From: an uncultured Thalassovita sp.
GTDB taxonomy: Bacteria > Bacteroidota > Bacteroidia > Cytophagales > Flammeovirgaceae
NCBI GenBank assembly: GCA_937129345.1
Contig: CAKZMZ010000259.1
Location: 1-58,799, forward strand
DNA: 58,799 nt
Direction of reading: 5' to 3'
Part shown: one piece after another, positions 1-58,799 of the stretch
Layout of the letters: every line of letters starts with the position of its first letter
Numbering within the stretch: the first letter of the stretch is position 1
Program-made: the position numbers and the translations under genes
The notes under the pieces: model-generated
The model's database searches: none
The model's input: the letters and a program-made list of their open reading frames with translations, nothing else
What the model was told of the DNA's origin: nothing

Positions 1-482
1 TCGCCATCTCCCTCAGAAATTATTTCATATTGTAGGCCGCTTTCTGTAGTAATAATACCTTCTTTTTGCTTGTTTTTAGCTAAAAAGGCTTCACCCTCGC
101 TTCTTAGTGCCGCCGAACGCTTTTCAGAGACTTCGTTTAAAAAAGTTTTGATCATGGCGCCAGCTTCCATGGGTTCCATTTTTTCTTCTCCATTCTTTAC
201 ATCTAAAAATGCTTGCTGAAAGCTTGGTACATGCAAAGAATCGATAAAACCTTGTTGTTTGATGTTTGAGGCGATGTTCATGGCCAAGGCATAGCTTATT
301 TGGTGCATGGCCACATTAAAATCGGTAGCTTCTTTTTGTAGGCTATCTTCTAGTGTGTTTATTCTTGATTTCGCTTCTGCCAACTCTGCCCTTAATTGTT
401 TCTTAGATTGCGCAGTGGCAGTTTGGGACAGTATGGCCACGGAAAACACGCAATAAAAAAATATAGATGTATAGAATTTCAT
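1..482 (-). CDS. FKBP-type peptidyl-prolyl cis-trans isomerase (FKBP_N domain), 3' end outside the window
   Basis: Manual translation from ATG at 482: signal peptide MKFYTSIFFYCVFSVAILSQTATAQ, then ISYALAMNIA...EGEAFLAKNKQKEGIITTESGLQYEIISEGDG, the typical FKBP_N/Mip signature. Absent from the ORF track because it runs off the edge. Confidence 0.9.
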   Translation of the reverse strand, partial: MKFYTSIFFYCVFSVAILSQTATAQSKKQLRAELAEAKSRINTLEDSLQKEATDFNVAMHQISYALAMNIASNIKQQGFIDSLHVPSFQQAFLDVKNGEEKMEPMEAGAMIKTFLNEVSEKRSAALRSEGEAFLAKNKQKEGIITTESGLQYEIISEGDG

Positions 483-685
483 TATTAGAAATGTTTGAGC
501 AAGCTTACTGATTGGGAAGAAAAAATATCGGCTTGCTGTTAAAATTAAAATTTAATTCTTGTGCAAAAAATCACTGCTAAAACTGCGAATATAAAGCGAG
601 GAGCATTGCAATATTATAAAAATAGTGGGTTTATTTGTGTTTTACTTTCTAATCCCAAGCGGAGCAAGTAAAAAAGGCTCCTAAC

Positions 686-715
686 AAAAAAAAGCCACAG
701 GTTATGTGGCTTTTT
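686..715 (-). terminator. Intrinsic terminator after rpmE
   Basis: AAAAAAAAGCCACA-ggtta-TGTGGCTTTTT hairpin about 20 nt past the rpmE stop. Confidence 0.75.
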
Positions 716-734
716 GGGAGAGTTACATTTAAGT

Positions 735-980
735 TTATTTCTTTTTGTAACGCTGATTAAATTTCTCAACCCTACCTGCACGGCTAACAAATGTATTTTT
801 ACCAGTGTAAAAAGGATGAGAAGCAGAGCTTATCTCTACTTTTACCAAAGGGTAAGTGTTGCCATCTTCCCACTCAATGGTGTCTGCTGTACTTACAGTT
901 GAGCGGGTCAAAAATTTAAAATCGCTACTTAAGTCTTGGAAAACTACGTCTCTGTATTCAGGATGGATATCTTTTTTCAT
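735..980 (-). CDS. rpmE: 50S ribosomal protein L31 type B (Zn-independent)
   Basis: [16 protein letters not shown]...[18 protein letters not shown]...[11 protein letters not shown]; 81 aa with no CxxC. Confidence 0.97.
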
Positions 981-1022
981 AATATATTAATTAAAATCGA
1001 ATGCCTTACTTTTTTGGGAATG

Positions 1023-1052
1023 CAAAGATAATGAAAATCAATTTTATACAAA
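1023..1052 (-). promoter_or_regulatory. Bacteroidota housekeeping-sigma promoter of rpmE
   Basis: Minus strand TTTG-N18-TATCTTTG, matching the -33 TTTG / -7 TAnnTTTG consensus, about 40 nt upstream of the ATG. Confidence 0.65.
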
Positions 1053-1117
1053 ACGGCTGTAATGATAATTTAAGGTGGGCAACTTGTTTAAAAGCTTTTT
1101 TTTCATTGTCGGCTTAC

Positions 1118-1149
1118 AAAAAAAAGTAGCACAGTTTAGAAAACTGTGC
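1118..1149 (-). terminator. Intrinsic terminator after ORF 1213..1518
   Basis: Stem GCACAGTTT-aga-AAACTGTGC with an A8 tract to its left, which is the U-tail on the minus strand. Confidence 0.55.
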
Positions 1150-1212
1150 CACAGTGTAACAATCAGTAGGGCTACATCGACTGTTTTAATTGATTCTCAG
1201 CACGAGAATTTT

Positions 1213-1518
1213 TTAGTTGAGGGCGTATGAGGCATAGAAAAATCTTTGATATTGTTTCTGTGCCGTTAAACCCTCTTCTTCTTGTAAAATATCAAGAATA
1301 GTATCTTTACTTATGTTGAAATCTGAGTATTGTATTTCTTTACATACATACTGAAACACATTAAGAAATGCGGTTTCATTAATGGTATTCTCTTCTGCTT
1401 TTTCATAATACTCTTGTTGTTTCATCAGTATGAACATGATGGCTGACTTTGGAATCCGCTTTCTAATGTTCCAAAAAATATTTTCTACGGTGTCAAAAGA
1501 TACAGAAAAAGTGTTCAT
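1213..1518 (-). CDS. Hypothetical protein (101 aa)
   Basis: ATG-started ORF with plausible composition and its own downstream terminator; no family recognised. Confidence 0.6.
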   Translation of the reverse strand: MNTFSVSFDTVENIFWNIRKRIPKSAIMFILMKQQEYYEKAEENTINETAFLNVFQYVCKEIQYSDFNISKDTILDILQEEEGLTAQKQYQRFFYASYALN

Positions 1519-2062
1519 CTTTTTAGCAATTGAGTTTGTATGTTCAAATATTGATTATAAAATCAACAAAATCAAATTTTATTGCTAATATTTTGAATAT
1601 TTTATTGATTAAACACCTAAGTGTATGATTATCACCTATTTATATTGTGTAAAATATTGGCATTTTTAAATAAGTATCTGTGAAAATATTTTAAAACAGG
1701 CTTTTACTAAATTGAGATGACGTGTTTTATTGCTCTATTAAGTCGATAAGTAAGCAGGTAGGTAATATTTTGAGCAGGACCTTGCTATTTTGATTTATAT
1801 GTTTAGCAGCTCAACTTAGTTGATGCATTGCCTCGATATGCTTGATTGCTAGTATAAACTCAAGAACTTTCTGAATACTGACTAGATTTTGATTTTTTTG
1901 AATTTCTTGAAAAGGAAATTAAAGAAAAAGAACGCTTTACAAAGTCATGTTTACTACAGTGCTTTCTAAAAGAAATGCATCTGCTCTTGCAGTTTTGCAA
2001 AAAAGTCTTTAGTAATGCCTTAAGTTTTAAGAATGGATCACGCCAACTCCTAAGTTTGTTTT

Positions 2063-2365
2063 ATGGATACGCTCAGCTTTTTTAAGTCTTCTTTAAAAGA
2101 ACCTCATCCCCCCTTGTCTTTAAGTAATGCCCTGCAGGCGCTTTGGTACGATGCCAACGGAGATTGGGATAAGGCACATGATTTAGCACAAATAGAAGAA
2201 AATGCAATAAGCAATTGGGTACATGCTTATCTGCATAGAAAGGAAGGAGATCAGTTTAATGCATCTTATTGGTACAGACGCGCGGATAAACCGGTTTGCA
2301 AACTTTCATTAGATGAAGAGTGGGAGCAAATCGCTGCTGAATTACTGAAAGATACTTCTGAATAA
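2063..2365 (+). CDS. Conserved hypothetical protein (TPR-like helical)
   Basis: LQALWYDANGDWDKAH...WVHAYLHRKEGDQFNASYWYRRA is a widely conserved small-protein motif. Confidence 0.85.
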   Translation: MDTLSFFKSSLKEPHPPLSLSNALQALWYDANGDWDKAHDLAQIEENAISNWVHAYLHRKEGDQFNASYWYRRADKPVCKLSLDEEWEQIAAELLKDTSE

Positions 2366-2367
2366 AA

Positions 2368-3831
2368 CTAGGCAAAAGCAAAGAAAATGAGCCATACGAT
2401 TATAAGTATGGGCAGTAGAAATGGTAGGGAGAACCTGATGATGTAACCAAAGAAAGAAGGCATTTGTATCCCGATTTGTTCTGCAATGGATTTTACCATA
2501 AAGTTAGGGCCGTTGCCTATATATGTCATTGCGCCAAAAAATACAGCGCCAATAGATATGGCCGTGAGTTGTATGATAGAGTCGTGGAAAGTGCCCATGC
2601 CATAAGCAAAGTTGACAACATCTGCCTTAACATTGATAGAGCCACCCTGAGAAGCTATGGCAGCCGTTAAAAAGTTGAGATAGGTGGGTGCATTATCTAA
2701 GAAGCCCGAAAGTAAACCTGTGCCCCAATACAAGGTGTTGTGAGATATCAACTCTCGCCCTGTTTCTGAAGAAGCAAAGCCTGCGACCAATTCTAAGGCT
2801 GGCATCATAGTACCGAAAATGCCCACAAATATGAATGCGACCTCTCTAATAGGCTCAAAATTAAATTCATTGCCCCTGAGTGCTTCCTTATCAGCAAATT
2901 TGAACGACATGTAGGCCACGGAAAGCATAATGAGCTCCCTTACAAAAGAAAAGTTCTGACCGTCATAGGGTATACTAGGAACCCATTCAAAACCTTTTAC
3001 ATTAGGATCTAAGAAAACCGCTGCTATGACCACGCCAAGCCACATAAAATTTTTGGCTCCTGTTACTTTTATTTTTTGAGAATACTGTTCTTGTTCATCG
3101 GCAAACAAGGGGTTTACCTCTTTGTTCCGTTTATCAAATACATAGAAAATAAGGCAAAAGAGTACAATGGTAAAAATCCAAGGCAAAAAGTTATGCGATA
3201 GTGTCCAGCTAAAGGGAACGCCCTTCAAAAATCCTAAAAACAATGGAGGATCCCCAATAGGAGTAAGCGAGCCACCAATGTTACTTACAATAAAGATAAA
3301 AAATACGATGTGATAAGGCTGAATACGGCTTTTATTGAGTCTAATAAACGGTCTGATAAGTAGCATGGAGGCGCCAGTGGTCCCGATAATATTGGAAATG
3401 ACCGCACCTATAAATAATAAAATGGCATTGATCAAAGGCCTGCCTTTTTTATCTATTTCTATGAGTATACCTCCCGAGGCAATATAGAGAGAAGATAGCA
3501 GCGCTATAAATTGAAAATACTCAAACAGTGCATGTATAGGGCCATGTGTGTTATGAAGGACGAACAAATAATAACCAACTACGATTACAGCCAGTACGAC
3601 CGCAACCTTGGGATAGTTCTTGTGCCAAAAATGCTCATAAAATAAAGGACCTGTCGCTATCATGACCAACAACACAACAAAGGGGATCACTGACCAAGCG
3701 GAGGGCATATGATGGGCATCTTCACCACCTCCTTCTGAAACCACTTCTATTAAACTATTGGCAAATAAATCGTTTATTGGGAGGCTAAAGAGGCAAACTG
3801 ATATAAAAATGAGTGCCAGTAGTTTCTTCAT
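2368..3831 (-). CDS. Sodium:proton antiporter / putative citrate transporter (IT superfamily)
   Basis: About 12 TM segments; motifs IGTTGASMLLIRP, SNIGGSLTPIGDPPLFLGFLKGV, SGFLDNAPTY, GAMTYIGNGPNFMVK. Confidence 0.88.
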   Translation of the reverse strand: MKKLLALIFISVCLFSLPINDLFANSLIEVVSEGGGEDAHHMPSAWSVIPFVVLLVMIATGPLFYEHFWHKNYPKVAVVLAVIVVGYYLFVLHNTHGPIHALFEYFQFIALLSSLYIASGGILIEIDKKGRPLINAILLFIGAVISNIIGTTGASMLLIRPFIRLNKSRIQPYHIVFFIFIVSNIGGSLTPIGDPPLFLGFLKGVPFSWTLSHNFLPWIFTIVLFCLIFYVFDKRNKEVNPLFADEQEQYSQKIKVTGAKNFMWLGVVIAAVFLDPNVKGFEWVPSIPYDGQNFSFVRELIMLSVAYMSFKFADKEALRGNEFNFEPIREVAFIFVGIFGTMMPALELVAGFASSETGRELISHNTLYWGTGLLSGFLDNAPTYLNFLTAAIASQGGSINVKADVVNFAYGMGTFHDSIIQLTAISIGAVFFGAMTYIGNGPNFMVKSIAEQIGIQMPSFFGYIIRFSLPFLLPILIIVWLIFFAFA

Positions 3832-4044
3832 TATGAGAATTTACTTTTTGCCCGAAAAATAGAAAAATGTTGAGCTAATTCAAAGATTAGTGTACAATTT
3901 TAAGAATTTCTTGGAATATTATAATTTTTTAACTAAGAGGGTTAAAAGCTACCGTTTTTGAGTGAGGCATATCGAAATATACTGACGTAGGAAATGACTT
4001 ATCACATAAAAATTTGCATGCATTTAAATAAGCAATGCAATGGG

Positions 4045-4632
4045 TCAACATTTTTCTATAAAGTTTTTTAAAATGGTGGCGCCAACTGTGCTGCTTTTTT
4101 CGGGATGAAATTGGGAAGCATAAAAGTTATCTTTGTGTAGGCTGGCACTAAAAGGCACACCATAGTCTGCGGTGGCTATCGTATGTGCGCTCAATTCAGT
4201 ATAATAACTATGTACAAAATACACATAAGCGTCTTCGTCTAGTGCTTCGAATAGAGGACTTTTAAGCGAGTGTATGTTGTTCCAACCTATTTGAGGAACT
4301 TTTTGGTTTTGCGTCGGAAATTTCTTGACATCCAAATCAAATACCCCAAGGCACGGCGTATTATTTTCTTCTGAGTACTTGCAAAGAAGTTGCTGACCTA
4401 CGCAAATGCCAAATACAGGTTGCTTTAATTGGGGGATTAGCTTATCGAGGTTTTTGGCTTTTAAGCTGCGCATGGCAGCATTGGCCTCACCCACACCCGG
4501 GAAAATCACTTTATCTGCTTTTTGTAAGACTTCGTGGTCGTCTGTAAGCACGGGTTCTATGCCAAGTCTGTTGAGCGCGTAGATGACCGATTGAATGTTG
4601 CCCGCATTATATTTAACCAATGCTATTTCCAT
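4045..4632 (-). CDS. hisH: Imidazole glycerol phosphate synthase subunit HisH
   Basis: YNAGNIQSV, FPGVG, GICVG (catalytic Cys), YFVHSY, QFHPEKS. Confidence 0.96.
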   Translation of the reverse strand: MEIALVKYNAGNIQSVIYALNRLGIEPVLTDDHEVLQKADKVIFPGVGEANAAMRSLKAKNLDKLIPQLKQPVFGICVGQQLLCKYSEENNTPCLGVFDLDVKKFPTQNQKVPQIGWNNIHSLKSPLFEALDEDAYVYFVHSYYTELSAHTIATADYGVPFSASLHKDNFYASQFHPEKSSTVGATILKNFIEKC

Positions 4633-4784
4633 AAGAAGTTTTTTTGCTAGAGAAATCCTTTATTAAAAAGCAGTTTCTGATAGAAAAAATCTATACTTGA
4701 TAAGTACGTAGATCCCTTACGTATCTCGCTTTTTACTTTGGGGCAAAAGTACTAACTTGTATTATAACCCTAAATTTTTTTCCT

Positions 4785-5339
4785 ATGAAAACACTCAAAA
4801 AAATCGGCATAGTCCTAGGTATCATTATCTTGTTGTTTTTATTGATTGGAGTGTTCTTGCCTACAGATTTTGGCATGCAGCGCCAAATAGTGATCAATGC
4901 TCCTTTAAACGCGGTTTTTGAAGAAGTGAACGATTTTAGAAATTGGGAGAAATGGTCTCCTTTTGCAGCGGCCGATCCTAGCATGAAGGTTACTTACGGA
5001 AATAAAACTAGCGGATCTGGCGCTAATTATACTTGGCAAGGTGAGGTCTCAGGCACAGGAGAGCAACATATTTTGGCATCGGTAACCAACGAAAGAATAG
5101 AAACAAAGATTGCATTTACAGATCAAGGCAGCGAGTCTATTGGCTATGGGTATTGGACTTTTAAAGAAGTACCTGAAGGAGTAGAAGTTACTTGGGCTTT
5201 TACGTCTTCTGCCAACTCTTACTTTGAAAAATACTTTGGTGCTCTTATAGATCCCTTTTTAGGTGGTACTTTTGAAGATGGTCTCGCCCGATTGAAAAAA
5301 GTAAGCGAGAGCAAAACAAAAGGTATGAGTGTGAATTGA
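4785..5339 (+). CDS. SRPBCC (polyketide cyclase-like) family protein with N-terminal membrane anchor
   Basis: N-terminal TM; RQIVINAP...VNDFRNWEKWSPF...GANYTWQG...FEDGLARLKK. Confidence 0.88.
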   Translation: MKTLKKIGIVLGIIILLFLLIGVFLPTDFGMQRQIVINAPLNAVFEEVNDFRNWEKWSPFAAADPSMKVTYGNKTSGSGANYTWQGEVSGTGEQHILASVTNERIETKIAFTDQGSESIGYGYWTFKEVPEGVEVTWAFTSSANSYFEKYFGALIDPFLGGTFEDGLARLKKVSESKTKGMSVN

Positions 5340-5372
5340 GACGATTCTCTGTTCTATGCTACATTCATTTTT

Positions 5373-5427
5373 GCAAAAGCCCATGGCTTAAGGCTCGACT
5401 TGCGCGAGCTAAGACATGGGCTTTTGC
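5373..5427. repeat. Long palindrome between convergent genes (bidirectional terminator / REP-like)
   Basis: GCAAAAGCCCATG...GCTCG-acttgcg-CGAGC...CATGGGCTTTTGC; 13-bp perfect outer stem. Confidence 0.7.
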
Positions 5428-5462
5428 TTTTAATTAAACACTGATTTTTTTATGTTTTAGTA

Positions 5463-6503
5463 TTACCGGCCATTTTGCTGTAGATAAGTGGATAGCGGTA
5501 CCGGCTCGTTATTTTGTGCCCAATTGCTAACCGCATTGTAAGAAGCCGTTGAAGTGGCCGAGCTAAAATCGAAAACCCCGTAATAGGGCAAATTGGCAAT
5601 ATTTGGCGCATACACATAGCAGCGGGCAGCTAGTTCTGGATAGTTGGTCCTTATCCTCACTAAATCATCAAGAAAACCTGCTTGAGATAGTTCGTCGGTA
5701 TCAAAACCGGCTTTTTGTAGAGAAAGCTCCAATATGTTTTCTCTAAGGCCAGTAATGCCCAAAAAGTCTACTTCTCTATCCCACTGAGTAACGGTGTTTT
5801 TTTGGTAAGTAACTATGTAAACCGTATCAAAAGGGCTGCCCCTTAATTGCTGATATTGCATGGCAGCATTGATCGGGATGTTTTCAACCAAACCTCCATC
5901 TACATAAATATTATCGTTGATTTTGATGGAAGGGAACGCAATAGGGAAAGAGGTGGTCGCCATAAGCGATTCAACCAAGTCGCCGCCTACCTCATCCATT
6001 TCGGTTACATTAGAAGATACCTCAATAGTTAAAAGGTCTAGGTTGGTGCTTGTAAGCGCAGTTGGAAATATAAGGTCATCGAAAGAATCATAGTTGAGGT
6101 TATCTAGCAGGCCTCCTTCAAAAGTATTCCATAATGGCCGTGTATCTACGGGTAAATCGTTTCTTGAATTATCCAGAACATCTTGGTTACTCAAATTGAG
6201 GATAATGTCTTTGTATTCTTCAAAACCAAAATTATTGCTTTCATCTAAAATACCGTTCAGCATTACTGCATTAATTCCACCTGAGCTTACACCGGCAATA
6301 AATTCAAGGTCTTCTAAACGGTCTTGTTCTTCTAGGCGCTCAATAAGTGCCAATTGTTGGTTTATACGTGCTGCTGCACCTGTAATTACCAAGGCAGTGC
6401 CTGAGGGTGTGCCATTTGTTTCTTGCAAAACAGGGAGTTCGGGCTCTTCACAGCTGCTAAGAGCGATCGTGAGCAGTGAAAGATAAAAAAATAGAGGTTT
6501 CAT
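5463..6503 (-). CDS. Patatin-like phospholipase family lipoprotein
   Basis: Lipobox LSSC; TGAAAR Gly-loop, GVSSG nucleophile elbow, SFPIAFP, YVDGG catalytic Asp. Confidence 0.85.
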   Translation of the reverse strand: MKPLFFYLSLLTIALSSCEEPELPVLQETNGTPSGTALVITGAAARINQQLALIERLEEQDRLEDLEFIAGVSSGGINAVMLNGILDESNNFGFEEYKDIILNLSNQDVLDNSRNDLPVDTRPLWNTFEGGLLDNLNYDSFDDLIFPTALTSTNLDLLTIEVSSNVTEMDEVGGDLVESLMATTSFPIAFPSIKINDNIYVDGGLVENIPINAAMQYQQLRGSPFDTVYIVTYQKNTVTQWDREVDFLGITGLRENILELSLQKAGFDTDELSQAGFLDDLVRIRTNYPELAARCYVYAPNIANLPYYGVFDFSSATSTASYNAVSNWAQNNEPVPLSTYLQQNGR

Positions 6504-6551
6504 ATATCTGAGGAAAATCTTTAAAGTTCGAGATTAAATATTTTTGATGTG

Positions 6552-7112
6552 TCAATCTAGTTTCTTTCTAAAAGCAAATTCTAGCTTAAAGCTTAGAGAG
6601 GATATTCTAGCGGCAATAAAGTCATTGTCCTCCAGAATGGAATTGTTGCGGAACTGATTGTTGTAAGCCAAGGAGGCCTTTAGTTTGCCAAGTCGGTAGC
6701 CGATGCCAAGGCCATAATAGGCACCGCTCGTTAGGAAAAAAGAATAGCCTCCGTCTAACCTAATAAAAGGGCTGTTCTTGTTTTTAGAGAATTTGTAATC
6801 GTAGCGAAGATGTATGGGTAGTGCCAAAGAGAAAATTCTTTGATAATATACGATATCAGCAGCCAATGCCAAGGTATGCCTAAGCCCAAAGTCTACATTG
6901 ATTTGCCCTGAAAGTTCTGGAGAAGGGTAAAATTTGGGGGACCACATCCTTTCTAGTTCTCCCTCAGTTAAAAAACCTGGCTCTAATAAAAAAGTGCTTT
7001 GATTTACACCCACCGCAATAGAATAGTACTTTTTGATTTGGGCATTTGCACGGTATCCACTTGCTAAATACAAAAAAGAGATTGCTGAGAAGATAAATAA
7101 GAATTGTTTCAT
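6552..7112 (-). CDS. Hypothetical small outer-membrane beta-barrel protein
   Basis: Signal peptide ending ANA-Q; alternating beta-strand pattern (PFIRLDGGYSF, GLGIGYR); terminal strand LSFKLEFAF. Confidence 0.6.
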   Translation of the reverse strand: MKQFLFIFSAISFLYLASGYRANAQIKKYYSIAVGVNQSTFLLEPGFLTEGELERMWSPKFYPSPELSGQINVDFGLRHTLALAADIVYYQRIFSLALPIHLRYDYKFSKNKNSPFIRLDGGYSFFLTSGAYYGLGIGYRLGKLKASLAYNNQFRNNSILEDNDFIAARISSLSFKLEFAFRKKLD

Positions 7113-7439
7113 GAAATGCTTTTTTTGCCGCCAAAAAGACCCAATAGTGTAAAGATTGATGCGGCGATTTGACCGAATAAACAGTTAAAAAAATTTATGT
7201 GACTTCTAAAAAAGGTATTTCAATAATAAGAAAAATCGGGCAAAATATTTTTCAAGCGCTAAAAAACTAAGCTTATTTTTAATCTGTCTGGCCTTGTGTT
7301 TAATGGCTACATGCAAAAGGCTTTATCTTTAATTGATAATTTTTGAGCTTTGGTTGAATAAATTTCCCTGCTTTGAGCCCGCCCTTTTTATTTGTTCGCA
7401 AGCTGATCGGCTATTTTCAAAAACTTAAAATCGAACAAA

Positions 7440-8423
7440 ATGAAGTATTATAAGAATTTTTTGGAGAACAACAAGCGATGGTTATTTATTGGACTTGGCC
7501 TAGTATTGATAAGCGCAACGGCGGCTAATTTAGTGCGGCAAAAGCATCGCTCGGGTATGCGTTGGATGCCCAAAGAAGAAGTCAAGGCCTATTTTGAAGC
7601 CAATATTTTACCTGTGCTAAAAGACTACCGAACAGCATTAGATGCAGCGCTTTCCTCAGAAGAAAAACAGAATATTGAGGAAATTAGAACAAACTTAAAG
7701 GCTTTAAAAGAAAGTAAGCGGGCACTAGGCAAAAGCCTTAGAGAAAAGAGAAAAAACGGCGAGGAGCTGACAATGGAAGAACGTGCTAACCTGCGGGCCA
7801 CCATGCGCGAAATGCGTCAGTTGATGCAAAAAGCTTGGAACATTACCGATGCGCACAGCGACTTTTACGACAACATGTTTGAGGCTACAGAAACACAAAG
7901 AGAACAGTGGCGGGCAGATATTTTCGAATTAGTAAAAACGCATAGAGCAGAAGTTAGCCTTGACAAAAAAGGCTTAAATGACAAGTTGTCCGGAGGGAAA
8001 GGACATAGAAGAAAACCACGACTAAGAGAAGAACACAAAGGGCCACATGGTACACAATTGGGAAGAGGTCCTGGGCCATTGGCTATGCTTGGGTCTCAGT
8101 CAGAGGTGTTTTTTTTACTATGGAACCCCGATGAGCCTTTTTTTACAGAAGAAGAAAAAGCGGAATTGGAAGATGGTTTCACAATCTATCCAAACCCTGC
8201 TTATGGTGGCTCTAACCTTACGTACAAAGTGTTACAAGCAGGAAAGGTAAATATTGCGTTTATTGACTCCAAAGGCGAAATTTTATTGACCTTATTAGAT
8301 GAAGAAAGAGAAGCAGGAGAGTATAATTTAAACAATGATGTGAGCAGTTTGCAAGAGGGGGTTTATTTCTACAAAATCACTACTGCTTCTGGAACCACCA
8401 CTAAAAGATTTGTAAAGAAGTAA
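7440..8423 (+). CDS. T9SS type A sorting-domain protein with a helical, Spy/CpxP-like N-terminal region
   Basis: C-terminal IYPNP...LQEGVYFYKITTASGTTTKRFVKK is a type A CTD; the N-terminal region is charged and helical. Confidence 0.85.
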   Translation: MKYYKNFLENNKRWLFIGLGLVLISATAANLVRQKHRSGMRWMPKEEVKAYFEANILPVLKDYRTALDAALSSEEKQNIEEIRTNLKALKESKRALGKSLREKRKNGEELTMEERANLRATMREMRQLMQKAWNITDAHSDFYDNMFEATETQREQWRADIFELVKTHRAEVSLDKKGLNDKLSGGKGHRRKPRLREEHKGPHGTQLGRGPGPLAMLGSQSEVFFLLWNPDEPFFTEEEKAELEDGFTIYPNPAYGGSNLTYKVLQAGKVNIAFIDSKGEILLTLLDEEREAGEYNLNNDVSSLQEGVYFYKITTASGTTTKRFVKK

Positions 8424-8444
8424 TTGTTTAGATGTCATCCCTGA

Positions 8445-8505
8445 ACTTGCAGTCCGCGACTTGCAGTCCGCGAATTAAGTCATGGACTGCAAGTCGCGGA
8501 CTGCA
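8445..8505. repeat. REP-like palindromic element
   Basis: ACTTGCAGTCCGCG twice in tandem (8445-8472); perfect 22-bp inverted repeat 8448-8469 / 8484-8505. Confidence 0.8.
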
Positions 8506-8524
8506 TGTCGTGGGTCAAATATTT

Positions 8525-9454
8525 TTACAAATTCTTTATAGCTTCCATGATTCCTAAGGTTTCGTCTTTGCGTTTTACGACCAATAAGGGTGCCTCATTT
8601 TGTTTATTGATCATGCGCTCGGCAAAGCTACCCAAAAAAATACTGGCAGCAAAAGTACGGCCTTTAGAACCAATAATAATGAGTTTGGCCTGCAGGCTTT
8701 CTGCTGTGTTTTTAACTAAAGTAGCCGTGTCGTTGTGCTTATCAAGAGAAAAAATGGGCGTAACCATGGTTTTCTCCCCAAAATCTATCCGCTTACAAAA
8801 CTCCTGATAGCGTTTTATAGCATGCTTTTTCATTATTCTGGCAAATTCTTCAAAAGATTTGCCTGTTTTATGATAACCCACCGGTACCGTGTAGATATTT
8901 TGACTGTAAATAGTGGTTTCTGGATTGGCTACTGCAAATTCCAATGCCTTCTGCATAGAAAGTTCTGAGTTAACAGAAAAGTCATTACACACCAAAATGC
9001 TGTCTATGTGATTGTTGCTGTGCTCAGGCACAATGAGTACAGAACAAGTGGCCCTCCTAGCAAACCGAGTGAGAAAGATTCCGCTTCCCTTAGAAGATTT
9101 CCTTCCTAAAACTGCCAAATCCACCTCTTTGATCTTTGCCCAATGCAACATTTGTGGCAGTAACGACCCTTCTACGACCATAAACTCACACTCAAATTGC
9201 TCATGCTCAGGAAAAGATTCGGCTACGGTCTTGGCCATTTCTTTCTTCAGATATTCATCATATGGCTCCACATCGCCATAAAGTTCTTTTCTTACCTCTT
9301 CAGGCAAGTCCAGGTTATCATTTATGTGAACAAAATAAACCTTTTGAGGCTGGTTATAGCGGCACAGGGCTGCTGTGTGTTCCAAAATATGCTTGTCGGT
9401 ATTTGTAAAGTCTATCCCTATTAAAAGGCGGTTAAATAAGGCCATGGTACTCAT
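8525..9454 (-). CDS. Universal stress protein (tandem USP domains)
   Basis: RLLIGIDFT...DLAVLG...CSVLIVP and ILVCNDFS...LIIIGSKGRT...FLGSFAERMI...PLLVV; likely start is ATG 9454 or 9445 rather than 9565. Confidence 0.92.
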   Translation of the reverse strand: MSTMALFNRLLIGIDFTNTDKHILEHTAALCRYNQPQKVYFVHINDNLDLPEEVRKELYGDVEPYDEYLKKEMAKTVAESFPEHEQFECEFMVVEGSLLPQMLHWAKIKEVDLAVLGRKSSKGSGIFLTRFARRATCSVLIVPEHSNNHIDSILVCNDFSVNSELSMQKALEFAVANPETTIYSQNIYTVPVGYHKTGKSFEEFARIMKKHAIKRYQEFCKRIDFGEKTMVTPIFSLDKHNDTATLVKNTAESLQAKLIIIGSKGRTFAASIFLGSFAERMINKQNEAPLLVVKRKDETLGIMEAIKNL

Positions 9455-9999
9455 TTTTTTTGTAAATAAGATGTCTTCAGCTTTGGTCTTATAATAGATC
9501 AAAATGCTGATGACAAGTTTGTTTAAAGCTGTTTGGCAGCATGCTAAGGTAACACTAAAATACATATTTGCTCATACAAAAGCCCGGTTGTATGCTTGTT
9601 TTATGCCATGCTTGAATGAGCACTACTTGCCTAAGTGATTCTACACAATTCAAAGCTCTTCTGTTTACCTTGCTTAAATAAATGGATTAACTATTAAGAC
9701 CGAAACCCACTTGTCTAGTTTAATGGTGCATTTAAGGAGAATTAATAATCATTTAAATAATTTCTTACATCTACAGGAGGATATGTTTTATATTTGCAAA
9801 CTTCTGAAATCACACGAAACAGTACTTTGCTTAACAGATATTTGAATCTTAGATATATAACTTACCCTTTTCTTACATTATATCTATGTAAATTTGTAAA
9901 TAAAAGTACACTACCAATGGAGCTGATTAACTAGCCTTATTCCAACATTACTATTTGATTCAACTACGCAGAGTAAAAGTTTTTAAAATCCATTACTCA

Positions 10000-12900
10000 A
10001 TGAAACTAAAGACCTACACAAGAATCTTCATAACCAGCATAATACTTAGCATAGCTCTTTTTGCTCATGCCAATAATGGCGATTTGAAAATGGGAGAGAA
10101 GCCGATGGCATCAACCATTACGGTGACTGGAGGTAAAAATTTCCCGATAAATGATGAACAAACTGCTACGCCTTTCCAAAATGCATCTATTACGCTTGAC
10201 GGAACGGCTACGGTATTGACCATTGATATTACCTTTTCAGGAAATGGTGGGGGTATTGCTTTACCAGGTGAGTTATCTCTTGATAGTCCACTAGGTGGAA
10301 GCCTTACAAGAAATGGAGATGGTGAATATACATACGCTGCAACAGCTCCACTTAATGAAGCCAATATCAACAGTGATTTACAAGCCATTGTATTTACTCC
10401 AACTAGAAATCAAGTTGATCCAGGTAATGATGTGGTTACTTCTTTTGAATTAGAGGTAGACGATGGTTTGGATACTGATTCGAATGATGAAATTACGGTA
10501 ACAGCCACTTCAATAAACACGGTTCCTGTAATTGACGGACAATCGCCAGATCCTATAACAATCAATGAAGACAATGACTACACCATAACATTTTCAAACT
10601 TAGATGTAATCGACGATGATAACAGTAACCCTGCAGATTTTACCCTTTCAGTAGGTACTGACGCAGATTATTCTTTAAACATAGATGGTGTAACAATAGA
10701 ACCTGCCTTAAATTTTAATGGTATCTTGACTGTGCCTGTGACTGTAAATGATGGTACAGATGATAGCAATGAATTTGACTTGGAAATTACCGTAAATGCG
10801 GTTAATGACCCTCCAACCATAGATGGTGTCACAGTGGTAAATAATCATCCAGATGATGAAGATATACAACCTTTTATTGATATTGAAATTGAGGATGTTG
10901 ATGCTAATGACGATCTATTGGCAACTATTAGCTTTTCACCTGCAGTAGGTGAGTTTTCTAGTTTAGGAGGCTTTATAGATAATGGGAACGGAGCTTACGA
11001 ATTTACAGGTTCAGATACTAATATTCAAAATGCTTTAAGAGCAATCGTTTTTACACCCAATGAAAATAGTTCTTCTGGGTCAACAGATGTTTTCTTTACC
11101 ATAAATCTTAAGGATCAGAAAGCTGTAGATGATGATGGCCCAGGCGTTACTGATAGTAATACAAAAGTTACTATTATACCACAAAATGATGCGCCTATTG
11201 TTAACCTGCCTAGTGGTAATCCCAATCCTTTTTTCGATAATGCTACTGATATTTTTCCTTTTAATACTGCTTCAATAACTGATGCAGATAATGGAGGAGA
11301 GCAAAATGTAACGGTTACGATTACACTGAATGATGCCGGAAATGGTCGGTTAGAAAGTTTGCCTGCTGGTGCAAGCATAGATGTAGCTAATGGTATATAT
11401 AGCTTTAGTGGTACTCCTTCTCAAGTTACTATACAAATCCGAGCAATCACCTTTAATCCCGATGAAAATGAAATACCTATCGGAACTACCGAAACTACGA
11501 CTTTTACAGTAACAGTTGATGATGGAACTGCTGATTTTAGTGATGATGTGAGTGTGGCAGTTAAGCCTTTTAACGATGAGCCTGAGTTTACAAACTCAGC
11601 ACCATCCTTTTTATTGACTGAAGACAATAGCAATCCTGCAACGCCAGCCTTTAGTTTCGATGCAGATGCCCAAGATCCCGATAATGCTCAAAATGAGCTT
11701 ACATTTTCAGTGTCTATTGAGTATGATGGCAATACGTTTGATGAAAACAATCTACCCGATTGGTTGAACTTTAATACGAATACAGGAGAATTATCGGGAA
11801 CTCCAGAAGATGGAGACGATGGGTTTTATTCTGTGGTGATTTCTGTGACAGATGGGGATAATACGGTTGATCAAGATGATTTTGCCATATTTGTTCAGGC
11901 AGAAAACTCTATCCCAGTATTTACTGTACCTGAAGACCAAACAGTTGGGGTCAATACAACTGATGAGTTGCAGATTACTGGCATAGGCGTTGGTTCTAAT
12001 GATCCCAATCAAGAAATTACAGAAGTAATAGTAACAAGTGATAATCAAACGCTGATTCCAAATGCCAACTTGAGTACTGACTTCAATCTAGCCAATCCTA
12101 ACAAAACCACTATTGATTTAAATTATTCTACAGTTAATGGGCAAAGTGGAAGCGCTGAGATTAGTGTTACTATCAGGGACAATGGTACAGTTAATAATGA
12201 GACTACAAAAACATTTACCATAATTGTAGATGATATAAATACTGCACCTTTTATACCAGACTTATCAGCAGGCTTTGATAGGGATGAGGATGTCAATCAG
12301 GCGATAGAGATTACAGGCCTTACGCCCGGAGATAATAATCAAGAACTTGTAAAAGAATTGACTACTATTAGTTCTCTAAACCAAAATATTATCATAAATC
12401 CCACAGTGAATCTAACTGGGCCAAACGGTGCTAATGGTTATAAAGTGACCATTAATTATGAGTTGGTAGAAAATGCTTTCGGCACTGCTCAACTATCTCT
12501 CAGGGTGCAAGATAATGGTAGTAACTTAAGCGGAACCAACTTTAAGGAGGTTACCTTTGAAGTTAGAGTTGCTCCAATAGATGATGTACCAGTAATATTA
12601 GGGCAAAAAATAAGCTTAGATATCTCTGAAGGTCAGCGTTTTTCTTTGAACTTGAACGATTTTGACATTATACATCCAGCTAACGAGAATGAAACGCTTA
12701 CGCTCAATATACTGGCTGGTAATAATTACACAGTTAGTGCAACAGATGAAATCATTCCTGATGCGGGCTTTAATGGCACTTTACAAGTGAATGTAACCGT
12801 GTCTGACGAAGGGGATAATAATGGAAATCAAGTATTAACAAGCAATCCTCCAGCAGTATTTTCTGTAAATATTGACGAAATCAACACTGCTCCTGAGATT

Positions 12901-15735
12901 GTAAATCAGACACCAGATACTTTATCAGTTAGGGAAGATGACTCTTTCATTTTAACTAAGTCTAATCTAGTGATTAGGGATGATAATCCATCTGGAGATA
13001 TTTTTATAAGTGAGGTGAGAACTCGTGCAGGTGGTAATTATACCGTTAATGGGACCGAAATCATTCCGAATGATAATTTTAATGGTATTATTTCGGTACC
13101 AGTAATAATAAGCGATGGTGATAATACGAGTGATCCTTACGATGTAATTATAAAAGTACAATCAGTGAATGACGCCCCTCAAATCACGGGTCAGTTTGAT
13201 ATAGAGATAAGAGAAGAAGATACTTATGAGATAAATCTCGGTGATTTGAACATAACTGATGTGGACAATGGCCCAGAAGACTTCACCCTTACCATTGCCG
13301 AAGGTCTAAACTACACAATCGTAGAAGGGACTGAAATTAGAGCCAATGATAATTTTTTCGGTACGCTGACTATCTCCGTTCGGGTAAATGATGGGAGTGC
13401 TAACAGCAACGTTTTTGATTTTGAAATTGAGGTGCTGCCAGTAAACGATGCGCCAACCATTAATGCGCTTGCAGATAGAACCATTAATGACGATAATGGC
13501 CAAACATTATTTGTGAATTTTGATAATGTTACGGCAGGGCCTAATGAAGCAGGACAAAATATTACGGTAACTGCCAGTAGTGGCAACCAATCTTTGATCC
13601 AAACAGTGGAGGTGATTTACACGCCAAATCAGTCGGTGGGTTTATTGCGCATGGAGACCATTCCAGAGCGCGATGGAATCACAACCATTACTGTAACTGT
13701 AAAAGACGATGGGGGTACTGCCAATGGTGGTACAGATACCAAAGTAATCACTTTTGATGTAACAGTATTAGGTGTAAACAGTGCGCCCACCCTAGACTTT
13801 ATTTCTGACATCAACCTACTTGAAGATTTTGAACCAACTCCTGTTAGGTTGAGAAATATTCGCGACGGCGACGATGGCGACCAAGAAATTACGATTACAA
13901 CTACCAGCTCAAATCCCGCTTTAATTCCTGACCCCACCATCAATTATGTACAGGGAGAAACGGAAGGTACGCTCATTTATGAGCCAGTACCAGGACAAAA
14001 TGGTACAGCTACCATTACCGTAACCGTAAAAGACGATGGTGGTACCGCCAATGGTGGAGAAGATACCTACCAGGTTACTTTTGAAATAAGCATCTTAGGC
14101 CTAAACGATAGACCAACGGTAGATGCAGTAGCAGATACATCAATGCTAGAAGATGCAGATGATTTGATCATACTACTAACCGGTATTACTGATGGTGATG
14201 CAGATGAAGAGCAGAAAATGACCATTACAGCTACCAGTAGTAGGCCAGAAATCATTCCTGACCCAGAAGTGATTTATGATTCGGTATCTACTACGGCTGA
14301 GTTGACACTTGTACCAGCGCCCAATATAAGCGGAACAACTACCATTACAGTTACCATACAAGACGACGGAGGTAGCATTGTTAGAGGTCAAGAAGATACC
14401 AGGGTAATTAGTTTTGAGGTAAGGGTAATTCCTGTAAATGACGCGCCTACTATTAATGAAATTACCAATACCATTAGATTATTGGAAGGGGCCGAGGCAC
14501 AAAGACAATTACTTACAGGTATTACAGATGGTGATCCAGAATTAATTCAAAGCATTACCTCTGTGACTGTAAATACCAATAAGCCCGACTTTTACGAAAG
14601 ACTAGAGATCGCTTACAGAGAAGGCGATACCAACGGAGAGTTGATATTGAAGACTGATCCCGATGCAAATGGTATGGATACACTTACTATTACAGTAACA
14701 GACAATGGAGGTACAGAAAATGGTGGATTCAATACCACCACCACTACCATTTTTGTAGATGTATTGCCTCTGAATGATCCTCCAACCATCAACAATCCTC
14801 CTAATATTGATAACATTTTGAAAAACTCAGAAGGAGATTGTATTACCTTGTCGGGTATTGGCGATGGCGATCCTGAACTAGATCAAGATGTTACTATTAC
14901 GGCAAGTAGCAATAGGCCTGATATCATACCTGATCCTATCGTATCTGATTTTAAACCTGAAACTGGTGTGGCCACACTATGTTATGAGCCAATGCCAGAT
15001 GAAAGAGGGCTTGTTGAAATTACACTTACCCTAAAAGACGATGGAGGTTTACCGGGTAATGATACCAGAAGTGTCACTTTTACCATAGGTGTTGGTATCA
15101 TAAACAATCCGCCAGTAATTATTGGCGAAGATGGGCAGCCTTTAGAAGAAGTGAACCTGACTACTTCCAAAGATGTACCGCTTGATATCTGCTTCCAAGT
15201 AATTGACAGAGATAGAGACGAGGTTGATTTAGGTCAAATCATTGCTCGTAATGCAGATGAGAGCGGTGAAATCGTTGCAGGTTCTTTCACCTTTAAGGAT
15301 GATAGCCTATGTTTTATCTACGAAGCCTATCCGAATACGCTCTCAGGAGAAGATTGGTTCGAGTTTACCATATGTGATAATGTGCCGGGAGATGTAGCCT
15401 GCGATACCATCAGACTTAATATAGAAATATTACCTTCTGCAGAACTGAAGATTTATGACGGTATCTCACCAATGAATCCTGATGGCAGGAATGACGCATG
15501 GTTTATTGAAGGTATCGAGAATTACCCTGATAACATCGTTCAAATATATTCTCCTAGTGGAGAACTTGTTTACGAAGCAGAAGGGTATGATAATCGAGAT
15601 AATTTATGGAGAGGTGAGTCTAATACAGGTATTGTATTAGGTGCTCGCGAATTGCCAACCGGAGTCTATTATTACGTGATAGACTTAAGAGATGGTGCAG
15701 CTCCACCTCTTAAAGGCAGCGTCATTATTAAATAA
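10000..15735 (+). CDS. Large T9SS type B cargo adhesin with tandem cadherin/Ig-like repeats and gliding-motility-associated C-terminal domain
   Basis: Signal peptide from ATG 10000 (MKLKTY...AHA); many ~100-125 aa repeats bounded by (V/I)N(D/T)xP; C-terminal IYDGISPMNPDGRNDAW...LPTGVYYYVI...KGSVIIK is a type B CTD. Confidence 0.92.
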   Translation: MKLKTYTRIFITSIILSIALFAHANNGDLKMGEKPMASTITVTGGKNFPINDEQTATPFQNASITLDGTATVLTIDITFSGNGGGIALPGELSLDSPLGGSLTRNGDGEYTYAATAPLNEANINSDLQAIVFTPTRNQVDPGNDVVTSFELEVDDGLDTDSNDEITVTATSINTVPVIDGQSPDPITINEDNDYTITFSNLDVIDDDNSNPADFTLSVGTDADYSLNIDGVTIEPALNFNGILTVPVTVNDGTDDSNEFDLEITVNAVNDPPTIDGVTVVNNHPDDEDIQPFIDIEIEDVDANDDLLATISFSPAVGEFSSLGGFIDNGNGAYEFTGSDTNIQNALRAIVFTPNENSSSGSTDVFFTINLKDQKAVDDDGPGVTDSNTKVTIIPQNDAPIVNLPSGNPNPFFDNATDIFPFNTASITDADNGGEQNVTVTITLNDAGNGRLESLPAGASIDVANGIYSFSGTPSQVTIQIRAITFNPDENEIPIGTTETTTFTVTVDDGTADFSDDVSVAVKPFNDEPEFTNSAPSFLLTEDNSNPATPAFSFDADAQDPDNAQNELTFSVSIEYDGNTFDENNLPDWLNFNTNTGELSGTPEDGDDGFYSVVISVTDGDNTVDQDDFAIFVQAENSIPVFTVPEDQTVGVNTTDELQITGIGVGSNDPNQEITEVIVTSDNQTLIPNANLSTDFNLANPNKTTIDLNYSTVNGQSGSAEISVTIRDNGTVNNETTKTFTIIVDDINTAPFIPDLSAGFDRDEDVNQAIEITGLTPGDNNQELVKELTTISSLNQNIIINPTVNLTGPNGANGYKVTINYELVENAFGTAQLSLRVQDNGSNLSGTNFKEVTFEVRVAPIDDVPVILGQKISLDISEGQRFSLNLNDFDIIHPANENETLTLNILAGNNYTVSATDEIIPDAGFNGTLQVNVTVSDEGDNNGNQVLTSNPPAVFSVNIDEINTAPEIVNQTPDTLSVREDDSFILTKSNLVIRDDNPSGDIFISEVRTRAGGNYTVNGTEIIPNDNFNGIISVPVIISDGDNTSDPYDVIIKVQSVNDAPQITGQFDIEIREEDTYEINLGDLNITDVDNGPEDFTLTIAEGLNYTIVEGTEIRANDNFFGTLTISVRVNDGSANSNVFDFEIEVLPVNDAPTINALADRTINDDNGQTLFVNFDNVTAGPNEAGQNITVTASSGNQSLIQTVEVIYTPNQSVGLLRMETIPERDGITTITVTVKDDGGTANGGTDTKVITFDVTVLGVNSAPTLDFISDINLLEDFEPTPVRLRNIRDGDDGDQEITITTTSSNPALIPDPTINYVQGETEGTLIYEPVPGQNGTATITVTVKDDGGTANGGEDTYQVTFEISILGLNDRPTVDAVADTSMLEDADDLIILLTGITDGDADEEQKMTITATSSRPEIIPDPEVIYDSVSTTAELTLVPAPNISGTTTITVTIQDDGGSIVRGQEDTRVISFEVRVIPVNDAPTINEITNTIRLLEGAEAQRQLLTGITDGDPELIQSITSVTVNTNKPDFYERLEIAYREGDTNGELILKTDPDANGMDTLTITVTDNGGTENGGFNTTTTTIFVDVLPLNDPPTINNPPNIDNILKNSEGDCITLSGIGDGDPELDQDVTITASSNRPDIIPDPIVSDFKPETGVATLCYEPMPDERGLVEITLTLKDDGGLPGNDTRSVTFTIGVGIINNPPVIIGEDGQPLEEVNLTTSKDVPLDICFQVIDRDRDEVDLGQIIARNADESGEIVAGSFTFKDDSLCFIYEAYPNTLSGEDWFEFTICDNVPGDVACDTIRLNIEILPSAELKIYDGISPMNPDGRNDAWFIEGIENYPDNIVQIYSPSGELVYEAEGYDNRDNLWRGESNTGIVLGARELPTGVYYYVIDLRDGAAPPLKGSVIIK

Positions 15736-15768
15736 AAAGATTAAAAGAGATAGATAAATTCTAATCTA

Positions 15769-16716
15769 ATGAGATATCCAATTACTAAACTGAAAGCATT
15801 AACACTAGCCTGTTTGTTGGTTATCGCTCTTGCTTGGCAAGTAAAAGCGCAACAGCAAATATTACAATCGCAATATATGTTCAATGGTTTGGCAATTAAC
15901 CCAGCATATGCGGGTAGCCATGAGGCATTGAGCCTAACCTCATTGTACAGAACACAATGGGCAGGCTACAAAGAAGGAGCACCCAATTCTTTCTCTTTTT
16001 CGGGGCACATGCCCATCAACCGTACCCGTATTGCGCTCGGTGCTATGGCATTTAGCGAAAGCTTGGGAGATAAAAATCAGCAAGGTTTGCAATTGGCCTA
16101 TGCGTATAGAATACCCCTCAGTGATGGGATACTTTCTATGGGCTTGCAGGCAGGTGTATTAAACACACGCCTCAACAGAAATTATAATCTTTTTCATCCT
16201 AATGATCCCAATTTTCCTGAGGGAGAGATTTCTGCTTTTATGCCTACTTTCGGTGCAGGCTTGTACTATAGTAGCGACAACCTTGTGCTAGGTTTTTCCA
16301 TTCCTAACTTAGGTATTTACAATAATGGTACTGAGGCAGAGGAAGTGGTAAGTATAGAAGAGGTAAGGCACTATATGTTTTCTGCCGGTTATATCGTAGA
16401 TTTGAACAACGACTTAAAGTTAAAGCCAACATTATTGGCCAGATATAGAGAAGGTCAAGGTATTGAGTTCGATATCAATACCACACTTGTGGTGAATGAG
16501 ACTTTTTGGTTTGGAGCTTCTTACAGACACCTTAACTCTTTAAACTTTCTTACACAAATACAGCTTACCAATCAACTACAGTTGGGCTATGCTTATGATT
16601 TACCCATTAATAGTGGTTTAAGTTTAGTAAGTTCGGGCTCACATGAAATCATGATTAACTATAGATTTAGGATATTTAGTGCCGGTGATTCAGCACCATC
16701 GCCTGGATTTTTCTAA
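15769..16716 (+). CDS. Type IX secretion system membrane protein, PorP/SprF family
   Basis: SQYMFNGLAINPAYAG...YRTQWAG...GAP; C-terminal GYAYD...GSHEIMINYRF; directly follows a type B cargo gene. Confidence 0.95.
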   Translation: MRYPITKLKALTLACLLVIALAWQVKAQQQILQSQYMFNGLAINPAYAGSHEALSLTSLYRTQWAGYKEGAPNSFSFSGHMPINRTRIALGAMAFSESLGDKNQQGLQLAYAYRIPLSDGILSMGLQAGVLNTRLNRNYNLFHPNDPNFPEGEISAFMPTFGAGLYYSSDNLVLGFSIPNLGIYNNGTEAEEVVSIEEVRHYMFSAGYIVDLNNDLKLKPTLLARYREGQGIEFDINTTLVVNETFWFGASYRHLNSLNFLTQIQLTNQLQLGYAYDLPINSGLSLVSSGSHEIMINYRFRIFSAGDSAPSPGFF

Positions 16717-16861
16717 AAAATAGAACGAAAGGTGAGTAAAAATTGCTTTCTGCTATGAATCTAGGGTACTTTTGTTTTATTCAGAAAATAATTTTTACAT
16801 ATAGTTCAAGATAAATTTAACCCAAATTAATATATATCCATCATCACTAACGCTAAGCATC

Positions 16862-19087
16862 ATGAGAAAAATAAAGATAATTCTGCCTTTTGTTTATCTT
16901 ATGCTATTTCATATTACTGTAAATGGCCAAATCATAAACCCTGTTAAGTCTTTAATAAAAAAAGCAGATAAATATTTTGAAAGAGATGCTTACGGTATTG
17001 CTGCAGAGCTTTATTTAGAAGCCCTACAAAAGGAAGACGATAATAATTCAATAAAACTACAATTGGCCGAGTGTTATAGATTACTTAACCAACCTGAGGA
17101 TGCAGAGTACATGTACAGACAGTTTATGGATTATGAGTCTTTTGTTGAAAATCAAGATCCTGTAGTAAAATACCATTTTGGTGTAGTACTAGAGCAGAAC
17201 GGTAAATACTCTGAGGCTAGAGAGTGGTTTGAGCAATACAAGGAAGATAAACCTGATGATTCAAGGGTAGATAACAAGCTAGAAAGTATTGAGAACATCG
17301 CCATACATTTCCAAGATTCTTCTAAATATGAAGTCGAGATTTTAAGATTCAATTCTTCTAAATCTGACTTTGCGCCCAGGCTGTACAGAAACGGAGTGGC
17401 ATTCGTATCTGATAGAAAGCCACCTTACGTTGAAGACGGTATATATAACCCTGATAGCCTTTATTACAGAGAGCTTTATTTTAGCGAAGTTTTGGAAGAT
17501 GGCACGCATACCAGCCCTACACTTTTTTATCCTGACCTAAACAGTGGGTATCACAAAGGGCCACTTGCCTTTTATAATAATGAAAAAAACATGGTGTACA
17601 CTAGGGCCAATCGTTCTGGTATGGGCTTAGATAAATTTAGCCTTTATTTTACTCAACAGGCCGTAGATGACGATCAATGGATCAATAGACAGGCTTTCGT
17701 ATTTAATGGGAAAAATAACAATTTTAATGTAATGCACCCTTCTCTTAATGAACAAGGGAATGTGCTATATTTTTCTTCAGATATGCCAGGTGGTTTTGGC
17801 GAAACAGATTTATATGTTTCTGTACTAGATGAAAACGGTAAATGGTCTACCCCCCAAAATTTAGGTGCAAGGATTAATACAGCAGAAGCTGAAATTTTTC
17901 CATTTATTACTGAAGATGACCTGCTATATTTTGCCTCGAGTGGTCACGGAGGTTTGGGTGGCCTAGACATTTTTGAGGTAGACCTAAAAAATGAAAACAG
18001 CGAGGTAACAAATCTCGGTTTTCCCATAAACAGTAATAAAAACGATTTTGCAATTACCTTTGATGATAGGGGTTACAGTGGGTATTTTAGCTCTAACCGA
18101 GACAATGGTGAGGGTGGTTCTGACATTTACCGATTCACAAAGAACATTTACCTGAATGGCACCGTGAAGGATGCTTACAGCAGCCAAGCAGTATCAGATG
18201 CTTACGTAGTTTTAGCGGAAAAAAATAGTGGTGAGATAGTAGGAAGTACAACAGATGCAGATGGAAACTACAGAGTAAAGTTAGATATAGATGCATCTTA
18301 TGTTCTTAAGATTATGAGAAAAGGCTACATCACTAAGGAAGCGGCCAAGTTATCTACTTTTGGTAAATTTGAAAAGACATTAAAAAAGACCCAAGACTTT
18401 GTAATTGAGAAAGACGACTTGATATTAAAGGGATATGTGAAGGACAAATCTACAGGTGCACCAATTGCAGGAGCCTATGCTACTTTGTACGATACCAAAG
18501 CGCTCAAAGAATTTATTGTGCAAACTATGCCTGATGGTAGCTACATCTTTAAATTAGAGCGAGATAACTTATATCAATTAAGCATAGAGTTAAACGGCTT
18601 CTTTTCAAAGAAGCAAGAAGTCGATACTTTTGAGCCTACTACAACCACTTATATTGAAGATTTTGGCTTAAGAAGGATTTCACCTAACTTGCCGTTTTTG
18701 TTAGAGAGCACCACTTATAATTCTAATAAAGGTGATATCGCGCCTGAAGATGAAAATGAGTTAGACGGATTAGCACTTTTCTTAAAGAGTTATCCTAAAT
18801 ACAATATTGAAGTAAGAGTACATACAGATGGAATAGGTGGGGCTTCTGATAATCTTTCCATTTCTGAAGATAGGGCTAGTTACATCAGATACCATTTAAT
18901 TAAGAAAGGTATTAGCCCAAATAGAATATCCACGTTAGGATATGGCGAGCAGTTCCCTTTAAACGGCTGTAGCCAAGGTGGAGATTGCGACGAGCAAGAA
19001 ATAAAGTTAAATAGGAGAGTAGAAGTTGTGATCACCGAACAAGTTACTCTCGAAGATGAAGGCGTTTTAAATAGTAATGGATGGTAA
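16862..19087 (+). CDS. PorE-like OmpA family protein (TPR - PD40 propeller - carboxypeptidase-regulatory-like x2 - OmpA_C)
   Basis: N-terminal TPRs; LYFSSDMPGGFGETDLY and LYFASSGHGGLGGLDIF PD40 repeats; HTD...NLSISEDRA...GYGE...NRRVE OmpA domain. Confidence 0.92.
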   Translation: MRKIKIILPFVYLMLFHITVNGQIINPVKSLIKKADKYFERDAYGIAAELYLEALQKEDDNNSIKLQLAECYRLLNQPEDAEYMYRQFMDYESFVENQDPVVKYHFGVVLEQNGKYSEAREWFEQYKEDKPDDSRVDNKLESIENIAIHFQDSSKYEVEILRFNSSKSDFAPRLYRNGVAFVSDRKPPYVEDGIYNPDSLYYRELYFSEVLEDGTHTSPTLFYPDLNSGYHKGPLAFYNNEKNMVYTRANRSGMGLDKFSLYFTQQAVDDDQWINRQAFVFNGKNNNFNVMHPSLNEQGNVLYFSSDMPGGFGETDLYVSVLDENGKWSTPQNLGARINTAEAEIFPFITEDDLLYFASSGHGGLGGLDIFEVDLKNENSEVTNLGFPINSNKNDFAITFDDRGYSGYFSSNRDNGEGGSDIYRFTKNIYLNGTVKDAYSSQAVSDAYVVLAEKNSGEIVGSTTDADGNYRVKLDIDASYVLKIMRKGYITKEAAKLSTFGKFEKTLKKTQDFVIEKDDLILKGYVKDKSTGAPIAGAYATLYDTKALKEFIVQTMPDGSYIFKLERDNLYQLSIELNGFFSKKQEVDTFEPTTTTYIEDFGLRRISPNLPFLLESTTYNSNKGDIAPEDENELDGLALFLKSYPKYNIEVRVHTDGIGGASDNLSISEDRASYIRYHLIKKGISPNRISTLGYGEQFPLNGCSQGGDCDEQEIKLNRRVEVVITEQVTLEDEGVLNSNGW

Positions 19088-19115
19088 CCAAAATTACTTT
19101 ATGATGTATTTCAAG

Positions 19116-19144
19116 AAAAGGCGGTCAAACTTGGTCGCCTTTTT
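19116..19144. terminator. Bidirectional terminator between convergent genes
   Basis: AAAAGGCG...CGCCTTTT stem. Confidence 0.6.
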
Positions 19145-19894
19145 CTATTCATAAGCCTTAGTCAAATAAGTATCTTTATTTTGATTGGCTGTAGTAAGCA
19201 CTGTAGATTTCTTTAAATAATCTTGAGACGGATAATAAATGAAAAGGCAGGTGCCGTCTTTAATGGTGTTGATAATTTCTTTGTAGTTACTCATAGGTAG
19301 GGCGGGGCAACCAAGACTTCTTCCCAACCTGCCATAGGTTTCTACAAATTTTTCACTTACATAATCCGCACCGTGCATTACAATGGCCCTTTCTTTCGCT
19401 TTGTCATTAAAACCTCTGTCTTGGCCGTGCAGATAAAGAGAAAGGCCATGCTTTCCAAAATAAGTAGCTCCTGTAGTGTAAAATCCCAAACTACTTCTGT
19501 AAGAGCTTGGCGTATTAGAGAAATATTTTGCTACATCAATGCCGGTGTTTCTGCCGTGCGCAACAAGAGAATGGTACAGTACCTTTAGTTGCTTCAAGTC
19601 AATAAGCCAAAACCTTTTTTCCGAGGATTTTTTACTAAAATCAATAATACTCAATAGCTGCTTGCCTTCGTTTAGCTGCGCATTTTCTTTTAAATATAGG
19701 TAGCCTGTCATAGCCACTTCAAATGCAGATTGGCTAGGTAATTTTAGATTTTTATTATTCAATAAAAGCTGCTGATAATACTGTTTTATACTACTCTCTT
19801 TTTTTGGAGCATACTTATTGGTAGAAAAAGCGATATGATGAGACTGAAAAAATAAAAGAAAGGTAAGCGAGAAAAAAAATCGTTTTGTACGCAT
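19145..19894 (-). CDS. Murein L,D-transpeptidase catalytic domain family protein (YkuD_2)
   Basis: IIDFSKKSSEKRFW, VAHGRNTG, SSLGFY, RAIVMHGADY, GRSLGCPA (catalytic His/Cys). Confidence 0.93.
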   Translation of the reverse strand: MRTKRFFFSLTFLLFFQSHHIAFSTNKYAPKKESSIKQYYQQLLLNNKNLKLPSQSAFEVAMTGYLYLKENAQLNEGKQLLSIIDFSKKSSEKRFWLIDLKQLKVLYHSLVAHGRNTGIDVAKYFSNTPSSYRSSLGFYTTGATYFGKHGLSLYLHGQDRGFNDKAKERAIVMHGADYVSEKFVETYGRLGRSLGCPALPMSNYKEIINTIKDGTCLFIYYPSQDYLKKSTVLTTANQNKDTYLTKAYE

Positions 19895-20181
19895 GTTTGG
19901 TTGGTGTTTCTTTAAGATACTTTCTTAAAAGTTACTAAAGTAAGAAAACTTGGTAAAAGTTAACAGTCGAGGTTTTTCGAATCATTCTTTTTTATGTAAT
20001 AAAATCCTCTGAACTTGTAAGATTTTTAACAGTTAACAACTCATTAACACATCTAACATTGGCTTGTTTGATTTTGATTTATTAACAAGCTATGGCTTAG
20101 GGTTAAAATTTGATAGAAAACTGCTTTATAATCAGCTGCAAAAAGATGTTGCAACATGTATATCAGGTGCCTTTTAGGCAT

Positions 20182-21207
20182 TTATTGCCGTGTAATAAGC
20201 TTTTTTAATTGCCTATTGCCATAGCTCTTTTTCCTAATTTTATGCGTATTTTTACTAAAAACGGTAACGTATGATTTGGGATAATTTCGCATGATTCTTT
20301 TTATTGGTTTTCCAATACCAGCTACATTAGCAACAGAAGCAAGAAAATCGGCTTTTTCTGCATTTTCGCTTATTACTGTGGTAGCAACCCGTTCAGCAAT
20401 AGGCATACAGGTTAAAGGGTTAATGATGTGAGAATACCTTTTTCCATCCAACTCTAAAAAGCGGTATAAGTCTCCAGAAGTGGCTATAGCAGCATAGTTT
20501 AAGGATGCATACAAAGTGTCATTGCCTAGTCCTGAAATAATTTTCACATTCCAGGCTGTTTTCCCGGGTGGCGCTTTACCACAAAAAATATCACCGCCAG
20601 CATCAATCATGGTACTTTCCAAACCAGCAGCCTCAAAAATCTTAAAAGCCTCATCGGCGGCAAAACCCTTAGCAATACCACCAAAATCCAGTTTAATTTC
20701 AGGTTTGTCGAATACTACCGATTGAGTTTCAGAAATCAACTCAAAATTTGTTGATCCTGTGTTTTCTAATGCATGCGCTAAAGCAGCTTCTTCAGGAAAT
20801 TCCTTTCTCCTTTTAGCTCTTCTCCAAAGTTTGGTACAATTGCCTATGGTCACATCAAACAGCCCATTGGTATTTTCAGAAATGCGCTTAGCCTTTCGGA
20901 GCATATACCACAAATCATCACTCACTTTGTAAGGGGTTCCCGGCTTCTGTTTTTGTGCTAACTGGTTAATTTCACTTTCAGGGTGATAATCGCTCAAGAT
21001 ATCGTTTAACTCGGCTATTCTGTCAAAAGCTTTTTGAGCAGTCTGTGATGCCAAATCAGAGTCGTTTGCATAGCAAATAAATAGAAATTGGGAGCCCATC
21101 AAAGGCCTTTCAAATGTGTATGGTTGGCTATCTTGGCTAAATCCTGTCAGTGAGAAGGCTATGCTCAGCAATAAAAAATAAACTTTAGTGGGGTAGCATG
21201 ACAGCAT
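20182..21207 (-). CDS. apbE: FAD:protein FMN transferase
   Basis: LMGS, FDVTIG, LDFGGIAKGFAAD, DAGGD, ATSGD, YSHIINP. Confidence 0.93.
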   Translation of the reverse strand: MLSCYPTKVYFLLLSIAFSLTGFSQDSQPYTFERPLMGSQFLFICYANDSDLASQTAQKAFDRIAELNDILSDYHPESEINQLAQKQKPGTPYKVSDDLWYMLRKAKRISENTNGLFDVTIGNCTKLWRRAKRRKEFPEEAALAHALENTGSTNFELISETQSVVFDKPEIKLDFGGIAKGFAADEAFKIFEAAGLESTMIDAGGDIFCGKAPPGKTAWNVKIISGLGNDTLYASLNYAAIATSGDLYRFLELDGKRYSHIINPLTCMPIAERVATTVISENAEKADFLASVANVAGIGKPIKRIMRNYPKSYVTVFSKNTHKIRKKSYGNRQLKKLITRQ

Positions 21208-21261
21208 AAAAGATATTTGTAATTATTTTGGGGAATTCATTTTTCAATTAATACTCACAGA

Positions 21262-24200
21262 ATGAAAGGTAAATCAGAATGTAATAATTCCTTGAATTAT
21301 CAATTTAAAAAATCAACGAAATTATACTTAAGTATAATTTTGATTATACTGTTTAATGCTTGTAGCAGCACAGAAAAAGTAGAAAATGAGCCTCAGGAAC
21401 TATCTGAGCAAGAAAAGAGGGCCGTTGAAAATGCATTGGTTGGTTTCGACGTATATCCTGGCTTAGAGGCTACTTTATTTGCTTCAGAACCCATGGTGGT
21501 GAACCCTACCAATATGGATATTGATGCCAAGGGGAGGGTATGGGTATGCCAAGGCATTAATTATAGGCCCAGGTTAAATGTAGACAACGATACCATAGCC
21601 GCAGGAGACAAAATCGTTATTTTGGAAGATACCGACCAAGATGGGCATGCAGACGTGAGCAAGACCTTTTACCAAGGCCCAGATGTAAATGTAGCACTTG
21701 GTATCGCTGTTTTTGGAAATAAGGTAATTGTCTCAGCAAGTCCCAACATGTATGTTTTTACTGATGAGGATGGCGATGATAAGGCAGATAAAAAAGAACT
21801 GCTGTTTACGGGTATTGGTGGAAATCAAAACGACCATGGTTTACATGCGGTAACTTTTGGGCCAGATGGAAAATTTTATTTCAACTTCGGTAACGCAGGT
21901 AAGCAGATAAAGGACAAAAACGGTAATGCTATTAAAGATGCTGAAGGCAATATTATTAACAATAGTGGCAAGCCTTACAGAGAAGGTATGCTTTTTAGAT
22001 GCGATATAGATGGCTCGAACTTAGAAGTGATTGGCTATAATTTCAGAAATATTTACGAGCCCGCCGTAGACTCTTATGGTGCTATATGGCAGACAGACAA
22101 TGATGATGACGGCAACAAAGGCGTAAGGGTCAATTATATTGTAGAAAAAGGGAATTACGGTTATAAAGATGAGATAACGGGTGCCGGTTGGAAAACCATA
22201 AGAACTGGCATGCACGAGGAGATTCCAAAGCGACATTGGCATCAAAATAGTCCCGGCGTGATTCCTAATTTACTGTATACGGGAGCAGGTTCGCCCGCAG
22301 GACTGACAATCTACGAAGGGCAGTTGCTACCAGAGGTTTTTCAAGGAGAAATGATCCATGCAGATGCAGGCCCCAATGTGGTGAGGGCTTATCCAGTAAA
22401 AAAACAGGGTGCTGGCTTTGATGCATCTATTCAAAATATATTTAAAAGCACTTCTGATTCTTGGTTTAGACCTATAGATGTTTGTATAGCGCCTGACGGT
22501 TCTCTTTTTGTGGCCGATTGGTACGATCCAGGTGTAGGTGGACACCAAGCGGGAGACCAACAACAGGGAAGGATTTTCAGAATCGCTCCGCCAAATACAC
22601 CTTATAAGGTTGATAAAATAGATACGAGTAGCCCTGAAGGGGCGGTTAGTGCTTTAAAGAGTCCGAATGTGGCTACACGTTACATTGCTTGGCAAGCTTT
22701 AAAAAAGCAGGGAACGGCTGCTGAAGCTGCCCTTAATACTTTACTAGAAAGCGAAATAGCCTGGGAAAAAGCTAGGGCGTTGTGGCTTTTGGCTCATATT
22801 GAGGGTAAGGCAGGAAAATACATCAACATGGCTTTAGAAGATAGCGACGAAGACATTAGATTAACAGGTTTGCGAATCGCTAGAAGCATTGGATATGATG
22901 ATCTTGCCAAAGTAGTAGAAAAAGCCATTGAAGATGAAAGTGCGGCCATGAAGCGGGAAGCCGCTGTTACGTTCACCTATTTGCCCAAAAACACAATGCC
23001 TCAATTGTGGGCCAAATTAGCTGTAGATTACAAAGGGAATGATAGGTGGATGCTTGAAGCGCTTGGTTTAGCAGCAGATAGAAATGCTGATGCTTGTTAT
23101 GAAGCTTGGATGCAAGAAGTTGATAATGAATGGAATACGCCACAAGGGCAAGAATTGGTGTGGAGATTAAGAACCAAACAAACACTGCCTCATATTGCAA
23201 AATTATTGCAACATCCTGCCGCATCAAAAGAAATGTTAGACAAATATTTTAGGGCTCTGGATTTTCATCAGAAACAGCCTAAAGATGCATTGCTAACGCA
23301 AATGGCTGCATCCGAACATCCCCGAAAAGAATATATCAACGAATTGATTGTCAATCATATCAGTCCTGATGTATTGCTCTCTTCAAGCTCATTAAAAAAC
23401 ACTCTATATACAGTGCTCGAAAAGCATAAAGGCTCTATTGAGTATATCAATTTGGTAAAAAAATACCAACTCAATGATCAAAAAGACGAGTTGAAGAACA
23501 TTATGCTGAGCTCGGCAGGTAGTGAAATCGGCATAGAAGCTACTAGGATTTTAAGAAATCAGTATGGTTTAGATTATTTTGACGATTTGCTCACTTCTGA
23601 AGATGAAAGTGTAGTGACCAATACCATGACGGCCATGGCACATTTGGGCGATGATGAGTCTTGGAAATACATGAAAGAAATTGCAATGGATAAAAATGAA
23701 TCGCTAAATGTGCGAAAAAAGGCTATAGAGGCAATTGGCACAGGTTGGGTGGCAGAAGATAAACTATTGGCTATGTTGCAAAACGATCAAGTGCCCGATC
23801 CTTTGGTTGCCACTGCTGCCAATACGCTGCTTAGGGCGTATAAGGGCTCTGTAAGAAAAATAGCCGCACAGTACTTAGAAGGCGACGCCTCTGAAGATAT
23901 GCCAGATAAAGATACGATCTTAGCCATGGAGGGTTCTGTTTCTAACGGGAAAATGGTTTTCGAAAAGTTGTGTAGTACTTGCCACCAAGTAAATGGTGTT
24001 GGAGTAAGCTTTGGCCCTGATCTATCAGAAATTGGTGACAAACTCTCAAAAGATGGTTTTTATGCCGCAATTGTTTATCCGGATGCGGGTATCAATTTTG
24101 GCTATGAGGGCTATGTGGTCAATATGAAAGATGGTTCTCGCATAGTGGGCTACATAACCAGTAAAACGGAGAATGAAATGCAAATTAGGCAAATGGGTGG

Positions 24201-24363
24201 GATGAGCACTATCCTTGCCAGGGCAGATGTTGCAAGCATGGAGCAACTCGAGAATTCTTTAATGACCTCCGGTTTGTACAGGGCTATGTCAGATAAAGAA
24301 TTTGCAGATTTGATTTCCTATCTATCATCTTTGAAAGGAGGTGCTACTATAGCTGCGAATTGA
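21262..24363 (+). CDS. PVC-type heme-binding CxxCH protein (membrane-bound dehydrogenase domain, HEAT repeats, cytochrome c)
   Basis: Lipobox FNAC; LFASEPMVVNP, DHGLH, NFRN, FRPIDV...DWYDPGVGGH propeller; HEAT-like middle; CSTCH...FGPDLS heme motif. Confidence 0.92.
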   Translation: MKGKSECNNSLNYQFKKSTKLYLSIILIILFNACSSTEKVENEPQELSEQEKRAVENALVGFDVYPGLEATLFASEPMVVNPTNMDIDAKGRVWVCQGINYRPRLNVDNDTIAAGDKIVILEDTDQDGHADVSKTFYQGPDVNVALGIAVFGNKVIVSASPNMYVFTDEDGDDKADKKELLFTGIGGNQNDHGLHAVTFGPDGKFYFNFGNAGKQIKDKNGNAIKDAEGNIINNSGKPYREGMLFRCDIDGSNLEVIGYNFRNIYEPAVDSYGAIWQTDNDDDGNKGVRVNYIVEKGNYGYKDEITGAGWKTIRTGMHEEIPKRHWHQNSPGVIPNLLYTGAGSPAGLTIYEGQLLPEVFQGEMIHADAGPNVVRAYPVKKQGAGFDASIQNIFKSTSDSWFRPIDVCIAPDGSLFVADWYDPGVGGHQAGDQQQGRIFRIAPPNTPYKVDKIDTSSPEGAVSALKSPNVATRYIAWQALKKQGTAAEAALNTLLESEIAWEKARALWLLAHIEGKAGKYINMALEDSDEDIRLTGLRIARSIGYDDLAKVVEKAIEDESAAMKREAAVTFTYLPKNTMPQLWAKLAVDYKGNDRWMLEALGLAADRNADACYEAWMQEVDNEWNTPQGQELVWRLRTKQTLPHIAKLLQHPAASKEMLDKYFRALDFHQKQPKDALLTQMAASEHPRKEYINELIVNHISPDVLLSSSSLKNTLYTVLEKHKGSIEYINLVKKYQLNDQKDELKNIMLSSAGSEIGIEATRILRNQYGLDYFDDLLTSEDESVVTNTMTAMAHLGDDESWKYMKEIAMDKNESLNVRKKAIEAIGTGWVAEDKLLAMLQNDQVPDPLVATAANTLLRAYKGSVRKIAAQYLEGDASEDMPDKDTILAMEGSVSNGKMVFEKLCSTCHQVNGVGVSFGPDLSEIGDKLSKDGFYAAIVYPDAGINFGYEGYVVNMKDGSRIVGYITSKTENEMQIRQMGGMSTILARADVASMEQLENSLMTSGLYRAMSDKEFADLISYLSSLKGGATIAAN

Positions 24364-24384
24364 TATCGAAATTGTAGACTGTAT

Positions 24385-24420
24385 AAAAAGCAAGGTCTAT
24401 GAATTAGACCTTGCTTTTTT
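24385..24420 (+). terminator. Intrinsic terminator
   Basis: AAAAAGCAAGGTCTA-tgaat-TAGACCTTGCTTTTTT. Confidence 0.85.
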
Positions 24421-24568
24421 AATTTTTGATTGAGACTTGTATTTAAGCCCGCATAATTAAATTTGTACACTTGCCGACCAATAGCATTTAAAGCCTAAAG
24501 TAAGCTTCAATCATCATTCTTAGCATCGTAATTTTCCTCCATAGGTAAATTATTAAATCATAATTTTT

Positions 24569-25879
24569 ATGTCTACAGCAAATAGCAAAGCCACAAAAAA
24601 TAAAATTAGTTTATATACGGCCACATCCATAGTGGTGGCCAATATGATAGGCACTGGCGTTTTTACTAGCTTGGGTTACCAAATTATAGATATCAAATCT
24701 GTATTGCCTTTATTGGCATTATGGGTTGTTGGTGGAATTACCGCACTTTGCGGCGCTTTGTCTTATGGCGAATTGGCCGCTTGTATTCCTAGATCCGGCG
24801 GAGAATACCATTTTTTGAGAGAAATATACCATCCTTCTATTGGATTTGTAGCAGGCTGGGTTTCTGCTACTGTGGGTTTTGCAGCGCCTACGGCCTTGGC
24901 AGCTATGGCCTTAGGGAAATACGCCAACAGCGTACTCCCTCAACTCAATCCTACTTATTTGGCGGCTATTATTGTAATAGGCGTTTCTATTTTGCATGGT
25001 ACTAACAAAAGCTTTGGTAGTAAATTTCAGAACTTATTTACTACCATAAAAGTGATTTTGATAGGCCTGTTTATCCTCGCTGGTTTTTTTGTGGAAATTC
25101 CGCAAAATATTTCTTTACTTCCAGTAGAAGGAGATTTAGCCACGCTCTTTTCGCCAGCTTTTGCCGTTTCCCTCATCTTTGTTTCTTACGCCTACACAGG
25201 TTGGAATGCCGCCGCATATATAACAGGAGAGATGGAAAATCCTCAAATTAATGTGCCTAAAGCGCTTGCACAAGGGACTTTGCTAGTAATGATACTTTAC
25301 GTGCTCCTAAATTTTATTTTCTTGTATACTGCCTCCATGAGCAGTTTAGAAGGACAGGTGGAAATAGGTTATATTTCAGCCATTCAGATATTTGGTGAAA
25401 CAGGCGGTAAGCTCATGGGGCTAACTATCTCATTATTGTTGATTTCTACAGTGAGCGCTATGGTTTTTGCTGGCCCAAGGGTTATGCAGGTAATGGGCGA
25501 GGATTTAAAAGTTTTCAGGTTTCTATCAAAAACGAAGAATGGTATTCCACAAAACGCTGTGCTCTTTCAAGCTGTGCTTACCTTGGCTTTTATATTCTCC
25601 TCTTCATTTGATCAAGCACTAACTTTTGCTGGTTTTACCCTTAGTTTAATCACTTTTTTAACAGTAGCTGGACTTTTTGTATTTAGGATTAAGAAACCAA
25701 ACTTACATAGGCCTTTTAAAACGCCCGGTTATCCCTTTACTCCATTTATCTTTCTTTGTTTGGTGGGTTGGACGTTGGTCTTTATCCTAAGAGATAGGCC
25801 CGTTGAATCTACTGCAGGTTTGGTAACCGTACTAGTAGGTTTGATTATTTACTTCTTGGTAAACAAAAAAAGCGATTGA
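24569..25879 (+). CDS. APC family amino acid permease
   Basis: NMIGTGVF, YGELAACIPRSGGEY, YAYTGWN, RPFKTPGYP; about 12 TMs. Confidence 0.92.
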   Translation: MSTANSKATKNKISLYTATSIVVANMIGTGVFTSLGYQIIDIKSVLPLLALWVVGGITALCGALSYGELAACIPRSGGEYHFLREIYHPSIGFVAGWVSATVGFAAPTALAAMALGKYANSVLPQLNPTYLAAIIVIGVSILHGTNKSFGSKFQNLFTTIKVILIGLFILAGFFVEIPQNISLLPVEGDLATLFSPAFAVSLIFVSYAYTGWNAAAYITGEMENPQINVPKALAQGTLLVMILYVLLNFIFLYTASMSSLEGQVEIGYISAIQIFGETGGKLMGLTISLLLISTVSAMVFAGPRVMQVMGEDLKVFRFLSKTKNGIPQNAVLFQAVLTLAFIFSSSFDQALTFAGFTLSLITFLTVAGLFVFRIKKPNLHRPFKTPGYPFTPFIFLCLVGWTLVFILRDRPVESTAGLVTVLVGLIIYFLVNKKSD

Positions 25880-25897
25880 AATAAATCAATCGCTTTT
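25868..25897. terminator. Bidirectional terminator overlapping the permease stop codon
   Basis: AAAAGCGATTGA-aataaa-TCAATCGCTTTT. Confidence 0.75.
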
Positions 25898-25935
25898 GTA
25901 ATTGTTCTAGTTTAAATATCTTCCTCTAACTAGTA

Positions 25936-27279
25936 TTAATTACTAGGTCGTTTTCTCACTTGTGTACTTACGCCAACCCAGCAGCCTACAGAGATAGACT
26001 CGCCTTCTTGCATACCCATGGTAAAGATATCTTGTACTGAAGGGAATTGCTCTCTTGCTTGTGCCATTTTAGAAGAATTACCAGCTTTAGCATACATGTC
26101 ATATGCTGCTAAAAATACGGCACGGGCTTTTACTGGATTAGGATCTGAACATTCAGAACTGCTTCTCATATACAAATCGCCTATTAATTCATAAGCTTTT
26201 GGTGCAATGCTCTCATGCGATTCTATGGCTTTCATGGCCTCTTTTCTAGACTCGATTTTTTTACCTTGAACACTTTTAAATAAAGCGATATCGTAAGCAA
26301 GTTCAGCTTGCTTTTCAGGATCGTCTTCTGCCAATTCTATCGCCTTTCTTTTCCACTCAATAGCCGTATCGTAGTCTTTTTCTATTTGATATTTTTGGGC
26401 GATGGTTCCTGCCAAACCTGCAGTAGGCTCTACAGCAAATACATTTTCAGCAGCTTTTAAGAAAAGAGGGTCATCAGTACACTTATCGTTGAGCATGTAT
26501 TTAATGGCTCTCTTGGCTGTTTTAATATCATCAGGATTGTTCATTATTTTATCACCCATTTTCTCGCGAACAAAGTTACAATCGATGGTAACTGCTTTAG
26601 ACAAAAGATCATCTATTTTATCTTGCAGATCAATCCACTTATCTTGCTCAGCACCCTTGGTAGAACTGATGTTCTCTTGAATTTTTTCAGAAATATCTTC
26701 GTATTGGGTAAGAACTTCATCTTGAGTCATTTTCTTTCTTGCCTTTAGGTTTACTATAGACAGCATCAAGAAAGTGAAATTAGAGCGCGAAGAATTCTTG
26801 CCATTTAACTCGTAAGACCTCTTGTACACATCGTACATTTTTTTCCACTTGTCGGGGTCTTTTCTGTCTTTGTAGTAGAAGTATACTTTACGGCCTTTTC
26901 TTTCTATTACGTCGGCCTCTTCACCAAAATATTTGATACGGTCATCGTAAAGTGTAAGTACCTTATCTTGATAAGTAAGTATTTTTTCTTGATCTTTACC
27001 TCCTTTTTCTTCTTTTTTTATGAGCTCCTCATAAAGGTCAACACCTTTAATGTAAAGACCTACATTAAGGTTAGGTGTATTCTCAAGAAGCCAATTAAAA
27101 GGGGCAACGGCATTGTCGTAGTCTTTTAATTGAAGACCATCAGAAAAGAGTGCATATTTTTCTTTAGCTGTACCTGGGTCGGCGCCCCAGCACCAGCCGT
27201 CTTCGCAGCCATCACTTTGGGCGAAGGCTATTTGAGAGAAAAGAAACGTTATTAACGCTAACAGAGGAAGTGTTTTCAT
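25936..27279 (-). CDS. Periplasmic tetratricopeptide-repeat protein of the Bacteroidota coaX-OMP-TPR locus
   Basis: Signal peptide AFA-Q; helical repeats; conserved C-terminus AYELIGDLY...FPSVQDIF...VGCWVG. Confidence 0.85.
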   Translation of the reverse strand: MKTLPLLALITFLFSQIAFAQSDGCEDGWCWGADPGTAKEKYALFSDGLQLKDYDNAVAPFNWLLENTPNLNVGLYIKGVDLYEELIKKEEKGGKDQEKILTYQDKVLTLYDDRIKYFGEEADVIERKGRKVYFYYKDRKDPDKWKKMYDVYKRSYELNGKNSSRSNFTFLMLSIVNLKARKKMTQDEVLTQYEDISEKIQENISSTKGAEQDKWIDLQDKIDDLLSKAVTIDCNFVREKMGDKIMNNPDDIKTAKRAIKYMLNDKCTDDPLFLKAAENVFAVEPTAGLAGTIAQKYQIEKDYDTAIEWKRKAIELAEDDPEKQAELAYDIALFKSVQGKKIESRKEAMKAIESHESIAPKAYELIGDLYMRSSSECSDPNPVKARAVFLAAYDMYAKAGNSSKMAQAREQFPSVQDIFTMGMQEGESISVGCWVGVSTQVRKRPSN

Positions 27280-27344
27280 AATTGTGCTCAGTTTAATTAA
27301 TTATTTATCCTTTAATCAATCCATCAATTGATTGCATTTACTTG

Positions 27345-27716
27345 TTAACCTGGGAAATATTTATCCCTTAACTTTTTTATTTCTTGTATTTTGTTGTTGT
27401 ATTTTTCGATTGTTACTTGATTTTCTCCTTGCCTTTTTTCGTACTCGATTAAGGCTTCACAGAGCCATTCTCCTTTAATATATAAATCCTTATTTAGCTG
27501 AGGTACGTTTCCTACCAACCAGTCAAATGCAACTTCAGATCTCTTAAAATCCCCTAAGGGAAGGCCATCAGCAAATAAGGCATATTTTTCTTTGGCTTTT
27601 CTAGGTTCATTTCCCCAACACCAATCGTTCTCACAGTTAATTCTTTGCGCAGTTACTATCTGAGAAAGCAAAACGCCATTTAAAATTAAAGCAAAAATTA
27701 GAATTGGTGCGCGCAT
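27345..27716 (-). CDS. Short secreted paralog of the N-terminal domain of the adjacent TPR protein
   Basis: Signal peptide VTA-Q; ungapped similarity CENDWCWG..AKEKYALFADGL..WL..N.P.LN..LYIKG..KYF to 25936..27279. Confidence 0.85.
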   Translation of the reverse strand: MRAPILIFALILNGVLLSQIVTAQRINCENDWCWGNEPRKAKEKYALFADGLPLGDFKRSEVAFDWLVGNVPQLNKDLYIKGEWLCEALIEYEKRQGENQVTIEKYNNKIQEIKKLRDKYFPG

Positions 27717-27732
27717 GGTTAAATAATTTAAG

Positions 27733-29025
27733 TTAATTTATCCTTCTTCTTACAAACCACCTGTCATTTACCGTTAAGCCTAATTTAAATTGAACAAACT
27801 CTTCTGATATGTTTTCTGTATTGTCTCCCGCTTGGGTAACCCCATAAATAGCAGCAAAGTTTAAATTTGAAAAACCCCTATTTACCGGAAATGAGAAACC
27901 AATGCTGGCAGATAGCTTTTCAATTTGCTGTCCATCTAAGGTAAAAGGTATTTGCTCATACGATAGTCCACCGCGATAGGCAACACGCTTAAGATAGCTA
28001 GAAACCGAAGTAATATCGGGCACCCACTCGGCACCAAACCTATACGTGTAAGTATTGGACAGGCCTGTGGTTCCATTAAAGTCTTCATAATTTGACCAAG
28101 ACTGTCTTATAAAGTCGATGCCTATCAAATATTTGTATTTGTTTTCTATGCTCAAGCCAATGCCCAATTCTGCAGGCATAGTAATAGAACCATCTACATT
28201 GTTAAGCAAGGTGTCTCTCTGTTTGAGTTCTTGACTTGTAAAATAATTTCTTATGATTTCTTCGTGTTGCTTTACATTATAATCAGCACCAAAAGCATAG
28301 GTAGCGCCAAAATTAAGGATCATCTTTTCGCTGATTTTCCCAGAATAATTAATGCCGGGCTTAAATGAAAAGTCAGATACCACAGTCCTCTTTAAAAACT
28401 CTATATTCGATGAGCTTGATGCACCAGTAAGATTGCTAAAAGAAGAAGTACTAAGAGAACCAAAGTTGTAGATAATTTCAAGGCCCGCCGTAAATCCTTT
28501 GAACAATCTGAAGGCGTTGGCCCAATATACCTGATTAATGCCTCCCTCATATACATAAGAATATTCTACAAAAGTAGGTGCATCGGGAAGTTTCTCAGTG
28601 GTGTTTGTCTCGAAATTGACCAAACTGTAAGGCCTTAGTCCAGCGCCAGTTACCCAATTTCTATTTAGAGGGAACCCGAAGGAAATGTAATCTAGGTTAC
28701 CGCCAAAATCTTTCTGCTGTAACTCGCCCTCATTAACTGTTTTATATTCTGAAATTGCGCCAACATCAAAATAAGTATATGTATTATAGGCTAGGTTTGC
28801 AGGGTTGATCACATTACCATACAAAGGGTGCGGTGCACTTATGCCCATACCTCCCATGCCATCGTTTCTGATGTTTCCGGGGTTGATCACTTCGCCAACG
28901 CCGAGTACAGAAAAAGGTGAATTACCTCCTTGTGCCAAAACCATTGGAGCACTAAGTGTACAAAAAAAGGTTAGCAGTAAGTTTAATTTGACTTGTTTTA
29001 TATTTCTAGAAATCACTAATGACAT
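27733..29025 (-). CDS. Outer membrane beta-barrel protein (FadL/OmpP1-like)
   Basis: NSPFSVLGVGE...GMGG...NPAN; GLRPYS; C-terminal GLTVNDRWF; lies between coaX and the TPR gene. Confidence 0.85.
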   Translation of the reverse strand: MSLVISRNIKQVKLNLLLTFFCTLSAPMVLAQGGNSPFSVLGVGEVINPGNIRNDGMGGMGISAPHPLYGNVINPANLAYNTYTYFDVGAISEYKTVNEGELQQKDFGGNLDYISFGFPLNRNWVTGAGLRPYSLVNFETNTTEKLPDAPTFVEYSYVYEGGINQVYWANAFRLFKGFTAGLEIIYNFGSLSTSSFSNLTGASSSSNIEFLKRTVVSDFSFKPGINYSGKISEKMILNFGATYAFGADYNVKQHEEIIRNYFTSQELKQRDTLLNNVDGSITMPAELGIGLSIENKYKYLIGIDFIRQSWSNYEDFNGTTGLSNTYTYRFGAEWVPDITSVSSYLKRVAYRGGLSYEQIPFTLDGQQIEKLSASIGFSFPVNRGFSNLNFAAIYGVTQAGDNTENISEEFVQFKLGLTVNDRWFVRRRIN

Positions 29026-29082
29026 GAATAAAGTCGCTTTTTAAAAATAAAATATCAGACTAGTAAAAAAAGAGACATGATT

Positions 29083-29793
29083 TTAAATGCCTTCTAATAT
29101 TTTATTAAGCCCTATTAGCGTAAGGTGCTGATTTACAAAGATGGTAGCTTTTAAGCTACTTTCAAAAAAATTTGCGTCTCCACCACAAAAAATAACATTA
29201 ATTTGTCCAAATTTTTCTCGGTATTCTCTAATATTTCCTTCTAGCTCGTGTTTTATGCCAAAATAAACACCCGATTGCATACAGCTTTGAGTAGAGTTTC
29301 CAATAAAATTTGGTGCGCTCCCTAGTTCTACAGAAGGCAATGCATTGGTTAACTCATGCATCGCCCTGAACCTCAATAACATACCCGGCGAAATGCCCCC
29401 ACCTAGGTACTCTCCATGCTCGGTAATGAAATCATAAGTAATACAAGTGCCCAAGTCTACTACTAGGTTATGCTCGTTGGGATAAGTTTGCTTAGCACCT
29501 ACCGCAGCGGCAAGCCGATCCATGCCGAGCGTTTCTGGTGTTGCATATTTATTGGTTACAGGTAAGGGAGAGGCCTTATTTAGTATGTGTGTCGGATGCT
29601 TTATGCGAATATATTCAATTATCTTTTCAAATCGATTGTTAACACTGCATATTATTGCTTTTTCCAAGGGCATCCCCTTCAAAAAATTTATAAAAGAGGG
29701 TAGTTCTGTACCTTGCCAAAGTTCAGTCAGGGCTCCATCTTTAAATAAACCTGCTTTTACTCTTGTGTTACCGATATCTATAGTAAGGTTCAT
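29083..29793 (-). CDS. coaX: Type III pantothenate kinase
   Basis: IDIGNT, YATPETLGMDR, VDLGTCITYD, GGGISPG, CGGDA. Confidence 0.96.
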   Translation of the reverse strand: MNLTIDIGNTRVKAGLFKDGALTELWQGTELPSFINFLKGMPLEKAIICSVNNRFEKIIEYIRIKHPTHILNKASPLPVTNKYATPETLGMDRLAAAVGAKQTYPNEHNLVVDLGTCITYDFITEHGEYLGGGISPGMLLRFRAMHELTNALPSVELGSAPNFIGNSTQSCMQSGVYFGIKHELEGNIREYREKFGQINVIFCGGDANFFESSLKATIFVNQHLTLIGLNKILEGI

Positions 29794-29982
29794 GAGAATT
29801 AATGTTTTGGCAACTTATAACTTGATGATGCTTTTGAGGCTGTCGAATCTTTACATATTATGTAAAAAAATGATTCAATTCTTAATAAGTGCTTTAAATA
29901 GACCATACGCAGTATTTAGTTTTATGAATCAACATCAGTTTGTTTATTTTTATGGCATAAAATTCAGTTATTGTCAGATAGC

Positions 29983-30918
29983 ATGGAGTTAACCGAGGCC
30001 AAGAAGCAAAGAAAGTATTTGTTAGTAATAGCAGGACCGACAGCGGTTGGCAAAACAGCATTGAGCGTTAAAATTGCCCAACATTTTAATACAGTGGTAA
30101 TCAATGCAGATTCTAGGCAAATCTACAAAGAGCTACAAATCGGAACAGCAAAACCCACTTTAGCAGAAATGGAAGGCATTAAGCACTATTTTGTAGATTG
30201 CCTTTCGCTTTCTGAAGATTATAATGCAGGAAAATTCGAAAAGGATGCTTTGATGCTTTTAGAAAAATTATTTAAAAAGCATGATTTGGTCGTGCTCTCA
30301 GGAGGCTCAGGTATGTACATAGATGCGGTATGCCAAGGCTTGGACGATTTCCCCGAAGTGCCTGTCGAAGTAAGGGCTCAACTAGAAAAAGAGCTAAAAA
30401 CCCTTGGTTTGGAAGTATTGCAAAAAGAACTTGAGAAAAAAGACCCTGAGTATTATCAGCAAATAGATATTCACAATCCTAGACGCATTACGCGCGCTTT
30501 AGAAATCATAAGAAGTTCTGGCGAGAAATTTTCGACTCTGAGGAAAAAGCACTTAAAAGAAAGGCATTTTAAAATTGTGAAAATTGGCTTATACAGAGAG
30601 CGGGAAGCACTTTATCAGCGCATTAACAAAAGAATGGATCAGATGCTTTCTGAAGGGCTTTTAGACGAGGCAAAAAGCGTCGAAAGCTTTAAGCATACCA
30701 ACGCTTTACAGACCGTGGGCTACAAAGAAATTTATGGTTACTTAGCAGGAGAATACGACTGGGAAGAAACCGTGAGGCTTTTAAAAAGAAATACCCGTAG
30801 ATTTGCCAAAAGACAAATGACATGGTTCAGGAAAGACCAAGGTTATACGTGGTTTCATCCTGACCAAGAAAATGAGATTATTGAACATACAGAAACACAA
30901 ATTGGAAAAGACCATTAA
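29983..30918 (+). CDS. miaA: tRNA (adenosine(37)-N6)-dimethylallyltransferase
   Basis: GPTAVGKT P-loop, DSRQIY, IGTAKP, GGSGMY, TRRFAKRQMTWF; ATG at 29983 taken as start. Confidence 0.97.
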   Translation: MELTEAKKQRKYLLVIAGPTAVGKTALSVKIAQHFNTVVINADSRQIYKELQIGTAKPTLAEMEGIKHYFVDCLSLSEDYNAGKFEKDALMLLEKLFKKHDLVVLSGGSGMYIDAVCQGLDDFPEVPVEVRAQLEKELKTLGLEVLQKELEKKDPEYYQQIDIHNPRRITRALEIIRSSGEKFSTLRKKHLKERHFKIVKIGLYREREALYQRINKRMDQMLSEGLLDEAKSVESFKHTNALQTVGYKEIYGYLAGEYDWEETVRLLKRNTRRFAKRQMTWFRKDQGYTWFHPDQENEIIEHTETQIGKDH

Positions 30919-31825
30919 CATAGGAACGAGAGGTAGTAAGTTGGCCTTATGGCAAGCATACTATGTAGCAGATTTATTAAAAGAAGCAGGTTTAAAGGCC
31001 AACATTATAGAAATTGAAACAAAAGGCGATAAAATCTTAGATAGGAGCTTAGCTAAAGTTGGCAGTAAAGGTCTGTTTACCGAAGAGCTGGAAACCCAGT
31101 TGCTTGAAGGTAAAATCGATATGGCCGTGCACAGTGCCAAAGACTTGCCCTCTGATCTGGGAGAACATTTTAAAATCATTGCTTTTACAGAAAGAGAGCA
31201 GGTAAATGATGTAATTGTTTCGGATGATAAAAATTTAATGAAAAAGCCTAACCCTGTTTTGGGCACCTCTTCGGTTCGTAGAACAGCTTTATTTAAAAAA
31301 TACATGCCAAACGCTACCGTGGTAAACATGAGAGGAAACTTACAAACACGTATAAAAAAAATGCGCGACGGGCATTGCGATGGCTTGGTGTTGGCCTTTG
31401 CAGGAGTACACCGAATGGGCTATAATGATATGATTGTAAAACAGTTGCCTGTAGAAAAATATGTGCCGCCTGTAGGTCAAGGTAGCGTGGCAATAGAAGT
31501 AGCCGATACTTTAGATAAAGAAGTAGAGGCTGCTATAATCAAAGCTGTGAATCATACTGAGTCGGCGGCTTGTTTGAGTGCAGAGCGGGCTTTTTTAAAA
31601 AAATTACAGGGAGGTTGTAGCATTCCTGCCTTTGCACATGCACAATTAAACAACGGTAAAATACATATGCAAGGCGGCATTATAGATACCGATGGCGTAG
31701 CCTTTGTTGTAAGGGAAATGAGTGCGGGTGTAGAAGAATCCTCTCAACTTGGTACTCAACTAGCCCAAGAGATTTTGGAGAATGGTGGCGATAAAATACT
31801 GGCTAGATTAAAAGCGGAAGAATGA
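30902..31825 (+). CDS. hemC: Hydroxymethylbilane synthase (porphobilinogen deaminase)
   Basis: IGTRGSKLALWQA, KGLFTEEL, AVHSAKD, GTSSVRR, RGNLQTR, GGCS; probable TTG start at 30902 overlapping the miaA stop. Confidence 0.96.
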   Translation: MEKTINIGTRGSKLALWQAYYVADLLKEAGLKANIIEIETKGDKILDRSLAKVGSKGLFTEELETQLLEGKIDMAVHSAKDLPSDLGEHFKIIAFTEREQVNDVIVSDDKNLMKKPNPVLGTSSVRRTALFKKYMPNATVVNMRGNLQTRIKKMRDGHCDGLVLAFAGVHRMGYNDMIVKQLPVEKYVPPVGQGSVAIEVADTLDKEVEAAIIKAVNHTESAACLSAERAFLKKLQGGCSIPAFAHAQLNNGKIHMQGGIIDTDGVAFVVREMSAGVEESSQLGTQLAQEILENGGDKILARLKAEE

Positions 31826-31911
31826 AATAATTTTAGTATTTTGTTTACCTTTTCTCAAAAAGAATAATAAAAACTTGAAATTATATAGAGATAAATTTAA
31901 TCAAATCACTT

Positions 31912-32637
31912 ATGAAGAAGCTATTCTTATTATCGGCCATATCTTTACTCACCACAATTGGACTTTTTGCACAAAATTGCAATCCGTTTTTCAACTATAC
32001 CGAGGGCACTGTAGTAGAACACACCAACTACAACGCTAAGGGTAAAGATCAATCGAAACAGCGCATGCAAATCAAATCTGTTAACCAAACTGCGAGTGGA
32101 GTAGAAATGATGGCAGATGTTACCTTATTCGATAAAAAAGATAAGGAGGTTTTTAACAATGAAATTCAAATGCTTTGCGAAAATGGTGTTTTTAAAATGG
32201 ACATGAGCCGTTTTATGCCACCAATGGCCCAGGCAGGCGGTGCAGGTGAAATGGAAGTGGTTTTTGAGGGAGATGACCTAGAGGTGCCTCAAAATCTATC
32301 TGTAGGAGAAACGCTTAAAGATGCGATATTTACAGTAAAAATAGAGTCGGACAATCCGGCAATGTCTGCTGTTATGGGTGGAGGAACAGAAACCTCGGTA
32401 TACAACCGCAAAGTTGTAGGAAAAGAAACCATTACCACTCCTGCAGGTTCTTTTGAGTGTTACAAACTAACTTATGATACCAAGATAGAAACCAAGATAA
32501 TGGGTATAAAAAAAGTATTTGAAAGCTCATCTGTAGAATGGTTAAGCGAGGGTGCCGGAGTTGTTAAAGTTGAGAATTACAACCAAAAAGGAAAATTGGA
32601 AAGCTATATGGAGTTAACCGCCTTTCAGAATCAGTAA
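31912..32637 (+). CDS. Secreted hypothetical protein (DUF3108/TapB-like beta fold)
   Basis: Signal peptide LFA-Q; ETITTPAGSFECYK...EWLSEGAGVVK motif. Confidence 0.75.
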   Translation: MKKLFLLSAISLLTTIGLFAQNCNPFFNYTEGTVVEHTNYNAKGKDQSKQRMQIKSVNQTASGVEMMADVTLFDKKDKEVFNNEIQMLCENGVFKMDMSRFMPPMAQAGGAGEMEVVFEGDDLEVPQNLSVGETLKDAIFTVKIESDNPAMSAVMGGGTETSVYNRKVVGKETITTPAGSFECYKLTYDTKIETKIMGIKKVFESSSVEWLSEGAGVVKVENYNQKGKLESYMELTAFQNQ

Positions 32638-32671
32638 AATTCATGTAACATTAAAGTAGAAATATATCATC

Positions 32672-32702
32672 GGGTTGCTTATAAAAAGGCAGCCCTTTTT
32701 TT
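32672..32702 (+). terminator. Intrinsic terminator
   Basis: GGGTTGCTT-ataaa-AAGGCAGCCC followed by T7. Confidence 0.7.
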
Positions 32703-32881
32703 GTGCCGTTCGTCAAAAATATTCTTTGCCTAAATTATTCTATCTGTAAATTTGTTGGGATTTCTAAGGTTAGTTTGATAGCATATTAAAATAAAGATAT
32801 GGCCTAGAGTTCTGCTAAGCTTTTCCCTTAATTTCAATGTTGTCAAAAAACCGTTAATAAAAATCTTTCTTTGTTGATTAG

Positions 32882-35512
32882 ATGCACTTAAAAGGCTGTT
32901 CCCATTTTTCGCTAATTGTACCGATATGCTGTTGCCTGTTCATGTGGGTACAGCAAGTAGCAGCGCAGCCTTTTTTAGATAAAACATCCTCTGTTGCTTT
33001 TGAAAATAATACTTTCTCTGAGGCACTTACTAAGGTTGAAAATGCCTACCAAGTCTCTTTTGTGTATAGCAGCGATGTGTTGCCAGAAAAACAACTAACA
33101 GGTAAGTACGAGAAGAAAACGCTAAAAGCACTTTTAAATGAAATATGTTCGGGCAATAATTTAGATTGGAAAGTGAGAGGCAGTTCCATTGTATTGGTAA
33201 GAGAAAAATATACTGCCACGCTCAATGGTAAAATTATAGATGCAGAAAACGGCGAAGAACTGATAGGAGTAAACTTATTGATTTTGGATAAGTCTACAGG
33301 AGTCACGACAAATCTGTATGGCTTTTATTCACTTACCCTACCAAAAGGAGTTTACTCTATAAAACTCAGTTATATAGGCTATAGACCTAAGGATATTGAG
33401 GTAGATTTGTACCAAGACCGGCGGCTAGACTTTAAATTGGAACCTGTCGATTTACAGCTTAATGAGGTAGTAGTGGAAGGTAAGCAAGAGAAAGAAGACA
33501 TTAATGTAAGTGGTTTAAAAACTGGTAATTTTTCTCTAACAAAAGATATTGCCCAGCAAATGCCCTCTTTTTTTGGTGACACAGATCCGGTAAGGGCTCT
33601 ACAGCTTTTACCAGGCGTACAGTCAGGTGCTGAGGGCTCTACAGGGCTTTTTGTTAGAGGGGGCGGTGCTGACCAAAATCTCATTTTAATAGATGAGGCC
33701 CCAGTTTTAAACCCTTCTCATTTCTTCAACCTTTTTTCCATTTTTAATACAGATTTGCTAAAGGAAATTGAGTTTGCCAAAGGTACCATGCCGGCTAAAT
33801 ATGGTAATAGACTCTCCAGTGTATTGGATGTACGCTTGCGGGAAGGCAACTTTCAAGAGTTCGATTTTTCGGGAAGTGTGGGCAGCTTGTCAACCAAGCT
33901 AACATTAGAAGGGCCTCTAAAAAAAGGGAAGACTTCTTTTATAATGAGTGGTAGGCGCACTTATGCAGATTTGCTGGTGAAATCCATTCCAAACAATTCA
34001 CTTAGTGCCAATGCGCTGTACTTTTATGATTTCAACATCAAGCTAGATACCAGATTATCTCCCAAAAACAGCTTGTCATTTTCAGGCTATTTAGGCAGGG
34101 ATCGCTTTGGTTTTAGGGACATTTACAACGTTAATTGGGGAAACCAAACGCTATCTGTAAGGTGGAACAGCATTCTTTCAAAAAATCTGTTTTTAAATAG
34201 TACGGCTTACGGCAGCTATTTTAGAACACGGTCCGGAGTTTCTTTACAAGAAGAATTTGCTTACAGCAGCAGGTACAATGTGCGGCAATATGGCCTCAAA
34301 CAAAACCTCACTTGGTACATTGATCCCACACATCAGTTTGAAATGGGCTATGACATAAACCGCCAAAGATTTTTCTTTGGAGAGATACAACCATTAGATG
34401 AAAACTCGATTGTGTCTTTAAGAAGAATCGCCCCTTCTTACACGAGAGAATTGGCCGCTTATATTAGCTATCAGCAAGAAATCGCCAAAAAATTAGCTTT
34501 GAACATTGGATTGCGTTATGCGCAGTATGATAATACAGGCCCTGGTCTACAATATCTTTATGATACTGAGCGCGTTGTTTCTCCAAGTACATCTGTAGAA
34601 AACATTGTCGATACCATTAGATATGAAAGAGGCGAGCGTTTCAATACTTTTTTAGGACTTGAGCCAAGAATAACCTTAAGATATTTGCTTGGTGCCAATA
34701 GTTCATTCAAATTGGCTTACCACAGAAATCGCCAATACATTAATTTGTTGTCTAATACCAATGTGCCAAGCCCTGTAGATATGTGGGCTCCTGTAAATTC
34801 TTACATCGAGCCACAAATCGGAGATCAATATTCTCTTGGCTTTTTTAAAAACCTGAATGACAACATGTATGAGCTATCTGTGGAGGCATATTACAGGTTT
34901 ATGAGAAACCAAATAGATTTTAAGCCGCTTGCCAATTTGCTGCTTAATGATCATTTAGAAACGGAGATTTTAAGCGGCAGCACACAGGCCTATGGTGCAG
35001 AGTTTTTTTTCAGGAAAAGAAAAGGAAGGTTTAAGGGGTGGTTGTCATACACATTATCTGAAGCAGTGAGCGACATACCTGGCATCAACAACAATCAGCC
35101 TTATCCAACCTCTTATGATAGGAGGCACAATCTTTCAATAGTAAGCAGTTACAAGGTAAATAGGTATTTGGAGATTTCTGCCAATTGGATGTTTGCTTCA
35201 GGCTTGGCTTACAGTTTTCCTGTTGGCAAATATGAGAAAGACCAATTTATTGTACCTTATTACACCAGCAGAAATGGTTTTAGGTTGCCACCGGTACACC
35301 GTTTGGATGTTTCTGCAACATTTTACAGAAAGATGAGTGTAAATAAGAAAAATGAAAGCAGTTTCAATTTTTCTATTTATAATGTGTACAACAGAAAAAA
35401 TACATATGCCTATGTTTTTAGACAAAGCCGCGAGGATCGCTCCAAAACTGAGGCGGTAAAGTTGTACTTATTTACCATTATCCCTTCGTTTACCTATAAT
35501 TTTAAATTTTGA
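32882..35512 (+). CDS. TonB-dependent receptor with N-terminal STN-like and carboxypeptidase-regulatory-like domains
   Basis: YQVSFVYS...LKALL STN-like region; GKIIDAENGEELIG; LQLLPGV...VRGGGADQNLILID plug; C-terminal PSFTYNFKF. Confidence 0.93.
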   Translation: MHLKGCSHFSLIVPICCCLFMWVQQVAAQPFLDKTSSVAFENNTFSEALTKVENAYQVSFVYSSDVLPEKQLTGKYEKKTLKALLNEICSGNNLDWKVRGSSIVLVREKYTATLNGKIIDAENGEELIGVNLLILDKSTGVTTNLYGFYSLTLPKGVYSIKLSYIGYRPKDIEVDLYQDRRLDFKLEPVDLQLNEVVVEGKQEKEDINVSGLKTGNFSLTKDIAQQMPSFFGDTDPVRALQLLPGVQSGAEGSTGLFVRGGGADQNLILIDEAPVLNPSHFFNLFSIFNTDLLKEIEFAKGTMPAKYGNRLSSVLDVRLREGNFQEFDFSGSVGSLSTKLTLEGPLKKGKTSFIMSGRRTYADLLVKSIPNNSLSANALYFYDFNIKLDTRLSPKNSLSFSGYLGRDRFGFRDIYNVNWGNQTLSVRWNSILSKNLFLNSTAYGSYFRTRSGVSLQEEFAYSSRYNVRQYGLKQNLTWYIDPTHQFEMGYDINRQRFFFGEIQPLDENSIVSLRRIAPSYTRELAAYISYQQEIAKKLALNIGLRYAQYDNTGPGLQYLYDTERVVSPSTSVENIVDTIRYERGERFNTFLGLEPRITLRYLLGANSSFKLAYHRNRQYINLLSNTNVPSPVDMWAPVNSYIEPQIGDQYSLGFFKNLNDNMYELSVEAYYRFMRNQIDFKPLANLLLNDHLETEILSGSTQAYGAEFFFRKRKGRFKGWLSYTLSEAVSDIPGINNNQPYPTSYDRRHNLSIVSSYKVNRYLEISANWMFASGLAYSFPVGKYEKDQFIVPYYTSRNGFRLPPVHRLDVSATFYRKMSVNKKNESSFNFSIYNVYNRKNTYAYVFRQSREDRSKTEAVKLYLFTIIPSFTYNFKF

Positions 35513-35549
35513 TTTAAAGGATAATGCTATACTGGCAGTATAGCAATGA

Positions 35550-35921
35550 TTACTTAGTTAGAACTGGAGATTTTCTGCTATTGACTTTTTCAAGTAAAAC
35601 ATCCGTTCGTTTTTTTAGAGTGGTAAGCTTTTGGGTTTTGGGTTTAAAGGTGTTGGAAACTACTTTTTGCTTTTGTATTTCTAGAATATCTTCGAGCGCA
35701 GTCACATAATTTTCCGTCCTTTTTATGGCATTGTTTGTTACAATGTAGCTTCTCTTTTGTAATTCATCCAAAACTGAGGTTTCTTTTAAAGAAAGCTGTG
35801 CGCTTACTTTTCTCAAACCTCTCAAGATTTCTACATGATTTTTTTTGTACTGATTGTTTTGGCGTATCAAGTAAGCCATGTAAGCGGTAAATGGAATAAT
35901 GATGACCAAAAAATAAAGCAT
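35550..35921 (-). CDS. Hypothetical protein with N-terminal TM helix
   Basis: Hydrophobic N-terminus followed by a basic coiled-coil-like region; no family recognised. Confidence 0.6.
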   Translation of the reverse strand: MLYFLVIIIPFTAYMAYLIRQNNQYKKNHVEILRGLRKVSAQLSLKETSVLDELQKRSYIVTNNAIKRTENYVTALEDILEIQKQKVVSNTFKPKTQKLTTLKKRTDVLLEKVNSRKSPVLTK

Positions 35922-36015
35922 AAAAAATTACGGTTGTTACAATGCAAAAAAACGAAAAAAAGAGACTTGTTTACATAAATTTAACAATTATGTAACAAAT
36001 TAAAAAGTAAAAATA

Positions 36016-36789
36016 TTAGGCAGCTGATAGACTCAACTGCCTTTTCTCTTCTGTTGCGATGCGCATGTACGCAATTTGTATTACAATTGGTATCATCATT
36101 CTGTAGTCTGGCTTTGCCAAATCGTTTAGGATCCAAGTAGTGGTGAGGGCTACTCCGAAGGGTCCTGTAAATAAGGCAATGGTTTTGCCCCAGAAAAATT
36201 TATGGGCGCCAATCTTTAAACCTTTTAATAGGCTAAACTTCATGGTTTTGCTTATGGCCAATTTGGCAATTGAGCTGGCCAACAATACACCAATTACCCT
36301 TGGTTTAATTTTCTCACGCCTTATTATTTTCTTAATGTCTTTGCTCAGGGTTTGCCTAGTGTAATCATGCGGATTTATTTTGAGCTCTTTCATAAAACTT
36401 TGTAGTTCTTGGGAAGGCATCTTTTTCATAGATTCCATTAAAACCTTGGATAATAGCATGATTTCTAGCTTCTCTGTAGACTTTTCGCTGGCGTATTCTA
36501 TTCCGGATTTTTTACAAACCCTTTCTAGCATACTGCGGTAAGGCACGCCATTGCCAGTAATGAAGTTGGCAAAAAAGTGTCCTCCAAAATACTGTATTTC
36601 TGCGGCTATTAGGTTCCAATATTTCTTGTGATCAGGAAAATATTTGTCTACCCTTTCGTATTGCATTAAGCGAGAGTTGAACCGCTTTTTTCCATTAGGT
36701 AGTTTAGTGAGGTAGTTTACCAATACATCTAGCTCTTCTTGCTCACTATGCTGCAAAAAGGCCAAATCAGGATCTGTGATATAGGGCAT
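36016..36789 (-). CDS. YaaW/UPF0174 (DUF3944) family protein
   Basis: DPDLAFLQH...LIAAEIQYFGG..FAN...G.GVPYR...E.E..LL...GPFG...YRMMIP.V.QIAYMR matches remembered YaaW-family motifs. Confidence 0.85.
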   Translation of the reverse strand: MPYITDPDLAFLQHSEQEELDVLVNYLTKLPNGKKRFNSRLMQYERVDKYFPDHKKYWNLIAAEIQYFGGHFFANFITGNGVPYRSMLERVCKKSGIEYASEKSTEKLEIMLLSKVLMESMKKMPSQELQSFMKELKINPHDYTRQTLSKDIKKIIRREKIKPRVIGVLLASSIAKLAISKTMKFSLLKGLKIGAHKFFWGKTIALFTGPFGVALTTTWILNDLAKPDYRMMIPIVIQIAYMRIATEEKRQLSLSAA

Positions 36790-36944
36790 CGTTGTTTGTT
36801 TAGTTTATTTAAATGTTAGGTTTGGTTTAATTGCCCTTAAAAAGTAATCAGGTTAGTCATGAAAATTGTACGAAATCTACCCACAAATGATTTGTAAAAG
36901 CATCTTAAGAGCGCACAGATTCTTATGCGTGTAATAAAAGTGAT

Positions 36945-37547
36945 TTATTCGCTAGTTTTTATACAGATATTTTAAGGCTCAGTAAAGAAATCTAGTGCAT
37001 ATATTCCAACCTCTCACCTATACCTGGTTTTTTTATACCACCGAATGGAGTTCTCAAATCCCTTTCCGTACAGCAGCTTAGCAGAAAATTGATGTGCTTG
37101 GTTTACATTGTTGGTCTATACGTTAGCAGCCAAGCCACATTGCGAATGATTGGCGATTTGAAAGGCATCTGTTTCACTTTCAAAGGGAATGACATAATCG
37201 ACAGTAGCAAAAAATTCTATGTGGCCAGTGCTCTTGGGGATATCTAATGTTTTTGATAAATGAATGTGCTTGCCCGTATTGCTTGGTTTCTATCAACTCT
37301 AAAGCCACGGCATTGTCTTTTATTAAGGCTGCAATCTTGAGCGGTATTTGAAACGTTCTTTTGCAGCCGAGCTACTCTAAGCCCCGAAAATACTCTGAGC
37401 ACCTACCACAGCTTTGGCAACGTCTCGTCCTGTAGAGCGTGGTATTTGGGCGCATACCTCGCTTGTAGCATAGTTTACGTTCTGGATCTGCTTTCTATTT
37501 TTAGGAAGCCTCAATTCCCTATTTATGTAATTGCTGATCTCTTCCAT
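36945..37547 (-). pseudogene. Aldehyde dehydrogenase pseudogene (2-aminomuconate/2-hydroxymuconate semialdehyde dehydrogenase-like), internally deleted
   Basis: Manual translation: MEEISNYINREL...ATSEVCAQIPRSTGRDVAKAV..A*S..ER..KIAALI..E...TGK...LDIPR..EFFAT, joined to VIPFESETDAFQIANHSQCGLAANV*T..AHQF...RDLRTPFGGIKKPGIG..ALDFFTEP*NICIK; three stops and several frameshifts. Confidence 0.88.
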
Positions 37548-37754
37548 ATTATGTTGGCCTTATCGGTGCCTTTTCTTTGTGGAATATACTGTATTCTTTC
37601 TCAAAAACATACTTCCCCGTAATTAATGGTTTCTCTGAGGCAGCTCTGTGTCATAAAAGGTGATTTACATTCGTTAACACAGCGCAATCAAGTATCAAAA
37701 TGCTGCTCCTCCACACTTGGGGGATAGACACGATTTATAATTTAAGAACAAACT

Positions 37755-39299
37755 ATGAAACTGAATTACACGATTTCTTTATTGTTTTTGATGGTTTCCC
37801 TAGTGTTTAAGGCACTGGGCCAAGAGGAAGATTATGCTTCTAAGTACTTTGATGAAGCATCAGAGCAGGAAGCTCCTGCCAACGCTGAGATGCCCACAAG
37901 CATGGACGCTTCTTTTTTAGCCAATGCTTTTTTTAGTGGTAATGATAGCTCAAGCATGTTCTCTAGTGCTTTTGGATTTACTCAAATAGGCGACCAGCAA
38001 TATGTAGGCATGAGGCTGCAACCAGAACTCGCATTTGGCAAGTTAGGCCTAGGCTTAGACATTCCACTTTTATTTAACATAGAAGATGGCTCTCTAAGAA
38101 CTGAGGAGTTTGAAAGGGGAGTGGGCGCCTTGCGTTTGATACGTTACTTGCGCTATGGTGTAAAAAAGAGAGATCCTTTTTACATTAGAATGGGCGACAT
38201 TACAGGTGCTTATTTGGGGTATGGCATCTTAATGAACAATTACACCAATGCGGTTAGCTTTGAGCGCCGTAAGCTAGGTTTGAACTTTGATGTAAGAATA
38301 GCCGGAATTTTCGGGGTAGAAGGCATTTACAGTGATGTAAATGTAAGTTCACTCAATTTACTTGGTATTAGGCCCTATGTGAGGCCATTTGCAAAAACGC
38401 CTATCCCTGTAGTGAGGTCTTTAGAATTTGGAGGAAGTTATGTAACAGACAGAGATCAAACCTCGCAAGTAGAGTTAACAGATGAAGAAACCATAGTTCG
38501 CAATAAAACGGTATTTTTTGATCAGGGCATGAGTGCTTGGAGTGCTGATATGGGCGTAACTTTCTTGAAAATTCCTTTTATTACCGTAATGGGCGCGGTG
38601 CAATACGCTAAGTTACTGCGCAACAATTCCGATAGTTTGGCTACCTATTTTGATACGCAAATAACGAGTGGTGCGGCAGATGGCACCCCTTTGGCAGATG
38701 GCTACCAACAAGGCGATGGTTTGAGCATCGGTATCAATGCTAAGATGAATTTTATAGGTAATTTATTGAATGTAGATGCGCGAATCGATAGACTTTGGTA
38801 CTCTGATCACTTTTTACCTCAATTCTTTGATGCCAGCTACGAAATGAACAAAGATTTGAGAATGATTTCTCTGGGCACTGCTGAAAAAATGCAAGGAATT
38901 TACGGCGTACTCTCAGCTACAGCCTTAGACAAAGTACGGGTTAGTGGCAGTCTATTGATGCCTGATGAAGTGAGCGAAGAAAGCCCTGCAATGCTACAAC
39001 TCAATGCCGAATTGATCAATATGTTCGATCATTTAACACTAACGGCTTCTTATATAAAAACAGGCTTGGTCAATCTTGAAGACATTACCACTTTAGATGA
39101 TCGCTCTTTGGCGAGAGTTAGAGGCACTTACCAAATCAACAAATTTTTGATGATTGGGGCAGATTACCGTTGGACCTATTCTCTGCAAGAAAGTGGCGAT
39201 TTTAAGGCAGATCACTTTTTTATGCCTTACTTCGGGCTAAACTTTCCATTAGGAAAAAACAAGACCTATGAGTCTAAAGAAATAAGATTGGAAGAATAA
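37755..39299 (+). CDS. Hypothetical secreted protein, probable outer-membrane beta-barrel
   Basis: Signal peptide ALG-Q; PELAFGKLGLGLD, IRYLRYG, YIRMGDI..AYLGYGILMNNY motifs; alternating beta-strands up to YFGLNF. Confidence 0.75.
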   Translation: MKLNYTISLLFLMVSLVFKALGQEEDYASKYFDEASEQEAPANAEMPTSMDASFLANAFFSGNDSSSMFSSAFGFTQIGDQQYVGMRLQPELAFGKLGLGLDIPLLFNIEDGSLRTEEFERGVGALRLIRYLRYGVKKRDPFYIRMGDITGAYLGYGILMNNYTNAVSFERRKLGLNFDVRIAGIFGVEGIYSDVNVSSLNLLGIRPYVRPFAKTPIPVVRSLEFGGSYVTDRDQTSQVELTDEETIVRNKTVFFDQGMSAWSADMGVTFLKIPFITVMGAVQYAKLLRNNSDSLATYFDTQITSGAADGTPLADGYQQGDGLSIGINAKMNFIGNLLNVDARIDRLWYSDHFLPQFFDASYEMNKDLRMISLGTAEKMQGIYGVLSATALDKVRVSGSLLMPDEVSEESPAMLQLNAELINMFDHLTLTASYIKTGLVNLEDITTLDDRSLARVRGTYQINKFLMIGADYRWTYSLQESGDFKADHFFMPYFGLNFPLGKNKTYESKEIRLEE

Positions 39300-39322
39300 A
39301 AAAAGAACATTCTCAACAGAAG

Positions 39323-39350
39323 AAAGCTGGCAGTTTTGTCAGCTTTTTTT
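39323..39350 (+). terminator. Intrinsic terminator
   Basis: AAAGCTGGCA-gttt-TGTCAGCTTTTTTT. Confidence 0.8.
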
Positions 39351-39470
39351 ATTTCAATAGAGTGCGCCCAATCATCACAACTTCTTCAAAAAAAAATAAA
39401 AAATCCTCTCATACATAGTTTATTTCGTAAGCCTCATCTAATTTTGATGCAAATATCATAATTTTTTAAA

Positions 39471-40550
39471 ATGGACGGAAAGGCAATAGTCCTTACAAAC
39501 GGACTTCTAGATCATTACAAAGCAAAAACTGCACACGGCCTTATCAGAGGCACAGAACGTTACGAAATAGTCGGCATTATAGACCACAAGCACGCGGGCA
39601 AAGACGCAGGCGAGGTGTTGGATGGCAAAAAGCGGAACATTCCTGTGTATGCCAGCATAGAAACCTTTAAAGATGAGTCTCCTGTAAAGGCAGATTTCTT
39701 AATAGTAGGTATAGCCACCAAAGGTGGCGTATTACCTGAAGATATGAAACCTTTCATAAAATCGGGTATTAAAGCAGGTTTATCCATTGTGAGTGGTTTG
39801 CATGAGTTTTTGACCGAAAATAGAGATTTGGTGGAATTAGCCGAGGTATATAATGTGGATCTAATTGATGTTCGCAAACCCAAGCACAACAAAGAACTAC
39901 ACTTTTGGACAGGAAAAATCGCTGAAGTGGCTTGCCCTAAAATACCAGTAATCGGTACAGATTGCAACATGGGCAAGCGCACCACTTCACGCTTTATCAA
40001 TGAAGCCGTCTCCGCAGTGGGCTTAAATGCACACATGCTTTACACAGGGCAAACAGGTTGGATGCAAGGTGGTAAATACGGTTTTATCTTCGACTCTACT
40101 TTAAATGATTTTATTTCAGGAGAAATTGAACATGCTATTGTAGAGTGCTACAAAAATGAAAATCCCGATGTGGTTTTTATCGAAGGTCAGTCTTCTCTGC
40201 AAAACCCAACCGGCCCCTGCGGTTCCGAATTTTTGATTTCTGCTGATGCCGATGCAGTTATTCTACAGCACGCACCTACTAGAGTGTATTTTCATGGAAC
40301 GGAAGGTTACAAAAGAAAAATACCAACTTTAGAGCAAGAAATTGCACTTATTGAAATGTACGGCGTAAAAACTATGGCCGTAACGGTTAATGCAGAAAAT
40401 ATGACTTTAGAAGAGGCTCGTAAATACCAAAAAGAAAAACAAGAAACTTTGGGTATTCCAGTGATTTTACCGCTCGAAGATGGTGTAAATACCTTGGCAA
40501 ATTCTATTGCAGAATTGGTGGCTAACTTTAAACATCCCTTTAAAAGGTAG
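39471..40550 (+). CDS. dgcN: DUF1611 family protein (DgcN-like D-glutamate N-acyltransferase)
   Basis: KTAHGLIR, VSGLHEFL, GTDCNMGKRTT P-loop, TGQTG, DFISGEIE, IEGQSSL; directly upstream of an enolase-superfamily epimerase. Confidence 0.85.
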   Translation: MDGKAIVLTNGLLDHYKAKTAHGLIRGTERYEIVGIIDHKHAGKDAGEVLDGKKRNIPVYASIETFKDESPVKADFLIVGIATKGGVLPEDMKPFIKSGIKAGLSIVSGLHEFLTENRDLVELAEVYNVDLIDVRKPKHNKELHFWTGKIAEVACPKIPVIGTDCNMGKRTTSRFINEAVSAVGLNAHMLYTGQTGWMQGGKYGFIFDSTLNDFISGEIEHAIVECYKNENPDVVFIEGQSSLQNPTGPCGSEFLISADADAVILQHAPTRVYFHGTEGYKRKIPTLEQEIALIEMYGVKTMAVTVNAENMTLEEARKYQKEKQETLGIPVILPLEDGVNTLANSIAELVANFKHPFKR

Positions 40551-40597
40551 GGGAGAAATTTTACTAAATTTCCTTAACGCTTTACAACAACTAAATC

Positions 40598-41665
40598 ATG
40601 AAAATTACCTCGGTACAGACTGAAAAAAAAGAACTCGGATTATTAAGACCTTATTCCATAGCTTATAAGACAGTAGATTCTGTGGCAGTAAGTTTGGTAA
40701 AAATCGAATTGGAAGATGGCAATTATGGCTTAGGTTCAAGCAATCCTAGTCCTTACGTGGTAAACGAAACCCTAGAGGAAACCATGGCCAGTTTGGCTGC
40801 CGACGATTTTTCATGGTTGCTTGGCAAAGACATTAGAGAATTTCAGCAACTACTTTATGAATTACATCAGCGCTACCCAAAACAACCAGGCGTTTTATCT
40901 GCCTTAGATATTGCGCTTTACGATGCATTTACCAAATATTTAGGAATGCCATTGGCAACTTTTCTAGGTCAAAAAATCGAATCGCTTTATACATCTATTA
41001 CCATAGGTATTAAAAATGTAGAAGAGACTTTAGAAGAAGCAACTGAATATGTAGAGCGCGGTTTTAAGATTTTAAAAGTAAAGCTAGGCAAATCTTTTGA
41101 AGAAGACATTGAGCGCTTGGCAAAAATTAGGGAAAAATATGGCAATAGCATTTTAGTGCGCATAGATGCCAACCAAGGCTATGATTTTGAGCAAATCAGC
41201 GATTTTCATGAAAAGACCAAATCTTTAGAGATTGAATTGATTGAGCAGCCGATTGATGCTAAAAACATAGCTCCAATGCGAAAATTGCCTGATAACCTAA
41301 AGGCCTTGATTGCCGCGGATGAGTCCCTTATTTCTCCTAAAGATGCGTTTAGTTTGGCCTCGCCTCCATCTGCGTGTGGTATTTTTAATATTAAATTGAT
41401 GAAGTGCGGCGGTGTGAGCAAGGCTTTAGAAATAGCCACAATTGCCCAAAACAGCGGCATCGACTTAATGTGGGGCTGTAACGATGAGAGCATTATTAGT
41501 ATTTCGGCTGCTTTACATGCTGCTTTTGCCTGCCCTCATACCAAATACATAGACCTAGACGGCAGCCTAGACCTCGCCAAAGATGTGGTATCAGGCGGCT
41601 TTATTTTAGAAGAGGGAAAAATGAGAATCAATGGAGAAGCAGGTTTGGGGGTGAAATTGATATGA
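40598..41665 (+). CDS. dgcA: Dipeptide epimerase / N-acyl-D-glutamate racemase (enolase superfamily, DgcA-like)
   Basis: LKVKLG, RIDANQG, LIEQP, ADES, NIKLMKCGG, DLDG. Confidence 0.82.
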   Translation: MKITSVQTEKKELGLLRPYSIAYKTVDSVAVSLVKIELEDGNYGLGSSNPSPYVVNETLEETMASLAADDFSWLLGKDIREFQQLLYELHQRYPKQPGVLSALDIALYDAFTKYLGMPLATFLGQKIESLYTSITIGIKNVEETLEEATEYVERGFKILKVKLGKSFEEDIERLAKIREKYGNSILVRIDANQGYDFEQISDFHEKTKSLEIELIEQPIDAKNIAPMRKLPDNLKALIAADESLISPKDAFSLASPPSACGIFNIKLMKCGGVSKALEIATIAQNSGIDLMWGCNDESIISISAALHAAFACPHTKYIDLDGSLDLAKDVVSGGFILEEGKMRINGEAGLGVKLI

Positions 41666-41690
41666 TCCAAACCAAATGCCCGAGGTTAAA

Positions 41691-41713
41691 TAGCCCGCGA
41701 CTTTAGCCGCGAG
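41691..41713. repeat. Single REP-like palindrome between convergent genes
   Basis: TAGCCCGCGACTTTAGCCGCGAG shares the CGCGACTT...CGCG core with the 8445-8505 element. Confidence 0.5.
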
Positions 41714-41727
41714 ATGCGGTAGGGGAA

Positions 41728-44049
41728 TCAAAAAACAGAAGTCCCTTTTTCAATCTCCTCCAAATCTGTCTTAATCACAATGCCCCATTTCATTTTTGGG
41801 ATACTCGTAAAGAAATTTAGGGTTCTTTTACCACGGTAATCGATAAAGATATCGGAGCCTGTTTGCATGTAAGCGGCCCTTTTCATTGCATCAAAACCAG
41901 CCCGCTCTGGCGGAATGGTAAAAGGAACCTCAGTGACACTCGAATGATTGATTGGTGTGAGCAGTTTGATATCGCTGCCATTTTTGCTACAAATAACGAT
42001 TTCCCCTGTCTCGCCCAAAACCTTACTGTTGTCCAATAACAATTCTTTAAGGTATTCTTCTACATCTGCCACTATGACTGCATTGCCAATCCATTGATCA
42101 TATTTATCATAAAGAGGGGTAACTACTGTCATTTGTTGGTTGTCGGTAATGTAGTTGATGGTGTCTTTGTTTTCAGGCTTTCCTAAAAAGGTAAAGTCAA
42201 GTTTGGGCTCATTGATTTTAAATTGACTTTCTTCATTGGTGTTATAGATGATTCTGCCAGAACGGTCCGACATTATAATATCTGTGTAATGATTACTATT
42301 GACAATTGGCGCTAAAATATGGCTATAATCAGACCTTTTTTCATTATAAGTGGCATTGTAGGTCAGGTTGTAAGCATGGTCGTCGCTCCAATAAGTGATT
42401 CTACTAAAATCGTTCAGGATAATGGGCGAATATTTTATAAAGTTGAGATTGGCCTCCAATTGGCTAAAATGCCTTTCTACTTGTTTTGCTTTGAGTTGCC
42501 CCATGATCTTCATTACAGTCTCGTAGCGCTGCAAGTTAGATTCACTTATGTTTTTATACGCATTGGTAACTATAATGGAGAAGACAATGGTAATAAGCAA
42601 GGCCGCCGAAATAATGCCCGTTAGTATTTTTTGTCTATTTTTCTCACGGTTCTTTTCCTTTTCTATAGCTTGCTTACTAGCGTGTAAGTACAGCCTTTGC
42701 AACTCTGTGGGTGGTGGTTCTTTACCTTCTTCCATACAGTCTTGCAACCATTTATCGGCAAGCGCGATTTCAGACTCTCTAAGCAGCAGTTCTTTGTTTT
42801 TATTGGCTGCTTCCCATTCGAGCGATTTTTTAGAAAGTTTGGTGTGGAAGTGCACATGCTCTCGGTCAATATCTAAAGTTCTGAGTAGCTCGCTAAAACT
42901 GGCGTGAAAATCCCGCATGCCAGGTCTAAATTCTATCCATTGTATGTTGGCGAGTGCATCGGGCATCTCCTTTTCACCCACATAATTATAAAAAACCGTA
43001 ATAATGCGCTTGTTCAAGCTTACAGCGTATTCTACTTCCTCGGCACAGTAAGGCGAGCGAATAGAGTGTGGAGAAATGATAAAAACCAGGTTATCTGCTT
43101 CTTTAATGCCTTTAAATATCTCTTTTTTAAAATCGGTGCCTGCAGAAATGTACTCTTGATCAAACCAAGTAGTTTTACCATTGAGCTGTAAGTATTCATT
43201 GAGTTTGCGAGCAAAGTCTGAGTCGCTTCTAGAATAAGAAATGAAAACCTCTATAGGCAAAGAAAAACTCTTTTGCTCACTTTCAACAATAAAATCTCTG
43301 TGTACATTGGTGGGAGAGTAATTTTCTCTGCTCTCGCTTTCTTTTAACCAAGCTTGTGCCAGTTCGAGATTTTTGCCCCTGAGCAAAATGCTCATGTTGC
43401 TATTTTGTTTTTGCCACTTTAAAGCTTTTACCAGCAGTTGCTTGTGCCTTTCTACATACTCAGAATCTGTATACAATGCATGCAGTAATTGATCGCATCT
43501 TGCATTAAGAGCTATTTTGTTATTGAAAGAGCGGCTGAAATCTAAAAACTGTATAGAATTGATGAAAGAAGGAATGGTCTCTGAGGGCGTGTCTTCAATT
43601 ACAATAGAGATGATCCTCTTGTTTAGCTCATAGGCATAGTACAATTCCTTTAAGCAATACTCTGATTTTACTGAGCTTGGCGAAATCAGATAGATAAAAT
43701 TAGTAGCGCCTTCAATACCCGTATTGATTTCCTCCTCAAACTTTTTACCCGAGCGTATATCGGTTCGGTTGGTCCAAACCGTAAAGCTATTCCGCATCAA
43801 TTTTTTTCTGATCACCTCCATTCGGTCCTTATCTTCAGTTGAGTAACAGATAAAGGCCTCGGCCATTAGGTTGTAGGCGTTCTTTTCACTTTCGCAGATA
43901 AATTCTGCGTGTATTTCAGAAGGCTCGCATGGCGGATGTTCATTGTCGAATTGTAGCTTTAGCCATGCTTCTGCTTCAAGGCGTTCTTTGCCCACCAACA
44001 GGTAATCGTTCTGCTTTTTATGCGCTATCCAATCCAGTGCTTTTAGCAA
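41728..44049 (-). CDS. TIR-TIR-TM-Cache protein (downstream fragment)
   Basis: AFICYSTED...SEYCLKEL and VFISYSRSD...SPYCAEEV TIR domains; TM ILTGIISAALLITIVFSIIV; LGETGEIVI...DYRG...WGIVIKTD dCache-like end. Confidence 0.8.
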   Translation of the reverse strand: MLKALDWIAHKKQNDYLLVGKERLEAEAWLKLQFDNEHPPCEPSEIHAEFICESEKNAYNLMAEAFICYSTEDKDRMEVIRKKLMRNSFTVWTNRTDIRSGKKFEEEINTGIEGATNFIYLISPSSVKSEYCLKELYYAYELNKRIISIVIEDTPSETIPSFINSIQFLDFSRSFNNKIALNARCDQLLHALYTDSEYVERHKQLLVKALKWQKQNSNMSILLRGKNLELAQAWLKESESRENYSPTNVHRDFIVESEQKSFSLPIEVFISYSRSDSDFARKLNEYLQLNGKTTWFDQEYISAGTDFKKEIFKGIKEADNLVFIISPHSIRSPYCAEEVEYAVSLNKRIITVFYNYVGEKEMPDALANIQWIEFRPGMRDFHASFSELLRTLDIDREHVHFHTKLSKKSLEWEAANKNKELLLRESEIALADKWLQDCMEEGKEPPPTELQRLYLHASKQAIEKEKNREKNRQKILTGIISAALLITIVFSIIVTNAYKNISESNLQRYETVMKIMGQLKAKQVERHFSQLEANLNFIKYSPIILNDFSRITYWSDDHAYNLTYNATYNEKRSDYSHILAPIVNSNHYTDIIMSDRSGRIIYNTNEESQFKINEPKLDFTFLGKPENKDTINYITDNQQMTVVTPLYDKYDQWIGNAVIVADVEEYLKELLLDNSKVLGETGEIVICSKNGSDIKLLTPINHSSVTEVPFTIPPERAGFDAMKRAAYMQTGSDIFIDYRGKRTLNFFTSIPKMKWGIVIKTDLEEIEKGTSVF

Positions 44050-44064
44050 AATGCTGGTATGCCT

Positions 44065-44535
44065 TTAAACATAGGCTTTATGCTTGTTTAAAGCACTGCT
44101 TATAGATTGGCAAAGCACATTAAGCGCACCTTCACTTTCTTTAAGATAGATCCAATTGAGGTCTTGCACTACGGGATGCATCGAGTCTTTGATCTCATTG
44201 GCATTGGGCATGCGGCATAAAATGGGAATGATCCTTTTGCCATATTTCAATGCAATCTCTATCTCTTCTCTACAATACCGAGAGCCAATAGAATCGGACG
44301 AAATAATGAAAATGAAATTATGTGCATTGATGATGCCTCTTTCAATTTCGGTTCTGAAATTAACGGCCTCAGGTATATTGTTTTGGTCGAACCAAACCTT
44401 TAAAGAAGCATTGGTCAATTTTTCAACTAAGTTTTTGGCAAACACAAGGTCTCTTCTAGAATAAGAAATAAATATATCATCACAGGTTTGACTACTGCCA
44501 TTTTTTGTAGAAATAGAGATTGATGCTTCTGTCAT
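44065..44535 (-). CDS. TIR domain protein (upstream fragment, TIR_2-like)
   Basis: DIFISYSRRD...VWFDQ...IERGI...FIFIISSDSIGSRYCREEI..A...KRIIPIL. Confidence 0.8.
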   Translation of the reverse strand: MTEASISISTKNGSSQTCDDIFISYSRRDLVFAKNLVEKLTNASLKVWFDQNNIPEAVNFRTEIERGIINAHNFIFIISSDSIGSRYCREEIEIALKYGKRIIPILCRMPNANEIKDSMHPVVQDLNWIYLKESEGALNVLCQSISSALNKHKAYV

Positions 44536-44696
44536 GGTATCAGCTTAAAAAGATAGCTCTGCTAAAGAAAAAATGTCTTGGATTCCGCTGCAATGCACAG
44601 TTATAAAAACTTCAAGACTTAGATGGAATTCTAACGCACAAGCTATTTCAACATTTTACGTGTATCAGCTGATTTTGGACATTAATGGCTGCCCAC

Positions 44697-45479
44697 TTAT
44701 CTTTTGAGATGCCTCCTATAACGATATTTGGTCATAAACTGCACGTTTACTCTTGCTCCAAAGAAAAAATACATGTCGTCTCTTCTGTTATTGTCTAAAC
44801 CCACATTGCCATCCAATACATCGGTTCGGGCGAACCGAACGCCGCCTTCTAGCTCTATATTGATGCTTTCGTGTAGATAGTATTTAATACCCACACCAGC
44901 GGGTATTACCAATGCCATATTGCTTACGGTGGTATCATTAACGGCAAGAAGGTCTCTATCATCATCAATGGATCTTGGATTGAATAGCGTGTAACCAACC
45001 CCACCAAACAAATATGGAGAAAAAGTACTCGAATAGCTTTCTATGCTACTTTTTGGTATAAACTCGTGCACCAAAACCAAAGAACCTTCGGCATTTAAAG
45101 ACTTAAAACCTGTAAATAGATTGCTGTTTTCTTTTGGCTGTGAATACAACTGAAACCCACTCAGCTCTGCTCTTAGGCTTATAAAATGGGTCAATCTGTA
45201 AGAGATACCTAGGTTAAGCAGAGGAGTTAAATGGTTTTTTTGATTGGCAAAATCCGGAGGAGTACTCAAATCGCCTGCGTAAGCTGTAATACCAACACCT
45301 ATATGGTAACTAAAAGGGCTTAAAAGCGGATGTGCATATTTTTTAAAATAGGGATAGGCCAGTGTTTTTTTCGGGGCAGGTGAATGTGGGTCTTTGGGGT
45401 CATATCCCGTATTTGTTAGGGCGAGACTTGGCAAAAAGATTATGCAGACCACAAAAGAGAAAAGGGCTTTAGCTAACAT
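44697..45479 (-). CDS. DUF6089-like outer membrane beta-barrel protein
   Basis: GITAYAGDL, SPYLFGGVG..FNP, IPAGVGIKY, TDVLDG, DMYFFFG; signal peptide suggests start ATG 45479. Confidence 0.8.
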   Translation of the reverse strand: MLAKALFSFVVCIIFLPSLALTNTGYDPKDPHSPAPKKTLAYPYFKKYAHPLLSPFSYHIGVGITAYAGDLSTPPDFANQKNHLTPLLNLGISYRLTHFISLRAELSGFQLYSQPKENSNLFTGFKSLNAEGSLVLVHEFIPKSSIESYSSTFSPYLFGGVGYTLFNPRSIDDDRDLLAVNDTTVSNMALVIPAGVGIKYYLHESINIELEGGVRFARTDVLDGNVGLDNNRRDDMYFFFGARVNVQFMTKYRYRRHLKR

Positions 45480-45647
45480 AGAAGTTTCAGATAAATTCAA
45501 CTTAATAATAAGCAAATATTTGCCCCAAAAGATATGTTTTTGTGGCAAACTATCTACCAAAAATAAGCAAATCGCAATAGTCTATTTTGAAAAAGGTGCA
45601 AATAAAATTGGAAGATGAAGCCCTTCGAAAGATATTACCTTATTGGT

Positions 45648-46451
45648 TTACTGTTCCGTTTTGCTTTTTTTCTCGTTTAACCATGCTAAGGCTAGCACAA
45701 TTACTACAATAGCACTCACGGCCCAAAACAAAGTGCTAAAGCTTTGTTTAAAGAATGCTTGGTAGAAAAGGGCTCCATAGATACCGCCAATGGCCGGGCC
45801 AACAATAGGAATCCAAGCATAGCCCCAGTTAGAAGTGCCCTTGCCTGTTATCGGTAAAATAAAGTGTGCGATCCTTGGGCCCAGATCTCTTGCAGGGTTA
45901 ATGGCATAGCCGGTCGTTCCGCCTAAGGAGAGACCGATGCTTACAATTAAAATACCTACAATAAATGGGTTAAGACCTTCTGTAAATTCATTGGCACCGA
46001 TAGAAAGAAGTCCCAATATTAAAATGAAAGTGCCTATGATTTCACTACTCAGGTTGGCAAAATTGTGTTTCATGGCGGGGCCAGTGGCAAAAACACCTAA
46101 TTTTACGGCGGTGTCGCTAGTGGCTTTCCAATGAGGTAGGTATTGTAACCAAACCAAAGTGCTGCCTATTATGGCGCCAATAATCTGCGCCGAAATATAT
46201 ATAGGCACTTCTGCCCAGGGTAAATCGCCACTTACGGCCAAAGCCAAAGTAACTGCAGGGTTGACGTGTGCCCCACTTACCTGCCCTACTGCATATACTG
46301 CAATGGCTACGGCAAAACCCCAACCAAAAGCCACACTGATCCAACCAGCATTTTTAGAAAAAGAATTGTTAAGCGAGTTGCCTGCATTAATGCCACAACC
46401 CAAAACAATCAAGATCATCGTTCCTATTAATTCTGCTGTAAAGTTTGTCAT
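45648..46451 (-). CDS. glpF: MIP family channel, glycerol uptake facilitator type
   Basis: SGAHVNPAVT and GGTTGYAINPARDLGPR (NPA...D of aquaglyceroporins); LGVFATGPA. Confidence 0.9.
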   Translation of the reverse strand: MTNFTAELIGTMILIVLGCGINAGNSLNNSFSKNAGWISVAFGWGFAVAIAVYAVGQVSGAHVNPAVTLALAVSGDLPWAEVPIYISAQIIGAIIGSTLVWLQYLPHWKATSDTAVKLGVFATGPAMKHNFANLSSEIIGTFILILGLLSIGANEFTEGLNPFIVGILIVSIGLSLGGTTGYAINPARDLGPRIAHFILPITGKGTSNWGYAWIPIVGPAIGGIYGALFYQAFFKQSFSTLFWAVSAIVVIVLALAWLNEKKSKTEQ

Positions 46452-46701
46452 TTATTCTCATTTTCATTTAAGCCGCCAATATACAAAATAGACTTATTTA
46501 TTGATGTTTTTTTGATATATCCGTAAATTTTAGGAACCAATCATCATAAAAGAAATATCCTTCTGTTATTAGTCAGTAGACAGCTACAATGTTCTAGAAA
46601 TTAGCTGTATGCATATCAATGATAATGATTTAGACAAAGCCAACTTTTTAACAGCAACTAGTGTAAAAGTTGGATTTTTATAAACCTTTAAAGGGAATTT
46701 T

Positions 46702-47139
46702 ATGGATGAGTTGCAGCATATGACCAAAAAGCTACTTGGGGAGTTTAAAAAAGTACAGAAAAGCATTAATAAAATGACCGAGGCCGGTTACTACACAGAG
46801 GCACTTCAAATTATTAATAACATTAGCCAAGACAGTTTTGAGTTTGATGTAAGTGTGCCCAGAAAAATGCCCATAGAAGATTTGATGATTTTGCTCGAAG
46901 ACCACCGCCAACTCAATGGCTTTCAACTCAATGTGTTGGCCGAGCTACTCATGATGGAAGGAGACATTTACTTTGCTATAGAAAAGCTAGATAAAAGTAA
47001 AAACTGCTTTGAGAAAGCACTACGCATTTTCTATCATTTAGACGAAAGAATGGAAGAACCCTTCTCGATAGATTTGATGGACAGGATGAACCAAAGCATG
47101 GAAAAAATCCAGCGTATTAAAAATAAAATCAATCAGTGA
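46702..47139 (+). CDS. Hypothetical helical protein (DUF6483/TPR-like)
   Basis: LAELLMMEGDIY...SKNCFEKALRIF TPR-like helix pair; 7-bp convergent overlap with modA. Confidence 0.65.
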   Translation: MDELQHMTKKLLGEFKKVQKSINKMTEAGYYTEALQIINNISQDSFEFDVSVPRKMPIEDLMILLEDHRQLNGFQLNVLAELLMMEGDIYFAIEKLDKSKNCFEKALRIFYHLDERMEEPFSIDLMDRMNQSMEKIQRIKNKINQ

Positions 47140-47924
47140 GTGGCCTCGCCATAGCCAAAGTTATCCAAAATTTCTTGCGCCTCGGCTGTAAGTAGATAGT
47201 CAAAAAATAATTTACTGGCTTCCTTTTCATTCTCAAGTCCAAAATTCAGAACCATACCACCATGAGGTATACCTTTCTGCTGTTTTAGAGGTATCCAACT
47301 GCCCTTTTCAGACATATTTTTAAAGTAAGAAGCAGAAGCTGCGGTAAAAGCAAAATCGACGCTCTCCGCATAAACGTATTGATTGACCTTGCCCACATTT
47401 TCACCGTACACCAATTTGTTTTTTAACTTCTCCCATATCCCTTGTGATTTGAGCCAATCTTGAGCGGCTTTGCCATAAGGGGCTAAATCAGGTTCGGCAA
47501 TGGCAATGTTTTTTACTACATCGCTTTGCAAGAGTGCAATTAAGTTCTTTGTGCTCAATAAGTTACTAGAGAGCTTTTTTTTCGACCAGCCAATTGCCCG
47601 ACCATGAGTAATTACAGTGGGTTTTTGAGTGGTAATTCCTTTCTCAAAAAGATTGTTGGGGTATTGCATATTGGCCGAAATAAAAATATGAAAAGGCGCT
47701 TGATGGCTAATTTGCGCCGTCAACTTTCCCGATGAAGCGGAAATGACCTCTACATTTACATGTGGATGGTCTTTTTGAAAACGCTCTTTTATTTTTTGCA
47801 TAGGATAGGATAGGTTGGCAGCAACTGCCACTCTTATGGTAGTAGTTGATTGGATGAAATTGAATGTAAGTGCAGCGCAAATTACAAGCAAAAATCCCAG
47901 AGTAATTATGTTTTTCATTTTCAT
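47133..47924 (-). CDS. modA: Molybdate ABC transporter substrate-binding protein
   Basis: VAVAANL, ASSGKLTAQI..APFHIFISAN, IAIAEPDLAPYGKAA, VYGENV; start probably 47924 or 47918. Confidence 0.92.
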   Translation of the reverse strand: MKMKNIITLGFLLVICAALTFNFIQSTTTIRVAVAANLSYPMQKIKERFQKDHPHVNVEVISASSGKLTAQISHQAPFHIFISANMQYPNNLFEKGITTQKPTVITHGRAIGWSKKKLSSNLLSTKNLIALLQSDVVKNIAIAEPDLAPYGKAAQDWLKSQGIWEKLKNKLVYGENVGKVNQYVYAESVDFAFTAASASYFKNMSEKGSWIPLKQQKGIPHGGMVLNFGLENEKEASKLFFDYLLTAEAQEILDNFGYGEATH

Positions 47925-48058
47925 TAAAAATGCGGTTCGTTCTAATAGCTGCTTGATAAATAAGCTTAGCAATTTAAATACTAACACTTTAAACAAAATT
48001 ATTTCCCTCTTGATGGTAATTTTTTGATATTTGTTTCAAAATAAAATTTAATGAGGAC

Positions 48059-49330
48059 ATGAATGTATTGATTGTTGGGTCAGGAGGAAGGGAGCACGCT
48101 TTTGCCTGGAAGCTCAAGCAAAGCTCAAAAATTAATCGTCTTTTTGTAGCACCAGGAAATGCAGGTACTGCCACTATTGCTCAAAATGTATCTATAGCTG
48201 TTAACGATTTTAAGGCATTAGGCGATTTTTCGGTACAAAATAGCATCGACTATATTATTGTTGGGCCAGAAGTGCCGCTTGTAGAAGGTATTGTAGACTA
48301 TTTTACAACGCATCAGCAACTTTCGCATATACACGTAATTGGCCCAGATAAACGAGGTGCCGCTTTAGAAGGCAGTAAAGATTTTTCAAAAGCCTTTATG
48401 GAGAAATATGGCATACCTACTGGCAAAGCACTTACTATTAGCAGCGATAATTTGGATGAAGGTTTGGCATACCTCGAAACCAAACCTAGCCCCTATGTTT
48501 TAAAAGCAGATGGGCTTGCAGCGGGCAAAGGGGTGATCATTACCGAATCTGTAGAAGAGGCCAAAGGCAATCTGCAAGAAATGCTAGCAGGTAAGTTTGG
48601 CGAGGCAAGCAAAAGCGTTTTGATCGAAGAATACCTCTCAGGTATTGAGCTTTCGGTATTTGTGCTAACAGACGGTAAAGATTATTTGATCCTACCCGAA
48701 GCCAAAGATTACAAGCGCATTGGCGAAGGTGATACCGGTTTAAATACAGGTGGTATGGGCGCGGTTTCTCCCGTACCTTTTGCTCAAGGCGATTTTTTAA
48801 ATAGAGTAGAAAAGGAAGTAGTAAAGCCAACAATTCATGGTTTGCAAGAAGAAGGCATTACTTATAAAGGTTTTATCTTTATCGGGTTGATGAACGTAAA
48901 TGGAGCACCTTATGTAATTGAATACAATGTGCGTATGGGTGACCCTGAAACAGAAGTAGTTTTACCAAGACTAGACTCCGACTTAATGGACTTGATGGAA
49001 GCTACAGCCAAGGGTACGCTCGGTAACAAAAAACTGGTAATTAAGTCAGAAACAGCTACTACTGTTATGTTGGTATCAGGCGGTTATCCAGGTAATTACC
49101 CTAAAGGAAAAGTAATGCAAGGGTTTGAGCAGGTTGAAGATGCCTTGCTTTTTCATGCAGGTACTGCCCAAAATGAAAATGGAGAAGTGGTGACTAGTGG
49201 CGGTAGGGTGATCAGTGTAACTGCTTATGGCAATAATATGCAAGAGGCTTTAAATAAAGCTTACCAAGAAGCCAGAAAAATCCATTTTGAAGGCAGATAC
49301 TTTAGAAAAGATATAGGTTTCGATTTGTAA
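48059..49330 (+). CDS. purD: Phosphoribosylamine--glycine ligase
   Basis: GSGGREHA, APGNAG, GPEVPL, LEGSK, KADGLAAGKGV, NTGGMG, EYNVRMGDPE. Confidence 0.98.
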   Translation: MNVLIVGSGGREHAFAWKLKQSSKINRLFVAPGNAGTATIAQNVSIAVNDFKALGDFSVQNSIDYIIVGPEVPLVEGIVDYFTTHQQLSHIHVIGPDKRGAALEGSKDFSKAFMEKYGIPTGKALTISSDNLDEGLAYLETKPSPYVLKADGLAAGKGVIITESVEEAKGNLQEMLAGKFGEASKSVLIEEYLSGIELSVFVLTDGKDYLILPEAKDYKRIGEGDTGLNTGGMGAVSPVPFAQGDFLNRVEKEVVKPTIHGLQEEGITYKGFIFIGLMNVNGAPYVIEYNVRMGDPETEVVLPRLDSDLMDLMEATAKGTLGNKKLVIKSETATTVMLVSGGYPGNYPKGKVMQGFEQVEDALLFHAGTAQNENGEVVTSGGRVISVTAYGNNMQEALNKAYQEARKIHFEGRYFRKDIGFDL

Positions 49331-49368
49331 TAGGTTTCATCCATTCATTTTAAAATATAAATAATACC

Positions 49369-50508
49369 TTGAAAGCATTTACAAGCCTTAAAGCAGGTGT
49401 ACTAGGCGGAGGGCAATTAGGAAAAATGTTGATACAATCCGCAGCTGATTTTAATATCGATTTGCATGTTTTAGACCCAGATGGCGAAGCACCTTGCAGC
49501 AAGCTTACGCCATATTTTACCCAAGGTTCTTTACAAGAGCACGATACGGTAGTGGCTTTCGGGAAAGATATGGATGTGCTTACCATAGAAATTGAAAAGG
49601 TAAATGCCCAAGCCTTAAGTTGGTTGGAGTCTAACGGCGTACAGGTTTATCCGCAACCGCATATAGTTCGTATGATCCAAGATAAACGTGAGCAGAAAAA
49701 GTACTACCAAACCCATGGCTTTCCTACTTCAGACTTTATTTTGATCAATAATCCTGAAGATATTAAGCAACATAGCTCCTTCTTACCCGCTTTTCAAAAA
49801 AGTGCAAAGGATGGTTATGATGGGCGAGGCGTACAGAAAATAAACACACTAGAAGACATAGGAAAAGCTTTGCCAGGAGAAGGCTTGCTTGAAAAAGCAG
49901 TAGATATCAAAAAGGAAATCTCAGTAATTGTGTCTAGAAATGCGAAAGGGCAAACCAGTACTTTTCCAGCGGTAGAGTTGGTATACCACGAAGGACAAAA
50001 TTTAGTGGACTATTTGATTGCTCCAGCAGATATAGCCACAGAAATAGAAGAAAAGGCCAAGTCATTGGCCCTGCGCTTGGTAAAAGAATTAGAGTTTGTA
50101 GGTTTATTGGCTGTAGAGATGTTTGTAAATCAACAAGATGAAGTATTGATCAATGAGATAGCTCCAAGGCCACACAACAGCGGCCACCAAACCATAGAAG
50201 CCAACATCACTTCTCAATACGAACAACATCTGCGCGCTATTTTAGGCTTGCCTCCCGGTGATACCGCATTGGTTTGTCCTTCAGCCATGGTCAATTTACT
50301 TGGCGAGCCGGGTTATCAAGGAGAGGCCAACTACCAAGGTATAGAAAAAATTTTAGCTGTTCCTGGTGTGCATTTACACTTGTATGGTAAAAAAATTACC
50401 AAACCATACAGAAAAATGGGCCATGTTACCATTACAGGTAAAAACAGGCAAGAACTCGCCGAGAAAGTAAACTTGGTGAAAAAATCTTGTAAGGTGATAA
50501 GCTATTAA
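49369..50508 (+). CDS. purK: 5-(carboxyamino)imidazole ribonucleotide synthase
   Basis: GGGQLGKM, GYDGRG, NEIAPRPHNSGH, SQYEQHLRA, RKMGH; TTG start. Confidence 0.97.
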   Translation: MKAFTSLKAGVLGGGQLGKMLIQSAADFNIDLHVLDPDGEAPCSKLTPYFTQGSLQEHDTVVAFGKDMDVLTIEIEKVNAQALSWLESNGVQVYPQPHIVRMIQDKREQKKYYQTHGFPTSDFILINNPEDIKQHSSFLPAFQKSAKDGYDGRGVQKINTLEDIGKALPGEGLLEKAVDIKKEISVIVSRNAKGQTSTFPAVELVYHEGQNLVDYLIAPADIATEIEEKAKSLALRLVKELEFVGLLAVEMFVNQQDEVLINEIAPRPHNSGHQTIEANITSQYEQHLRAILGLPPGDTALVCPSAMVNLLGEPGYQGEANYQGIEKILAVPGVHLHLYGKKITKPYRKMGHVTITGKNRQELAEKVNLVKKSCKVISY

Positions 50509-50517
50509 ATTCTTCCG

Positions 50518-51639
50518 ATGGGAGAGATATTGGTTACGGGAAAAACCTACCCGCACATTCCGCCTTTTGGTTTTCAGACCTATTTTTTTGAAGAGTTGCA
50601 ACGGGCAGCTAATGAGCTAGACCTAAAATTGTATTTTGCCGATCCTTTGCGGCAAAAAGAAGAAGCTGATATTTTAACAGGCTACAAATTACAAAATGGG
50701 AGTTGGCTTCCCGTTGAATTTAATTTACCTCAAATAATCTACTACCGATTTAGCAGCGCAGAATTACCCGAAAAAGCCATTTCAGAAAAATTTGTACAAT
50801 TTTGCCAATCTCGAGGCTGTATTTTGGCCAATCCTTGGCCTATGGTTCAGCTTGTAAACGATAAATGGTTATTCCACCAGTTTTTAGAGCGACAAAAACT
50901 AGCGGAGATTCCTGCCTTAGAGGCTTCTGCGCAAAATTGGGATACGTTAAAAAGCTGGTTTTTGAACTATAAAAAGCTTTATTTAAAGCCAAGAAATGCT
51001 TCAAATGGCAGGGGAGTAGTGCAATTATCTATTATTAATGCGAACAATGCTGCTCAAGGGTTTTTGCAAAAATCAGCAGATAGTCAGAAAACACTCAATG
51101 AGGCAATGATACTGAATCTCCTAAAAAAGAATCAAGATTGTATAATACAGCCTGCCACAACTCCTGCTACCCAAACCGATGCACCATTTGATATTCGGGT
51201 AATGGTTCAAAACAATGGTTCAAATTATAAAATTAGTGGCATAGGCATTAGAAAAGGTAAATTAGGAAGCAATACTTCTAATTTAAAAGGTGGGGGAGAG
51301 GCTTTGCCCATAGAATCGCTTTCAGATTTTTTACTTAAAGAGATTGAGGAAAGCGCTTTAATACAGGCGCTTACCGAAAAATGCTTAAAAGTTTCTGAGC
51401 AATTGGACAAAACTTATGGAAGTTTCTGTGAATTAGGCTTTGACGTTTTGCTCAATAACGAATGGCAACCTGTAGTGCTTGAGGCCAATGCCAACCCTGG
51501 AAGGTGGATTTTTACAAAAATCGCTGATAGATACTTGAATAAAAATGATATTGTATCCAGAAAAATGTGGCAGAAATACAGTGATATGCGCAAAAGAACC
51601 GTTTCAGCCCCGCTTATCTATCTTAAAGGCTGTTTATAG
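50518..51639 (+). CDS. YheC/YheD-like ATP-grasp protein
   Basis: DKW..HQFL, YLKPRNASNGRGV, PFDIRVMVQ, TSNLKGGG, ELGFDVLL, LEANANPG. Confidence 0.85.
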   Translation: MGEILVTGKTYPHIPPFGFQTYFFEELQRAANELDLKLYFADPLRQKEEADILTGYKLQNGSWLPVEFNLPQIIYYRFSSAELPEKAISEKFVQFCQSRGCILANPWPMVQLVNDKWLFHQFLERQKLAEIPALEASAQNWDTLKSWFLNYKKLYLKPRNASNGRGVVQLSIINANNAAQGFLQKSADSQKTLNEAMILNLLKKNQDCIIQPATTPATQTDAPFDIRVMVQNNGSNYKISGIGIRKGKLGSNTSNLKGGGEALPIESLSDFLLKEIEESALIQALTEKCLKVSEQLDKTYGSFCELGFDVLLNNEWQPVVLEANANPGRWIFTKIADRYLNKNDIVSRKMWQKYSDMRKRTVSAPLIYLKGCL

Positions 51640-51701
51640 TTTAGGATTTTTTGGTTATTTCCAACAAATACGATGTTTTTGAAGTTTTGTACAAGCCTTT
51701 C

Positions 51702-51728
51702 CAACCTTTTTAATAAAAAGGGCGTCTA
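51702..51728 (+). promoter_or_regulatory. Candidate ECF-sigma promoter upstream of the small T9SS cargo gene
   Basis: CAAC-N17-CGTCTA fits the generic ECF -35 AAC / -10 CGT pattern; about 225 nt upstream of ATG 51953. Confidence 0.35.
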
Positions 51729-51952
51729 TTCAATAGCGAGTCTTTAAAATAGTTAAAGTGTATGTGAAAAAAAGTTAAAATAACTCTAACTGGCAACCAA
51801 TCATGTACATTTAGCATATTAGTAATAGAGGTTACTATTAATGAGACAAGAAATAAAAAAGAAGTTTGATTGAATAAATAACCGACTTGAGTAAGTAACT
51901 TCTTTTTTGATATAAATTAAAAATCTATTATTGAATTATATAAAGCTTAATT

Positions 51953-52366
51953 ATGAAAAGAAAAATTACTAGAAAATTTACAATTTTAATGCTTGCGGTA
52001 GTTTCGTTTACTGCACAAGCATTTTATCTTCATGCTGAGGTAATGCCCCCGGCAAAAGAGAAGTTGGTCGTTGAAAGTGAGACCCTCACAACTTATGATG
52101 ACTTTGACTTTGAGGTATATCCCAATCCTTACAGGGAAGGCCCCATCAATCTAGAAATTAATGGAAATGTAAGTGCTGCACTACAAATAAAATTGTACAA
52201 TACGATTGGTAAGGTAGTACTGTCAGAAGAGTTTCAATCTGGATTTGACCATTCGCAATTAACTTTAACACCTTCAATGAAGTTAGCGCCTGGTTTATAT
52301 TTTCTCTCTATATCTATGCAGGGAGAAAACTTCTCCAAGACCAAAAAATTGATAGTAAGTGAGTAA
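51953..52366 (+). CDS. Small T9SS type A sorting-domain protein (almost CTD only)
   Basis: Signal peptide, short linker, then VYPNP...YNTIGK...LAPGLYFL...TKKLIV. Confidence 0.88.
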   Translation: MKRKITRKFTILMLAVVSFTAQAFYLHAEVMPPAKEKLVVESETLTTYDDFDFEVYPNPYREGPINLEINGNVSAALQIKLYNTIGKVVLSEEFQSGFDHSQLTLTPSMKLAPGLYFLSISMQGENFSKTKKLIVSE

Positions 52367-52390
52367 TTTAAAACCATTTCATAATTAAGC

Positions 52391-52425
52391 AAAAAGCCAG
52401 TCTTTTAGACTGGCTTTTCTTTTTT
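52391..52425. terminator. Bidirectional terminator
   Basis: AAAAGCCAGTCT-ttt-AGACTGGCTTTT between convergent genes. Confidence 0.85.
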
Positions 52426-53715
52426 TCAACCATTCATAATTTCTTCAATTTCTTCTGCCTCTCTAGGAATATCCTTCATTAAATCCACCGGGCCGTTGTC
52501 TGTAATTAAAATATCATTTTCAATCCTTACACCGATTTGTTCGTCCCTAATGTAAATGCCCGGTTCACAGGTAAATACCATACCTGCCTCAAATTTTCGG
52601 TGCCTACTGCCGTAGTCGTGCACATCTAACCCCATGTGATGCGAAACGCCATGCATAAAATACTTTTTATAAAGTGGCTTATCTGGATTTTGCTCTTTTA
52701 CTTTTTGCGCATCTAACAAACCTAATTCTATTAATTCTTTCTCGATAAAAAGCCCAATTTCCTTATGGTATTCTTTTAACGTATTTCCTGGCACTAGCAT
52801 GCTAATGGCTTCTTTCTGCGCTTTTAGCACGGCATTGTAAACAGCTTTTTGGCGTTCGGTAAACTTTCCACTTACAGGTATGGTTCGAGTTAGGTCCGAT
52901 GCATAGTTGGCGTACTCACAGCCAAAATCCATGAGAAGTACGTCGCCTTCTTTGCATTGGTGGTCATTGCTTACGTAGTGTAAAACACATGAATTGCTAC
53001 CAGAAGCGATGATAGGCTCATAAGCTGCCCTTCTTGAGCGATTCCTTAAAAATTCATGCATCATTTCGGCTTCTATTTCATATTCCCAAACCCCTGGTTT
53101 TACAAATTCTAATATACGCCTAAATGCTTTGGCGGTAATATCGCAAGCAATCTGTATGGCCGCTACCTCATGCTCAGATTTAATGGCCCGCAAATGGTGC
53201 ATTAACGGCGCTAACCTTTCATACTCATGTAAGGGATAACGCTCTTTACATTGTTTAATAAATCGGGTATCTCTCGTTTCAACCTCAATTGAAGCGCGTA
53301 AATGTTCATTGGTATTGAGATAGATATTTTGAGCCTCATAGGCCAATATGGGAAAAACACTGTCAAACTCGCTGAGCCAGTAAATGGTCTCAATCCCCGA
53401 AATTTTTGTGGCTTCTTCCTTAGTAAATTTATGGCCTTCCCAAATAGCGATCAATTCGCTGGTTTCTTTAAGAAAAAGTATTTCTCGATGCTTTTCGTCT
53501 TGGCTATCAGGAAACAGCACCAATATCGACTCCTCTTGATCGATGCCGCTTAAGTAAAAAAGGTCGGTTTGTTGTATAAATGGGCGAGTTCCGTCGGCAC
53601 TCGTAGGCATAATATCGCTAGAATGAAATACGGCTACAGATTCTGGTTTCAGTAGTTTAGCGAGATTCTTTCTGTTGTTCATGAACAATTCGCTAGGTAA
53701 AGGTGTATATTTCAT
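52426..53715 (-). CDS. pepP: Xaa-Pro aminopeptidase (aminopeptidase P, M24B)
   Basis: LRAIKS, LHY, DFGCEYANYASDLTRT, HGVSHHMGLDVHD, TCEPGIY, GVRIENDI; start probably ATG 53715. Confidence 0.93.
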   Translation of the reverse strand: MKYTPLPSELFMNNRKNLAKLLKPESVAVFHSSDIMPTSADGTRPFIQQTDLFYLSGIDQEESILVLFPDSQDEKHREILFLKETSELIAIWEGHKFTKEEATKISGIETIYWLSEFDSVFPILAYEAQNIYLNTNEHLRASIEVETRDTRFIKQCKERYPLHEYERLAPLMHHLRAIKSEHEVAAIQIACDITAKAFRRILEFVKPGVWEYEIEAEMMHEFLRNRSRRAAYEPIIASGSNSCVLHYVSNDHQCKEGDVLLMDFGCEYANYASDLTRTIPVSGKFTERQKAVYNAVLKAQKEAISMLVPGNTLKEYHKEIGLFIEKELIELGLLDAQKVKEQNPDKPLYKKYFMHGVSHHMGLDVHDYGSRHRKFEAGMVFTCEPGIYIRDEQIGVRIENDILITDNGPVDLMKDIPREAEEIEEIMNG

Positions 53716-53887
53716 GCTTATGTTTTTGATGAATGGTAAATACAAGTGAAAAGTTATGTATTATCTTAGCTTAAAAAAAACTTCATTGCTTTTTATAGAA
53801 AATTCCTGCAAAAATGGAATATTTTTATCTCGTTTAGCATTCTATTGAAAATTACTACCTCAATAACTCTCACAAAAATCCTATTTG

Positions 53888-55441
53888 ATGAACAGTAAAA
53901 TCCTTAGTTGCTTTCTTATCATGTTAGTGGGCAGCGTATTTGCTCAATCGCCCCAAACTCCTAAATACTGGGTTTTATTAAAAGATAAGGCAGTAGAAAA
54001 CTACGACTATAGAGCGCATTTAAGTCCGCAGGCTATAAAGAAAAGGGCGCTCATGCAAATACCACTAGAGCAATATTCCGATATTCCGCTCAATGAAACA
54101 TATCTTAAAAAAATTGCTGAGAAAGGCATAAGGACACAAAATACCTCTAAATGGCTGAACGCTGTATCTGCGCAACTTACAGAAGAACAACAAAACTGGC
54201 TTTTACAGCAAGATTTTGTGAAAGAATTGGTTCGAATTAGCGCGCCATCTAAAGTATTAAGGCATACCGGTAAAGTAGATAGTGGCGAAGGTAAAAGGTA
54301 TGCTACGGCGATAGAACAAATGGAAGCTACCATTATGGAAGAGGCAGGCCTTTCTGGAGATGGCATTATCGTCGGAGTGATAGATGCTGGATTTTACGGC
54401 TTAAACAAAAATAAAAACCTTAAGCACCTTTCAAAGGATGATAAAATTTTAGGGTCTAAAGATTTTGTTAATCCTGAAAGAAACGATTTGATCAATGAGA
54501 TGAAAACCTACTCAGACGACCACGGAACCCAAGTGGTGGAGCATATAGCAGGGATTAGGAATAAGGGGCCACAATTTGGCTTTGCGGTAGATGCCTCTTT
54601 CTATTTGGCCAGATCGGAAAAAGGAGATACCGAAACCCGTGCCGAAGAAGACTATTGGATCAGTGCCATGGAGTGGATGGATAGCTTGGGCGTTCGTATT
54701 ATCAATACATCTTTAGGTTATGCTATGGGTTTTGACGATCCTAAGCAAAACTACAGCTTAAAAGATATGAATGGCAAAACAGCAATGATTTCTAAAGCGG
54801 CTCAAATTGCTAGTGAAGAAAAAGGATTGCTTTTGGTCGTATCTGCCGGTAATGAGGGTAATGATGCCAAGTGGCAAATAGTTTCGGCACCTGCTGACGC
54901 TAAAGGTGTTTTGTCGGTAGGGGCTACCGGTCCAAGTGGCTTAAAGGCAGGCTATTCTAGTATAGGGCCTGATTTTCTTCCTTATTTAAAACCCAATGTT
55001 GCTTGTTATTCTTTAATGGGCACTTCTTTTTCAGCACCTATAGTGACCGGATTTGCAGCCTGTTTAATGCAGCACAAACCAGAAGCTACGGGTATAGAAA
55101 TTAAAGAGATTATCGAAAAATCTGGCAACCTTTTTCCGTATGGCAACAATTACTTAGGTTATGGTGTGCCTAAAAGTTCAGTAGCATTACAGCTGCTAGA
55201 CGGTAAAGAAGCACCCAGTAAAATAGAGCGAAAAATGGCTGTGGGTAAAGATAAGATGATTATTAGAGTAAGCGCTAAAGACCTTAAAGACGCAGTGGTA
55301 TTCCACAAGCGCAAGCAGTTTTTTGTTGACAAGCAGATTTTGACCAAGCCTTCAGGTAACAAGTTTAAAATAGCAAAGCCTAAGGGTGTTACGCAAAGTA
55401 CTTTTGTTTGTGGCGAAAAAGTAGTAGAAATTATCTGGTAG
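53888..55441 (+). CDS. S8 family serine peptidase (subtilase) with N-terminal propeptide
   Basis: Catalytic triad VIDAG (D), DHGT (H), GTSFSAP (S); SAGNEG oxyanion Asn; signal peptide. Confidence 0.93.
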   Translation: MNSKILSCFLIMLVGSVFAQSPQTPKYWVLLKDKAVENYDYRAHLSPQAIKKRALMQIPLEQYSDIPLNETYLKKIAEKGIRTQNTSKWLNAVSAQLTEEQQNWLLQQDFVKELVRISAPSKVLRHTGKVDSGEGKRYATAIEQMEATIMEEAGLSGDGIIVGVIDAGFYGLNKNKNLKHLSKDDKILGSKDFVNPERNDLINEMKTYSDDHGTQVVEHIAGIRNKGPQFGFAVDASFYLARSEKGDTETRAEEDYWISAMEWMDSLGVRIINTSLGYAMGFDDPKQNYSLKDMNGKTAMISKAAQIASEEKGLLLVVSAGNEGNDAKWQIVSAPADAKGVLSVGATGPSGLKAGYSSIGPDFLPYLKPNVACYSLMGTSFSAPIVTGFAACLMQHKPEATGIEIKEIIEKSGNLFPYGNNYLGYGVPKSSVALQLLDGKEAPSKIERKMAVGKDKMIIRVSAKDLKDAVVFHKRKQFFVDKQILTKPSGNKFKIAKPKGVTQSTFVCGEKVVEIIW

Positions 55442-55462
55442 AAAACGGCTAGCAGTAGAACC

Positions 55463-55503
55463 AAAAAAAAGCGCTTTTACAAGAATGTAAAAGCGCTTTT
55501 TTT
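55463..55503. terminator. Bidirectional terminator
   Basis: AAAAAAAGCGCTTTTACA-agaa-TGTAAAAGCGCTTTTTTT. Confidence 0.9.
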
Positions 55504-55522
55504 ATGATAAAAGGTTATGTTT

Positions 55523-56011
55523 TTACTTTTTAACCAGTCTTTTCCAAGTATCTGTTCTTCCAAACAAAGAGACGCCAATGTAGCCTCTACCCTCTAATAT
55601 GTTTTCATTTTTTCTTGAGATTTCTGCATAAAAACTGTAGGTAGAACCATTATTGGGATCGTAAATGGTGCCATTTTCCCAAATGTATTCTTTATTGTTA
55701 CCCACAAATTCAAGGTCTTTTAAGATGATCATACCCTTGAGTGGGTCTTTCCTACGGGCTTCATCAGGATTGTTGACGTCTGTTCTTGGTTTGCCTTTTT
55801 CATCATTAGGTTCTTTGAGCCAAACTACCTTGCCGTAGTATTTATTAGGATCTTCCCCATTTTCCTTTTTGCCTTTGTAAATACTTACTACCGACCGGCC
55901 ATTACTTGGCTGCCAGTTGCCTAAAATAATATCTTCTACTTCTTTTTTTTGTGCTTGTGCGCCAAATGCAAACAGGGCACTTATAAACCATAATAAAATT
56001 GTTTTTTTCAT
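55523..56011 (-). CDS. DUF2147 domain-containing secreted protein
   Basis: ILGNW, YYGKVVWL, D..NPD..R, WENGTIYDPNNGSTY, RGYIGVSLFGRTDTWKR. Confidence 0.92.
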   Translation of the reverse strand: MKKTILLWFISALFAFGAQAQKKEVEDIILGNWQPSNGRSVVSIYKGKKENGEDPNKYYGKVVWLKEPNDEKGKPRTDVNNPDEARRKDPLKGMIILKDLEFVGNNKEYIWENGTIYDPNNGSTYSFYAEISRKNENILEGRGYIGVSLFGRTDTWKRLVKK

Positions 56012-56065
56012 GTCTTATTTACTTTTTGATGTATGTTATAATTAAGATAGTATTGTTTTGTAACC

Positions 56066-57112
56066 TTATGGGCTTACCAAGCTAAAGCCAACTCTAAAAT
56101 ATAAGGGCATGCCAATATTATTGTTAATTATTGCATCAGAAGCCCCTGCATCTTCATCAAGCGTAAAGCGGTAGTTTACTCGTAAGCCTGCTTGTAAATT
56201 TAACCAAATAAAATCACTTAGTGATTTATCCCATGAGATACGGGTACGGATTTCAGACTTCCTTAGTTCTAAATCATCCGTTGGGAAACCTAGACCGTTG
56301 TCGGGAGTACCTTCTAAAAAGTAGCTGTGGCCTTCTAGTTCATAGCCAAACATAAGCAAAGATTTAGTAGAGAAGTTATGCCTTACAGCACCTCTTGCTG
56401 GCAATAGTAGTTCTAAGCCCCACTTTTCATTAAAGGTTTTGTTGTAAAGCATTACGGGAATGTGCAGCACCCTACCACCTCGGTAGGTGCGTGTAGCGCC
56501 AAAAGCCAAATTGGTATTGTCGTTAAATTTCCAGCCGTAGAGTACAGCGGCGCTGTATTTTAACTTGCCAAAGTTTGGTTGAAATTGATCAAAGTCATGT
56601 GCGCCATTTAATGCAGCATCGAATTGAAAAAGCATGAAGTTTTTCTCATTGAGCGGTTTAAAAACTATCGCGCCTACTCTAGTTGAGCGAAGCGGTGTAT
56701 TGCCTAAGCGAGTAGCCAAGCCATGACTTTCAGCTACCGAACCAAAATTATAGTTGCTCTCCCAATGGCTTACGGTAGCATTTACAATAATGGAACTCTT
56801 AGAAATTATGGGGAAATTGGCATCAAGCCTTAAACCATGGTTGAGGTTTACAGGCGATACAGCAGAATAATCGCTTTCTAGCGCATCGCCACTTTCAGAA
56901 TCAAGGTCGAAGCCGCCTACAAAATCATAACTTACGCTCACCAGTTTGGTGGGGCTAAGGTTGATAACTTTGTTGTTGCAAAAGTTTTTGATTTCAGTAT
57001 CATCAGCCGCCGCAAAATCATCCATATTGAATTCATCGTCTTGCGCATAGCCGAAACTCGCAAAAGCTAGAAAGAAAAATAGGCTTAGTAAATAAGTAAG
57101 AAGTTTTTTCAT
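56066..57112 (-). CDS. DUF6268-like outer membrane beta-barrel protein
   Basis: Signal peptide from ATG 57112 (MKKLL...GYA-Q); WGLELLLPAR, GYELEG; terminal strand YFRVGFSL. Confidence 0.75.
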   Translation of the reverse strand: MKKLLTYLLSLFFFLAFASFGYAQDDEFNMDDFAAADDTEIKNFCNNKVINLSPTKLVSVSYDFVGGFDLDSESGDALESDYSAVSPVNLNHGLRLDANFPIISKSSIIVNATVSHWESNYNFGSVAESHGLATRLGNTPLRSTRVGAIVFKPLNEKNFMLFQFDAALNGAHDFDQFQPNFGKLKYSAAVLYGWKFNDNTNLAFGATRTYRGGRVLHIPVMLYNKTFNEKWGLELLLPARGAVRHNFSTKSLLMFGYELEGHSYFLEGTPDNGLGFPTDDLELRKSEIRTRISWDKSLSDFIWLNLQAGLRVNYRFTLDEDAGASDAIINNNIGMPLYFRVGFSLVSP

Positions 57113-57271
57113 AGAGTTGCTTTTTGGATTGAGCGCCAAAGATAAGGCATCTTTGAGCATAATTTTTACAATTAAAAAAAACAACTTTCAATATATCTAA
57201 TTGTTTGGGTTTTGAGGGGGGGCTAAAATGCGCTCCCAATCCCGTTTTGTTGCTATAATTACTTATATTCC

Positions 57272-57465
57272 GAAGTCGGGAGACTTCTTCGGGCTTGACT
57301 TTAGCTTAATGATTTGGCACAGTTCTCACTTCGTTAAGAACTGCGCCAGTTAGATTTCCGAACCTCGAACCACTGGCGCAGGTCTCTGACCTGTGGCAGC
57401 ATATGGCTATTGCCAAACATATAGAAGTCTTCTGACTCTCTGGTCGATAGCGTTTCGCTTCGACC
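57272..57465. repeat. Cluster of REP-like GC-rich palindromes
   Basis: GAAGTC-ggga-GACTTC (57272); TGGCaCAGTTCT-cacttcgtta-AGAACTGcGCCA (57315); CTGGCGCAGGTC-tct-GACCTGTGGCAG (57373); GGTCGATAGCG-ttt-CGCTTCGACC (57442). Confidence 0.6.
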
Positions 57466-57502
57466 TAAAGTTGTAAAAGGAGTAAATTGATATTTCTCTC
57501 CC

Positions 57503-58660
57503 TCAACCCGGAAACAAAGACTTATCTATATCAGGAATGATGTTCAGAGCATTTTTGTAATAAAGCTTCCTCAATACTTCATCAGACAAATCCAAGCCGT
57601 ACATGTGCCAAAAGGCATGGTATTTTTTGTAGTAGGGAAAGTATTCGTCATCAGTTTCTAGCACTCTAAAATAGGTGGGGTACTCCTCGGGATGCCAAGC
57701 ATCTTTGCCAAATAAAACCCTGTCTTGGTATTTCTCAAAAAACTTTTTGGCATTGCGGGGCTGCCTGCCCAATTCGGCAATTACGGCGCCTATGCCCGCA
57801 TACATGTTGGGGTATTTGTCCATTAACTCGCCCAACTTACCTAGGTTGTTGGCATACCAACCCATGTGCGCATTAATAAAAATGGTGTTGGGATGCTTTT
57901 CAAAAACATGGTGTTGTTCGTCTATAATTTGCTGCCAAGGGGCCGGGTCATCATCACTTCTTTGGCGTCTTGGGTGCGTTTTTAGTTCTAACCAACGTTC
58001 ATTATCGGCATCCATTGGATCCCAAAAAGATTTTGGATCAGCTGAGTGTATGAGTACAGGAATACCCAATTCCCCGCATTTTCCCCAAATGGCATCCAAT
58101 CGCTCATCGTCTACAGGCACTCTGTTTCCATCAACATCATTTACGCCAAAGCCTAAACTTTTATAGATTTTGAGTCCTTTGGCTCCTGCTTTTACATCGT
58201 CTTCCAAACCTTTTACCGCTTCTTCTGTCCAACCTTCATTACCAATGCCAATAAAGGAAATATTGGTAAAGACCACAAAGCGGTTGGGGTAGCTATCGGT
58301 TACTTTCTTTACAGAATTGACCAAATAGTCGTGCCCGTTTACATCAAATTGCTGGCCGACACGCCTAAAGCCTCTACCGCTTAAGTTGACCATCACGCCC
58401 ATATTTAGAGAGTCCATGGAGGCCACGACTTCAGATAAATCTTGGTTGGGCATTTTATACTGATGGCTATGCACATCTACAAAAGGATATTTAGCAGAAA
58501 TAACCCTGTGCTCTGGTACCACTAAAGTGGAGGTTGGGTTGTATTCCTCAAAACCCATGGTGGGTTCGGGTGTTTCTTCAGTATTTTCTGGTGAGGAAGA
58601 GGGCGTACAGCTAGAAAATAGAAAAGCAATGCCGATTGAAATGATGAACGAAAGCCTCAT
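57503..58660 (-). CDS. Amidohydrolase family (Amidohydro_2) lipoprotein
   Basis: Lipobox FSSC; DVHSH metal motif, GLKIYK, VLIHSADP, NAHMGW, AELGRQP, LFGKD. Confidence 0.92.
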   Translation of the reverse strand: MRLSFIISIGIAFLFSSCTPSSSPENTEETPEPTMGFEEYNPTSTLVVPEHRVISAKYPFVDVHSHQYKMPNQDLSEVVASMDSLNMGVMVNLSGRGFRRVGQQFDVNGHDYLVNSVKKVTDSYPNRFVVFTNISFIGIGNEGWTEEAVKGLEDDVKAGAKGLKIYKSLGFGVNDVDGNRVPVDDERLDAIWGKCGELGIPVLIHSADPKSFWDPMDADNERWLELKTHPRRQRSDDDPAPWQQIIDEQHHVFEKHPNTIFINAHMGWYANNLGKLGELMDKYPNMYAGIGAVIAELGRQPRNAKKFFEKYQDRVLFGKDAWHPEEYPTYFRVLETDDEYFPYYKKYHAFWHMYGLDLSDEVLRKLYYKNALNIIPDIDKSLFPG

Positions 58661-58799
58661 GGTCGAAAAAAATTATGCAGAAAACATTGTCACTTTTACA
58701 CTTCCTTGATTTTCTGTTGTGCGGAAAAATCATTCAAATATAGGCGTATAATCGGGAATTATACGTAAAAATGAATTGAAGAATGGTATGCTAAGTAAT

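What the first reader, a model, noticed from the sequence alone, without database searches (positions are those of the whole stretch)
41728..44535. Toll-like-receptor-style architecture: three cytoplasmic TIR domains, one TM helix and a periplasmic dCache-like sensor
Seen: three TIR domains (about 44480-44090, 43860-43480, 43250-42870). Each keeps the FI(S/C)YS start and the S-x-Y-C-x-x-E helix (SRYCREE, SEYCLKE, SPYCAEE). Each is followed by the same helical linker (H..LL.KAL.W....LL.G..L..A..WL...P.P...H/Q..F/Y...S). Then come a charged coil, one TM (about 42627-42568) and a ~275-aa domain ending GETGE...DYRG...WGIVIKTD. Known: that Glu is the catalytic residue of TIR NADases, which are activated by self-association. 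The linker is the type seen before WD40 repeats in TIR/STAND-WD40 proteins. dCache domains normally sit between two TMs and feed a kinase, MCP or cyclase. Here the gene stops after the Cache domain, with no second TM, HAMP or kinase. Inference: a single-pass receptor in which a periplasmic small-molecule ligand controls TIR clustering and NAD+ cleavage or signal production. I know of no characterised system like this.
Basis: partly seen in the sequence, partly recalled or inferred. Interest (0 to 1): 0.8.

Follow-up and report, generated by a model that had tools for sequence, protein, structure and literature searches.

The report
Cache-sensor receptor with triple TIR tail
This marine-type bacterial gene, broken by a stop codon in this copy but intact in relatives, joins three TIR enzyme-type domains through one predicted membrane helix to a Cache-fold sensor domain, so it likely works as a receptor in which an outside small molecule would switch on NAD+ cleavage inside the cell, a pairing I found in no paper I could search.

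Summary
Confirmed, with one caveat. The gene reads TIR-TIR-TIR, one hydrophobic helix and a terminal double-Cache domain (AlphaFold pLDDT 88; Z 20 to solved dCache). This copy has an in-frame stop at codon 157. Other assemblies show an intact allele and a stop-plus-deletion allele. Intact orthologues (about 35-87% identity, three genera of one Cytophagales family) end at the same place and are under purifying selection. The Cache domain is closest to a SiaA-like receptor phosphatase and ends just before that receptor's second helix. The protein is one member of a large family: (TIR+helical linker)n, one membrane helix, swappable outer domain (WD40, CHASE2, FGE, WG, Cache; Cache types acquired at least twice more). 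TIR1 and TIR3 keep the full NADase residue set; the middle TIR does not. A small deoxyribosyltransferase-like protein co-occurs with the family (26 of 30 genomes) and is often adjacent or fused. Best reading: ligand-controlled TIR NADase receptor. No ligand, activity or phenotype is shown. This scan noted TIR-membrane-sensor proteins on other DNA before, but not the Cache form or the partner. No paper found.

The parts
41728..44535 (-). Whole gene, 935 codons: TIR-linker x3, coil, one TM, dCache; interrupted by an in-frame stop in this assembly
   Evidence: intact 932-943 aa orthologues
44137..44478 (-). TIR1 (type A unit), residues 20-133; S24, D50, Y87, C88, E91
   Evidence: Pfam TIR_2 E 2.8e-24; residues kept in 6 of 6 aligned sequences
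44065..44067 (-). In-frame TAA at codon 157, in the first helical linker; polymorphic
   Evidence: run X2 and contig L158 share it, run X1 reads a sense codon
43864..44088 (-). Helical linker 1 (residues 150-224)
   Evidence: unit alignment; linker profile hits
43516..43860 (-). TIR2 (type B unit), residues 226-340; keeps E297 but has C230 and N256 in place of Ser and Asp
   Evidence: Pfam TIR_2 E 1.1e-24; family pattern
43255..43473 (-). Helical linker 2 (residues 355-427)
42880..43248 (-). TIR3 (type C unit), residues 430-552; S433, D459, Y496, C497, E500; the most conserved TIR
   Evidence: Pfam TIR_2 E 1e-29; 90-97% identity in the same genus; nearest solved relatives SARM1, AbTir, Cat1
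42821..43002 (.). 182 bases present here but deleted in another allele (frameshift in TIR3)
   Evidence: joint in runs X2 and X3 and in contig L158; stop follows at codon 518
42628..42870 (-). Helical linker 3 and basic coil (residues 556-636)
42571..42627 (-). Single predicted transmembrane helix (residues 637-655), N-terminus in
   Evidence: hydropathy; positive-inside pattern
41731..42555 (-). Double-Cache (dCache) domain, residues 661-935, ending where related receptors begin their second TM
   Evidence: tree
44697..45479 (-). Upstream outer-membrane beta-barrel gene (DUF6089, weakly PorG-like), same strand; syntenic in three other genomes, functional link not shown

Best explanation
The gene encodes three TIR domains, one predicted inner-membrane helix and a terminal dCache-fold domain, and the intact protein likely acts as a single-pass receptor-enzyme in which a periplasmic small molecule would change receptor pairing and so likely switch on NAD+ cleavage by the cytoplasmic TIRs. 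Shown: the domain order, the dCache fold (model), intact conserved orthologues, purifying selection, one origin of this fusion from a SiaA-like Cache-HAMP-GAF-PAS-PP2C receptor lineage, a fixed A-B-C order of TIR types, and the co-occurrence of a small deoxyribosyltransferase-like (PF15891) protein. Inferred: (1) N-in topology, with the Cache in the periplasm; (2) ligand binding to the Cache changes dimer or cluster state; (3) with no C-terminal helix, the signal passes down the long first Cache helix, the TM and the coil; (4) TIR1 and TIR3 complete composite active sites on self-association, while TIR2 serves as a packing partner; (5) the product is ADP-ribose or a derivative used as a signal, with the PF15891 protein as reader or hydrolase. 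It is one of a repertoire of receptors that share this cytoplasmic engine and differ in the outer domain. The copy in this window is a pseudogene allele of a gene that is intact in other members of the population.
For: Fold: AF2 with 69 sequences, pLDDT 88.4; VIA Z 20.1/rmsd 3.3/239 residues to DvhD, 18.6 to Tlp1; top Foldseek hits are dCache ligand-binding domains. Orthologues: P0002 87%, P0003 77%, P0006 (Flexithrix dorotheae) 49%; P0265 (Chondrinema litorale); P0122 and P0123; all end within 5-10 residues of the same K-x-D/E motif. Selection: G008 vs G009 dN/dS 0.026 overall and 0.009 in the Cache (4.5 non-synonymous vs 80.5 synonymous changes). Origin: 7 of 7 such Cache domains form one side of a branch (SH-aLRT 98) inside this family's receptor phosphatases (quick tree). 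Catalytic set Ser/Asp/Glu in 159 of 161 first units, 142 of 161 last units, 8 of 161 middle units; these residues are required in AbTir (PMC11374754, passages). Family: TM within 100 residues of the last unit in 225 of 250, exactly one TM in 191; more K/R before than after in 215 of 226. Other small-molecule-type sensors on the same chassis: CHASE2 in 36 of 250, other Cache types in 4, two of them with an amino-acid-type F-x4-R-x-W-[YF] motif. Partner: PF15891-like protein in 26 of 30 genomes with the TIR array and 2 of 371 without; both exceptions have it fused to a degenerate unit; fused in 11 of 260 collected proteins.
Against: No activity, ligand, expression level or phenotype is shown. 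The copy here is broken and a second lesion exists in the population, so it is dispensable at least there. The Cache has no recognised binding motif (0 of 69 aligned sequences carry R-x-W-[YF]), and its conserved residues are mostly the structural ones shared with the parent family. A Cache review states that the only route for Cache signalling is its C-terminal TM (PMC4822843, passages), which this protein lacks. All TIRs have Tyr where cyclising TIRs have Trp. The PF15891 gene is adjacent to this particular orthologue in only 1 of 5 genomes, is not found in 4 genomes of one genus that have TIR arrays, and related genomes are not independent samples.
Confidence: 0.5

Rival explanations
1. It is an immune or danger sensor: the Cache detects a product of phage attack, predation or envelope damage, and the TIRs drain NAD+ to kill or stall the cell.
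For: TIRs resemble defence NADases (PADLOC TIR models up to E 1e-32; SARM1, AbTir, Cat1). Many paralogues with variable outer domains, broken alleles and a patchy distribution (30 of 401 genomes) fit conflict systems. Tyr in place of Trp could favour plain hydrolysis.
Against: The gene sits among housekeeping genes, with no defence gene recognised among the 29 neighbouring proteins scanned, in the same neighbourhood in three genomes of the genus. The Cache is under strong purifying, not diversifying, selection. PADLOC and NCBIfam hits cover the TIR part only and NCBIfam scores are far below cut-offs.
Confidence: 0.2
2. The Cache is not a small-molecule sensor here but a pairing module: it sets the dimer state or binds another periplasmic protein, for example the parent SiaA-like receptor, which these genomes still carry, so the TIRs report on that protein.
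For: No known ligand motif; distal module shortened relative to the parent family; missing second TM; the parent receptor is present in the same genomes; long branches in the Cache tree.
Against: Both PAS-like modules are retained and conserved. Other family members independently carry CHASE2 or Cache domains with an amino-acid-type motif, which points to small-molecule sensing as a recurring theme.
Confidence: 0.14
3. The TIRs are non-enzymatic adaptors, as in animal Toll-like receptors: clustering recruits partners such as the PF15891 protein, which carries the real activity.
For: The PF15891 protein keeps a Glu that aligns with the TIR catalytic Glu (weak profile match, probability 1.1%, E 0.047; E69 in at least 90% of 29 sequences) and is often fused at the array's N-terminus. 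The middle TIR is degenerate.
Against: First and last TIRs keep Ser, Asp and Glu almost without exception in three-unit proteins, which a pure scaffold would not need.
Confidence: 0.11
4. The fusion is a decaying accident: a truncated piece of a receptor gene joined to a TIR array, with no function.
For: Two separate lesions segregate in this population; the architecture is rare (three clusters matched over the whole linker-TM-Cache stretch among the best 150 of 1.84 billion representatives).
Against: Intact frames with the same end in proteins down to about 27% Cache identity; dN/dS 0.009 in the Cache; one origin kept across three genera.
Confidence: 0.05

Closest known systems
Animal Toll-like and IL-1 receptors (PMC7075850, passages)
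   Same: One membrane helix, sensor outside, TIR inside; activation presumably by clustering.
   Different: Opposite chain direction (TIRs are N-terminal here), three TIRs of distinct types with helical linkers, Cache instead of LRR or Ig, and NADase-type residues. Analogy only, no shared ancestry of the architecture.
dCache receptors, in particular the SiaA-like TM-dCache-TM-HAMP-GAF-PAS-PAS-SpoIIE phosphatase of Cytophagales (own genome C522, beside CheR, CheB, SiaB and SiaC-like genes)
   Same: Homologous first TM and dCache (28% identity); same fold.
   Different: No second TM, HAMP or C-terminal output; the output domain lies N-terminal to the first TM and is a TIR array. PMC4822843 and PMC8915833 (passages) have no occurrence of 'TIR' in their main text.
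Thoeris ThsB and other bacterial TIR NADases (AbTir, TcpC, Cat1; PMC11204291, PMC11374754, bioRxiv 10.64898/2025.12.03.692087, passages)
   Same: TIR fold with Ser, Asp and catalytic Glu; self-association-dependent catalysis expected. Thoeris type VIII uses a CMP-hydrolase-domain effector, a fold related to the PF15891 partner found here.
   Different: Membrane-anchored with an outer sensor; no Thoeris effector gene beside it; not in a defence island; Tyr for Trp before the Glu.
EACC2-caspase proteins with variable C-termini (Kaur et al. 2021, PMC8195603, passages)
   Same: Constant N-terminal enzyme module with a highly variable C-terminus that can be an extracellular CHASE2 sensor with TM helices; many paralogues.
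   Different: The enzyme there is a caspase; no TIR array or Cache is mentioned in the main text ('Cache' 0 occurrences).

Membership tests
dCache domain (Cache superfamily) | Long N-terminal helix followed by two PAS-like modules | tested here: met
   AF2 model pLDDT 88.4; VIA Z 20.1, 239 residues aligned; Foldseek E 5e-9
dCache domain (Cache superfamily) | Pfam dCache_1 score above the curated cut-off (45 bits) | tested here: not met
   24-41 bits in five orthologues; the parent receptors did not reach the listing threshold either
Canonical Cache receptor | Cache flanked by two TM helices with a C-terminal cytoplasmic output domain | tested here: not met
   One TM and a stop right after the Cache in 7 of 7 orthologue sequences
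dCache_1AA amino-acid sensors | YxxxxRxWY motif (PMC8915833) | tested here: not met
   Absent in 7 of 7 orthologues; an F-variant is present in two unrelated TIR-Cache proteins, P0168 and P0166
TIR NADases | TIR fold with catalytic Glu in helix C, plus beta-A Ser and beta-B Asp | tested here: met
   TIR1 and TIR3 in this protein and in 159 and 142 of 161 three-unit relatives; not met for TIR2 (8 of 161)
TIR NADases | Measured NAD+ cleavage on self-association | not testable with these tools
   Needs an enzyme assay
cADPR-isomer-forming TIRs | Trp four residues before the catalytic Glu (PMC11374754 citing Manik et al.) | tested here: not met
   Tyr in this protein and in 146 of 161 first units and 130 of 161 last units; product not predictable from this alone
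Thoeris systems | TIR gene in an operon with a signal-binding effector gene | tested here: not met
   Neighbours are a beta-barrel gene and an enolase-family gene in three genomes; a PF15891 gene is adjacent in one genome only
Thoeris systems | Anti-phage activity | not testable with these tools
   Needs phage challenge
STAND/NLR-like TIR-WD40 proteins | Central STAND NTPase | tested here: not met
   No NTPase family hit in Pfam; Walker A-like pattern in 4 of 256 relatives
Toll-like receptors | N-terminal extracellular LRRs, one TM, C-terminal TIR | tested here: not met
   No LRR; reverse order. It can work like a TLR without being one

The most novel reading that the evidence does not exclude
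Bacteria have an undescribed class of receptor-enzymes in which TIR NADase arrays, built as (active, degenerate)n plus active units, are the output of ordinary environmental sensors such as dCache and CHASE2. They would make an NAD+-derived second messenger that a dedicated deoxyribosyltransferase-like protein reads or destroys. TIR would then join kinases, cyclases and phosphatases as a general signalling output outside immunity, and a Cache domain would signal without its second membrane helix.
Probability: 0.35. Interest if true: 0.85.

Novelty: new variant of a known kind. Interest (0 to 1): 0.64.

Why it matters
If right, it adds TIR NADases to the short list of outputs driven by Cache sensors, and gives the first bacterial TIR enzyme gated by a soluble ligand across the membrane. 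It contradicts the stated view that Cache domains can signal only through their C-terminal helix (PMC4822843). It is directly testable: intact orthologues exist in two named species, the Cache domain can be screened for ligands, and swapping in a dCache of known ligand would give a chemical switch for the whole multi-TIR family, whose WD40 and CHASE2 members are abundant in filamentous cyanobacteria and have no known trigger. The alternating TIR types and the co-inherited PF15891 protein give concrete handles on how such arrays assemble and what reads their product.

Tried and rejected
Single-sequence AlphaFold of the Cache failed (pLDDT 34.5) and was replaced by the 69-sequence model. Sequence search of the Cache alone against the PDB found nothing useful; the profile did. 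The complex prediction of the PF15891 protein with the G005 TIR region gave no verdict (score 0.00, controls not run) and is not used either way. The PF15891 profile found no solved relative. A search for longer fused forms (1638-4675 residues) with the linker-TM-Cache part found none, which is weak evidence. The word-based search with the Cache part found only 2 proteins and missed known orthologues, so it is insensitive. Promoter scan: 10 sites against 10.3 expected, uninformative. RNA runs X3-X8 hold pieces of the gene as contigs only, so they cannot show expression, strand or level; the small-share runs are not used for habitat. dS between the window and its congeners is saturated, so only G008 vs G009 gives dN/dS. 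Sequencing error as the cause of the stop: rejected, as it recurs in run X2 and contig L158. Stop-codon recoding: rejected, as orthologues have ordinary sense codons there and one allele has a frameshift as well. A missed frameshift hiding a second TM: rejected, as orthologues end at the same place. The ESM Atlas answered only for P0006: feature hits to dCache clusters at 0.82-0.83, leads only. The source labels 'Thalassobius/Thalassovita' and 'Roseobacteraceae' on two records disagree with their placement in this genome's family and with type IX secretion genes nearby; I treat them as mislabels. The careful Cache tree did not finish; the quick tree is cited. PMC7685563 was not held.
Full report
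OBSERVATION. The minus strand at 41728-44535 is one frame of 935 codons with a single internal TAA at codon 157. Pfam finds three TIR_2 domains. Hydropathy gives one membrane-length segment, residues 637-655, preceded by a basic stretch (6 K/R against 2 after). The last 275 residues hit dCache_1 below its cut-off. Folded with a 69-sequence alignment they give a confident model (pLDDT 88.4, pTM 0.83) whose best matches are all dCache sensor domains: DvhD Z 20.1, rmsd 3.3 over 239 residues; Tlp1 18.6; PscC 18.4; Mlp24 and rpHK1S-Z16 by Foldseek.

THE BREAK. The stop is real and polymorphic. Of four runs laid on the region, X1 has a sense codon there and the full sequence (one contig, depth 5.95); X2 has the stop and also a 182-base deletion (42821-43002); the RNA run X3 shows the deletion; X4 covers neither site. 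The deletion shifts the frame in TIR3 and ends it at codon 518. Metagenome contig L158 has stop plus deletion; it need not be independent of X2. Four further RNA runs cover neither site. So three alleles exist: intact, stop, and stop plus deletion. The gene is being lost in part of this population.

INTACT ORTHOLOGUES. P0002 (87%), P0003 (77%) and P0006 (49%, named Flexithrix dorotheae) cover the whole length; P0265 is named Chondrinema litorale. Among 31 genomes of the family, full architectures occur in G000, G008, G009, G020 and G005, three genera. A profile of linker-TM-Cache against 1.84 billion representatives matched over its whole length in three of the best 150: P0003, P0122 and P0123. 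All have one TM and stop within a few residues of the same motif. G008 against G009 gives dN/dS 0.026 overall and 0.009 in the Cache. The terminal Cache is therefore a maintained feature, not a truncation artefact. In G008 and G009 the neighbourhood matches the window; in G020 only the upstream beta-barrel gene is shared; in G005 the neighbours differ.

ORIGIN OF THE CACHE. The only other match in the own genome is a TM-dCache-TM-HAMP-GAF-PAS-PAS-SpoIIE protein on contig C522 (28% identity), lying between CheR/CheB-like genes and SiaB/SiaC-like genes, with a SiaA-like phosphatase domain (below equivalog cut-offs except the SiaB family model). A Cache profile hits 135 of 401 genomes of the order. 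In a quick tree of 72 Cache domains the 7 TIR-fused ones form one side of a branch (SH-aLRT 98) inside the receptors of this family (support 89; long branches, midpoint root). The TIR protein ends just where those receptors start their second TM. One fusion of a TIR array with the first TM and Cache of that receptor lineage is the simplest reading; the direction is inferred from the much wider spread of the receptor.

THE WIDER FAMILY. Of 260 proteins collected by two searches, 256 have two or more TIR-linker units; of the 250 with a tail of 60 residues or more, 225 have a TM within 100 residues of the last unit and 191 have exactly one. Tails: WD40 174, CHASE2 36, FGE or WG 8, Cache 10 (6 of this clade including the window's), unassigned 22. 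The sample is biased by the queries. The other four Cache proteins belong to two different Cache types and keep a second TM: P0234 and P0207, and the cyanobacterial P0168 with P0166. The own genome has eight loci with the linker; their tails differ (WD40, WG and FGE read by eye there). No STAND NTPase is present.

TIR TYPES. Unit counts are mostly odd (3 in 167, 5 in 48). In a tree of 77 units from 20 chosen proteins, first and middle-odd units, even units and last units fall in three groups (support 98, 99, 99; the two rows that cross labels are from one six-unit protein whose numbering is offset). The layout is (A-B)n-C. Using the residues shown to matter in AbTir (S140, D167, E208; PMC11374754, passages), 159 of 161 A units, 8 of 161 B units and 142 of 161 C units have all three (205 of 255 proteins passed the completeness filter). 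In five-unit proteins the last unit is often degenerate (10 of 44). Here TIR2 has Cys230 and Asn256. Almost all units have Tyr where cADPR-isomer-forming TIRs have Trp. TIR active sites form on self-association (PMC11204291, passages), so an active-partner-active array is a plausible built-in assembly; this is inference.

A PARTNER. The gene directly upstream of the G005 orthologue encodes a 139-residue PF15891 (nucleoside 2-deoxyribosyltransferase-like) protein. In 401 genomes of the order, the TIR array was found in 30 (E<=1e-30) and this protein in 28 (E<=1e-8), with 26 shared. The two genomes with the small protein only have it fused to a degenerate unit. The four with arrays only are one genus. 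It is N-terminally fused in 11 of 260 proteins and lies directly upstream of an array in G005, G102, G230, G253 and on own contig C580, within two genes in G001 and G028, and apart in G052 and on own contig C91. Kin are not independent, so no P value is claimed. TIR and NDT folds are related (bioRxiv 10.64898/2026.05.01.722283 and PMC11204291, passages), and Thoeris type VIII has a CMP-hydrolase-domain effector (bioRxiv 10.64898/2025.12.03.692087, passages). No such gene was seen beside the gene in this window.

MECHANISM. See Best explanation (0.5). The weakest links are the unknown ligand, the route of signal transfer without a second TM, and the fate of the product. Defence (0.2), Cache as a pairing module (0.14), TIR as adaptor (0.11) and relic (0.05) are the rivals. 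Against a classic defence system: housekeeping context, stable position within the genus and purifying selection on the sensor. For it: the repertoire of paralogues, patchy spread and broken alleles.

LITERATURE. Full-text searches of the held library: 'TIR domain'+'Cache domain'+bacteria+transmembrane, 0 papers; dCache+'TIR domain', 0; 'three TIR domains'+bacterial+transmembrane, 0; TIR+CHASE2+WD40+bacterial, 2, neither on this architecture by the passages or abstract seen; four broader searches listed nothing on it by title and abstract; 'nucleoside 2-deoxyribosyltransferase'+'TIR domain'+bacteria, 3 listed; SiaA+SiaB+SiaC+Cache+phosphatase, 0. I saw passages only of PMC8195603, PMC7075850, PMC10907252, PMC7159879, PMC7517822, PMC11374754, PMC11204291, PMC11350192, PMC8915833, PMC4822843 and the two preprints; no supplement was opened. 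The source-data files of the Aravind-group papers could list these architectures, and most subscription journals are not searched. PMC11350192 notes that TLR features such as membrane anchoring seem absent from the bacterial TIR systems it studied, though some of its systems have TM segments. The role of SiaABC in aggregation is known to me from recall and NCBIfam names only.

EARLIER SCAN NOTES. No look-alike by sequence or place. By words, several notes describe TIR-TM-WD40 or TIR-TM-TPR proteins on other DNA; none has a Cache or the PF15891 partner. They are unchecked and not counted as support.

VERDICT. Real, conserved and apparently undescribed architecture; this copy is a pseudogene allele. 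New variant of known kinds (TIR NADase signalling; Cache receptors), with a one-in-three chance of being a new class of receptor-enzyme signalling. Interest 0.64.

Noticed in passing
G000:C580:1-2719 and C91:1016-1462; L013:8955-9371: Small PF15891 (deoxyribosyltransferase-like) proteins track the multi-TIR family across the order (26 of 30 genomes) and are adjacent or fused; a second, more divergent copy often sits directly upstream of the fused form.
   Followed up: partly
family-wide: TIR arrays are built as (A-B)n-C, with every second TIR lacking the beta-B Asp; arrays grow by pairs to 5 and 7 units.
   Followed up: partly
P0168, P0166, P0234, P0207: Separate TIR-array fusions to other Cache types, with the second TM kept but no cytoplasmic output after it in P0168 and P0234; P0207 has two Cache domains; P0166 adds WD40; P0168 and P0166 carry an amino-acid-type motif.
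   Followed up: partly
36 of 250 family members, e.g. P0215, P0228: TIR arrays fused to CHASE2, mostly named from filamentous cyanobacteria where a name is given; a much commoner small-molecule-type version of the same idea.
   Followed up: no
G000:C522:6390-13230 (L149): CheR-like, CheB-like, unknown gene, dCache-HAMP-GAF-PAS-PAS-SpoIIE receptor, SiaB-family kinase and SiaC-like gene in one run: a SiaABC-like locus joined to chemotaxis methylation genes; the receptor's Cache is widespread in the order.
   Followed up: partly
window 44697-45479: DUF6089 / weakly PorG-like beta-barrel gene lies directly upstream on the same strand in G000, G008, G009 and G020; it might supply or admit the ligand, or be mere synteny.
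   Followed up: no
window 39471-41665: DUF1611 gene plus an enolase-superfamily (MR/MLE) gene, convergent with the TIR gene and conserved in the genus; recalled as a dipeptide-epimerase-type pair, not tested.
   Followed up: no
G000:C137, C198, C383: Further TIR_2 proteins without the helical linker (857, 270 and 492 residues), a different TIR family in the same genome.
   Followed up: no
L155:1682-13041 (G042) and L156:2843-6484 (G323): PF15891 domain fused to one degenerate TIR-linker unit next to a very large gene, in two families that lack the full arrays.
   Followed up: no
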